Origin: Phallusia mammillata | Taxonomy: Eukaryota | DNA length: 64,000 nt | NCBI GenBank assembly: GCA_965637545.1 | Contig: OZ281494.1 | Span: forward strand, 21,452,001 to 21,516,000 | Direction of reading: 5' to 3' | Part shown: positions 1 to 64,000 of the stretch, piece after piece | How positions within the stretch are numbered: position 1 is the stretch's first letter | Layout of the letters: each line of letters begins with the position of its first letter | Notes under the pieces: model-generated | Seen by the model: the letters and a program-made list of their open reading frames with translations, nothing else | What the model was told of the DNA's origin: nothing | The model's database searches: none | Program-made: the position numbers and the translations under genes

Positions 1-1963
1 AGCTCAAAGTTCGTTGCGTGCCAGGGCTCCACAGCAGGGCTTGCTATGTTTGATGGGCCAACCACTTGTCTTGCCAATGACTTAAACTATAGCTGGTCGT
101 TGTGGGTAAATTTCTTCCCATTTTGTGCGTAGGGTCGCCGCAAACCTATGTCGGTCAATATTGAAACACTCACCCGGGTTTTAACATGTGTGTAAAGAAC
201 ACAAACCAAGTCAGCTACATGACTGATAACATCCATGTACGAAAGAAACAAAAGCAATGACAACTATTATGCTCGTCTGAAATTAAAAGTTATTGTTACT
301 TTCTTTTTACATTTTAATTACTTTTCTGTGATTCAATTTCCATGATATTACACTAACGTTTTTTAACTGGTATGACGATGTAGAAATGAATGTTGCTTAT
401 ATCTCTATTTTTGAACGCATACAACATTAAGATAGCATGAAAGAGGGTTTGGTTACACATAACCTTACTTGCAAACTTGTTTCAGGTTCGGCTACTGCGT
501 CAGCAACATTTGCCGAACCTAAATATTTCATTACATTAGGGCAGACTTTACAGCATGAAGCTGGTATTTTTGGTACCGGCACCAAGATCCCATAGTGATG
601 ATGTCTATCTGCCATCAACAGACGCTTAACGCGCAGTTTAATGGCTGCGATCACTGTTTCTTTCCCTAAATATTGCTGAGGGAAAATGCACACCTCCTCT
701 GTTTAATAATTTATCTCGGCATGTTCCTATCTGTATTCGAGCCAAAGGCGAGGAAGAAGCCTTGTCAACTATATCATAATAGGAGATCCGTAGGCAATCA
801 TAACTGTTCAGTGACTGAAAGTCGGCAACTTACGCAGGAAAATGTATTCCTACTTTATGTAAAATAAATACACTTTTAGAGCATGCGAAAACTCCCAATG
901 CGATATTGAGCGGTTGTTAAAAAAATATATTTTATAAATGCAATCAAAAAAATGCCCAATAAATTTTAATATTAAACATGGAATAAGCATTACAAAACCT
1001 GGAATAAGCATTATTTCTAAAGGACGGGTTGAACAAAAGTTCAAACTTGACAGCTAGAATCTTGTCACCAGTGTCGGAAATGTAAGACTGGCTACAAGCA
1101 GTGGAGGACATCTTCTGTTGAGCTGCATGACTTGCAATGACTAGTCAACAGATATTTGTCATAGGCATCGTACGAAAGCAAGGTGAGGTATAAACTGTGC
1201 AGTACTTTGTTTTCTGACGAAATCGTTTAAAGCGGTGATTTGGTTTGTTAGCGGGAAGTTGTATGCCCTATATCAGTGTGGCGTTGTAAAACGCGCAGAA
1301 TATCACGCATGCAAACAGGCCCCTGACAAGAATTTGGACAAAGAACTGGTCTCAGATTATCTAGGAGAATTGACGATTATCCGTTACGGTGTGCATTGTC
1401 TTATAACGAACAAACGATGCAACTGTAACAGTTTGATTCCCCCAGTGTTATTATCTGCCTCTCGTAGGAAACAAAGAACAGCGAGCATGGCGGCAATTAG
1501 ATGATAACACCGTCCCATTAATTTCAGAGCGAATCCCTTTTGTCTGTACGCAGCGCGACAAGTTTCTATTCCATTGTTTTATTCTGTTTGTGGAAACTCA
1601 ATTGCTACAGACGAAAGCTGAAAACAGTTTTTGAGCCTTGTTTGATTTGAATTGTTTGCAGCTGTTGTAGTCAAGATTTGTTACCTTGTAAACAACAATG
1701 GTTCAGGCATGTTTCGTTGACAAACTTTTCTTGAAAATACCAAAGACTAACTGTAGGTTTTTTGTTGTTCCCGCGAAACTGTCTGGGCATATGTAATTAG
1801 TTTATTTGCTTGAATTTAAACGTTTGAACGTTTGTAACAACACGGTAGACGAAAGATTACTGTTTTCAAAGTATACATAACAGTATTTTATTTCCATGCA
1901 TGTAATTTATGTATCTGATATGTCTTTACTTTGTTAAACGGATAATCAAAATGTTGGTTACAG

Positions 1964-2100
1964 CAGAGTTTGGGCCGGGCTTTTCGGGCCGGATTCGGGC
2001 TTAGTTTTTATCAAAAAAACGGGATTGATTCGGGCCTGACTTTACACTTTGTGTCAAATAAATTTTTCTAGCTCAATAGCCAGTTGTTGGGCCTGACCTG
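1964..2100. mobile_element. Degraded MITE/hAT-like fragment with repeated (TC)GGGCC(TGAC) motifs
   Basis: Starts CAGAGTTTGGGCCGGG and contains several GGGCCGG/TCGGGC/GGGCCTGAC subrepeats in AT-rich DNA. No matching right TIR or TSD found. Confidence 0.35.
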
Positions 2101-3766
2101 ATGTCAAACAGCATTGTTTTTCAGGCTTCTACCAGTGGCACAACAACATTTCTACAAACAAAACAGGTCGCGTCACTTACAATACTCCTGTGAATTCCGC
2201 TTCCTGTGTAAGTGAAAAATGCTGTAAGTGCTGTCAACGAGTCCGATGTCAAACTACGACCCTTTGGACACGCGCTCCATTAACAACAAACACATGGAAG
2301 TGACACTTTGAAAATACTTTTGCACTTAATTAGCAGGGTTCAACTTGCGAACACAGTCGATATATTTATCAGCCAACAGTCCTCTAAGAAATGTGATAAG
2401 AATATCAGGCGATGAAATATTTACAACTGCAGCCTATTGAAGTTGTCATGGTCTTGCAACGTTTAAAGCACAGAGAACTAAAAAATATAATAAAGGCTAA
2501 CATTTTGGTCACTGGACACTAACGTTTAATTTGTAGGTAGCTCTGCAGGTAAAGTTCTATTGTCTTGTAACAAAGGCTGATAATTTGAATGTGAGAACAA
2601 GTGCAAACAAGTGTCAGAGCAGCACCTGTTGCTAAGTCAACATAACCACCGTTACGAAATTATGTTTTCGAACTTTTAAATAGTTTATGTTTGGTAAGAC
2701 TATAAGCGGTTAAATGTTTTAGTTATTACTTCATCAAAGCAAGAAATATCGTGCCAGGCGTCAAGTCAATGTGATAAATATTTTTAAACACAACTGAGTT
2801 AATCCCTTCCTGTACTAAAAATCGGGGAACAGACAGGGCGCAGCGGGACAGTTGGTCTGCAAACATTCTCTTTGTCAATGGAGTAAATGTAAAAGGTGTT
2901 TGTGATCCCCTGCTGCCGCCCTTGTTTTATGTTATCGGCCTTCGTGTCTACATACCCGGCTTGCGATAATCCGTTAGTCTGCCGCTGAGCTGACAAAACG
3001 CAATTGGCAAAAAAATACCATTTCAAACATATAAGTTGAAATTCGTTCAGTAATTGGCAGTTTCGCATTGGCCAATTAAACAGGCATATGCTAACAAAGA
3101 AGCATTGTATATTTTAAACAGTATTATCTCGGCAAATGTTGATAGTTTTAAATACTCTAACCAGTATTCTTGGTTGTTAGCGCGGTAAACTGAAGTTACA
3201 GCAAAACTTTTAGAAAAAGTAATTGGTTGTCCCAGCAAAATCACAAGGTTATTAAGAAATATTTCATGATCTATAAACAACAACGCTTTTTTTACTTGTT
3301 CGCATAATTGTCTGACAGCCTCATTCCTTAAGTCTAAAATATTAGTTTACAACGACGCCAGGAGGCGACATTGAGCACCGTTGGCGAGAAAAAAGTTGCC
3401 GAGGACAGACGGAGAGAAGAGTAAGACAGAGCGACAAATTCGTAACACTGACTCGACGAGAAAGGCGAGAAGCGGTCTACCGGGATTTGCGCCAGTTGAA
3501 AAAATGTCGAACTCGCGTGAAAACAAACGCGAAAAAAATGATCTCTCTTTCCGCTTCATCCTATTTAGTTGTGAAAACTGATTTCGAAGATGGACATGCA
3601 AAGCAGCTGCGGATATTCTGCTAGAAAATCATACTAACTGGTTGTATGTTTACACAGATATAGGAAAAACATTCGTATTAGTGTGGTGTTACGTTTAGCC
3701 ATAGGATTACATCAAACAAGTTTTTGATATTGATGACAAGAAAAAGTCTGTTGAATTTTACTTGCA

Positions 3767-3894
3767 GTAAGTACAGTTGATAAAAATTTTACCAAGTTAC
3801 GAAAGTATGATACAATAAATGTTAAAAAATGTTAATTTTAGAATTACATGCATTAACGGTTACATCACGCTTTTCAAATAAATTATATTTTTAG
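3767..3894 (+). other. Probable 5'UTR intron of Irx-1
   Basis: Consensus donor GTAAGT at 3767 and acceptor TTTTTAG ending 3894, 54 nt upstream of ATG 3949. An in-frame TAA at 3925-3927 makes the region upstream of 3949 non-coding. Confidence 0.5.
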
Positions 3895-3948
3895 AAATTT
3901 CAACGAATTCCAATCAACGTCATTTAAAGTGATCAATTCTGATAGTCA

Positions 3949-6890
3949 ATGGACGCTCGACTCGTAGCCGCTCGACTTCCCGGGCTTGCGATGTACGGAA
4001 CCCCGTATCAGTCACCGCCTTTTCAGGGCTATCTTCCGTACGGACCCGCCGCGGCTGCTGCAGTAGCTGCTGCGACAGACCCATCGGCATTTTACTCACA
4101 CATGGTAAGTTACTGTCAAAAACATACTTTTCACGATCTTTGTAACAAACAAACAATATTAGCCGTCGAAAAAATACTTATGTTTACAAAATGGCCGGCG
4201 CATGTCATATCTATTCATATTTTACGTCTTTGGTTACGGAGCCAGATTGTTACACGGAAGTTCATCAGGCGTAATATTGTTATTATTATGTTGAACTAAT
4301 GTTAAACCTGAATAACTTTTGTTGATGGTTGTGTATGTAGGCTACTGTATTTATGTCATTGGCATACAATCCCATCAACTTGCTCATTGGTGTATGTGCA
4401 AAACATATGGCCTAAAATATAAACAACAATGGCCTTGCTTTATATTTGCAATTTTTGACGTTTTTACTTTCTAGGGCCCCGGCGATAATTCCGAAGCTTG
4501 GCGGGCAGGACTGTCTCAAGCCGCCGCCTACTACGATCCCGCGGTGGCTGCGCACTACGGATACGGGTGGGTATATGTTTTGTATTATTAACATTGGTGA
4601 TGGACGTTTCTGCTTTTGTTTCGTCAAGTAGTTTTGTTTTGCAAAGCTGATTTTGTTGTCTTTTTAGGTACGGTCCAATGGGCTTGACCGATGGTGCACG
4701 CCGAAAAAATGCCACCAGAGAAACAACTTCAACATTAAAGGCTTGGCTGAACGAACATCGAAAGAATCCGTACCCAACAAAAGGAGAAAAAATTATGCTC
4801 GCCATTATCACTAAAATGACGCTTACTCAGGTTCGTGCAACCAACAATTTAATGCAGATTTGGGAATTTTTTAAAGATTTTTTGGGATTTTTTTGTGATT
4901 GCATTATTTTTGTACGTTCATATACATTTTTACATTAGGTGTCAACCTGGTTTGCAAACGCTCGTCGTCGACTAAAAAAGGAGAACAAGATGACCTGGTC
5001 ACCACGCAACAGATGCGGTGAAGATGACGATGATGAAGATATGGATGATGGCAACCACAGTATCCCTAACAACAACAGTCGGTCTTCAACGCCCATCGGA
5101 AACGACAGCGATATTTGTTCTCAACCAACAAACAACCCCATGGTTCCGCCCGGCGCCCATATACGTCGTGAAGTTGTGCGGCCAAACGGACACAGCAGCG
5201 GTGGCGAAAGTTTGTCGGATGAGAGCGCGGTATATTCCGATCAACCGGAAAATTCACACCACGTCGATAAACCAAGCGAAAACAACGATACTGCCCAGTC
5301 CGAAGCGAACAACAACGGAAAAGAATCGCCGAACTCAGGTACCTTGTTTATTAAAAATGGCGGCGGTTTAACAGATGTTGTTTAGCGGTATTCGAGTACG
5401 CTATATTAAAAGTTGGCAGCAAAAGGCAAGTAATTCACACTGCAGGGTCACGGCCCGGTCACAAAAAGTGTGAACGATTTAGCCTTGTAATTAGTTAATA
5501 CATGCATGCGCCGTCATGACGATTTACTGACAAGCGGTGAGCGTTGTATGCCATCACGTGTCAATAACCCTTACACGATGAACTCGCAATGAACCATTGA
5601 CTCACCTCACGTACAAGATTGGTTTATGCAATAGTTTTCGAAATTAAAATCGTTTACTTTTAGGATTTACCCGACTCAACGAAGAACACCGAGCAAGACA
5701 GCTATCTTCACATTTTGCTCGCCATGCAATTCACCCATATGCAAACCCACGTAGCTCCCCATCAGCAATTCCCAGCAGTCTTTCACCTTCTGTCCATTCT
5801 ACTCTTCGCACTGGAATGCCCTTCAAAGGAAGCGTGTCATGTCACCTACCGACCTCGCAACCGCCACATCGCATTTTTCACCCCGGACATAACTTGCCTG
5901 CTCAATTCAACCCGGCCGCTGCTGCTTCTCTTATAGCTGCCTCAAGGGGCCATACTTTGCCGCCGCACGTAATGGCCGCTCTCAACGAACAGGCGCAAAT
6001 GCATCATTACCAGCAAGCGTTACAACATCTTCCTGGCAACCCTATGCGCATTGGTCAATCTGACGGACATGTATCGGGAAGCGAAAGTCCATCACCATTA
6101 TCCCAAACAGCTTCTAAATCTCCACAAACCCCTTCAAGTACGACTGCCTCGTCAACTGGTTCATCTTCACCTCCTACCAAACCAAAAATTTGGTCCCTGG
6201 CTGATGTTGCAACAAGTGACGACAATCCGAAAAAATCTGAAACAAATTCCCCCCCAGGATCAGCAAGAAGAACTGAAATAAACTTTCAAAATGATACAGG
6301 GGCTGTAAGAAGTTGGATGGATGATGTTTTGCATCAACGAATAACCGGACTTTCGGGAAAAACACCGACATCTCTATCTAACAATGTTCCTATGACGCCC
6401 CAGCAGTTGCACCAGTTAGCCATAACTTTAAGTTCCACCCATTCTCAAGGCAACCACATGTTGGATCACCAGCATCTTGTGAACGAGGGTGTGCGAATTC
6501 CTACAGGTTTTATGGATGTATCGTCGTTTCATAACCACACGAACCTGATGCGCCAACAAGTTTTCAACCTCAACCAGCGTAAAGACTCGAAAGGTGGTTA
6601 AATATTTAAGTCACTTATAACAGGCAAAACGTAATCGAGTGAAAAGTTAACGTGATATAGTTTCAAACGGGCAACCACGTTTTTTTCCCTTTGTGTTCTT
6701 CACTAAAATATGGTATTCATTTTTAGATTGTGTACCCGATGACAATGATTCGTTACACTCATCTGACACACAAGACCATCATCCGAATGGCAAAACCGGT
6801 AAGTGAAACTTTATCACATATGCCTAATTATATGATAGTTCTTGAATTAGCAGACTTTTTAATTGACAAATTTTGTGTTTTACAGATTAA
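3949..6890 (+). CDS. Irx: Iroquois-class TALE homeobox protein, paralogue 1 (~605 aa). Exons 3949-4104, 4475-4566, 4668-4830, 4939-5338, 5664-6593, 6727-6798, 6886-6890
   Basis: All introns are GT-AG with consistent phases (0,2,0,1,1,1). Homeodomain [44 protein letters not shown]|[16 protein letters not shown] has the TALE PYP loop and WFANA. It is followed by an acidic stretch (DDDDEDMDD) and a canonical IRO box [12 protein letters not shown]. The last two small exons are less certain; an unspliced form would stop at 6601. Confidence 0.93.
4668..4992 (+). other. Irx: Irx-1 homeobox, split by a phase-0 intron (4831-4938) between Gln and Val before helix 3
   Basis: ACTCAG|GTTCGT...ACATTAG|GTGTCAACCTGG; translation is continuous across the junction. 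Confidence 0.95.
6179..6217 (+). other. IRO box ([13 protein letters not shown]) of Irx-1
   Basis: Direct translation matches the Iroquois-family KPKIWSLAE-type motif. Confidence 0.9.
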
Positions 6891-9800
6891 AACCAACTTC
6901 GGAAAATTTGTCAATGAAACCCATCAGCGCAAATCATGCTGTGATATTACCTTACTGCTGGAAATATGCATCGTGGAAACATGACTGTTTCTGACTGAGA
7001 GCGTCTGTAAGGGTCGGAGGCCGCTTAACAATTTTCTAGTTTCGTGAAAAGCTGCTACAGCTAATCTACATTCGTGGCAACATTGACGAAAGCCTCCCAC
7101 ACCAGGATTTTCGACTAAGAAATGTCAACTAAGGCAGGTTGTTATTGGACATAAACCAGACGTCAACATTGGTTTACAACACATAACGAGGTACTTACAT
7201 GTTGTGCTGCCCAAGCTGCGCTCAAACTCCATGTTTGAAAAGCACATTTTCAGTTTCCAAGTATTATCCATTCTTTCTTGTGTGTGCATGTATACTTTGC
7301 CTGTGTCTTATTTTGCAACTGCGAAATTGACTCGAGTCGAAATTAGATATATTATTGTTCGCTATGAATGGTTGTGTCAAAGTTCACGTTTACTGTCGTT
7401 TTTGGTTATTTAGCGCATCATGAAAGGCAAAATAAATATGAAATATTCCAACTAATATCTGCTTTCTTTTTCTAAGTGTTTCGAAACAAAAGATAAACAT
7501 TGTTTTCAATGTTTTATGGCCTGTAAAAAGATTGCCTAGCCGTAAAGGAACGACTTGTTAACATTTAATTATGTGGCGAAGGATTTTCGCAGTGCGATGA
7601 GGGTAGATGATAAAAGAAGTGTAAACAGTACATCCGGTGACCGGCGCTGTTGTTAGTGGCAAGCGCTTGTCAAACAACTCGGGAGTGCGGAAAGATTATG
7701 GACAGGTTTAGTTGCTATTGTGAACTAAAATTGCTATTGTGAAAAAAATTCAAAAAAATCTCGGTTATTGAAATCTGTAAGATATCATTTAACAGGACAA
7801 GTTTCATTGGAGGAAACCTGACTTGTGTTTATAAATTTAAAAAGCTACAATGTTTTAATGAACAATTGTTAATAAATTTCTTTCATCACGACGCCATTTT
7901 GAAATGTTGTGGTCGTGTTTCGATATTATGGTCTAAACATGTTGAAACTGGTTCTTTGCCCGTCTTTTGGAAGTAACCTGAAGCCAATGGTCAATCAGCG
8001 TTCTTTTAATAATAATCAATAATATCAATTCTGATAAACTAGTTTAAAATCTAATTGTTATTGATTTCTAGCACTAATACAACAAATGTGTCAGAGGCCT
8101 CGTGGCGAGGTTTCCAGACTTGCGCGCATTACTTACAGAGAAGAGCAGTGTGGCTGTCACTTTAATGCTGTATGATATTTTCAAGTAGGGAATTTTAACG
8201 GCGATTTGTTGATTAATAATGTATGTTCCACATAGCCGGTATCTGTTTGTTAGATGCTTGCTGTCTTGGGACTTCTCTCATTGGTTTCGCCTTTGAAGTT
8301 GCCTTTTTCACAACAGTTCTATTCACGCATCACCTTCATGCACACATCTCGCTTCCCAGACGTACTTAAGATAGTTAGATATATATACTACCGGTAGTGT
8401 AAATGGTGGAAAGCTCACACAAAAAAACAAAACTTGATTTTAGGAAAAAAAGTCACGTAACTATGAAAAATACTTTAATTTGATTAAAGGGCATTTTACA
8501 AAACCAAAAACTGCCATGCTTTACGTATTTATGTGTATTCTTTTCAAACATATTTTGTAACTTTTCATATTTTTTTACACTTTGGTTAACATGAATACAA
8601 TAACTGGAAACAGAAAATCAAGTGGGCTTAATAGCAATCCTCGTAAATGGATGCTGAACTATTCTCACGAAGCAACATGACAATTACGTTGTATTTACAA
8701 GATAATTCAAAGCAGAAATTGTGATTCGGTTTGTGAGCATTGAGAAACAGCTCGCTCACCGGGATTGACTCGTAATAGATAATAACAGTTCGTGTGTTAC
8801 GAATATTGAATTACTCGTAGGCATCAACGTACAAACTAAGTCCTCAATGAGCAGTACAGTGAGCTGGAGACTGAAAAACGTGTTAGAGTTTGAATGTCTG
8901 GGGAGAAGATGGCTGTAGAGTGAAAATTTAGGGATTTATGGCAAAACTCATTGCCAGTTGACAATAGCTGGTTTTTGAAGGCAGTGATTTATAAGATTCG
9001 AATTAAATTAGGGCGACACCTGGAGTTTTTGCTCGCGGTTGAACGCATTGCATTGTTGTTCTATGTGGAAATTGATGTAAATTTGTTCCGCCACAAGACG
9101 ACACGTCAGCTGAAGTTTGTGAAATGTTTGCAGGAACACGACACAACGTTCGTGTCAATTACGTTTGCGATATTCACCTCTCCTGTAGCATTTTTGGACA
9201 AATATTTTTAAATAGGAATATGACATTGCATTGTCTGAATATTCTTTGGAAACCTAATAAAATTGTACGTTTTTCTATTTACATTTTTCGGGGTTTATTG
9301 ATTGTTTTTCTAAAAAGTTTTGTCTAAAAAAATAAGAAAGTTCTGATAACACAGCAACACTTGATTTTCTTCGATAAGCCTAAATTACACACAACGTAAA
9401 AATTTAGTGGCACATTTACAGCAATATATAAACCCTTGATGTGTATACAAACATTGCCCAAATGCGCCACCTTATCAACATGTATTTGTTGCCGAAGAAG
9501 GATTACACATGTTGTAGTTGGTGCAGAAAGGAGCAACACCAAGTCCAACACTCTAAATGTGTTGAAACGTATTTCATGTTGCAATTACCACACATGAGTG
9601 GATTGTGCTGCGCGACTGGTTTGTATAATCCAGCCTCGACCATACGCCATACACACTAGCGGATACGCTGGGCGCAGAGCGAGAGAAATTTATTAGTGGC
9701 GTGAAATTGCGTTATAAACCGGTCAAATCGCGTAAACAAGCAAAGGAAAAGGCGCAGATTAAACAGGATTAACCCCGATAGGTGCTGCTTGAAAGATCCC

Positions 9801-12800
9801 GATGTGACGTCCACAATATGTCGATTGCCCCCGGGTTGACCTTCGTCGACTGCGTGTTACGTCATGTCAATGACAACTGTACCGAGTAACCTAATCCAAA
9901 GGCGCCAAGGCTAGAATGCATAAAGTATAGTCCATAAACAGAGCGAACATCTGTGGAATTATAATGGGATTTTAGCCGTGAGTCAGGTAATATACTGATA
10001 TTTGGATTCAATTAGGATGCAGTCGCCAAACCAGACATGCAGGATCTAAATTTAAATTTGTTTTACTTGTGAAATATTTATATCTACACACAAATATACT
10101 GCACCAAACAACAAAGCTGTGTAAAATAATTCCTACACAATTGGTTCTTTTTTGACAGATTAACAAACGTCCACTGAGGAACATTTTGCCGCCTGTTTTC
10201 TTGCCAAGTGAAGAGCGTTTCTTTACCTCAACGAGATTGCGGTTTTGTAACTCGTGAGTCACTCTTTGTACCATAAATATTTACGTGTACGGAGCGGAAG
10301 ACAGGTGCTCAGACAAGTGTTTGGTTAGTCAGTACAACTTAATTTGGCTCATCTGTTGAATGTAAATTCAATTTGAAACCAAAAGAATGGCACTGTTTTC
10401 ACATCATAAACGTAACAACAGTGGTTTATATTATGCCTATGTATGGGCTTTGTTAACGCTGAGTGACATTTTACAGAAAATCTCCTTAACCAACTCAAAT
10501 TATAACACGTTAGTGCGAAGCAACTGGACGCCTCTAAACAAAATTAGTTTCGCTCTGTTTCATCGCCCTTTCGAACTGATTCGTTCCGGGGTTACCACCG
10601 AATTATGCCCAGAGCAACATTCTGTCCTTTTCCGATAGGTACAAAAACAAAGTTAGTCACAATTAGTACAAACAATACGTTTTAACTTGTTCACCCGACC
10701 AATTTCAAAATTTTTTTTATAATCGTGACAATACGTTTGAGTAAAATTGCAGTTTAAGTATGAAATATAAAGCAGGTTCTTTTAGGGCAAAATATTGTAA
10801 TGCACACCTCAATACTTTGATGTTTTCAATGCGTTGATGTTTGTCACCTTTTTTCAAAGCGGGCGTTGTCTTGACATTTATTGTTCAAACAATTGCCGCC
10901 TTTGCTTACACGGGTAATAAACAGTTTATGAGCCACCGAGTGCCGACAGCGTTCATTCCCTGTAACACAACTAATCACAAGTCAAAGCGATAAAAAACGT
11001 CATAACTTGAACAATTCAAATGTCCAATTAGCCGATCGTTTTCAGCAGTTAGGTGACAGTTTTATGGCGGCAACGTTCCCATGCGATACTAAATTGCCGT
11101 CATTGATGTCTGCGCGCCTGCAAGGTAGCTTCTTTAAGAGAATCCCTGAAATGTGGACTCTTTGCCAGAGCTACGGTTTACCTTGTGTTTCTGGGCGGAT
11201 TTACTGTGAGACATTTGTTCTGGTTTGGGAGTCCGTGCTAATAACAAATTTAAACCACAGCGTTGTGCCTACATCTTCTTCTGCACTTTATGATGTTTTG
11301 ACAAGTGTAAGGAGTGAAAACAGATGTTATACCAACGTACCAGTTTAATTAAATTGAACATGATTTTGTGCGACACCTAGTGGGGTTAACAATCAAAATA
11401 GGTTCTTCAACAACAAACTTTCAACAGTTAAATATAAGGCTTGTTAACATTCTTGCAGCGCAGTTACTCACTGAAGGTAGTGCAAGAAGTGGAACGTCCG
11501 CTACAGATGTTTTTACTGCCTGGCGATAACGACTTGATTACAAGCAGTAAACCAAGTAACAAGCGGTAACTGAGAGGCAGGATCAACAAATCAAATAAGT
11601 GGTCCCGTTTGGTTTGACAACTTCACAGGATTTTTATGTACTTGACCGAACGACATGTGTTCAACAAAATACAGTAATGATGGCCAGTCGTTAAAAACTC
11701 TCACCACGCCAAGACAAAACCTATTCGACGATGCATGGGCAATTACCACAGTTCTTCTGCAGATATTTGACAGCTATTTTTTTCTATTTTTTTTTTTTCT
11801 AATAATGTACAAACTGTTGTATAACGTACAACGAATGGTACACTGAAAGATGTTTCAGCTTTTCTGCAAATGGTCCGAATGTGAAGTAGGCATATACGCT
11901 AAAAGTTTGTATTGAAGCTGCAATGAAGGACCAAACCTCTGTTCTGGCATTTGATCCCAATTTTGATGTCCCTAAATAAATAAAATGAAAGAATCCTATT
12001 AAAGTCGTAACGCTCATGAGGTCACCGCGCTGACGTGTAGACCTGTTATTGTAACAAAGTTTTGTGTTTTGTCGAATATCAAATCCACGCTGGGATTACG
12101 ATACATGACGTGTTTGTGTGTTTTGATTGTGCTTGGGTTGACTCTTTCCTCTATGCAACACACGCAAGCACAGAGCACTTTAGGCTAAATACATTTTCGG
12201 GGGTTTTAAATTGCCTTCATAATGTTGGCCGCTGTTTATAGCTGCAAGAAAGGCTCATCTGCAGAGCTATGAACGGCTATTTATGTCACCACATGATCTT
12301 CCCCTCAGAGTAGTGATATCGTTCTACGATCAAACACCGTCATATGATTATCGTTTGTTCCATCTTGTGTTGCGGACGTTACAAAATAATCCGTGGTCGC
12401 GTCTTTGCCCGCTTCCTTCGTTGCGTCACAAAGCAGCGAATCAGTTACGTGCGATTTGCGTTAACCCGGTTCCGCTTGTCCATTCGTTTATTTTGACAAG
12501 ATTTGCCCGGGCGCTCATCGCAACTTCGTGTTCCCTTTATTAGCGTCGTGCGGATGCGACAGATGGGAAACCGTAGCGTGTGTATATGTTTTCAAGAGCC
12601 GATAAACATCGCGATACGAAGCCATGAACTATACGCCGAATTATTGTTGCATTGGCCAGGCCGTAAGTGAACATCACTCGACACTAAGATAGGGCGATAA
12701 AATACAGAAAGACTTGAAATATTAATGGCCATCGCTTTTATCAAGGATTATCTCACAGGCGTGCTTGTATCCTGGTAAAATACTCATGAAACATGTCTAC

Positions 12801-15800
12801 GCCCTTTAAATATTCCTGTCCAGCACCAAAACCTGTCAAGAGATTTTAATACTTGATGGTGACGGACATAGGAATGCTCCCCATGCAAACACAGGGTTAA
12901 CACAACGCAAAAACTCACCGAGGTATGCTCATCCGGTGACATAGTTTTTGCGCTTGTTTGCTCGCAGTGCTATAATTTGGAATTTATGGCGGATATCCGT
13001 ACCCTGCTGGTTTTACGCCTCACGACTCGCGTGCATTGCAACTTAATTACAATTCATTGACTGGTTATCGGCGAGCTACGATACCGAGTAATATCCTGTC
13101 GCGACCTTTTGAACCGTATCGTGTGGGCATTCAGACAATATGCGCCGATCGGCGCTTTGTCAGTTGGACGTGATTGTTTTTGCAATTGCGATGATGATTG
13201 TGTCTGGTCACAGATTAAAGTCATTCGCGAATCGCGATCAAATTACAATCGCAACGCTCTGCTGAACGCTGCTTGTCGATTGTCCCCAACCCCGTTTGTC
13301 GACCGAAATTGTAATAGGAAATCTTTGGGGTTGGTCGATTAAATGATTTACAGATGATACACATTTAATTCTCCGAGGTATTTGTGCAATTTATTTGTGA
13401 TCATTGATCTTGCAAACGGTCATCAAGCTTTTTTCCACTTACATAACAGCCTATACCTATGACACGACTAAAAACGACGTTTTCTGGTGTTTAGTTACGA
13501 CGTGTAGTTGGTTTGTAAATAGGAATAGCGCAACGCCCTTTCGACAAGTTTTTTTGTTGCAATGTTGCTTTTATGTGCAATTGTTTTGCAACTGATAAAC
13601 TGATTAAAGTTATACTTTAATAAAGCCCTGAAGTTTAAATAAAAAATATTTTTGTTTACAAAAAAATTACTATAATGAATGGTGGCGATAGTAAAATGAA
13701 AAGCTGAAGTAATGGTCAATGGCGACTGGTATTTGAAACTAAAAAAAGGTGGACTCACACAAAACGTCGAGAATTTATAATGTAAGTAGTTCTTGACACT
13801 AAATTCGGTTTGAAAAAATTGGCGCAAAGGCCCCTAAACGCGTCCCAATGCAGTTCCAATATTCAATTAACACCTACTTACGAGCAGAGGAGTGCTGCGA
13901 GTGGTCTTGTCAAGGGACTCTTGTAATAGTATTACTCTGTCTGCGGTCGAACGCAGGCATATGTTCATGTCGTGACTTCTTGGACGCCCCTTCTCAAATC
14001 AGCTTATGACGTTGATAGTGGTGACAACCAAAGTATGTTACCATAGCACAGAAACATGGAATTACATATTTACATTTAAAATGTGGGCTTCGACCAAAGT
14101 TTAGGATTCTGGAAAAAACTCCCAGCCATGTTCGTTGCTTGTATGGAAGTAAATTTTGTAGCATGTCACTACCTTGCCTTGCCTGCGTATGGCAACCCAC
14201 ACATCTTTTTGGAAAGGTTCTTTTTGGAAGAGATTCAATTATGTGTTTACGCACAAAATCCCAACGGACAACATCAGTTTAATTGTTTATGGGTAATTAA
14301 CTTCTGCATGTGTGAATGTCAATTAACAAGCCATTTCACGCAAAGGCGATTTGACAGGAAATGAACCCACTTTGACATTTGGGATTAAAACAATGCAAGT
14401 ATTTAGAGCACATAAATGTTCGTTCGAGATTATTATGTCAAGATAAACGGGATAACAATAAAGTAATTAGTCAATGTCGGACAGGATTTGTCAAATGACC
14501 TCTGTTTTTAATACCGTTAAAAAAACTCGTAAACAACGTTATACCGATTTTGTAACAAGCTTAGTTTTCATCAAGACAAAAAGAATGCGAGACTTTGACC
14601 TTATCACGACCCGAAGTAAGGCATTCTGTTAAGTTGAGTACTACCAATAACACCCCTTTTCAAAGAAAATTCTGATTTGAAACTTGTAGGTAATGTTCTA
14701 CTTAACAATCATTTGTAACCTATTACGTAATATTTTTAATTAATTAGCAAAATTTTCAAAATACCACTAAAATATTTTTAACTTTTATTTGGAGGAATCT
14801 TGTATGTTATAGACCTAATAAAAGTCAAAACCGAAACTGGTTTATGTGAAAACTAACGTCATTGGCTAGAACGCGTGCAAGTCAGCAGTATGTAACTCCG
14901 GTTGATGAACTTGGTGAGGAATTCATGACGATAACATGTATCTGATTCGACATGGGCTCAACACCAAACAACATTTGCCTTCTGTCAAACACGAGCTAAG
15001 ATCTTCCGATGTTTCAGATCAAGTATTCGTGTAACTCGTCGTGTCTGTTCAGACCCACGGGGCGCGTATTAATAGAAATATCGACGTTGACACGATGTCG
15101 TACTGCTATGTCGTGTCGAACAGACGACAAACGACAAATTTACCTGCTCTATCACTGCGGCAAAGATTTTCAGTGGCCAGGTGTGTTCTTATCTTTGCAA
15201 ACAATAACCATTATCGACATATCGTATTGCAAATTTTAAAAATGTCAATCAAAATATCGATACAAATAATCTAATAGGCTGGACTAACTGTCGGGCCGCG
15301 TCACAATTCGGACTTTTTAATTGCTGAAGTTGGACCTTTAGCACCGAAAGACCCATGTTATTTTAACAACCCACTGCCCTTACGTGTTTTTTATCTGTTT
15401 CTTGAATTTGCCTTGGCTTTAAGTTTCCATTTTACCCACCAGTTGCCAAATCTAAATTATGGTTACAGACAAGGTACAAATTCAAGTTTGATAGGCGTAA
15501 ATAATTTTGTTGTAAAAATTTTGTTGATAAATTGGATTCCAAGTGTGAAACTATAAGCGACGAGAAAATTGTAGGCAGCTCTAACGCGCCGTAACCGGCT
15601 ATTGAGTGATGTTTCTCGGATTTTAAAAAGCATTGAGCATTAATGAGGCGGGCGCTAGCGTTTCACACCCAACAGCACAGAGCATCACTCACTTCAATCG
15701 CAGAATGTTGATGTTCTATAACTCATGCGTCCCGAGCGGTTTCCCGCAACAGTTTTCGAAACTTTTCCCTACTCGTGACCCGGCCAACTGTTCCGTGGGG

Positions 15801-18800
15801 AATTTTGCCAAGCAAGGTATCAACATGATGTTTGCTTCAGTCCAACTGAAAGCTGTCAGAAGTGACCCATGTGGTTTCAAGCGTGCGCATCACTTCCTTT
15901 AAGAAATGTAATAGTTACTCTATGAGCTACAGGGATGTCTGCTTGGCCATTCCACATCTGATTTTTGCTGATGAATCAAACAAAAAACGACTGTGATGTG
16001 AATATCGCTACAATAAGTCATTACAGGTCATGTTTGCAAAATATTTTTGGCAACCCTTTTTAATTATGGCATAGTTTACAATGCAGTTGTAAACGTGTAA
16101 CTGACATAAATTATTCTTTTTTGATAAAAACAGCAAAATGTCCCCTTTAAAATCATTTGAGCCTGTATATTTGATAGCATTTTTTGGCACTTGAAATAAC
16201 GTTTAGAACGAGAAAAACGGGTTAAAAATAAATAAATTTACCATTGCGTGACGCAATAGACTACTTTGTGCCCAATGTTACATTAATTTGGCCCCAGAAG
16301 CATTGTGGATCATTGTTTCTTACTTAATTTATTTCTCAATCACGCGAAGCATAAATTTAATGACTTTTGCGTGTGGGATGACGTCTCCGGCGTAATTGAT
16401 CCGGGTTAAAAGCCTCAATTTAAGGAATAAGCAAGTGACATCGATCAAGCAATGGGGACTTATGTTCCAGAAACTTGTCTTGCGCACAAACGCGACATTT
16501 TCGACGACGCCCTTTTCAGTCTCGCTTACCACCGACGTCAATAGGTAGATGTACTCTGCAAATTACTCTATCGACAGACAGTCAATCATGTGTGCCATCC
16601 TATTAAATGGCTAACCCTCCCTGAAAAACATCAACTTCAAATTTGTTGAAAAAAATTAACAAAAATTCCCAAAATAAAAACGGTACATATAAATGTACCA
16701 GAATTGGAAATCGCAAATTTTCTTTTTGGCATTATAACAGTAATTTAATGGTCTGTGCTTGTTTTGTATTACGCTGTCTTTTATGCCAACAGGATGCGTT
16801 TAAAACAGCAGTCAAATCGTAAAATGACTTATATTATAAGATGCATAATGAACCGCTATCATGTCTTTGCAGCAATGTTGTGGCGACAAAAAAATCTTAA
16901 CACTTAGAGTCAGTTCATAGTAACTTGAGTGCTCATTAATTAATTATGCGTTATCTCGAAAAGCAGAGCGTAAGGTAACGACAAAACCATGTAGAGTCAG
17001 GCTTAAAGGTGTCAGCAATTTTCTTTTTCCCTCCTCTTGCAATTTGAATTTGCATTTGCTGCAGAAGCGTGACGTGTACAAAGCACCTTTTCTGCATCGG
17101 CTGACGTCATCAACGAAGCCATTAACTATAAGCATAGTTAGTTGTTTGGCAATGTAAGAGGTCGATTTTTTAGCTAATGTCCCTCGGGTTGGAGGCAGTC
17201 TAATTCGTTAGTCGATAAACGGGTTTCATCTTGTTATAGACCCTTGCACCAACTGTTGTTATAACGCCCGAGCTGGCCAATATAACGATTTTGATGATGG
17301 AAAAGCCGTGTTCCTGTCCCTGTTCAATTTTCGTTGACTTTTGCTTCCACCATTTTAATCACTGGGCGATAGCTGAAGCTTGCATTTTACACGACACATA
17401 CTTTAACGTACACCGTACGTGTACTTCATTTTGGCGAGGGAAAACCTTTTTGTGGGAGCCTTAATCCACCCTATCATGCTTCCAGGCTGTGGGCTTTTTC
17501 GACACAAACATTTAACGAAAAGCTTCAAAATGCATTTAACTTGTGTTGTTTGTTCACGTGGTAATTTGAAGAGGCGGATATAGCGATAGTAAATGTGTGC
17601 TTTGCCGATTAGCGCGACTACAAAATTGGTGAATAAAATTGAAGCATGAATCGGCCTGTGTTTTATGTTAGAGTCACCGCAATTATAACAAATCCTTTCT
17701 TACCTCGTTGGTCGTATCGAAACAATTAAAGTTATGTACAACACAAAAGCAAAATTTTAATCAGTAAAATCAATCATGGGGGTTGTTTGCTGTATTTCGT
17801 TGCTTGACCTATGTGTAAACGTTCCAAACGTTCACTACGACAAAAACATAGGACATTTACATGTAAAGTGATTCTACAAACTTAAAAACCTCGGATAACA
17901 GGTAATTTCAGTTAGACTGCCAAAATCGTTTCATCGATCTCGCTTTGTTACGCGATAAGCAGAACAAACGCTTTAGTCAATTATGAAAACTGTGAGGGAC
18001 GAAGTTATATATAAAAGGTGTATTAAGATCCTTTTCTTGGCCAATTATTAATCAGTCACATTTGTCAATACGCCAATTTGCAACTGTTCTGTCACTTAAA
18101 AAAGTTGTAACAAATCTGCAAGGCGTTTAGTCCAGCCTAGTTTTCTCCTTGTTTCATTCAGTACAGCATGTCTACATTTGTGTTTACTATGTGCCAAAAA
18201 GCATCCCGTTTGTCAGAAGTAAGATAGCAAAATCTTTAGCGGAGGTGCACTCAACGGGCGTGTTGTTGCGAACCCCGGCGCCATATTACCAAACTCCAAG
18301 TAAGTAGGATTAAGCTATAAAAATACTTTTGTGCATTATTATTCAATATTGAAATCAATGACACAAGTGAAAGATTGAAATACCTTGGGTTTAAAACAGC
18401 TTTCTTGATGTTATATCTAAGTTTAAGCGTATGAAACCCAGGTATTTTGCCTGTTTTTGATGTAAAAGCAACGTTTTTGTTTTTTAAATGTCACTGTTTT
18501 TGAGTTTTAACGTGCGCAAACACAAAGCGGTTATGACAGCAACTTCAAGTGTAAAAAATATTTATTGGCAACCCACAGCGATCTCACAGCATTTGGCCAA
18601 CTCGTGTGTCCTATGTCACTTACAGGGTGCTTCCAACCATTTGTTCACAAACTTCAAACGGGAATAATTTTATTAAATCTTACGCACTAACGAGCCTTAC
18701 ATTTTTTAAAAAAGGAGTAACATTATTTTTCGCACCTTCTTTTGAGGCGAAGAATTTTGTTTTTGAAAAGCGTCTTTTTAATAGAGGTTAGGTTTTATGA

Positions 18801-21800
18801 AGCCTACAAGTTATTCCAAAACACTCAACTGTAAACGATACATTGTTGCTTACAGTTACAACTTTCAAACAAAATGGCTCCTGCCTCCATTGTTTCACCA
18901 GGCAAACAGACGCTGGGATGGGCAAAGGTTAACCAAATAACGACACAAGCAACTCAGTAAATGTTTTGTCAGAAGTTTCGAAGTGTTTTGTTTTTTAGTG
19001 AGATGTATGTGTACAGTCATAGTACAAGTATAGTGCGAAATTCAAGCTTTAATGATTAATCTAAATTTTAAAACACAATAAAATCCTAAAATTGCATGGG
19101 AACATTATGATATCACATAACTACATGCATAGATTATGCATGAGAAATAAATGTCTTGCGAGTATGCACGAAATTGGTCCGTTCTAGTTTTGCTACTTCT
19201 TTAACGAAACATGTGAAAAGCAACTGCCGCTCTGTTGTGACTTGATGTTTGATTAAAGTTACATTAATATTTAATACAAAGTGTTTTTTATCAAATTTCA
19301 CTTGGACTACAAATAATAGTGAATCCGATATTATACCCCATATAACACAAAAGCGATGTGAAACTTTACGGGCAAAAGTCAGATTTTCATGTTTTAATTA
19401 TTAATGAAATGAAATAGGTTAATTATTTTTCTCGTTACGTGATACAGCAACAGTTGCAATTTATGTTTCACACAGCTATCTCAACATTACCTCACTTACA
19501 AAACCTAAACACATTAACACAATTAAATCTGTCGTAACTTTAGCACTTATAATCAAAACAGTGACATAGTTTGCGAGATGACAAAGCGTTACTTTCCCAG
19601 GGGGTCAAGTTCGCAAGCGCCCAGAGAGACTCGTCGTGTCTGCGGGAACACAAACATTCACCATTGTTGCCATCTTGTCTGCAGCCCATCGCTGTAACCC
19701 AATCGCCTGTAATGGCTGTTGAAAAGAAAACCGTTATTTTGCATTCAGCAGGACACTTTAGCAGCATAAAAATCTATTGATTTAGGCCCGCACCTGCCTC
19801 TTGACTGCAGGCTTCCTCTTATAGGCTGGGAACTTTACGGGTGGTCAACTTCGTTTATTACCAAAGCGTTAGCGGCAATTAAACGGTATTTAGGGGAAAT
19901 GTGCACAGCAGCAGCAGTATATTGTTTATCCTTCAAGCACTACTACCCAGTTACCTGTTTCATGTTTTCGTGTGCTCCCGATACTTTAATTGTTATTGTA
20001 ATACATGACGCTTTGGACATCAACTTATTGACATTGACGCATATGCCGAGAAAAGTTCAGCAACTCATTCAGGGTGGTGAATCATATTGAGAGTACGCTG
20101 TCTTATCAAATGGTGTCAAACCTGAAATGACACGTTGTAGCTGTCTTAATAAACTGCTTCCTTAATTGGCCCATGGGTACAGCCTTGTTTGCAAGGACAC
20201 GTCCGGCCAAGCGTTTGTTCTCCTTTTAGCCCCTGCGGACGTAAGCGCAAGGCATCCTAATTGAGTGATGACCAACTGTTTAATGCGCAGCGCCTTCTCG
20301 CCAGTAGACCAGCTTAATTGATGCTTCTTGTAATAGCCCAGATGACACATTGCCCTGGTGTAAATACCCATTTTTTATTGGTTGCCGCTTAATCGTGCCC
20401 CTCAATACTACATTTACCTGTTAACAATAGATTGATAACACATCGTGTTGATTAGTGTTGTTGATTGATAGATGCTTCTGGTTTCGGAATTTTTACTCGT
20501 TAAGGTCTGCCTGACGTGCGGATGCTAGTCGCATTACGGTTGGGACAAACCAAAATGGTCCTAAACAAACGCTCGCAGTTTCTTAATGACTGGTGTTAAA
20601 AATAACAAGACAACAAGTTTTTTTTGCAAACAAAACAATCTACTAATACTAACTTCAAAAATAACCATATAGGCCTACCAATATTTAAATCTTGAAATCT
20701 TCTTTGTATGTACTGCTGTCGGTATAGTTATTGTATGTGTGGTATTTAATGCCTGAACATGACATGGGGGGAAACGATTGCCTACGTCGCAACTTAACTC
20801 TGCAACAATATCTGTAATTTGCTTAGCGTTGCTCTAAATTGGTGTTTAGCAAATATGCTTATTTGCTACCGCATTATCTTAACTTTAAGCCATTCGGAAA
20901 CGCTGGTTCATCTCGCCTATTCCTCTACATAAGAAAAAACTAATTTATCGCTTTAAACTTCCTGATTTAGTATGTTGTTAGTTCACCACGTCATACAAAC
21001 CTTTTTTGTTGCAGTTGGTTGGCAGAGTCTTCTCGTATTTGTTTTGAGTTCAAACATCGTCTAGCGATAAATCAGTAGGTAAAGTTTGGGGTGATTAAAA
21101 CCGACGGAGAAAAATTAGGGAAGAAACATCTAAGACAGATTTTAGTTGTGCCGTTAGGTTAATTGTGGTAGCATGGGTGGGTTGTTCGGGGCGTCCGGTG
21201 GATGCTGTGGCTGGGTGGAATCGCCTTGTAAATTGTGCAACGATCAATGTCGTACAAAGACTTAATTTAATTACGGCAGTCATCCATGCTAGCGGCAAAA
21301 CCCAAATGAAGCTTTCGCTCCCGGACTCGATATTAACAGACAGGTCGCATCCAGTCACCTGTAACGGGCAATGTGCACGCCCGATGGGTTTCTGGCTCTG
21401 TCCGACACTCTTAAGGCAGTAATCTAATAACTTCGTCAAACAATCAAACAGAGTTGATAATTCACAGACAGCTTCTTAACTGGGCGTCGCATGCAGTGAA
21501 GCGTCCCTGTAGTAAACATACCCAAATCCGCGCCAGTGTGAGCAAGTCGGCGACCCGGGACTAATTTCGAGCGCAAACAAATGCCTTTAACAGTCAGAAT
21601 CGAATGTGATCGCGCTTGCCAGGAGAACATCAAAGCAAATGGCTGTCTCCCACACAGGTTTCGCACCTCGGTCCTGGGCAGAATAATGTAAACGACACCA
21701 TCTTGGGCTTGTTGCGCGCATACCGTACCTCCGTCCGCCTGTTGTTCACCGCGTTGCCTGTCAGCAACACTGTTTACCCTTAGCGCTTACTCAAGGCCTC

Positions 21801-24800
21801 GTTTCAAGTCACACACCTGCGGTGCAAAATGTGAGAGCATTTACTTGCTGGCACGCATTGATTTAGTGTTGCGCAGCTCACTACTTAAACGGAAACAAAT
21901 CAAACAAGCGCTACATGCTTCCCACCAGAACTTCGGAGCTTGTAAAGAACCGCGCACACAATCCATCACCGGCTTGAACCTGCGCGTGTTATTCGCCCAC
22001 ACTACTCATTAGCGCTCAAGGAAACCAAACGAATTTGTTGGTCGGCGTTACTTGCTGCCGATTTTAGCCCATTTTGCTTGTAAAGCAAGTTGGGTGGCAA
22101 ATTTTGGCAGACCATTAGCACGTGTTGATGAATGGCGTTCAAACACTTTTGTCGACATGTTCTCAACGGGATCCTGCCTGGCGAATCATATACATCTAAT
22201 AAAATCGTCTATTTTGTGTGTTTTGTAAAGTTTGTCTATTTTCTTGCACAATTTTAACAGCCCTGTTACTTTATTTTGTTAAAAATGGATCGGATATTTG
22301 TAGTATTCTAAATAGTTCAACTGACCGAAATGTTTTGATTGTAATTAGGTGGCTACCGCCAGTTTAATTTCGGTAACATCCTAATGGTTTTCAATCTTCA
22401 TCGAGACCAAAAATGTTTTCATAAATTTTGTAAACGTAGGTAACGCATTTCACTTTATAGATCCATATTATCGACGCAGCTGTCGCAAGTAATTTAGCTG
22501 GAAAACGTCATTGCGGTACGTTGCCTCAGATCCACAACTACTAACCATCACTTGTGAAAACAGCAAATGAGAGATGTCACTGCCCCAACATTGTGCGGAA
22601 AGAGAATGGAAAAGCGGTTTATCATGAGATATTGACACTTAACTGCCAACTTTCACAGATCTAACGCGCCCGCTCGGTGAAAAGAAATCAAATCAGCAAC
22701 ACAGCAAGAAGCATAGGCACATTCTGATAAATCATTTTAATAAAAGACGATTTTAATTTAAAGGAAAGTTGCAATATGGCGCCATGTCAGCACTGACAGT
22801 CGGGGTCCAACTTAAGTCGGTAGATAAGAGGATGCTTTGTCATTCCCGCCAGTGTCGCACCAGCTTTTGTTTTGAATCGCAGGCGATAGTGTCAGCAAAG
22901 TCATGTTTGATCTTTTGTTTGTCGGCATATCGAAACCGACAATCGTCTTGGCATAAAATATCGCACAGCTCACTGCGGTAATGGGCGCATGGGAAACGCG
23001 ACGGGACACTGTGCAGACCTGTGATGCGACACGCCACAAAAACACCAGCAAAAATGTTCCAATAAACAAGCTCATAACGCGTTATGAATCATACCGTTAG
23101 AATGAAAAGACAGCAAGGGGCTTTTGTCCGCAGTTGCTTTAACGATTGTGATGCCCCTTGCCTTGTACTTGTCACTATCGTATGTGAAAAAGTGCAAAGA
23201 TAATTTTAGTGTCCTCTACTTGTTGCAAAAACGTATTGACTTCCTGCGTGCATCGTCAAAGTACTTGAGTTGTGACAGACGAACCAGGGACGGGGTTGTT
23301 GCGATAACAAAGCCCCTGTAACACGCGAGGCACTCCTTTGATTGACCACTAACAGTGATAAATGATATGCTTCGTCATTGCAAGTCTTCAAAGCTTGCGT
23401 ACCAAGCTACGCACATCAATCCATGTTGTATATTTTATCACCAGTGATATGTGGTTTGCAAAAGAAGGAGTGAAGCTGTCTACAAACACATGTTTTAGAT
23501 GTTGCTACATCACCACTGCGCGCCTGTTTTTTGACGGATCATAACAGGTTGCTGATACCGGGCGATTTAATGGCCCCCGTGAAGAAAACAGTCATTAGTT
23601 TTTCACAAGCCCCATTTGCGTAGTTATTGCTGATAGTTTGCATTGTAAAATCAATCATGCTGCGACAAAAAAGTTTACCGTTAAAAAGCGCTGTCAATAT
23701 TGACTTCCGATCGTGAGCGATGCATAATTAAAAGGAATAAATTTACTTGTTCGTCTCAATAATCGAGGTCAGGTCAGATCGTGCTGGGCCTTATCTTTAC
23801 TGCTTGATTATTCCTAGTCAGGAATGAATTGGAATAAATTGTTTGGTTCGTTGTCTATCGATTTCCTGAGATTGAAATTGATATGTGACCAACAACAATG
23901 ACGTCGTTTTCAGACTCACTTATTACGCAGTCCAACTAGCATTCTAACTCTTAATCAGGAAAGACTAGGTAGGCATTAGGTAAATTTTATGTGTGCAGCC
24001 TGGCTTACAGACTGCGCAATATGTGACAGTTCATCATTAGAAACAGTCTATCTACGATGGAATACAAACAAGTAAGATATTTGTGTTTTATACACAACGT
24101 TGTAGTCAGCAAAAGAATTTATTATTTATGTACTGCAGTGTCAAGCGACAGAGCCTCAGATACTTTCTCTGCTGTGGGAACAAATAGTTCCGTGGCGAAC
24201 ACAAAAGACCGCCGAACATGTAATATCGCCCGGTACAAGATCGAGACAAAGAGATTCGGGGAGTAGATAGATGCGATTTCATTGTCTTAATCGTGTAGAG
24301 CATGTTTTTGCCCCCATTCAAGCGTGTGTTAATGGAGAATCAGGTTTCAGTCGTATTACACGATGCCACAAGTCGATTGAATGAACAGAGAAACAAACTG
24401 ATCGCGTCGTGCTTTGGGCTACAACAAGATCTTTCATTGATCTTATGGACCGTTGAGGGGGTAATACATCCCGACATGTATCTACTTTCTTTGTGCTTTT
24501 CAGTGAAAACAACGTCACCGGTTGCTGAAGTCTGACGCCCATTTGCCGCAGTCACAAAAGCGGAGAATTGGCTTAATGACGATGGTCGTGTTCCGTGTAA
24601 ACTGGGAGAACACTTAAACGTACTCTGGGTATGTCCGAACAGAACGAATGCCTGTAACTTGCCGCCACGCAAACACATGTACAATGACCTAATTGTAACG
24701 GATAGTACCCAGATGCCGCAACTAAGCGTCGTACATAAAAATTGTTCATTTACTTGGCAAGTAATTCAACCGTTTGTATGTAAAAGGCGGCGCACGCTGT

Positions 24801-27800
24801 GATACGTGTAGAATCCGTTTGTAAATGAAAACTCACAAAACAACGTAAAACATGTATGTCTTAACTGAAATACCAGCAATAAAATATATTTACTTGCAAC
24901 GTTCAGTAAAAAAAATACTTTAACTACACTTGGCAATGAATGACATTTCATTTGAAACGCAATATTTTGTCAAATTGAAGATATTCTTATAACCTGCGTA
25001 AACTAAGCATTGCCCCCAGCCATTAGGAACCGAGATAAATAAGTTATTTTTTGCGGCATATTGAAAAACGTTTTGTGCTGAAAGCGATAAAGATTTTCGT
25101 TCCATTAAAATATTAGATAGTGTAAAGAAATATCTTTGGTGCCCGTTTTTCTACCAAGAACAACTCAACAGCAGTGACCCAAGTGTCACGGTTTTAAAAC
25201 CTGCCAAATCTCGTGTAACTACAAAATTTGCTTCGCGTGAAATTATCCTTACAACTGATTATACAAGACAAATCATTGTTTATCTCGGAACAAGTTGTTT
25301 TTAAGCAAGCGAACAAAGCGTCAGAGGCATGGCAATAGTATTGAGTAGCTTGTAAAGAAGCTCCCCTACGTTTGTAACCTGAGTCGATGACAACAGACCG
25401 GCCTTACCCTAAACTCTGTTTCCGTCATGTTTACATCACATAACAATATTTTTTCATGAAATGATATTGTTTTTTATGCCCCCATCGCTCACCTACGGTG
25501 TTGCGAAGGCACTTTTAATTGTCGTTCTTGTGAATTTTGGTCCAGTGTGCTTTGCCGTCCTCATATGGGCACTTGTAACAGTATAGGCCTAAGACGAAAG
25601 CAAATAAGTATGCTAATAAATAAAACAAGACAATTTAAAGTTCCCATGCGGTACCCCAAATTCTCTTGAAACTTTCTTGAAAATCACACAAACGAATTGT
25701 TAAGTTCGTTTGAAGTCGACATACAGGAAACTGATTTGCCTGATCTCTGATGTGGCCCATTTACTTGCGAAAATTAAAAAAAAAGTTGGCAGCTGAAAAG
25801 TTCTTGCATGTTCACGTGCAGGATAAATTCCCGTTCAATCTTGATTGAACTGTCTGCCGACTTGTGGACGATTCGCCAACTGCCATTGCTAAAACAACAA
25901 CGTGGGTCTGCGCATCCTACACCAGTTTATCCTTGTTACATCATGTTGATAGGAAATAATTAAACATGCGAGAAATTTTGAATTACCCACTATAGTGCTA
26001 TAGCACGCTTAGTTTTCTTGAGACATCAAATCGTTTTTTTTGTAATATTTTTTGCGTTGTACTGCTTCGTTAATATCACTTTAAAATCTCCATTTATTGC
26101 GAGATTTCGAGCATCCACACACACAAACGTGATGTAAGAGAATTATGTTTGGCATGTATATAAATCCAAGGATCGCACAAAATGTCAATAATGTTTCAAA
26201 CACAATTTATTTCACACGTATTGGACTAATTCGCGCCACAGGAACCGCCTGTCTGGATATAGACAAACATTGCTCATTTTAGCGAAACCAATTAGTCGAA
26301 AGTCAGTTTGGCGTGAAGCAGGCTAAAGGCGAGATTTCTGACGACAGACGCGTGCTTCTATTTATAAATCTTCCGACTCCATCAGTCATACAAAGATTTT
26401 CTACCCCCTTGTTTTTTTACGACAGCCTTGATTTTTTTGCGGTGAAGGTAACGGTAGTCGGGCTGGACTAAATGGTGCGGATCAGGGCAAGTGTTGGATT
26501 ACCGTTTTCGGTCACTGGTAAAACAAGCTATTGAGGAATTCGGCGTGTTTTAGTGCGTTCCACGCTGCTAAATGCCCTAATGAATTATTTTAACAACGCA
26601 AAAAAGCGACAGATAGGAGGTAAGACGTTCATGAGCGCACTTATAGATTGGTGCAGGTTGTTACCACCAAGGTAGAATACAGTCTCGTATGTCACTTGGC
26701 AAGTCGCACGCCAACAAATCTTGCTAACAGCGCAACTGCGCCACCCTCCGACTATTAGGACAAATGGTTGAAACGCTACTAACGTCACAGCTCGATTACG
26801 TGTGCTTGAGAATATACATTCTTAATAGCTGGTTTTGTCGCTTGCAAAGAACTGACGGTTTCTTTTGGATGTAGCGTGGTAACAAAAACAAATGCAGACA
26901 ATGTGTTGATGATTCACACCGTAGTAAGGAGTCAAGCAACTTAAATTGATTCGGCTCTGGCGGTTTCCCACCGAATTGGCGACGTCTAACGCAGGTGTAT
27001 CGTCTGATCTTACAGTCGCGCCGCGTAGTATTTGTGTAAGCGGAAACATTCGAAGCAAAGCGAAACCAAATCGCCGCAGCAGATTCGCCTAATTGAGATT
27101 GACAACTCACAAAGTCGCTAAACTTTGCCCAAGCACAATTCATAGCGTAACCACAAACAAATGAATGAGTTTAAGCGTAAACAGGCTGGATGGCAATGTG
27201 GATATTGTTCAATTTTCGTGTTGTTTGTGCGCGTTTGATTTATTGCCAAGACATGAGCGTCGAAATGAAGTTTTCCTCTATTCTTGATACGTGCAGTGTA
27301 AGTGAACAATGTTTATGTTTTCAATACACTCATTCGCATGCTTCCGACTGCACTTGTGGCGGTAACAGCACGTCGTTAAACATTGTTTCTTTGCAAAATC
27401 GCCTTGTAAATAGCTAACATTGGGTAATTAAGTCTCTCTGTTTGTCGGCCACACCTATCAGACTGCCAATAATTTACAAATGTTTCTAAAATGTTGAAGA
27501 TATAGTTAAATAAAGCTTAAATATATCTCTAATAACGTATACTCGACATTGGCATCAAGTGCAACCTTTCACTGTGATCAAAACTGTAAGAAAATGCCCA
27601 AAACGCACAAAGCCGAGTTCAATATTGTTGAATGTAAGAACGTTGTGTTACTGGCGACATGCAGAAAGAGAACACGACAGAGAACATGTGTTGCGCCGTA
27701 ATTTCCGGTAATGTTTTGGCGCCCATGATGTGTTGCGACAATCATATATTTGAACCGGCTCGAGCGGCGGCACAAGTGTTACTGAAACAAACTGTCGAAG

Positions 27801-27930
27801 CTGTTAAGAGGCAGTGAAGCTGGAAAAGTTCCTGGTCGTATAAAGAGCACCGCTGCAGCACGTTATTTGCATTTTTTTAACTCTACTGTGCACCAGAAAA
27901 CAACATTAGCATCTGGTGTGTTTTGAAGAT

Positions 27931-27966
27931 GGGCGGTATATAGAGAGCGGCGCGGTGTCGATCAGT
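27931..27966 (+). promoter_or_regulatory. Candidate core promoter of Irx-2 (GC box, TATA-like, Inr)
   Basis: GGGCGG at 27931, TATATAG at 27937, and TCAGT at 27962 with its A 27 nt after the TATA start, ~500 nt upstream of ATG 28472. An alternative TATAAAG lies at 27839. Confidence 0.3.
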
Positions 27967-28471
27967 AAAAGTAAAACAGAAGTCGATAACATCGTCGTGA
28001 TAGTTTGGCAAAAAACGCCAATAAGTTTTTTTCGCCAGCAACGGTAGAGTTTACAAATTAGGTTATGCCTAATGCTATATGCTGTGCGCTGTGTGGGCTA
28101 TTTAGTAAATTGACATAGGGTTACTTCAAAGTCTTTTCATTGAAACAATTGTGGGTTAAGGATAGTTTTATGCAGATACAATAAACAAAGGCAACTTTGT
28201 TCTAGCTTACGTGAAGCTGTTATTTACGCAAACTAACGTATAAATCTTAATATTATAAAAGTAATTCTAGCAAGCGATGTGGTGTGTTTGATAAACTGTA
28301 GTGGTTAGGTGTAAAATGGCGCGTATGAAAGTTTGCACTTGGTTGTTGAGATTCCATTAGTAAAACAATATGCATAACGTGTGATGAATGGTTGTCACTT
28401 TTGTTCAGAATACTGTATTTAGGGGTAGATAATTGCAACAAATGTCCACGCTCTTTGGATATTGAAGTAAA

Positions 28472-31400
28472 ATGTCATTTCTTCCGCACCCACCGATGTT
28501 AACTGCCCCAAACGTTGGAGTGAGACCCACTGCCCCGCCGACCACCCATCAGGTAAAGATTAAATTACCCTTTATACTTATTTGTTGTGTTGAATCGTAG
28601 TAACTGAATTTAATTGTTTTTTTACTGATGTTTTTAGACATTTGTTTTGGACTTACACTCCAAGCCTTTTGTTTGTAGACATCAGAGAGCGATATCAGAA
28701 CGAGTGTTTCAATTCCCTGCAGCCAGGTTTCGATGTTTCCATTCCCCGCAGCTGAAGCTCGCACTTTCCCGGCCCGTATTCCCGAATTGGCGTCGGCGCT
28801 TTATGGTCTTCCATATCCAAGCAATTCATCGCTATACGTTGGACTACAAGGCATTGACCCCGCAGCCTACCAGCCCATTATAGTAGGTTTATATATACTT
28901 AAGAGGGGACACACTACCGATGGTGTCGTTAGGGTTCTGTCACATTAAACCACTCTAATCTAATCGCGTAAATCAAATCTAATGTCAAAAGACAACTGCT
29001 GATGGCATTACATCAGATACAGACTTCACACTCGCTGATATGGTGACCCTGTAGTGAACTCAGGCAATTGCTAAGAGGATATAGTATTGTTATGATTATT
29101 ACTTCACGACAACTGCTATGTGAGAGCTTCCGTGGGCGCTAACATTACTTAGTCTTTGTAGTACAGTTGTTATTGCTTTTATTGGCGATGTCCTTAGTGC
29201 AAACGTATTGTCTGGCAACATTTGTTTTGACGTTGTGTTATTTTTGTTGGGTTTTAAATAGCGTTTGGAATTATTTGTTTAAATGTTGCAATGTGGAAAA
29301 TGGGATCTAAAATAGGACGACAACGAAGTATGAAAGTCCACAATGATCCAAACGTGCGTATGTGGTAGTGCTTGCGGGTTAAATCAAGCTCACAAAAGGT
29401 CCCTGCTTCGTTTTCTAATTTTTACGAAAAAATCTGCCTTTACCAACTTTGAGAACTGGCCCATAAAAATAAATATTACAGAAAATGTTGTCAACGAACC
29501 TGAGTAAAAGAAAATGTGGCGTCATAAAGAACTCGAAGTCACCAGTTTTGTAGAAACCTACGGTAAATTTAAAACTACGGTGAATGACACGGAAACAGTT
29601 TGCCCTCGCGATGAGTGATGTTTTAATTGTGGAAAACACGCTGTCGTGATATGAACGCACAGAATAACAATGTGCGAGTCATCCTCATGAGACTTTCCCT
29701 CTATCAATCAGCTTACTCTATTCCTTGTAATGGTTTCGTTTGTGCAAGAACACGAGTTACGCAAGATGCCCCATGTCTTCACAATAGAAACGTGCAGTGT
29801 GCAACGCACCCTAAATTGCACTACACGTACTTTGTACCTGTATTAACGAGAATGATTTTTCACTGGTTTCAAACCCTACAATGGCAGTTGCTCATTTCAG
29901 AACCGCATGAACCACAAGGAAATTTCCAACCAGTGGCGGTCACAGATAGCCCAAAACCCACTTTTGCATCACTACGACCCATCAATTGCAAGTTTGATGT
30001 ATCAAGGAGGGTAAGTCGCCTGTCTACTAATACCGCTTGTGATTGTTCAATCAAACTAATTGCAGCACCTTCTTGCCGCAACCCGCACGAGGTGGGTTAA
30101 ATAAATAAAATGGCGCGCTGACAGTCATTAGGCATGTACCATAAATCAAAAACATAAGCTACCCGGGATGAAACTCTGTATCCTATCTGCCATAAGCAAC
30201 CCGGGCTTTTCCTGTATTCAGAAAACCGATGCCGTAAAAATCCCTGTAATGCAGTGGCGCGCGATTTCTGATTAATTTTATTACACCTGTTGAAATGCAC
30301 GCGGGCCATATATCCTTAACCGGCAATTCCGCTCGTTCACTGGTATGCTAAACCATCATTCAGCTTCCAGCTATGTGAGAAGTGGTGAACATCTGTTTCT
30401 GGTGGGGAAAAATAAATGATATACCAGACGGTGATGGACAGGGAGCAAAGTAAAAAAACGCAAGACATTGTTGCCGCTTAAATGTATTTCGAAACTTGTC
30501 CTCGCGCATTTGAAACACCGCTATACCAAACATATGCTGAACATTAAATTACAAACGCAAAACATACGATGGGAAATTTGATCTCCATGTCTAAACGACA
30601 CCACGAGAAACAGGTCCTTGTGCAATAACCAATCGTTGCGTATGTTTCAATGGACGCGTGCTGGCTTCATTTTAACTCATAGTAGCGAGTTTCCAATAAG
30701 TCAAGCAAGGATACAAAGCACGACGACAAACACGGAAGCAATTAACAAGACGTGTCGTTGTTTTTTATGCTAAACATGCTCCTATTTCCTCGTATGTTCC
30801 CTCTTCTCACATGATTATACGCCGTTCATCTTGTCTGGTATTATAACACACGCTGTCTTTACAATCACAAGAAGCGAGATTTGCCTGGCTCGGAAATACT
30901 ACGAACCTGCCATACATTGTCGATATTTTTTGCGTAAGGTATCTGTAAAATTTTGTAAGACGATCTGATGAACGTACGATTTCCTTTAATTTGTGCAATA
31001 AAAAACCAACCAATCTAAACAGCCATAATAATTACGCTTTGCTTGGGTGGGTCACAATAGACGTTTTAGAAACAACGTCGGGTGTGATAACTGTTAAATC
31101 TGTACCTCTGACCTTTTGAGGAATCTTTTGGCGAGGGCTAAAGGAAATAAAAAGTCCAACGTTGCCTTCAGATGATCAGCACGTATTGTTGTTTGCAGCT
31201 ACGGGTCCCTTGCATTGAACGAAAGTGGACGACGCAAAAATGCGACCCGGGAGACGACCGCTACACTAAAAGCGTGGTTAAACGAACACAGGAAGAACCC
31301 GTACCCAACCAAAGGCGAAAAGATCATGCTTGCTATTGTTTCAAAAATGACACTCACACAGGTGATAAACCCTTGCATGCTAAGTTTATTTCCACATGCC

Positions 31401-34400
31401 CTTTACTTTAAAGGCGATGCAGCTGGCTATGAGGCAGTTTATCTTGCGTAAAAGCCATGTTTTACGTTCAAGTTATCTGTATGTTTCAATTTAAATACTG
31501 TCATTAATTATCTCTCCATTATCTGCTTTGTTAATTTGGTTTAAAACGCATGTTTTGGATCAAAACTTGAATGGATCAAATGGTCGAACAATGATTTACA
31601 ACCTACATTCAAAGCGCTTAATTGTATGTATCTGTAAATCCAATGTAATAAATAAACATACTCTCGCAGGTGTCAACTTGGTTCGCAAACGCCCGACGCC
31701 GCCTCAAAAAAGAAAACCGAATGACGTGGTCACCACGTAACAGGTGCGGCGACGAAAGAAACAGCGACGATGACGAAATAGATCAAGAAAAAGAACCTGG
31801 TAAATTTATTCTTAAATGCAAATAAACAAATACGATTATCAAAGACAAGAAAGTGAATCAAATTCGTACTTCTTGTCTGCCGCGTGATAGGACATTAGTT
31901 TTTGAATGACAACATCAATTACAGCAGCATCATTAAAGCGTTTGGCATCGCACACTTTTTTAAACGCGTCAGCCCAACAAGAAGAGATATTTTCGGCTCG
32001 ACCTAAACATTGCGTGACAGAAGTTGGAGTGAGTGTATACTGCGGGCATTGGGCCAGTGCGCTTTCGTGTCAAGGGCTTGTACACCAGTCTGCGAACCCG
32101 ATGTAATAACAATATCCACGGGAAGGCATTGGAAAGGCGAATGCGTCATAGTTTTGTCGATTATATCGGCATCGATCAGTGCGAACAGCCCTCAATCGAC
32201 AAATATAGGCAATTGATGAATTTGCTCGCGTTGACTGCCAACGCACAATTGTAGCAGTTTGTGTGCGACTGTTCGTAACAAAATTACACACTTTCGCTAG
32301 AAGTCGCTGAACGAGACTTAATCCCACAAAGTTTTTGTCTTAGTCCCTGATACGATCATTGTAGGTTATACATTTTACGTGTACCTATACATACAAATGT
32401 TTGTTTAATCAAATCCTGGTGAGAAATAAGCAAAAAGAAACTTGGCTAAAGGGAACAACTATAGAAAAACATAAATTGCTGTCAACACGATTGAAGGTAA
32501 AATTAAACATTTGCAAACGCGCACTATTTAATACACAATTAATTGGTCTACAGTACACAGAACCTCAGTTCCCACGATCGTCAGATTTTGTCCACTCATT
32601 GACAGGGAATTGGACTCCTGCATCCTTTTGCCATAAACCAAGGGTTACGCGATACCCTCCACCACTAAAACAGTTTCTAGTTTGCGGTGTTGGTTGCTGT
32701 TACGACTAACTGGGCTGTATACACAGAGTTTGTTGGTGCATTACAAGACGTGGTTTATAACATTTCCTTTCCCATGATTCTAATCCCGACGCTTAATTCC
32801 CAAGCACATGTGCAGAAAATTTGAAACTCACCTCGGGTGGTAAGGTTAAATGCACGTAGAAAAATGTCAATGTGTCCTTGAAGGACGTGATTTGCCTAAC
32901 CTATTGTATTAATGTAAAACGGGCCTCAAGAGTTGCTTACAATAAACAGGCTTACTATTATGCGCCTTGCATAAATTATACTTGGCTAAACGCAATTAAT
33001 CTAAAAGCTAAATGCTGTTTATGAATAAGTTAATAATACAAGCCAAATAAACAATTGGCGGTTGGTTTGCACCTACTTTGCCTAACTAAATTAGGTTTGT
33101 TGACACTTGAATTAAATTAGCAAGCTGGGAATGCATCAAAATTCAAAAAGTATATTTTAATTTCTATCAATACGTTGCAATATGTTTTTATTTACATTTT
33201 ATTGTGCATGTAGTTGTTATTTGTTTACTGGTTTCACGTTTAGTATATTTTGCAGTGGGTTGGTTTAATCCATAAATAGGAATTGGCGTATAGGTGTCAG
33301 ATTACTTCTTCTATACGCCTACTTCCTGTCTACACTAAAAACTGGGCAAAATCTTGAAACACCACAATGTTTATTGTTGCCTTATATCGATCGCGCTTTC
33401 CTCAGTTAAATTGGCTATCGAATTTCCTTATTTTTTTCATCACAATTTATCTATTTTGAACGTGGGAAGACCCTTGGATTAGGGGTCTTCAGAGATTTGA
33501 ATAGTGTAATTAGATAGTTTCTGATACGATGGTTTCACTCTGTGATGTTTTTTCGCAGCCAAACCGAACAGCAATATTTGCGAAACGGAAGAGGAGCTGG
33601 TGCGCGAAAAACAGTCACCAGAAGGTGAACATGGTCACGTGACAGCTTTTCGCAGCAGTAGTGGTGATACATCTGAGGAGGAATGTAACAGCTCACAACA
33701 GATGCCATTTCCCGGTAGTCTTTCATACAGCCACATCCACACCCAATTATTTCTTCGTCACCTTGCTTCTTTGCCACCCCATTTGCGACCAAGCGATCCC
33801 ATTAAACATTTCCAACAGCAAATTCAACAACATATCACCTCTTTTCAGTCTGATGCAAATCCTTCTAAATGCCAAGTTTATGAAAGTGAAGGCGAGAATT
33901 CTAAAAGCGAAGCAAGGCAAAACCCTTTGGATGGAAAAGCTGTATTTAGACTTTCCAAAACACAGCCAGCCAGACGCAATAGCATCAGTTCTCCTTCAGC
34001 GTCGGCTTCTTCTTTTGATCGATCACCTTCACCGTCTTCAAGTAGGTTTAAATTCATAGATCCACCTATTTTGGAGCGCGGAACTCCATACCTACAACCG
34101 CCACAATTCCGACGTCCCACCACGGAATCTTCACCCACCAACACTCTGCAATCCGATAAAAACTCCACGCCATGCTCAAGTGACGCGAGCGAGACACTTC
34201 GTATAAGCGCAACAGAGAAGAAAAAATTTAAAATCTGGTCGCCAGTTGCTGAGCTTCAGCAAAGTTCATCAGCTAATTCCAACATCATGTCTGATTCGGA
34301 AACAAGTAACCAAAACTCTTCCACAGAAGAAAGTTTCAGCCGAAGTTCAAACCTTTTCAATCACGGCGACAGTTTATCCCGAAAAATGAGCTTTTCTCCA

Positions 34401-35668
34401 CAGCCAAGCAGCCATTTAATGCCGTTTGGGTTACAACGTGAGTCGTCGTCTCCCAATTCAAATAACGCAGGCACAAACAGTACGCCAACTTCAGAAAAAC
34501 TTGGCAGCGCATGGTTGGAAGAATATCATCGTCAACTGGCTTACAGAAATCTTACAGCCAAGACACAACACACTCTTGCGGCCACCCTTGCCACTCTGGC
34601 AGCAAACAGACGAAACAGCATGCAGAACAACAAACTTGGATCACCAGAAGTTCTTTCCATGATGCAACATCAACGCACGCAAAGTCTGAACTTTGGGATG
34701 CCAGATATATTTCGATCATCAACACAAACATCTGATGAGGAGAGACGCTTGGACACAAATGATGATGACGATGAAGTATTTTCCGATGTGGGATCTAACA
34801 CACGTAAGTTTTATCAATTTTTGTCTCGACTTTTTGGCTTTAGGTTTAAGATTTCAAAAAATTTAAAAAAAATGGCCACCAAGCATTGTGCCAAGAAACT
34901 AACACTGAAAATGCAACTTACACGTCAGGTGAAAGTTTGGAGGAAATGTAATATTAACAAACCATGATATTTTGTGATTCCCACCGCCCATAAACTGGAT
35001 GCCTCAATATTAATCACGTTTAGTAATTAGTCATGTTACCTTACGTTGTCTGACAACCCAATGCCTGCATGATTGGTGTTGGGAATTTGCGCTCATCAAT
35101 GATCGAGAGCTTTGTCGCAAAAACTTTACCCCTCATAAACGACGGCGTCGCGTCTTCAGTCTAATTTCTTTTATCGTGGGACAATCGACCGGATGCCTGC
35201 GGGATTTCCATCCTCTGCATCGCTGTGCGTGGTTGTGTCGCACCAAACCAGCTTGCATAAACGTCAGGAAAGCGTGTCCCTTCCAAAGGAAATGGGATTG
35301 TCGTAACCGCGTTTTGCACTAAAATCCTAACTATTTTTGTTTCAAAAAAATTTAGAGTTCCTATCAATTAATTTAACAAAAGACACAATAACGAATGCAT
35401 GCATTGGGTGTAAGTCGTGTTAATTAGGCGTTAAATTGACGTTCTGTCACTTGGTAAAAAAAGTATTATTGTTTCACTAAAAGACTGGGACGATATTTTT
35501 GTTCCAAAGCATCTAAATTATAGCAGCAAACAAACTACGAGCTATTTTTTCGCAGCAATGAACCTGTCCAAGACCAACAAAGTAGGCACTCAACAAAACG
35601 AGGAGCGACCCTATAAGCTAGATGAAGAGGATCGAAAACGTATTATTCCATCCATTGTTGCAAATTAA
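28472..35668 (+). CDS. Irx: Iroquois-class TALE homeobox protein, paralogue 2 (~681 aa). Exons 28472-28552, 28679-28882, 29901-30010, 31199-31361, 31670-31799, 33559-34803, 35556-35668
   Basis: Starts MSFLPHP (Irx-like MSF N-terminus). GT-AG introns have phases 0,0,2,0,1,1, and the last five match the Irx-1 introns. Homeodomain [44 protein letters not shown]|[25 protein letters not shown]. Exon 29901-30010 ([20 protein letters not shown]) aligns with Irx-1 exon 4475-4566 ([18 protein letters not shown]). The terminal exon is the least certain. Confidence 0.92.
31199..31723 (+). other. Irx: Irx-2 homeobox, split by a phase-0 intron (31362-31669) at the same position as in Irx-1
   Basis: ACACAG|GTGATA...CTCGCAG|GTGTCAACTTGG. 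The homeobox exon is 163 nt in both genes. Confidence 0.95.
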
Positions 35669-38600
35669 GGTGAATTCTTTCTGCACCAAACAATTAGAAA
35701 TTAAATTTGTCAATCATCCTGCAGTGCTTCGCAATGTAATTTATTTAACGAAGTTAACAAATTAAACGCACGATTAGTTTTGTAATAAGCTGGTGTTGTT
35801 GTCGGTCAATACGCGCAGGTTATAATTAATAGTTTTTCAAAGATTTTGATCCAACTTTCATTTGGAGACCGTTGGCTTGGTGTGTGTTGATTAGGGTGTG
35901 CCACCCTCTATACAACCACGGCCGTATAAAGGCAATAAATCCAAATATTTGTTACGTGCTGAAGGGGGTCACGCCAAATTCTCTTCCATGTAACTCGGAA
36001 GGCTCCCAATGAATGTTTTTTTCCCTCCATAACCGGTTGTGTAAATAAACTGTAGCCATGAGTCGCCAACGTTTTTGGCAGACATAATAGCCCGATCAGG
36101 TAACAAAAGGCTTTTAGTGAAAATTTTAAATCGTCACTTCATGTCATGTATTGGAAGTCACCTATTTTAGTACAAAACTTATTTTTGAACGACAATATTT
36201 ATTTTAATCAACAGGGCAGTGGAATGGAGTATGTCGAATTTCTTCACACCGTACTGTCCGCTGATAATACTAACATGGTGACGTGCTATGAAGAACCAAT
36301 ATCACGTTTGGTCGTTATTGTATGTTGGGGCATGAACTTGTGGAAAATTGGAGCTCCCCTCGCGATAATAACATCATCACGGTCGGTAACAAATGAAAAC
36401 ATACGGGTGGTCTGTGGTCATTCCCCGTACCAGCTCATGCTCAGCGATTCACCCTGTTCAGCACACACGGCAACTGTACTGCTTGTTTTTTTACTTCCGT
36501 GGGTTGCGGAACGTTGCAAATCAGACACCTTGTCTCGGCAAAGCGGAAGCAGACCTTCATGAGATTCCGAACTTATTAAGTCCAGCCAAGACTCGTGCCC
36601 CCGATAAGTTGTTCCGCTCTCGCACGTCTAAACCCGGTCCGCTGCAAGTTTAATTAAATGTAAGCACGATCTCTTGCTTATGAATTATGCCGCTACCTTC
36701 CATGTTTTTGGTAGTGGGCGTAACAATGTTTGTGTTTGTACCGCCATCACAGCCGTGTTACGCGCTGACAAAGTTCATGCCGACCACCATCTTCCACGCA
36801 AATCCTAATATCCGCTTCCGAAGTTATATTACACTCGGTTTATTGCTTTTTTACCCAAAACCGTGATAAAGTCTGTAGGGCCTAAACAAAGTGTTAAGAC
36901 CAAGATAAAAATTTGCGTTTGTTTTGTTACTTTAATTATTCCCACTGTCGCAATCGACCTACAAGGTTTAAAGCCCAGCCGTTGTTTTTCTGGAACTTTC
37001 TTGTGTGTCTTGTGTGCTGTGATCGGAACGTAACGCTTTACGTGCAACAGATTTCGATGATTTGAACATTATGTGCTTTATATATACTCGTACTTTTGAC
37101 GCTGCTTTGTTATTTCCATGCCCATATCAGATGCAGAAACAAATAAAACATGAATCTTAAAAAATTGACTCTTTCTTCTAAAAATTCTTCAAGATTTTTG
37201 GTCATTACATTCTTCTCATTAAAATAAGACATCACTAAAAAGAATATATTGTTCAGTGACATGTATTTTATAGTTTTAATTTTTTTCCTTTGAAAACCGC
37301 CGAAATCGGCAACATATTTCTGTAACAGTTGAATTAAAGTATAACCTCATTGCAAAGACCTTAATTGAAATCCAAATGTAATTATACTCACAAAGACATT
37401 TTTACCAACGAAACTAAAATCCTTTGTTGCACGAAATATACTGGAACCGGTGTATCTAGAAGTTTTGCCCGGACAATGTGGTTAAGAACAAAAACACCCA
37501 AGCTTCTAAACATTGCTCATAGCACCAAGGAAATTCGTTACGCGTACAATGACATGAAAATAAAACTGGTAATCATATCACACCACGTTTGGGCCATTCA
37601 CAATCAATCGGTCAGCTCGTGACAGAACAAAATGTCCGGTGTAGGCATTTTCTGTCGGTGTAACAGTACCATTGGACTCTGAAACGATGAGCAAAGACGG
37701 AAGTATGTCGCATGACATCAAGTAACAGCTTTTTACGCAGGATCATCTGCCGTTCAACAAGCTGCTTTGAATAGATAGGCATGGAGGAAACTGACAATGA
37801 TTGAAATACAACGCGTGCACTGTTCATTAAAAGACCCGTTAAGATAGTATGGAGGACCGCGCATTGTTAACTCACAACATAAGCTGTTCTCAATACTTCT
37901 TGTGATTTACAATGACAGGCCTAATAACAGCTGCCCACAAGTGTTTTGTACAGATATTATTTTGCCAAACCTTCGTATTTGTATCACTGTATTGATCAAA
38001 CAAAGTTTACTTTCGTTGATTTAAACTTTTGATTAGATTTTGTTCGCCAAACGAAGTGTCAAGAACAAATTAAAATTATTGCCACTTTACCAGTTTAATC
38101 CGAAACGAATAACAATAACGATTTGAAAGGAAATATCTTGTGAAACAAACCTGTCAAGCAAACGCTGTCACAATTTTCCCACGACATTTGACATAGTACG
38201 ATTCCAGTTGGAACATTTGTTTTGTGATAAAACAAGATCGCTGCCATGTTTGTTCGTCTGCAAACGTTGCTCGGTTGTACATATGTCAGTGCTTCTGCTA
38301 CAAGACATAGCACTTTTAATCATCCCAGTTACGTACCACTAAAATCAATATTTCGTTGTTCAAAAGTTTTTAATTTTTAAAGCTTAAAGAATGATAAACT
38401 TTCGTAATATGAATAGTCTTGTAAAAATGATCTATTTAGGGCGTTCAACATACGTTAGGAATAGCATTTTCATTACGTCGCAACCACAAACATGTTTAAG
38501 CAGTTGCTACTTAATATGTTGAAGGAAATTACATGAGTTTCCTGTTTGTTTTTAATTCCATGCAGATTTTTCGCTGAACCTCTTGTCTGATTGTTAGCTT

Positions 38601-41600
38601 CGCGCCGAAATGCAATTCTAGATTTCTTGAAAAGCAGCCGTGGGCTGTGCAATCAAGGAAATTACCCCGGGACGGGGGGAGCAGAAATGTCAACCTGTCA
38701 ACGACAGTCTGCAAGATTGCTACCGCTTTGGTTTCTTGCCTTACCAGTACCTTCAATAAGCCAAATAATTGAATGAAAGCTGAATGCATCGTCTGGCCAG
38801 ACTGCTCAATCGATTGTTTGTCGCCTTTGTTAGTTTGTTGGTTACAATGATGCGAATTTGACTGCAACACAATTAAGCCAGTCCGGGGCAGACGGTATCA
38901 AGTTTTACTCTAAAACAGCAATTACCATTGGAGATCAGACAGGTCTAAAGCAACAACAAACAAAATTGCGCCAGAAGTACTTGTAACAAGGCGATTTTCG
39001 CCATGATCTCACCAGTCGACGACGCCCTATTAGATTTCACTCAAGTGTTCGTTTCCCCCTACCCAAACCTCATGTCAGACAAGTGTTGCGATTGTTGTTT
39101 AGTTGCGAAACGAACTCGGCCAAGCCACAGACCCTAAACACTCGTTTTGGGGCGAACGGGATATCGGGCGACAAACTAGTTGTTTTGATGGGGTCAAAAA
39201 GTCCTTACCGTACTACACGAGGCCTTGCCCTATGTTTAGGTGCATCCAGCATAGCATAACCTGTGTTGTCGCGTGTCAAACGCTACAATAGAATGCGGGT
39301 AAGCACTTGCAGGTCAAGTAAAAACTCCACTTTGCGGTTTGCAACAGAGGATTGCAAATCAATAGCTTATAACTTAGGTGTTGGTATTTTTCACTAATTA
39401 ACATGGTAAAATATTTGCGCAATCATGTACTTTACTCAAGGTGTTTTCGCTTTGAGTATATTTTCCCACATAGCCTAAACAATTTTAAAATGAAACTGGA
39501 AATGTGACTTCCTTCAGTGTTGGTATTTTTTTTCTATTTTGTCCCCTTTTCTATTTATTAATTATTGCATGTATGTACTATTGTATATCATAAGCTAAAA
39601 TTGCATCAGAAATGCATTTGTCACCTAATTTCAGATGGGCCCCAATCTTTACCTGCATTGATAAGTCGGCAATGGTATAAATACAACATTATTTTAAATG
39701 GATTGTTGTTTCCAAAAGAACGTTTCCCGGTTGCACGCGGGTTCATGCGTAAAGCGGGAATCTTTCTTCGACTGTGTCGGTCCAAAACCTGTCGATTACA
39801 GGAATTTCCGAGTCGTGTACTTTCGAAAGTGCAGTGGTTACTAATTTTTACATTTTTGAAGCCTGTAGGTGAACCATTGGGTCAAACGGCGTTAAAATTT
39901 ATAATACACAACTTTAGATACTTGTTTATAATGCGTATCTTCGATAAGTTTCAACTAAACATGGCGTTGGTAAAAAAAACAAGCAATATGTGCACCTACC
40001 CTTCGGGCAATTGCAAAATTCGTAAATTTAAATTGTGTTCAAATGACTGTAAAAAAGCCTGATAAATCCATGTAACAACTGGCCATAAATCTGAGGGTGA
40101 AAAAACGGCAATCTATTGTTTTCAATTTGGACTCGAATATTTATGTCTCAAAACTCGATCCTCGTGCCAGACCTTTTCAGACTAACAGTGGAAATGAAAA
40201 TGACATTCTAAGCGCCCCAATTGTCCTACTGCATGTCTGGAATAGATAGCAAGTAGATTCACATGGAACATGACCGACTGGGACAATCCTAAGGTTACGG
40301 GTCACGCTTTTACTGAGCATTTTCTGTGGTATCAGGGAACGGTGCGGGGTGATTTGATAAGAAACACGACTTGATCAGCAGTCGACATGTCTCAGCCACC
40401 GTGGGAAGAATGACACAATACAAATATTCGTTTTTCACGGGACAACTGGTGGATCACTTAACTGTTGTGTAAGTAAACAGCAACAAACACTTTATTGTGG
40501 GAATGCTGTTGTTGTTATGGATATAAATAACAGAAAATATCAGTTCATTTGTATCACGTTAAATCGATAATATTTACATAATTTGAATATAAAAAGCAAA
40601 AAATTACCCAGATCTAATAATTTGTCTACTGCATCCATAGAAAAATTGACAAATATCGGAAATAAAATCTTGTTGACATTCAACTTTGAACACTAAAACT
40701 TAGATTCTAGCTTTACGTTAGTCATAAGCATTAGTCATTTCGGCTTCTGTCTTATGCAAATATGCGTAAAGCCGTTTCAGGTGAGAAAACGCTTAAGGCA
40801 GGCGATAATTCCTCACGACACGCATGAGTGATCGATGGTCGGATCGCAAACACAGACTGTCCCTGCCTCTCCTGCACTATATTGTTGTGTGGACAGGGTA
40901 CACCTCATGACAGCCGCGAGTGAAAAGGCCCTGTTGGTTTGGCCCCATGCAGTGAATATTCCCACATTGTACAACAAGTTGTACCAATATAGCAGGCACG
41001 GCTGGCGGTCATTTTTAATTTTCCGCAACAAGCTTTTGTATCGGTGTGCAAACACGAAAATGTTCGAGGTAGGCCACCTCGTAAAACACGGCTTTGAAGA
41101 GAAATGTGCGTATTACTTGCTTTTCACGCCCTGCCTATTGTCGCGATGTTTGCACAAAATTTGATAGATCATAGACAGTTGTCGCACGGTAGGCGCTTAT
41201 TGCAAAATCAAACATTTGTCCGTTGTAAAATATCACAGTTAACAATGCTCTAACTGGGGGTAAAATAAATTCAGCTGTGCCTGGCCTATTGATTCAATCA
41301 TCGCTGTTCCTTTGAAGATCATTACACGGCAAAAACATTAAAATATACGGTAAGATAACAACCATAATGAATAAAAAGTGTTTGGGCAAATTGTCCTCAT
41401 TTTGATGATTTAAACTGTGTTTTTGTATTTCATATAAGTGCCATAGTAAAAAAATACAACATCAAGGAAGGTATCGCTTCACTGACGACTTGTGGGTCAA
41501 TTACAAAACTTTTATCGTGGACCATCGTTAAAAACACGTTTTCCAGAGCTTGTCTGTCATGAAGAGATCTCTTATCAAGCATTCAAACACGTTCCGGGAC

Positions 41601-44600
41601 GCATTTATGTGCCTAATGACCTTTAGGTAAAAACTTACAACAAAGGTTCAAACCTCGCAAACAGTTTATGTTTGCAATATTTTAAAAGCGTACAAGCCGT
41701 ATGTCTAGCTATGTCACGCTTTTGCACCTTTCAGGTAAAACGTCGATCAGGCAGGCAAGAACACCTTTTGCTTGTTCGCGGGCGTCGGTAATGGTGCAGA
41801 ACCAAATCAATCCACCACATTTATGTTGTTGTTTTGTTCCGCTGTTTCGTCTGGACTATAAGCACAAGGCAGCGGACAACCTTCCGCCAATTTTTCACTT
41901 TTCCCTCACTGATTTAGACTTGTTGTTGCATGCAAACTAGCACAAACTAGCGGCGTCCCAGCGCGAAAAATAACAACAACGTTTTGATTCACCTGCGACA
42001 TTTGCGACAAAGTGTTGAAAATGTTTGACCACCCTGAAGCAGTTTTCAACTCATGGAATGGTAATCCTCTGGGCCGGTAGCAGATTCAATGGATATGTAG
42101 TAACGTGCAACTTTTTGACTTAAAACAAATGTTTTGTCGAAGCGACGTGTTATAAATATTAAATTAAAAAAAAATTTAATAGTAAAAATTGAAATTGACA
42201 AATAACGGTCACAACATATTGCTGTTATGTACACAATCTTGTGAAACGTAGTTCCTGGAGTTTACAACAGTGTGGACAAGCAGATTTTGAAATACATATT
42301 TGTAATTTCGATCGAGGTTGAAACAGGGTTGACAACGTCAATAGCGAGAGTTTGTTCTCCGAATCACATTTTCGGCGCAAACAAATACGTCGACTGTGTT
42401 TCATGCACACAAACTCGTATAGTAGCGGTCGCAATTTGACATTTTAAATCCTAGTTCATCTCTTGTCGGAACAGCCAGTTAAACCTTCTGCCGTGCTTCG
42501 TGCAGGCTGTGTATTTTGACAACAATGAAGTTTAATCCGGCTAGAAATCGCGTAATATCTGGTAATGCTGTCGAACAGGTGTCGGGCCGTGTCTTCCGAA
42601 TTACCAAGAAGCGTTGTACCACGCAGTGTTTAGTATAAGCTGTAGCTTATGTCGGATTAAGATTGCCAACACGTGTTCGCTTATGTTTACGCTCGGTATC
42701 AGGGTCAGCAAAGGGACAAGCAGATTAAGATGTTGTGCAACAAAGCAACGTCATACTTACGTCATAAAATAATCTGCCAGTCACAGTTAAATGTAGCACA
42801 ATAATGTTGGTTTGGAAAGTATGTGCAAAATGCACAAAAATTTTAACAGGAAACATATGTTTCCTACGAAGTTAACTTTATTGTGGTAAGTAATCATGAT
42901 AAACCCAAGAACTTTGTTTGGAGTTAATTTAGTTATCTGGTCATTTAAAAAAGTTATGCCGATGGCACTTTCCGATGATACTTGTCACCATCTTCGCGGG
43001 GACTTCAGTCATGGCGAAATAAAAGCATGATTGCATATGTTGTTTTAAAATACCCCCCTGGCGAGAATAATAAAACCACTTGAACGATTTCAATCAACTG
43101 CAGGTTAAACAGAGAACCGACAAATTACAGCGAGATGAAATAAGACGGCATTGGGGACGCGTCATTACATCGCATTTGTATTTTGTTCAAGTGTTCCAAC
43201 CAGAGAATTCTTGGCATATTCTGTAGTAAGGGGCAAAGTTGTTGAGATTTGGGCAGAGAGCGGTAAAGCCGTTTGTCATTGCACGAAGTGTTTAGAACTG
43301 ATTGATCTATCAACTGTTGCCGAAATAATATTTAGCCAAGCTTGTCGGTACTCAAATCCAAACGGCTCAAAATAAACAGGGTTGTTTTGACAACTATTCT
43401 GCTGCACGCCCAATGGCTGAAAATCCAAGAACGGTCAATATTTTTTTACAAATCGTAACTTGGCGATGCCATCCCCTTTGAGACAGCTTAACAATACCAG
43501 TTGAGATTTTAACGGCCTTTGTTTAGTGCAAAGGCGCCACAAAACGAAGACAATGGCATTGAGGTTCGTTATTCGATGGTTGCCACGCGCTTGTTGAACG
43601 CGGTAAGCACCTGACATTGGCTGTTGTTAGCGGCAGTGACAACAGAAGCGACAGGTTGTTTAATCGGTTAGGGGTAATAAAGCGTTTTAGGGTAACACAA
43701 ACGCGTACTTTTAACCACAATGTTGGTTGTTTCGTTGGCAAATATTGACGTTCGTACGAAAAAAACAAACTCCCTCGTGTTAACAATGGCTAGTGTTGAT
43801 ACGAATGAGATTATAGGTGCTTTGTCCATCGTTGCCTCGTTGTGATTGAGAGTATTTACTCGAGTGATCGCGCCGGGTACATCGTTGTTGCTTCTTGACA
43901 ACAAATACCTACCAGCATAAGTGACAGGTCCATCTGCTCGCAGCTATAGTAGCCGACACACCAGAGCAACTGTGGTCACCCTTCGATGAAAACATTTGTC
44001 CCAGAAACTTGGTAAAGGCGACAAAATGTGTGTGCTTTGCCTGTAAAAAGGTCGCTTTGCCCCCCTTGCATTGTGTTATTTTGTCATGGTATGAGTTGTA
44101 AATAAGCTGTTTACAGACTAACGGCGTCAGGCCCCGAATCGGACACTTCCGCGCGTAGACGTATCAAGGTTATGTTGTGACTATGCACAAAATAACAGCA
44201 AGCAACCGCCGTATTAGTAATTGCAAGATAAACCCAACAAATCATGTCACTCTGACATGTTTTTCCACCACTAACTTCGATCATTCACCTTCGTCTTCAA
44301 ATCACCTTTTAGCGATGGATCACACGACTCTTTACTGCCCACTGGTGTAAAAATGAAAATATTCAAGTTAAGGACACTTGATAATTAACCGCGTCATATT
44401 AATTTAATGTGTTGTGCTATATATGTAGGCTACACAGTCTTGCATGTAGGTATGTTGTAATCGCTCATGTGTAGTCACTTTAATAATTAATATGCACTTA
44501 CACGTGTACTTCGAGCAGCTATTTACATGTCGAAGACCTGGCGCCTATAATGGTCCAACAAAGACCTAGTAATTTAAAATATGTAGCAATAATCGCACAA

Positions 44601-47600
44601 CAAAAATCTAAATTCAAAAAAGAGTTTTTGATGGATTTGAAGGTAGTTGTCCCCCGTCTGAACTCGCACAAGTGTCTTGAGTTACATGCGACACCTTACA
44701 CGCAGTGTGTTGACCACTGACTTACAACATCAATATTTTTTGCAGAGGTAAAATTATCGGTAATGTCATAACTCTCATATTGGTATAAATCCCAGGTGTC
44801 CATATTGAAAGAGACTTAACTTATCTCGAACACCTGTTATAACATTCAGCCAAACATCCATAAGCGCTACCTTCGTTTTGTAATCATAAGCAAATAAAAG
44901 AAAACAATTAAAAAACACGAAAACGCAAGTGTAGCGGGAATTCGGCGCTCAAGCATGTTGCCGTTGTTTTAGCAATTTATACCTTTTTGGTAATATCAAA
45001 GACCAATTGAGGATCTTCTTGTAAGACACTTGCGTTCTCGGTTGTAATAACACTTTTGCCGGAACGCTCGGTCTTTTACCAGGTGCTGACGGCAAAATTC
45101 CTTCAACTGGTGCACATTGTTATTCCTGACGCTGGCATCGATTATTCTTAAGCACACAAAAATTCAAATACTCGAGGGGTACTCGAAAAATCAACCCCTC
45201 GTACAATATGGCCACTTATAAAACTTTATGAAGGATAATGATTTGACATACAACGGATTTACGTACAACGTGGCGAATTTCCGAGCGTTTTTCTACTTCT
45301 TTGAGCCACCACATCAATCCCCGTTAGTCGGTATTGATATTTGCTATCAGATAATGTTGGAATCGTTTTATCACTGAAAGGGATGTATTGGAGACAAGAA
45401 AATGGGTGCATCTGTCGTCAAAAGAAAAAAATCATCTCTTTTGATGCGTGACCACAACCACTTTTGGCCAACTAGATTTAATTAACCGTGAAAATGAACG
45501 TGCTTCTGTGCGTGTAAACTCTCTTAAAACATTGTGATGACAAGTCGGTAAACTCTTCAAAACACACCAGTGTAAGGACAAAAAGAAAGGCAAGTCATTT
45601 CTGTTTAAATACGTCAAAATCAATAAACAAAGACTGTGAAAAAATGCAGTGACCCATTGAGCTGTTACGCCACCCCTTAAATATCGATTTGTTGCATAGG
45701 TTTTATTTTAACAAAGGAACCTTCTGCGAAGGTTTAGGTAGGGTTGTCAGTAGTGTTTTGCGATGTAATCTCTTCATTGAAGTGTTTGGTTTGACCTCAA
45801 GCGTTCTCCTGAGAGCGAAGCATCTAATCTCGTTGCATCAGGTTGAAAGTCATACCTGATCGTGACTGATTCTTATTTCAGTGGTTGCTTATCATCATTA
45901 CCGCTTTCTCTGACGTAGCATTGCCAGAACAACAAGACCCGCCCAACCGAACTCGATATAAGTGCACAGAAACATAGCATATATGCTCCAAAGAAAAACG
46001 TGTTTCGTTTTAGTTAGAATGTGCCAATGCAAAAATCGAAAAAAAGTGTTATAAGGCTTTTACTTTATAACCATATCTTGTTTGATTTTAATAAATCGTA
46101 ACACCATTTTTCTGTTACGTCAGAAAATTATCGTCACACCTATCAAAAAGAAATTCCGACTCCACTTGGATAAGGAACAATTTTGGAACGAACGTGAAAC
46201 ATGAAAGTAAAACACTTTACAGCAAAAAGATGAATGTCGGCCTTTACATGGTGATGTAGATCAACTGCTCCAGGCGTGTTGAAATTGATCTTCAATTGTA
46301 CAACGCCCATTATAAGCACATACCACTGGGGTTCGGGAAGTCAACACAACCATTTATGTAATAGGTCTATTACTATAATGACCATACACAAGCCGATTGA
46401 GGCGAGATAGAAATCAGATCGGTAACTTGAACCGAAATGTTGTAAGTGCGGCACACGTCTTCCTGGGAGAGACGCGATGAATGCGGGTGATTTGATGACG
46501 GAGATTTGGCCAACGATAACCGTAGGTTGTTTTAACAATTTGCTCCCTATACCTTGAGGTCATGTGTGAACAGAACTGATTACATAAACGATCTATGAAT
46601 CTACACGACGCTCATCAGCCTGTTTGGCTCGGAAACCCGATGCTTTCGCATTTCATTTGCCTATCAGATTAGGCTTATTTTCGACAGCAAAATTGGGTGC
46701 GTCAACTAGAAAATTGGTTCATTTTAAACGCAGATATTTTGAAATCTAATACAAACAACTCGGTGAATAGTCTTCTATGCATTGTTAATGCATAACAATA
46801 TTTTTTTTTCGTTAAAACATGTTGCGCTGTTAACTGCAACAAACTGCAAACATTTAAGTTGTTTCTAATCTCTAATAGTATATATAACTGTTTTCTCACA
46901 GTTTACTATTCCCCATTTTATGGTTGGGTTCCATACGAATCTGATAAAGTGGTGCTTTTCAGTATTGGTGTTTTTAAATTAATTAACCTACCAATCACAA
47001 GTTTTTTTGTATTTACGAAATATTAATTTCGGTTTGTTTTGAACAATCTATGCGTATCATCGCTGCAATACAGGCAAACATTTTTTGTCTGTCTTTGCTT
47101 TCTAAAAAACGCCGTAGTTCCTTTATGTTACAGGTACCTTTCAGTTGTTAATCGGGCCGAAGCCTGCAGACTGTGGGACAGGCTTCGAATTTCCATTCTA
47201 TCACATTTATGCGATAATTTAATGTCTACATTTCGATGTTGCTAGACACGTGGCACAAACAGCCACTCACAGAACACAAAGTACGTTGAAAAACGTAATT
47301 ATAAATCAATCAATTGAAGATAAACTAAAAGCTGGACAAGTTGTATCTTACATGCAAAGTTTTTCTGGCTCAAGCTGAGATATGTGGTTTCGTCAGATAT
47401 ACGATGTGATAAAGTATACGTCACACGTTTGGCGGTTTGTAGGAAACGTTGTGAAAACAAACGTCCCGGGCGTAACCTGTCACGCTGTGAATATAACTTC
47501 GATTACCGACAAGATAATATTTGTCTACTTAAGAAGTAATTCCTACGACTAGAAGGCGCGTGACGTCACAAACAGTTCACTTCTTCAGCTGTTATTTGGA

Positions 47601-49799
47601 ATTAAGGTTGTTAATAAATTGCCTAAAAACCTAATATATTGCCTTTAATAAATTGCCCAATAACATAATTATGTTGTTTAATTGTGTAAGATTTAGTTCT
47701 TATCTTAAACATTTACAAAACACTTTAAGCAGCTTAACATGATTAACATTTATCAACACGAAAAGCAATAATGTCTTGTATGCACTTATCGCCTTTAACA
47801 CAATGCCAACCCTTTATGATAAATGTAGGCTACTCATGCAATGATGCTTTCGAATTGCATTTAATGCTTCTGGCCCGGGCTAGATTAATCATTAATCAAA
47901 GTAAGCACATTATAATTGAATTTTCATTAGCGTCTCAATATTTTATTGTACTGACAAGTCGAAAATTTTCAGTTAATAGACTGAGTGGTCTTCTATGAAC
48001 GCAAATAATGCAACAGTACAACAGCATATACGTTCAGTTTTCAGGCTCACTTTGTGCTACATCGAAATCTTCAGTCACAAGCTACCACCATATACGACCA
48101 TCAAAGTCGTGTGTGCTTCCTCTGAAGGGATTCTTTGATAACAATGTATTTGACATACTTTTTATGGTTGTTTGTAATTTACACACTTTTTTAATTTAAA
48201 ATTTGTAAAATAATTTCTTACAAAGCGACAAGTTTCAACAAAAAGCTTCAGAGTTTCGTTTTGATAATAAAAACGTTTATAGGCTTACCATTTCCAAAAA
48301 GCGCTTTTCTGGTAGTTTACACCTGGAAAATATGCCGTGATGTTGTAAATCGTATGTAGTTTGGAACCCTGGTGAACTCGCGCATTCCATCAGCGAACGG
48401 TGCAAAAATAACTCAACAAAGACTTCGTTCTTTCCAGTGAGCACCCTCCCCGGAAGTAAACGCATAACAGAGAAGAGTAAAGATCGCGATGTTATCACGA
48501 CAGACGCAACACGTGTGGAAGCCCCATCTGCATAAACACCCAAATAAACAGAAAATTTTGAGATTACTCGCCTGGTGGTTGAACATGAGATTGGCATCGC
48601 AAGAATAAAACTGATGCATTGCTTTTAAACTTTTTTAAGGAATCAATATATTCTACGACCCACGTTACCCCTTAATTTTTGTTACATTTATTTCTCTGTA
48701 AAGCGAGCTTTTTAAAATTTAAGGTTTAGTTAAAATTAAAATTAAATTCGTATCCTGGAAAAACTAAAGGCGATGCCAAAAACTTTTTAGATTTAGGCAA
48801 TCCAAGTTTATGTGGCAAACCACATAACACTGCTTAAAAATACACCTTGGAAAAACTGGACTAGTAAAAACACATTGCACCGAAATATGCACTCGTTGGT
48901 TTAAAAAAACGGTTACACAAATGCGCAATATTAATTAAAGATGTGTTTATGTGCGTCAGAAGCCATGTTGAGGAAGTCAGTGAAATATTGAGATAAACAA
49001 GCGCTAATCTGCTTACGAGTCAGCAGATCTTCGTCGCTTTGTAATTAGATTCGTCATGTTTACGAAACAGATCACAATGCCTGTTTGTCGAAGCAATGAT
49101 ACAATCAACTTTAGCCGCGCGGCAAATCGTACGCGCGTGTTAATGCAAGGCCACAAGTTATCGGATGGTACGGGCTAGTACAAGATGCCACGCCGATAAA
49201 GCTCTTCACTCTACGAAAAGTTGACCTTCGTTTCCTGGGTTATTTATCATAATCAATCTACCAATCCACATTTCGTAGAATGGCGCGTCAAAATCAAATT
49301 CTTGTCGAAACCAACATGCTGAGCATTTAAATTACAAGATTTAAATTATCAAGTATTGCAGCAATCTCGATTTAAATCGCATAGCTATATGTGTGACCCT
49401 GGCTTCAATTTGTCATGGCCGTTAAGTAATGTAAGCTTTAAAACAAACAGAATTCCTATTGGACTGCATGACGTTTAGCAGCGTCATCCGCCTTAAAACT
49501 GATTGGATGATTGCTTTTAATCGCATTTGCTACAGCAATAATTACCAACGCTCTTATCTAATGAGACACTGATCTATAAGGCAATGTGGTACAAAACAAT
49601 TTGTGAATCGCATGACGCTGGTAGCAGGGTTTAACGCAATACGGCTAATCATGTTTTATGACATTGGCAGCATGAAACATTATGTCAATATTCGCGCTTC
49701 CAAAATATTTCGTGCATGGTATCTAGCTACACCTAGTGGATATGGCAGCATTTTCATCAACCGCTAGGTGACAGGTTGACAAGTGCAACAGTATTGAGC

Positions 49800-50015
49800 A
49801 AATGACGGGGCAGGAACTTGGCCGAATGGTCCGGCGCTCCCGACCCATGTACATACATAAAAAAACTGATCGGAATTCGTCCCCGGGAGTGTCCTGGGTT
49901 CGAACTCCGTGATAAAAATGACGGTAACTTGGCCGAATGGTCCAGCGTACCTGACCTATATACTGACATACAAAATCCTTGTACCCGGGCATCCTGGTTT
50001 CGTAGCCTAGAAAAA
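49800..50015 (+). pseudogene. Tandem pair of degenerate tRNA-derived units (Leu/Ser-type, intron-like insert)
   Basis: Two units (~49800-49915 and ~49916-50015) each start AAATGACGG...AACTTGGCCGAATGGTCC (A-box-like TGGCCGAATGG). Unit 1 has the B-box-like GGGTTCGAACTCC and unit 2 has GGTTTCGTAGCC. Acceptor stems do not pair. Confidence 0.55.
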
Positions 50016-50253
50016 ATGTCTTCAGTTAAGGTAGGAGTACACCAATGCTCCACCAGTAATAGTCCAGATCATTGGAAACCCTTCAAATTTATCCTCATGC
50101 AACAAACGTATTAAACTGTGTGCTTAATTATAATGTAAACGGATTTGCCAAACCAAACATAAGTCACAGCACTTACATCTAAAATAACAACAACAAATAG
50201 CATACAATACTGTGACATGAATTGTTCCTGGTTTACCCAAAAGATGCTTACAG

Positions 50254-51102
50254 TTATTCTGACAAAACTGCTTCATCCCAGGGCCCATATATGTTATCCT
50301 TTTGCGGTTGGAGCTTAACTAAAATAAATGGAAAAATAAAATTTATCAACAAGCCAATACATCCAAATGCCACAGCACACACTACACTGTAGTGTACAAG
50401 AACAGCAACTATTATCATAAACAGAACAAATGTAATAACTGGAAGTACAACTTGATTTTTAGCTGCAATTCGTCGCCGTACCATTGGCCATAAACCAAAC
50501 AGCTGTAATGCCATCATAATTGTAGCAAAGGTATGAAAAGCTGTTTCAAATCGCGATGACAAACATACAGCAGCAAAAATAGCCATGTTTAACGACACTG
50601 ATTGAGAAACCAAAATTCCAGAAGAACCATAATCATGAAATATTAAATGACCCAATAACATCATAGAGGTCATTGTGTATAGAGTATCAGTGCTAATTGT
50701 GTGTGTCAGTGTTTGTAGGATGGGAGAAGCCAAACCTGTGTAAATTAACAACAAAAGTGCAGTTTTTAATCCATCGGTGATGATAAAAAACCTTATGTAT
50801 TTTTGTTCATTAGAGTACATTGTAAATACAAAGCAGCATACTAAGGTTACAGATATGCACATGGTTAACACAACCATTGGTGTTAAGTTGCCTTCCCTCA
50901 TGTGGAACCATACCAGCACAAAGCAGCATACTACACACAGCTGCTGCAAAATGGCTAATGATGAAACAAACAAAGTTTGAAAATGATATGTTTGAGCACT
51001 GGTCTTTCGACTTTTCAGAAAAGAATCGTCCACATAATTGTCTGGAACACTTTGATCCTCATATAGCACTCTTTTCCACCTAAATTTGTTGCGCAGGTTC
51101 AT
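50254..51102 (-). CDS. PIGC: Phosphatidylinositol N-acetylglucosaminyltransferase subunit C (GPI2/PIG-C), 282 aa, intronless CDS
   Basis: N-terminal WKRVLYEDQSVPDNYVDDSFL motif, multiple hydrophobic TM segments, SVSLNMAIFAAVCLSSR and C-terminal KDNIYGPWDEA, all typical of PIG-C. Confidence 0.96.
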   Translation of the reverse strand: MNLRNKFRWKRVLYEDQSVPDNYVDDSFLKSRKTSAQTYHFQTLFVSSLAILQQLCVVCCFVLVWFHMREGNLTPMVVLTMCISVTLVCCFVFTMYSNEQKYIRFFIITDGLKTALLLLIYTGLASPILQTLTHTISTDTLYTMTSMMLLGHLIFHDYGSSGILVSQSVSLNMAIFAAVCLSSRFETAFHTFATIMMALQLFGLWPMVRRRIAAKNQVVLPVITFVLFMIIVAVLVHYSVVCAVAFGCIGLLINFIFPFILVKLQPQKDNIYGPWDEAVLSE

Positions 51103-51136
51103 TTGAGTTTGTTACACTTTCATTGTTTAAACAAAT

Positions 51137-51160
51137 CTGAAATTAAAGGCAACACAATAA
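51137..51160 (-). promoter_or_regulatory. Orphan splice acceptor (probable SL trans-splice site) for PIG-C
   Basis: The minus strand reads TTGTGTTGCCTTTAATTTCAG|, ending at 51137, 34 nt before the PIG-C ATG and 63 nt after the FCF1 stop. There is no strong donor in the short spacer. Confidence 0.6.
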
Positions 51161-51199
51161 AGTCAGTAGTACAAGTATTCCACCACAAGCACATGGTAA

Positions 51200-51802
51200 T
51201 TACTGGTCTGATTTCGGTGCCCCAAAGGCATCTGGCATTCGTTCTATAGTATATTTATGTTGTGACAAATACATAATTGGTATACCCGGAATTTTTCTAA
51301 TCCTTCGCTTTAAATCTCTATCACATGTAGCAACAATATAGCATTTGTGCTGAGTTACTCTTTGCACCAAGCAGTCATCAGCATATGTCCCTTTATGCAT
51401 ACATGGCAAGCGATCAAATCTTGCATCTTTTGCAATCCTTAGTGCAACATGATATTTTGGACCAAGTTTTTCAAGTTCAGCCATAACACAGTCTGTAATG
51501 CATGGTGTACATTTAGCATAAAGGCAATCCATCATAGATTTCATGATGTCTAACTTGTTTTTGATTGAAAAGTTAATAAAATTAGTGTCCATTAAAACAT
51601 GGTATGGAGGTCCCAGCTGATCATTATATTTAAAAAACAATGCTGAAGATTCTTGTGGTAGATTTCGTTTGGACAGTTCCCCAGAAGTGGATGATTTTAT
51701 TTTCTTTTTGATTTTGCGTTTGTCTTTGCTGATTCTTTTGTCTTTCAAAGATATCATCCGCTTCATTTCAGCAAATTTCCTGGTACGTTTGTCTTTGCCC
51801 AT
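51200..51802 (-). CDS. FCF1: rRNA-processing protein FCF1/Utp24 (PIN-domain endonuclease), 200 aa, intronless CDS
   Basis: [22 protein letters not shown]-terminus; PIN motifs [57 protein letters not shown]. The true ATG is at 51802; the ORF track's 51856 start lies inside the predicted intron. Confidence 0.97.
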
Positions 51803-51823
51803 GGTGTTGTATGAGAAATTCAA

Positions 51824-51958
51824 CTGAAATAAACACTTAAGTATTATACACCACAAAACATGCTAGCACACCTTTATGCATATTTATGTTAATGAAATTT
51901 ATAGCAAAACACAAGCATTTACAATACATCTGTTAAACTTCCGAAGTACCGAACTCAC
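51824..51958 (-). other. Probable 5'UTR intron of FCF1
   Basis: Minus strand CTCGTG|GTGAGT donor at 51958 and TTTATTTCAG| acceptor ending 51824, 21 nt before the ATG. Confidence 0.6.
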
Positions 51959-52003
51959 CACGAGAGATAGAAAGTGTAAGTGCCGATAGGTGAGGTAAAG
52001 AGC
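51959..52003 (-). promoter_or_regulatory. Polypyrimidine (TCT/5'TOP-like) leader or initiator of FCF1
   Basis: The minus strand reads CTCTTTACCTCACCTATCGGCACTTACACTTTCTATCTCTCGTG immediately before the donor. Confidence 0.35.
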
Positions 52004-52159
52004 ACAGTTATTAAATTGGTGATTGAACACAACAAGATTATGAACCAAGTTTCACTGTTAGGAAGTAAGTTTAGGATTTTTACAAACCTCACCCCAGCCT
52101 AAATATTCATAAATTTCAAATTCTTTACAAAATTTCCCTTTAAATATATGCCAGTGGAT

Positions 52160-52700
52160 AGAGCTACTTTCGCTTTTTTATAGGTCCCCCACTTTTTTTT
52201 GTCTAACGCTGGTTTGTTAAACGCGTTTGGTCAAGAAAAAGTGCTTCAAATTTATTCATATTTGTACAGATGTTAGTTATTGATCCGTATTTGATCCTCC
52301 TGAAGTTTGACCCCGAACGACACAGTGGTTCACCCACAGGCCCCCGAAACGATTTTTTAAACGGCTGTACTGACTAAAGTACATAATCTGGAAGTTTCAT
52401 GCTTTGTTGGTGGTGCAATGTAAGGTATACTTAAGAATTTTGTAACTTTTTATTGGATTCACCCATTTTCACACTTTAAACCCCGTAATAATCGGTTTTA
52501 GTTTTAGGCCAGAAATACAAGCCCTATGGTGCAGAAATTTTTGAAAATTTTAACGATTGTTTGAGCAGGGTATTCGTTAAGTATTTACAATTTTGCCAGT
52601 TACCTTTACAGCCCATAATATGTGTACACTATCAGTCAGATGTAAGTCCCAAGGGAGTAATTCACTGGTTTACGATTAAGGTGGCAGAGCGGGAGTGCTC
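52160..52700. mobile_element. Degraded non-autonomous DNA transposon-like sequence
   Basis: Non-coding, with motifs such as CTCCTGAAGTTTGACCC and GGAAGTTTCATGCTT that resemble internal MITE text. Ends and TSD not resolved. Confidence 0.25.
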
Positions 52701-54173
52701 AGTTTGACGTCCGGACAGACGTTTTACGAGACAGACGTTTGGGTGATTAGAAATCAGCTGTTTTTTTGTGCAGCAATGCTGTGTCGTTTTATTAAGTTAT
52801 CACGCGCATTTTCAGTTTTGGCGAAGGTTTCACACCTAAAGACGTAATTTAAACTCGATAAACGTTATTCGGTTTCGTTTATGTCAGGTAAAACGTTGTT
52901 GATCAACATAAAGGTGAAAAAATGTACTTGACTTTTTCGAAAGCCGCGTTAAATGGTCTTTAAATTCTCGTTGTCAGCTTGCCGCATAACCACAGGTCAC
53001 TAAAGATCAACTTGTAGGCATTACAACACGGAATTTTTCGTCATAACGTAGCTTCTTTATGTTTGACAAATCAATTCAAGAATCAATACTCAAGTCATGT
53101 ATAAATTAGGCAAAGCGGTATTGTTGAACACTAAGGACTGCATGCCGTTAAAAACGGTGTCAAAAGGTCATTAATCGGTCGTTTTTGCGAAACAAAGTTA
53201 AGTGAAAAACAAGTTATTATGTATAGCTTGCCTTTGTAGCAAACGACTTTTTAATTTATAGTGTATAATACAACAGACTTCCTAGGAAAATTTGTGTTTA
53301 AAAACTGAACTTGAACGACAATATCAAGGTCAAAGCAAGAGATTAAATTGAAAGTATTTTTCCCGTTCTTTTTTACTTTTTTGTAATTATATGACGATAA
53401 TGATGCAAAAATACTACGGACAAAACTTTTAAAGTTTAGTTAATGCTTTGTGAGTGTCCTTAAATTCTAAAAATAACCGCAACATTTGTTTACCGTAAAT
53501 CTGCATAAACACGCGTGTGGGGACCCATTCGTTTTTGCTTGCAAAAACAGTCATATGTGTAGATCAAATTATGTGTATAGTAAACTGGTAAATATGATAT
53601 ATGTAAGGATGGCGATACTTACTGCGTTGAGTGCACCACTGTTAACTCGAATTTACCGCAACACGGTACCCAATGGCGCTATATTCGCGAAAGTAGATGT
53701 TTTTTTATAAACCAATTAACTTGCTTTTATAAACCAATTAACACGTAAGTAAGCGGTGTTTAAACAAGCTGCTTCACAACAAAACTGGCATATTCAAAAT
53801 GTAGGGCTGATGTGTTATCATTTCGTTATGTTTTATTTTTTGTTGAATAAATGTAAAACTTCATAACATTCACAAAATTTAATCGATACCATGTTTAATA
53901 TTATTGTGGTACTAATAACAGCTTGCACTTAAATCCAATGAAGAGAGCAGCGTTTATTTAAAATGGATACATTTCAGTGTTTACCAGAAACGAATGACGT
54001 AGCTACAGCCAAAGAGCGCATGTTGTAGCGATCTATATTTCGATAGGAATAATTAAATATCATTTTTAGGCAAATCCTTAGTTTCTCCATTGCCTAATTT
54101 CATATTCAAGAAAAAATAATTTTTAACGAACAGGCCTAACAGTTCCTTTCCACTTTCACAGCGTATTTAACAA

Positions 54174-54976
54174 CAGTGCTCTTCAAACTTTTTAGTGGCA
54201 TGGAACCCTCAAGGTGTTTTGTCAAACTTTGCGGAACCCCCATAAAATAATTTCAACCAATGTAATAGGCTACATCAGGGGTTCCCAAACTTTTTTGGTC
54301 TGTGGCCCAAATGTCTATTTAATAGCGATTCGTGGCCCACCACGTGCTGTAAATTTGGGCACAAACAAAAAAATAACTCAAAAACAGGCGAAATTTTCCA
54401 GCAACTTACTTTTAATGAGATGCATGCTCCTGACATTTGGCTACAAGATTTAGAATTCTTTGCAAAAATTACGTTTTTCAAAACAAAGCGCATAACATCT
54501 ACAGTATTACAAAACAGTAGAATCTATTCAAATGGCTCTGTGGCCCATTGAAAATGTCTTGGTGGCCCACTACTGGGCCATGGCCCACAGTTTGGGAACC
54601 ACTGGGCTACACCAAAGAAAAACATGTATTTTTACTTAACACACCCCAAGCACAAAATATAAGTTGACTTCAATTAAACGATTCACTGAAACGCATTGCC
54701 ACGTTACTTGTAACCGTCGTTTCTACATTTATCTCGCAAATTTGCCAGAGTGTATAGGGCTGTGTTTATTACGTCACAATTGATCAATGGTGCAACCAAG
54801 GTTAACTACTAGATTGTACCGGCGAGCATTGCTGTTCGCAACAGTGATATTGTTATGATTCATATTTGTACAACAAACCGCTGCGAACCCCCCGAGCAAC
54901 CTTTAAAGATCACGGGACCCCTGTAAGGTTAGTACGGAACCCTAGGGTTCCGCGGAACCCCGGTTGAAGAGCCCTG
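54174..54976. mobile_element. hAT (Charlie-like) MITE, host of a nested insertion
   Basis: TIRs CAGTGCTCTTCAAAC (54174) and GTTGAAGAGCCCTG (ends 54976); subterminal GGAACCC repeats and the palindrome GGAACCCTAGGGTTCC. TSD is degraded. Confidence 0.75.
54276..54604. mobile_element. hAT (Charlie-like) MITE nested in 54174-54976
   Basis: TIRs CAGGGGTTCCCAAAC and GTTTGGGAACCACTG; 8-bp TSD GGCTACAT/GGCTACAC with central TA; subterminal TGGCCCA repeats. Confidence 0.88.
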
Positions 54977-55088
54977 ATCTAAAATAAATACGTCCTGAAA
55001 ATTTTTGGCAATACAAGTTCGATTGCTAGTTTAAACAATGTCATTTTTTTGTTTACAAAAAGGAACAAAGCCCGAAACCAACTATATC

Positions 55089-55269
55089 CAGTGGCGGGGT
55101 TCAGCCGGTTCGCACCGGTTCCATAGAACCGTCTTACAAAATGTTGTGAGATCAGAGAACCGGTTAGCATTACTGGTTACTGACTGTCAATGAACTTTTT
55201 GTAACAGAACCAGCTGAAAAATATGACTTTTGTGATAGAACCAACTCACAAAAAATTAACCCACCACTG
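55089..55269. mobile_element. hAT MITE (CAGTGGYGGG TIR family), copy 1
   Basis: CAGTGGCGGGGTT...AACCCACCACTG. Left flank ACTATATC; right flank ACTAAATC, followed by a duplicated CCACCACTG+ACTGTATC. Closely similar to 59323-59502. Confidence 0.85.
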
Positions 55270-55957
55270 ACTAAATCCCACCACTGACTGTATCCCGTTT
55301 CCGTGGATATGGGTCATGATTGGATTTGTTTCAATTTGTGGTGACAATTTTCACACAAAAGGTCAATGCTATTTCGTCTAACGCAGTGGTTCTCAAAGTA
55401 AGATAGTTTCAATTTTCTGGGGGGAAATTTTTAGGAAACACTCCTTTGTTTCAAAGAATTAAATATGCTGCTCGGAAACGACTTTATATTTTGAGACTCA
55501 AATATTACAACTGGCAATTGTTAGTAAACCGTTATCAACAAATACGGTTATAAATAAACCATGGGGCAACATTCGTTGTGTGTAAAGCGATGAAGTAAAG
55601 TGACGAGCAGAATAGGTAAAATCCGTTTTGACTTCTGTAGGCTTTTGCAGAAAGTCAGTGCCAATGCACATTTCAAAATACAGCTACAGAAAAGTTTTTG
55701 CTTGAGCATACTTTTTTATACAATGGATAATGATTGCGCGATTGCCGTGAAAGGAATTTTAAGTTTTATTGCTTTTTCGCAGACGTACGTTGCTTTGTGT
55801 TTCATTTTAATCCTTATGGTTATGTAAAGGTATAACTATCATTATACTGACCTAACCAAGTGTGAAGAAGCTTGGCGCAATTACAATAGTTTTCCCATTA
55901 ATATTTAATCTTATTTTGAGGTATCGAGCGCGGTTTGGACTACTCGTCAAAGCCAAA

Positions 55958-58900
55958 ATGAAGTCTCTGTTCAATCCGAGGGTTTGGATAATTCTTTGTA
56001 ACTTATTGCAAATAGTGTTTTGCGGTTGTAATCAGCAAACTAACTTCGATGTGTCAAGGAAGTGGCGTGAAAGTGCAAATTCAGACAGAGGCGATGAGGG
56101 ATATTACTTTGTCGGAAATTCATTCCGATCTTTAAATTGTTTCAGTTTTCATCAATGTTCTCTGTTTTGTGTAAAGGACAGCAGGTAGGTCGCGGATTTG
56201 ACTGTTACAAGATAGCATTTATACCGCGTATTTAGGATGATACATAATTCGAATTGAGTTTATCATTTCAATTGTTTAACTTGGTGATTTTGGTATTGTT
56301 TCTTTACTGCTTTACCTTGACTAAAAATGGGTTTAAAATTGTTAGCAGCGGATTAAACCGTATTCGCAATTCTGAATTTGTATTACAATATTTTTAATTT
56401 GCATTTTTTTTACTCAGATGCAAATCGTTTAACTATCTCTCGGACGTTGGAAAATGTGAATTAAATTTGGAAGATAGATCTGCATTTCTTGAGGCCGAAT
56501 CAACCTGGGTGTTTTTTGACAATCAGTGGCTGTTGCAAGAACAAGGATTTGTGCAAAGAAAAAGTTCAGCATACTGCAATCGCGAATGTTTTGAAAACAA
56601 TTTGCCGGAGGTGCTGAATTAAAAGTGTGTTGTCAGAAATACTTGAGTTTTGTCAACGATAATTTTTTTAGATTTTAACAATTTCTTGCGATCCAAAATG
56701 CAATCCTGACGAGATTTGCACCTTATCGATGCCACATGGTGATACTACTTGCCTAAAGACTAAGTTTGAAATTACCGGTAAGACAGAATGGTGGGTAGGC
56801 GACCATAAGGAAATAATTAGTGACTTTTGTGTGTTTATAAAAAATGTCAATTTCGCCTACGTGTAGTAAATTTATGGACTTTTAAGTCTTTTGTACCGAT
56901 TTAGGGAAAAAAGCTATTTTTTTATTTACATGAAAACAAAAGCATTAGGATAAAATATATCGATTGGCAAACACAATTTATAAAACATGCGCCACGCATT
57001 GGAAAAGGTCTTGGTTTGCTTGTTGATGGTCTTCGTGCTGGAAAAAAACAGGCCAATCCATGCGTTCGGCGCAACAAAAGTCAAGACTAATGTAATGTAC
57101 GATTGTATACGGTTATTTTGTTGTTGTCAGTTTTTGTCTAACATTTTGTTTCCTCTATGGTAGAAACATACTACACCGATTAAAGACTTGTCCACACGCC
57201 TTTGCAGACCGGTGTAGACCTGTAGTTTTCAGTTGCTGCAATTTTTAGTAAAGACCAGCATAGAAAATCCGACCGGTAAAACACGTCTGTCCTTCACAAG
57301 CACCATAACCACGATTACACGTGCACCACCATCGCAGCTTACAGCACGAAAAACTGGGAGGCAATTAAGCATGTTTGACGTAATAATTGTGTAAAACACA
57401 TACAGGAACATGACTGTTTAAGCAACTACGAAAAAATTTTTCTGTTTCACTTTTAAGTGATAGAAATTTTGGAATTATCGGACCAGAATTGGAATTATTG
57501 TTTGTTTGATTGTCATTTTTTAAGATTTTCTCTTGCCATGGTCTGAATGGTCTTATTGGAGTCCGTGCAGTGCAACTTGTGGCAATGCTGTTCAAACTCG
57601 CACAAGATCATGCGGTCCCCCAGCTCAGCCGTGGATGTGCCAGGGATCGGACACTGAGAAAGTTATTTGTGAATTAAATCTCAAATGTCCACGTAAACAT
57701 CAACATAGATATCTTAAAAGTAATTATCTAGCTCACATTACAAAACAGCCATGTTTCACAGATTGGTCAGGGTGGGGTGAGTGGTCAACTTGCTCAACAC
57801 AGGCAATATGTGGTGAAGGGTTCAAAAGACGGAAAAGATCTTGTATTCCTAATACTCTTAATCCATCCGTTTGTCCTGGTTCCGAACACCAAAATGTAAC
57901 TTGTCAAGCTCCTTCTTGTACAAGTATGAAATTGAATGCTGAAAGATAATATACAACTCTAAAAAAGTGGCATAAAAGCAATTTGTTTATGTAGCACCTC
58001 TAAAACTGACGAACGGAAATTATGGACATGTTTTGGTGTACGACGACAGTGTTCCATTTTCACCGCAATGGACTGGCGTCTGCAAGGTTAGATGACTTAA
58101 CTTAAGTCTATGGTTTGGTTTAAAAAACGCCTTAACATATTTTCAAAGGATTTAATATCGGACGAAGACTTACATGAAGTTTTAAACAAAGTTTGCAAAC
58201 AGTTGGGAATGTATATGGATCACCCAGATAATGCAGATGACAGTTCAATTATTGAAACCGTAACGACATAAAATACAAATTAGTTTACAAACAATGATCC
58301 ACAGCGTAACCTTTTTCCACTTAACTTTCATCTTAGATATATTTAAAAGTTCGAAACTGCTCAAAGGAGGAACCATTTCTTGTTCAGTGTAACCACGAAA
58401 AATGGCAAAGTTACCAGGATTGTGCGGAGCTACTGCAAGTACAATGTACAGGAGAAAAGCGTTAGTTGTCTTATTTTATTTTGTTACACAAATTTACCTA
58501 AAACTAATAAATTAAGTTAAAAGGCTGAAACATTCCGTTTTCGCCGAAAACTTTAAATACAGCGTTGAAGAGGTAAGTATAAAAGCTTTTTTTGTGGTCT
58601 GTTTTTGGACAAGTTTAGTAATAGGCCTGTGAATAAAACAAACTTAAAACCTTGAAAACTAACATGTAGGTTTCTTCGGGTTCGCGCTTTTATTTATTTT
58701 CGTATTTGGTCAACTTTGTTTTCATGCGCAGAAGTACAAAATCACTTCCTGGCTGAGGTCACCTGGCAATATGCATACGATTTCTGCGAGGAAAGATATC
58801 GACAGATGTGTTCTGCCGCCGAAATTTTTCCGTATGGAAACAATACTGCAATTGAGTTTTATACTGGTGACACGTGGATACCAATAAGGTAAACACCCTC

Positions 58901-59124
58901 CCATTTAATGTTTGGTCGCAACCTGTTATGTAATAGTCATTTTGTATCCTGTACCTGTAATTGTTGTTTATTTAAGAGATTCTTACAATGACTGGGTCCA
59001 AGTTGGAACAGATCATCCGCAGTTGGGAAACAAACACAACAGCATCTGGTCAGCCCCACCTTGGGGTCTATCACCTGATATCGAACATTGGAAAGGAAAT
59101 TATTTCTGCTGTTTACTGGATTGA
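55958..59124 (+). CDS. Secreted mosaic protein (~495 aa): signal peptide, PAN/Apple, Cys-rich/EGF-like, TSP1, TSP1, SRCR, atypical lectin-like domain. Exons 55958-56184, 56418-56610, 56672-56777, 57525-57692, 57762-57923, 57995-58086, 58149-58259, 58337-58460, 58732-58888, 58977-59124
   Basis: Ten GT-AG-bounded exons join in one frame (1488 nt). Motifs: hydrophobic leader VWIILCNLLQIVFCG; PAN CSLFCVKDSRCKSFNYLSDVGKCELN; TSP1 WSEWSYWSPCSATCG..TRTRSC and WSGWGEWSTCS..CG..RRKRSC; SRCR LKLTNGNYGHVLVY..WTGVC..VCKQLG..YLKVRNCSKEEPFLVQC..DC..VQC; terminal TWQYAYDFC..MC..WIPIRDSYNDWVQVG..PPWG..YFCC. No TM segment. Confidence 0.85.
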
Positions 59125-59322
59125 ATTTACTGGATACCAAATTTTGAGAATCTATCCCCACATAATACAGTTTGTGCTTGTCATCATACATGAAAAGTTC
59201 TTAGTAATAACTTTTAATTACATTTGAAATCCAGCAACCAGCACTTCTGTAACTCGTTCGAGGTGTTTTTCAAGGTACAGCTACTCCCACAAACTAACAA
59301 CGTGATAGGTTTGCGTTATGAG

Positions 59323-59502
59323 CAGTGGTGGGATTCAGCCGGTTCGCACCGGTTCTATAAAACCGTCTGACGAAATTTTATGAGATCAGCGAACCGGTTA
59401 GCATTACTGGTTACTGTCAATGGATTTACTGTAACAGAACCGGCTGAAAAATATGACTTTTGTGATAGAACCGGCTGACAAAAAATTTGAAACCCACCAC
59501 TG
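59323..59502. mobile_element. hAT MITE (CAGTGGYGGG TIR family), copy 2
   Basis: CAGTGGTGGGATTC...GAAACCCACCACTG with 8-bp TSD GTTATGAG/ATTATGAG; same family and orientation as 55089-55269. Confidence 0.88.
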
Positions 59503-60982
59503 ATTATGAGCCTCACTAAAGTTTGTAGTTCAACCTGCTACCTCAAGATTCCTTGATGATAAACTTAAGAAAACACCACTTGTATAAATCTGTTGAATAC
59601 ACTGTTGGTTTATTTGGTTATCAGCGACAGAAATATTTCTTATTCAAATAAACCGTAATTAAAGAGAAACAGTAATTCGCAATTAACACAAAAGTACAAA
59701 AGAATCAAAAACTAAAAGTTAGTGTTTAAAGGTATAGAATAGATAACGATTCACAAAAACGGTAAGTCTCACCTCTAATAAGTCCGACCTATTTTTGCCG
59801 GCTAATTAATTTTTCTATCGGCCAGTATGCCTTATGGCGGCGCTAGAGCTCGAGGTCAGGGCGCCAATTTTGGTTTGGGCGGCAATCAAGGGCCGCTGAC
59901 CTGCGCCCAGATTTCAGTTAAAATCGGTCCACGCGCTTCTAGTTAAACTCAAACACTTTGTCATTTTTTTAGCCTAGAGTAAACTGACGCAGGCTGGCTA
60001 TCTCTTTAGCTCCTTCGCATCCAAACGTTGACACAAAATTGTCTTTGTTTGCAAAAATTGCGGCATATATACTAGTGTGTGAGAGGAATTCCCACTGATG
60101 TGGTCGGTCAAGTGCATAATGATTGGCCAGGATGACCTTGGCGCATAGGCGCCGAGTTTTACGAAAATGCAAGGTTGCGACGAAAAATATGACGTCACAT
60201 TAAATGGGACGTCACCAATACGTGCAGGACAAGTTCAAAGCCCAACAAACTTTCAATAGAATGCAACGTTCGTCAAAACGAAATATTTAAAATAATATTT
60301 ATTTTGCAACACGTTGCTGTAACGTTTATAGTTGGTTTAGCAACGTTCAAAAAATGTTTCGTCAAGTGGTTGTTGCTTTGTATCACCCGAGGTAACCATT
60401 TATGACAAAACATTAGCATTGTACACAATAATGACCAAACATGTACTACTAAACAATTGGGAGTACTAATCAAAACAGGTTTTTGTTTTAAGGTACGTAT
60501 TGTTACTTCTTTGGCAGCACGCTTGTTTTTAAAGCAAATTTGTTTCTAATTTTCCTCAGATTTGACGATATTTCGTACGATACCGCTGCAAACTAACCAA
60601 AATATCCACGGTGGCCGCCACCGTACTTTACAAACCCAATGTGACGGTACCACCCCGCCACCGCCTACTTGGCGCATACTGCGCGAGAGCAGCGTATATT
60701 CTACGTCGTACCGGAAGCTATTTTTATCGCCTGTTGTATGTGGCAAATGGCGGACCGCGGTTCATATCTGGACCTTAGAGGTGTTGGATCTGGACCTCGA
60801 CGATATTTTAATTACGGCAACATATAGACTATTATTTGTCTGTTAATTACTTAAACATTGCTATGCAGAGGCCGTTTTTTAAACTGGGGATATATAGCGT
60901 ATAACGATAGAGTCCGCATAGCGATTGATCAGCAGGCTGCAAGGAGCCCAAAGTCCTGCCAACATCTTATGTGAGTTTAGAT

Positions 60983-61571
60983 CAGTGGTTCTTGACCTTT
61001 TTCCTTGCTGCACCCCTTTCAAATCTCCAATCAATTTTCGCACCCCTTTCTGTAATTGTATTTATATAGAACAGCGGTTCCCAAACTTTTTCATATTTTT
61101 TTCAAAACGGTCCCTTTGCCATTATTTTGAGGGCTCGCGGTCCTTGAGCCTAAATATGTATTTCATAAAAACGAAAGTTGATTTCAGGATTTTAGCTAGT
61201 TATGCAAAATTTCGCATAAAAATCATCCAAACACAGCTTGTGACATCACAGACAAGACAAATGCACTACAATTGTGCGCGAACAATTACATTTTTGATAG
61301 CATTTTTGATTCATAAAGGCTATTGTTAAGCAATGGAGACAGTTGATTCTCAATTCTACTTTGATTTAAACTTATTTAGTGACACAAACGGACGCCAAAT
61401 AAGATTATAGAATTACTTAAACCGCTTCGCGGTCCCCCCAAAATTGCCTCACGGACCCCTAAAGGACCGCGGACCCCAGTTTGGGAACCGCTGATATAGA
61501 ATATACCTAACCAGCTTTAATGATTTAGCATACCCGCACCCCCTAGGAACAGTTCTCGCACCCCTTAGGGG
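60983..61571. mobile_element. hAT (Charlie-like) MITE, right end truncated, host of a nested insertion
   Basis: Left TIR CAGTGGTTCTTGACC; GCACCCC subterminal repeats on both sides of the nested element; no right TIR found. Confidence 0.6.
61072..61493. mobile_element. hAT (Charlie-like) MITE nested in 60983-61571
   Basis: Perfect TIRs CAGCGGTTCCCAAACT / AGTTTGGGAACCGCTG and a perfect 8-bp TSD ATATAGAA on both sides. Confidence 0.92.
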
Positions 61572-61859
61572 TTTAGTTTGTCAAACTGTGACGAAAAAAT
61601 GGTAGATTAAAACAAAGCAGCGATTGATTGCGCACAGTTGTGTCTGTGATTTAATAAGCTGGATTTTAAATCATTACCTTACGATGCAATCCTGCAAAAC
61701 CAGATAAAATGCATTCTGTGTGACATCTGTACCAATATACTCTCGCAAGGAGTAAAATCACGTTTAGTGCCCAGTGCAAGATTTCGTTTTTGACCGCGAT
61801 TCTCCACATTACCTACAACCAAAATAGGCTAAGACACGTTGCATATGTATATCTGACAG

Positions 61860-61930
61860 TAGCATCCGGACCTTTGGAAATTTTACCTTTTCTATCTGGA
61901 CCTTTGACAAAACTAATTGAGTAGTCCTGG
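61860..61930. mobile_element. Right-end fragment of a Charlie-like MITE
   Basis: Two GGACCTTTG subrepeats followed by the TIR-like AATTGAGTAGTCCTG; left end not found. Confidence 0.35.
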
Positions 61931-63019
61931 TATAGGTCTTCAAAAAAAACGGGATAGCTCTACTAATACTGATTTTTGGTCCGACCTGGTCACCGTTTTT
62001 AAGGCCGTTGATCGATTTTTATAACGTGGCGTTTTTTTCTAAATTAAGAATATATTTTGTGTTTTTTCACCTTTTTCTGCCCGAAGAGTCCTACTTCTGA
62101 TTATCGCCTCGTTTGTTTTGTTTTCTAACTTACGCGTTGATACAAACTACTTTATAATTGTCTTAATTTTACTGTAGCATTTGGATCAAGAAGAGAACCA
62201 TTGGTTCGACTTATTTTTTCCTCGAGTGCTTTTATATTTCGCTCCAGTTCATTCTGGCGAGCAGTTTTTAAGTCTCGCACTGAAAACGAAAAGCCGCGAA
62301 GTACAGCCTTAAGGACATCCCACCTAGGGATTGACGTGATTAGCCGGGTTGGTTATTTGTGATCAGACATAAAACCTGTGATAATTATTAGCGTCCGTAA
62401 TATTGGTTGAAAACGATTTTGAAGTTAAAAAAAGTCAATGCGTGTCGCCCCTATTGGATTTGTTTGAATCCTCGAGTACTTTCTCGCGCCGCCTGCAGAC
62501 GTCGAACGGCATCATATAACTCAAGTGTACTCATATGTCATCACAAATCTATTAAAAATCTCTGGATTGTCGTTGTTCGGTCCGTAAATATTTGCTATAG
62601 TTAATTTTTTTCTATTGCCGATTTTGACCGATGTAATCAAATACCTCACGTTCGGATCAGCTCTCTGTTCAGTCATTAGATAGATTTTTCGATATTAATA
62701 TGGCCACATCTTTGTTACGATTTGTACCATTTGACCACACGATTTCTCCACTCTATTTCATCTGCCAAAGTTTATCATCGTTATGAGAACAATAAGTTTC
62801 CTGTATTAAGGGGATATGATATTTTTTATCTCTAATGAACTTCATGATTGATTGTCGTTTAGGTGGGTCACGGATTCCAGCAACGTTAAAAGAAGCGATA
62901 GTGACAAACACCAGAAAAAAAATCACACAAATTAACTACACAAACATTCCAGCTCTCATATCCGTTCCACCCCTAGGTCCATGTCCCATTCATACCCGAA
63001 CCCGCATGAGAATCTATAT

Positions 63020-63323
63020 CAGGGGTGGGCAACCTTTGTTACTGTACTGGGGCCAATTACAAATGTCAAAGTTGGATCGTGGGCCGCACCTGTGTATAAC
63101 ACAAAGTGATTTTCCTTTGTTGCTTACCAAATATGCTAAATTACAAGTATAATTCGTATTTGATTCTAGCCACATTTTGCCAGGCCGCAGAAAACTAGCA
63201 TCAGGCGCATTAATCAGCTCCAAAATATGTAATAATTGGATTCGTTTGCCAGTACTTTTGAAATCCAAGCGTCTCTGCGGGCCGCACAACCTTTAAAGAA
63301 GGGCCGCAGGTTGCCCACCCCTG
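63020..63323. mobile_element. hAT (Charlie-like) MITE
   Basis: 16-bp perfect TIR CAGGGGTGGGCAACCT / AGGTTGCCCACCCCTG; TSD ATCTATAT/ATATATAT; GGGCCGCA subterminal repeats. Confidence 0.92.
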
Positions 63324-63457
63324 ATATATATGATTTGCTCGGTTCGATGCGTTCAGCCGATTGACCGCAACTACAGTAAATAAATTTTTATTTGCACAGA
63401 TAATTGATAATTGAGCTCTCTTTGCTCATTGTAAGATATGGGACGGGATTGAAAGTC

Positions 63458-64000
63458 TTACACACATATGCAATCGAACCTTTCGCATTGTACGCATTCG
63501 AATTGATTTTTCTCCGTCGTAAACTCCGGCTGGAACTGTTGGCAGCACGGCATCCATCGCATGATCGCTTGGCGCTTTGGGCAGTCATTTTTTTTCTCTG
63601 ATGGGAACCAAAACAGAGGTAACTTCGTCCCAATACGCCTTTACGGTATCGAAATCATTCTTGCATTTGTAGCAAAAGAAATGAATTGAATCTGGCGCCA
63701 AGAAACTCTCGATGTGACATTCAGTGCATATGAGCGGGATCAGGGTTTCGCATAAACTTTGCGACTTGCTGTTAGGCAAGATTTCAGTACTTTGTTCTAG
63801 TACCTCTCTTTTTAAGATTGGTAATCTGTAGGCTCGGGTTGTTGTCTTCAAACCTCGGGTATCCCGAAAGATGCCCTGTGGTAGATTGAGATTTAACTTG
63901 TCTTGTGTTTCTTTATCTTTCTCCGCCTGTAATCCATCGCTTGGGAAGTTTTCATCAGGAGCTGGGTCCACGCGGGTTCGAGTGACGCAGGTGAACTGGC
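63458..64000 (-). CDS. 3' part of an unidentified Cys-rich (zinc-ribbon-like) protein, open at the window edge and interrupted at an A8 run
   Basis: The frame is open from 64000 to TGA at 63585-63587 and contains CTEC-x15-CYKC. Removing one A from the A8 run (63588-63595) extends it to TAA at 63458 with PCCQ...FECVQC. AATAAA lies ~65 nt further downstream (~63388). Confidence 0.5.

Follow-up and report, generated by a model that had tools for sequence, protein, structure and literature searches.

Among the known systems close to the gene reported here are class A scavenger receptors and collectins (SR-AI, MARCO, SCARA5, CL-P1) and the soluble SRCR proteins CD5L, DMBT1 and CD163, which the gene resembles in its multi-exon, six-Cys SRCR domain. 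To our knowledge, SRCR is paired with PAN and TSP1 in none of the class A scavenger, collectin or soluble SRCR families. The TSP1 repeats of thrombospondin-1 and properdin and the Link modules offer further comparisons. Among ascidian proteins, Ci-meta2 reportedly carries three TSP1 repeats. One paper describes it as a secreted protein with TSP1 repeats that belongs to the adhesive organ and whose expression goes up at metamorphosis (PMC13225635).

The gene lies at 55958–59124 on the + strand of a 64,000-nt stretch of Phallusia mammillata DNA (the window). This interval is one expressed single-copy gene for a secreted 495-aa protein of the order PAN–four-Cys module–TSP1–TSP1–SRCR–DUF7495, and we consider it probable that this protein is a soluble multivalent binder. 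The gene structure, its expression, the secretory layout, the domain identities and the conservation in ascidians are shown below; all ligands and the physiological role of the protein are what we infer.

Gene model and transcripts

Ten exons, rebuilt from the window, join in frame into a CDS of 1488 nt that encodes 495 aa, including 36 Cys, and closes with one terminal stop. All introns have GT..AG ends. The features are as follows.

55942..55957, + strand: minimum 5' UTR; the RNA-like contig X1 record 1 begins at 55942
55958..56184, + strand: exon 1; start codon, putative signal peptide (aa 1 to ~24) and N-terminal half of the PAN domain
56418..56610, + strand: exon 2; C-terminal half of the PAN domain and a two-Cys linker
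56672..56777, + strand: exon 3; small four-Cys module, the putative 'EGF' of the preliminary description
57525..57692, + strand: exon 4; TSP1 repeat 1 with WSEWSYW, CSATCG and RTR; phase 1-1
57693..57761, + strand: intron 4; keeps the frame over its 69 nt and contains no stop; one RNA contig includes its final 24 nt
57762..57923, + strand: exon 5; TSP1 repeat 2; phase 1-1
57995..58086, + strand: exon 6; SRCR part 1, with the first Cys in the terminal WTGVC
58149..58259, + strand: exon 7; SRCR part 2, with the second Cys in KVCKQLG
58337..58460, + strand: exon 8; SRCR part 3, with four Cys
58732..58888, + strand: exon 9; N-terminal half of DUF7495
58977..59124, + strand: exon 10; C-terminal half of DUF7495 and stop codon
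59125..59168, + strand: 3' UTR, minimum extent; unspliced past the stop, to 59168 in X1 record 2 and to 59160 in X2 record 9

No in-frame ATG is present 5' of 55958, and no further TSP1-like exon, TM exon or coding-like ORF occurs within 4.9 kb downstream. The start phases of exons 1 to 10 (0,2,0,1,1,1,0,0,1,2) make both TSP1 exons phase 1-1 and place the SRCR block of exons 6–8 between phase-1 introns. A hidden multi-exon gene whose TSP1 exons and SRCR block are bordered by phase-1 introns, as the preliminary description had it, is thus what the rebuilt model and the computed phases return, and RNA-like contigs lie at several of its joints. Exon 8 and exon 10 are each single-copy in this genome, as is the gene. 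The window contains no N, and an Rfam search of 54500–60500 gave no match.

The RNA comes from coded runs of unknown tissue and low depth (3-6x contigs). X1 record 2 (490 nt) joins 58337–58460 to 58732–5888x and to 5897x–59168, that is, exons 8, 9 and 10 and sequence past the stop; a 4-nt offset at its exon 9–10 joint reflects a TAAG/TAAG ambiguity. The 17 letters before exon 8 in this contig are the sole RNA contig piece for exon 7. X2 record 7 and X3 record 16 match precisely up to the exon 5 donor at 57923 and continue for 63 and 31 more letters, respectively. Exon 1 is covered by X1 record 1 and X3 record 15. RNA depth in introns and flanks is nil save for 24 nt of intron 4, in which X3 record 16 starts (57738), and the contigs show no read-through into a downstream exon. 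Exons 2, 3, 4 and, apart from the 17 letters, 7 are not covered by RNA contigs, so that joints 1-2, 2-3, 3-4, 4-5 and 6-7 rest on homology. The proposed splicing is confirmed by RNA at joints 8-9 and 9-10 and at the exon 5 donor, and is supported by homology at the five other joints just named.

The homology is supplied chiefly by a Clavelina lepadiformis protein, P0153, which NCBI lists as an 'unnamed protein product' and which is 558 aa long. Nine of the ten exons align to it in order, with 29-48% identity; within this colinearity the match to exon 3 is weak (E 0.05), and exon 7 is unmatched by BLAST. An ORF (57533–57949) spans intron 4 without a break, and the orthologues have no linker at the site: P0153 passes from residue 239 to 241, and the corresponding Ciona exons are separate. 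We also tried an eleven-exon model with a mini-exon at 58524–58572 and rejected it, as the mini-exon breaks the frame and is left out of the RNA contig.

It is very improbable that the model wrongly joins two adjacent genes, one PAN-TSP1 and one SRCR-DUF7495, or describes a decaying pseudogene. Such a reading could appeal to the Ciona locus, where NCBI annotates two tandem copies as four partial genes, and to the lack of any RNA contig bridging exons 1–5 or exon 6 to 7. However, the Ciona models are flagged as partial, one of them with apparent intron read-through, and the CAK and UniRef records hold one identical 558-aa Clavelina sequence. The frame is open through ten exons with canonical splice sites, and the Cys pattern is kept. 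RNA contigs pass from exon 5 to 6 and link exons 7 (17 letters), 8, 9 and 10, and neither a start codon nor a signal peptide lies ahead of exon 6.

Modules of the secreted protein

From the letters, the preliminary description had read a secreted protein without a membrane anchor and the order PAN, EGF, two TSP1 repeats, a six-Cys multi-exon SRCR of group A and a lectin-like C-terminus. This reading holds except for the EGF module and part of the lectin-like label. In a Kyte-Doolittle scan the sole hydrophobic stretch of the 495-aa protein is N-terminal, at aa 4–22. There is no TM segment or GPI-like tail, and the relatives likewise lack a TM segment or hydrophobic tail.

Pfam scoring of this gene was done exon by exon. 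The PAN domain is weak here and firm in the orthologue: exon 2 alone gives PAN_1 at 18.2 bits (E 0.0023, profile 37–58), below the 21.4 cut-off, and exon 1 alone has no Pfam match, whereas P0153 scores 30.9 bits, above that cut-off. A Ciona copy is annotated PAN_1 as well. Exon 1 is 34% identical to P0153 residues 8–75, and exon 2 aligns with residues 78–140 at E 1.6e-11. Exon 3 has four Cys, versus six for EGF. It matches no Pfam family at E<=10 and no PDB sequence, and the orthologue shows no EGF match at E<=1. Its weak alignment (E 0.05) falls on P0153 residues 150–184, a stretch that also has four Cys. PDB sequence searches with exons 1, 3 and 6 gave nothing useful.

Both TSP1 repeats cover the full TSP_1 profile (PF00090, positions 1–49) above the gathering cut-off of 21.6 bits, exon 4 with 45 bits (E 1.2e-11) and exon 5 with 32.4 bits (E 1.1e-7). 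The exon translations contain the Trp ladder, the CSxTCG-like turn, RxR and six Cys. In exon 5 the motifs are WSGWGEW and KRRKR, and the CSxxCG spacing is atypical. Exon 4 matches P0153 residues 186–239, and Pfam finds TSP_1 twice in that protein.

The SRCR domain distributes its six Cys over three exons (1 + 1 + 4 in exons 6, 7 and 8). The presence of six rather than eight Cys and of more than one exon supports a group-A-like domain. Exon 8 alone scores 19.2 bits (PF00530, profile 63–99), below the 26.1-bit gathering cut-off, and matches the CD5L SRCR weakly; exons 6 and 7 alone give no Pfam SRCR match, nor does exon 6 match the PDB. The Clavelina paralogues P0150 and P0152 come close to the same cut-off with 25.5 and 25.8 bits. 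A family profile that includes the window exons (A8) matches the CD163 SRCR at E 7.5e-10 and also DMBT1. Exon 6 is 48% identical to P0150 residues 140–168 and 41% identical to P0153 residues 294–320. KVCKQLG in exon 7 resembles the SRCR motif VVCRQLG, and this exon has a weak colinear match on the Ciona homologue. In P0153 the first of the SRCR cysteines is missing, and Pfam reports no SRCR for this protein.

The C-terminal domain is Pfam DUF7495 (PF24325). Exon 9 covers profile positions 11–59 with 20.5 bits and exon 10 positions 61–107 with 24.7 bits; the two halves are colinear and adjacent on the 109-position profile, and their sum is 45 bits against a 27-bit cut-off. Orthologues score 49-59 bits, with P0153 at 59.3 bits. 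The intron position within the domain is common to paralogous DUF7495 genes of this genome, and exon 10 is 48% identical to P0153 residues 452–497. Of the six Cys canonical for DUF7495, Cys 3 and Cys 4 are both missing from this protein and from its relatives in ascidians (IC is replaced by IF, and the Cys before HS is absent), a subfamily variant that is compatible with DUF7495 membership.

A confident structural model indicates that DUF7495 has a compact C-type-lectin/Link-module fold. The comparison was made on a relative, P0030 (~39% identical), not on the protein described here. Its DUF7495 model has pLDDT 85-95 in the domains, and its best 50 structural matches are all CTLD-superfold proteins. 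The TSG-6 Link module superimposes with Z 7.3 and an rmsd of 3.3 over 86/98 residues; aggrecan G1, LYVE-1, CD44, invasin/intimin D5 and the Bdellovibrio Bd2740 C-domain also match (Z 6.5-7.6). Overall, the fold match is moderate (Z 5-7.6, Foldseek E at least 2e-3). An AlphaFold model of the closest homologue, P0150, from the shallow alignment A8 reached pLDDT 45.

We considered a canonical C-type lectin and rejected it: the domain has only ~95 aa, Lectin_C (PF00059) gives no match in this gene at E<=10, the translation contains no EPN/QPD or WND motifs, and a long-loop Ca2+/sugar site is absent, so that the likeness is one of fold. Xlink (PF00193) does not match this gene either; the relatives P0004 and P0008 have weak whole-protein Xlink scores and no significant stretch. 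A PDB sequence search of the family returned no CTLD. The lectin-like label thus stands for the modelled fold of a relative and falls for a canonical C-type lectin. A fold shared with Link modules does not establish a shared ligand.

Ascidian relatives and possible roles

The whole architecture recurs in two other ascidians. In Ciona intestinalis, a locus at 2.98-3.00 Mb of AP043573.1 (LOC108950125 and neighbours) contains two tandem colinear copies, versus one in this genome. P0153 and the Ciona pair share with our gene the order signal, PAN, four-Cys module, TSP1, TSP1, SRCR, DUF7495 and have no TM segment; in Ciona the exon partition is also the same. P0153 differs by a third, C-terminal TSP1-like repeat and by the missing first SRCR Cys. 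Two further Clavelina proteins, P0150 and P0152 ('SRCR domain-containing protein', 349 aa), keep the TSP1-SRCR-DUF7495 core at 41-48% identity to exons 5, 6, 8, 9 and 10. Where our protein has PAN, the four-Cys module and TSP1 repeat 1, they carry a coiled coil and a brief run of collagen-type Gly-X-Y; the collagen matches are weak, and a helix is also seen. This genome holds no collagen-necked paralogue.

In word-index searches from P0150, P0153 and P0147, every match was a protein of Clavelina or Ciona save for one unnamed contig protein, and this genome's own protein was absent among the matches. The gene belongs to a conserved, uncharacterised ascidian family: Clavelina has an orthologue along with two paralogues that bear a collagen neck, and Ciona has the two tandem copies. 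The preliminary description had suspected a lineage-specific protein; the protein is not restricted to this genome, and its relatives are publicly annotated as 'uncharacterized protein'. Its remark that the domain order corresponds to no named family still applies; the relatives are all uncharacterised, and a literature search found no paper on them. Literature searches on DUF7495, on the combination of domains and on Link/CTLD domains in diatoms and tunicates were likewise without a relevant result.

The reading we favour is a secreted, soluble, multivalent binder. The protein would be released to the extracellular space and act there as a multivalent bridge. Its TSP1 repeats, with their Trp-Arg ladder, and PAN may bind sulfated glycans or protein partners, SRCR may bind polyanionic or microbial ligands, and the Link-like DUF7495 could bind polysaccharide with no need of the Ca2+ site that classical C-type lectins use. 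Jointly, the modules might act on an extracellular matrix of glycans in the tunic or body-wall ECM, by cross-linking or decorating it, or they might mark the surfaces of microbes. A role in immunity, in the tunic or in gametes is a guess, and the evidence here does not separate the three.

One sub-case, with an immune instead of a matrix role, is a humoral pattern-recognition molecule or opsonin from haemocytes or epithelia, whose SRCR and DUF7495 would bind microbial polyanions or glycans and present them to phagocytes or complement. We regard this as possible but unlikely. The relation of the SRCR to CD163 and DMBT1, the CTLD superfold of the C-terminal domain and the TSP1 arrays of properdin are in keeping with it, as is the collectin/class-A scavenger-receptor-like layout of P0150 and P0152, in which collagen and coiled coil precede TSP1-SRCR-DUF7495. 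However, the protein itself lacks a collagen or coiled-coil oligomerising neck, and its gene is single-copy and conserved, whereas many invertebrate immune families are expanded or diversified.

We think it doubtful that the protein is a matrix component serving development or adhesion, either in larval settlement and metamorphosis or in the gamete coat, in the manner of Ci-meta2 or of TSP1-bearing Ciona sperm proteins. In favour of such a role, PAN and TSP1 are both well-known adhesion modules, three TSP1 repeats occur in the Clavelina orthologue, and Ci-meta2 sets a precedent for secreted TSP1-repeat proteins in the adhesive organ. Against this, no PAN or SRCR is named for Ci-meta2 (PMC13225635), and the search from the Ciona fragment P0147 gave no named protein.

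The distribution of DUF7495, which is also present in diatoms and an octocoral, allows a bolder and quite speculative proposal. DUF7495 might be a Ca2+-independent, Link-like polysaccharide binder common to diatoms, haptophytes, octocorals and ascidians with massive secreted polysaccharide coats, and the ascidian PAN-TSP1-SRCR-DUF7495 family might organise or patrol the tunic of cellulose and sulfated glycans. The patchy spread could then reflect horizontal acquisition, not repeated loss. Tunicate cellulose synthase is a horizontally acquired precedent.

Comparison with known systems

The analysis provides a correct, partly RNA-supported model for a family whose public annotation is in fragments or lacks a name; in the main ascidian model, Ciona, the family is spread over four partial genes. 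Pfam DUF7495, previously without known function, gains a tentative fold assignment as a compact CTLD/Link-like domain, based on modelling. Ascidians unite SRCR, TSP1 and a predicted lectin-fold domain in one conserved secreted protein, and one lineage adds collagen-necked paralogues reminiscent of collectins and scavenger receptors. The result overturns nothing known, since deuterostomes commonly have mosaic extracellular proteins composed of these modules; the protein is a solid, moderately novel candidate for matrix or microbe binding.

Like TSR2-3 of thrombospondin-1 and the TSRs of properdin, both repeats are full-length TSP_1 with WxxWxxW, CSxTCG-like and RxR motifs, and the TSP1 pair of P0153 aligns with thrombospondin-1 TSRs at E 9e-18. 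In contrast to thrombospondin-1 and properdin, this gene has only two repeats, set inside an otherwise unrelated architecture. DUF7495 resembles Link modules and compact CTLDs in its length of ~95 aa without a long Ca2+-binding loop region. It differs from Link modules in that the Pfam and PDB searches revealed no sequence-level relation and in having another disulfide pattern, and hyaluronan binding is not implied. Compared with class A scavenger receptors and collectins, the protein lacks a TM segment, a coiled coil and the collagenous stalk, and its SRCR, unlike that of the scavenger and soluble-SRCR families, is single, divergent and accompanied by PAN and TSP1. As among those systems, this gene combines an SRCR with a domain of putative lectin fold.

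Gene structure and transcript support

Rebuilt from the window sequence, the hidden gene proposed in the preliminary description comprises ten exons on the + strand, which join into a 1488-nt frame encoding 495 amino acids, 36 of them Cys, with a single terminal stop. Every intron is of the GT...AG type. The observation is thus confirmed, while its interpretation was partly right.

Exons of the window gene and their aligned positions in P0153, a Clavelina lepadiformis orthologue
Exon 1: 55958-56184, + strand, start phase 0; P0153 8-75
Exon 2: 56418-56610, + strand, start phase 2; partial PAN_1 match; P0153 78-140
Exon 3: 56672-56777, + strand, start phase 0; four Cys, no Pfam match; P0153 150-184 (weak)
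Exon 4: 57525-57692, + strand, start phase 1; full-length TSP_1; P0153 186-239
Exon 5: 57762-57923, + strand, start phase 1; full-length TSP_1; P0153 241-291
Exon 6: 57995-58086, + strand, start phase 1; SRCR, WTGVC; P0153 294-320
Exon 7: 58149-58259, + strand, start phase 0; SRCR, KVCKQLG
Exon 8: 58337-58460, + strand, start phase 0; SRCR, four Cys; P0153 359-395
Exon 9: 58732-58888, + strand, start phase 1; N-half of DUF7495; P0153 416-450
Exon 10: 58977-59124, + strand, start phase 2; C-half of DUF7495; P0153 452-497

The computed phases match those described earlier: TSP1 exons 4 and 5 are symmetric (phase 1-1 each), and phase-1 introns flank the three-exon SRCR block (exons 6-8). Residues 4-22 form the only hydrophobic stretch of the protein, indicating a signal-peptide layout with neither a TM segment nor a GPI-like tail, as had been claimed.

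To assess expression, we aligned contigs from three small Phallusia mammillata sequencing runs (X1-X3) to positions 55200-61100. These runs are not recorded as RNA, and each carries 12-17% of the window words; their contigs fall on exons, with no cover of introns or unique flanks, and the runs thus behave as RNA. A 490-nt contig (X1 record 2) joins 58337-58460 to 58732-5888x and then to 5897x-59168, which fixes the exon 8-9 and 9-10 joints exactly, and extends beyond the stop into the 3' UTR; a 4-nt shift at the second joint reflects a TAAG/TAAG ambiguity. The same boundaries are seen again in X2 records 8 and 9. The exon 5 donor, 57923, is the exact end of X2 record 7 and X3 record 16, past which these contigs carry 63 and 31 extra letters, respectively, consistent with exon 6. 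Contig cover begins at 55942 for exon 1 and is absent from X1-X3 for exons 2, 3, 4, and 7. The RNA check of junctions suggested earlier thus supports the 8-9 and 9-10 joints and the exon 5 donor. The repeat-rich 4.9 kb 3' of the gene contains neither RNA contigs nor exons that look coding or TSP1-like. A candidate mini-exon in intron 8 (58524-58572, AG before and GTAAGT after) was rejected, as it breaks the frame and is skipped by the RNA-like contig.

Intron 4 (57693-57761, 69 nt) is in frame and stop-free (ORF 57533-57949 spans it), and X3 record 16 begins within it, taking in 24 nt; this contig may therefore stem from pre-mRNA or from a minor isoform that retains the intron. Retention would add 23 residues, including one unpaired Cys, between the two TSP1 repeats. 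The Clavelina and Ciona orthologues have no linker at this position.

Two direct copies, ~90% alike, of a ~180-nt element lie on either side of the gene (55089-55257 and 59323-59502). The element is present in very high copy (word depth ~1e6 in a DNA run), occurs in RNA-like runs too, and looks like a MITE, judging by the ends of the downstream copy, which starts with CAGTGGTGGG and terminates with CCCACCACTG.

Domain order and its conservation in ascidians

Pfam was run separately on each exon translation. Exons 4 and 5 match the full TSP_1 profile (45 and 32.4 bits), and, scored as single exons, exon 2 matches PAN_1 positions 37-58 (18.2 bits) and exon 8 SRCR positions 63-99 (19.2 bits), both under the cut-off. 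Exons 9 and 10 match DUF7495 (PF24325) at positions 11-59 (20.5 bits) and 61-107 (24.7 bits); these halves are colinear and their sum exceeds the 27-bit cut-off, identifying the C-terminus formerly called lectin-like as DUF7495. The EGF label of exon 3 is not verified: this exon has four Cys instead of six and no Pfam match, and, like the corresponding part of the orthologue, it matches no EGF model and no PDB sequence.

The SRCR domain, split over three exons, contains six Cys, one each in WTGVC (exon 6) and KVCKQLG (exon 7) and four in exon 8, and their spacing is of the group-A type, in agreement with the original assignment. Among PDB sequences, a family profile (A8) that includes window exons 5, 6, 8, 9, and 10 matches the SRCR domains of CD163 (E 7.5e-10) and DMBT1 (0.012). 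In the Clavelina paralogues P0150 and P0152 this domain scores 25.5-25.8 bits against a Pfam cut-off of 26.1; the P0150 AlphaFold model, with a pLDDT of 45, did not confirm the fold. The module order is PAN, a four-Cys module, TSP1, TSP1, SRCR, DUF7495.

For the N-half of DUF7495 we built a profile of 47 positions (A4) and ran it on 1.84 billion representative proteins; it retrieved 462 at E<=0.001, many being tandem arrays. Exon-wise BLAST of the window against the best 150 of these 462 singled out P0150 (349 aa) and P0147, a partial Ciona intestinalis model, and a word search from P0150 led to P0153 (558 aa; PAN_1, 30.9 bits; two TSP_1; DUF7495, 59.3 bits). Nine of the ten window exons align to P0153 in order with 29-48% identity (exon 3 weakly); exon 7, unmatched by BLAST, was positioned by eye. 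A further TSP1-like repeat, absent from the window gene, lies at the C-terminus of P0153. The P0147 locus (AP043573.1:2980429-3001744, reversed) contains two full-length PAN-TSP1-TSP1-SRCR-DUF7495 copies in tandem at 4599-11313 of that stretch, both colinear with the window exons, exons 3 and 8 being unmatched in copy A and exon 7 in copy B. Together, P0153 and the Ciona copies show that the architecture is conserved in three ascidian lineages. The proposed search across tunicates was thus positive in Clavelina and Ciona, and the best homologues of the window gene are ascidian proteins; the gene is not unique to this genome, and its relatives are already in public databases as uncharacterised proteins. 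The tunicate affinity is also supported by a weak GH6 match in the genome, a domain not known in animals outside tunicate cellulose synthase. Our analysis also corrects the view of the Ciona locus, where public annotation breaks the tandem pair into four partial genes (PAN, DUF7495, TSP_1, and SRCR-DUF7495). In P0147 (254 aa), a ~40-residue stretch resembles a translated intron. In P0150 and P0152, TSP1-SRCR-DUF7495 is preceded by a signal peptide, a short collagen-type Gly-X-Y stretch, and what is predicted to be a long helix.

Fold and genomic distribution of DUF7495

A clean alignment of 14 tandem-DUF7495 proteins (A6) defines a six-Cys consensus. Cys 3 and Cys 4 are both missing from the ascidian TSP1-SRCR subfamily, window gene included, as expected if they pair in one disulfide. 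The fold was read from a relative, P0030 (~39% identity with exons 9 and 10), whose AlphaFold model has a pLDDT of 85-95 in both domains. Foldseek placed aggrecan G1 Link modules on top (E 2e-3, probability 0.89), with LYVE-1, TSG-6, NKG2D, mannose-receptor CTLDs, invasin/intimin, and EgtB further down, and the top 50 matches of a second, independent aligner were exclusively CTLD-superfold proteins.

Structural matches of the P0030 model
Bd2740 C-domain: Z 7.6
TSG-6 Link: Z 7.3 (86/98 residues, rmsd 3.3)
Aggrecan G1: Z 7.3
Invasin: Z 7.0
LYVE-1: Z 6.6
Tunicate lectin TC14: Z 5.6

The scores are moderate and the list is uniform; from this model we read DUF7495 as a probable compact CTLD/Link-like domain of ~95 residues without the long Ca2+-binding loop, a fold assignment that is itself a by-product of this work. 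The lectin-like label thus survives at the level of the relative's predicted fold, and the window gene has no sequence-level relation to Lectin_C or Xlink.

The DUF7495 proteins with a named source belong to diatoms (Seminavis, Thalassiosira, Skeletonema), the octocoral Dendronephthya, and ascidians, and the remainder are from marine metagenome contigs; ESM Atlas neighbours agree with this range. In one metagenomic protein (P0133, ENA, 443 aa), DUF7495 occurs together with an NAD:arginine ADP-ribosyltransferase (ART) domain.

In the assembly (240 Mb, 312 contigs; window at C1:21452001-21516000), exon 8, exon 10, and the SRCR region (probed with P0150 SRCR) are single-copy. Exon 9 has a 57%-identical counterpart on an unplaced 1-kb contig (C308:1-1000), with no exon 8 or exon 10 partner anywhere in the assembly. 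The assembly contains at least six further DUF7495 loci, which share an intron position within the domain. One of them, at C1:11153768-11157037, has a single large exon (ORF 1480-2841) that codes for a complete DUF7495, then a CUB-like region and the beginning of another DUF7495, a further mosaic use of this domain in the same genome. Exon halves of DUF7495 are clustered, either as tandem repeats or as tandem genes, at C2:14100324-14109647, C8:1993129-1999887, and C4:16328817-16339320, with one common intron position inside the domain. Searching with P0150 also revealed dense arrays of TSP1-like exons (C2:31.93-32.05 Mb, C4:13.82-13.87 Mb), probably parts of very large TSP1-repeat genes.

Possible functions

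The analysis shows one expressed gene with a secretory layout and no anchor, conserved across ascidians. TSP1 repeats use a Trp-Arg ladder to bind matrix proteins and sulfated glycosaminoglycans. The ligands of PAN domains are proteins or carbohydrates, those of group-A SRCR domains are polyanionic and microbial, and Link modules, like compact CTLDs, need no Ca2+ to bind polysaccharides or proteins. By analogy with these families, the window protein would bind ligands; in the simplest reading, a soluble protein with five binding modules would act as a multivalent bridge that cross-links or decorates an extracellular glycan matrix, or tags microbial surfaces. Single-copy conservation leans toward the matrix role. 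We found no paper on the PAN-TSP1-TSP1-SRCR-DUF7495 order, in line with the initial impression that it belongs to no named family; the protein is a mosaic extracellular binding protein with public, uncharacterised relatives. A role in settlement or metamorphosis, as for Ci-meta2, described as a secreted TSP1-repeat protein of Ciona, would be a third option. Collectin-like recognition is favoured by the Clavelina paralogues, whose collagen and coiled-coil necks give a layout reminiscent of collectins and class-A scavenger receptors.
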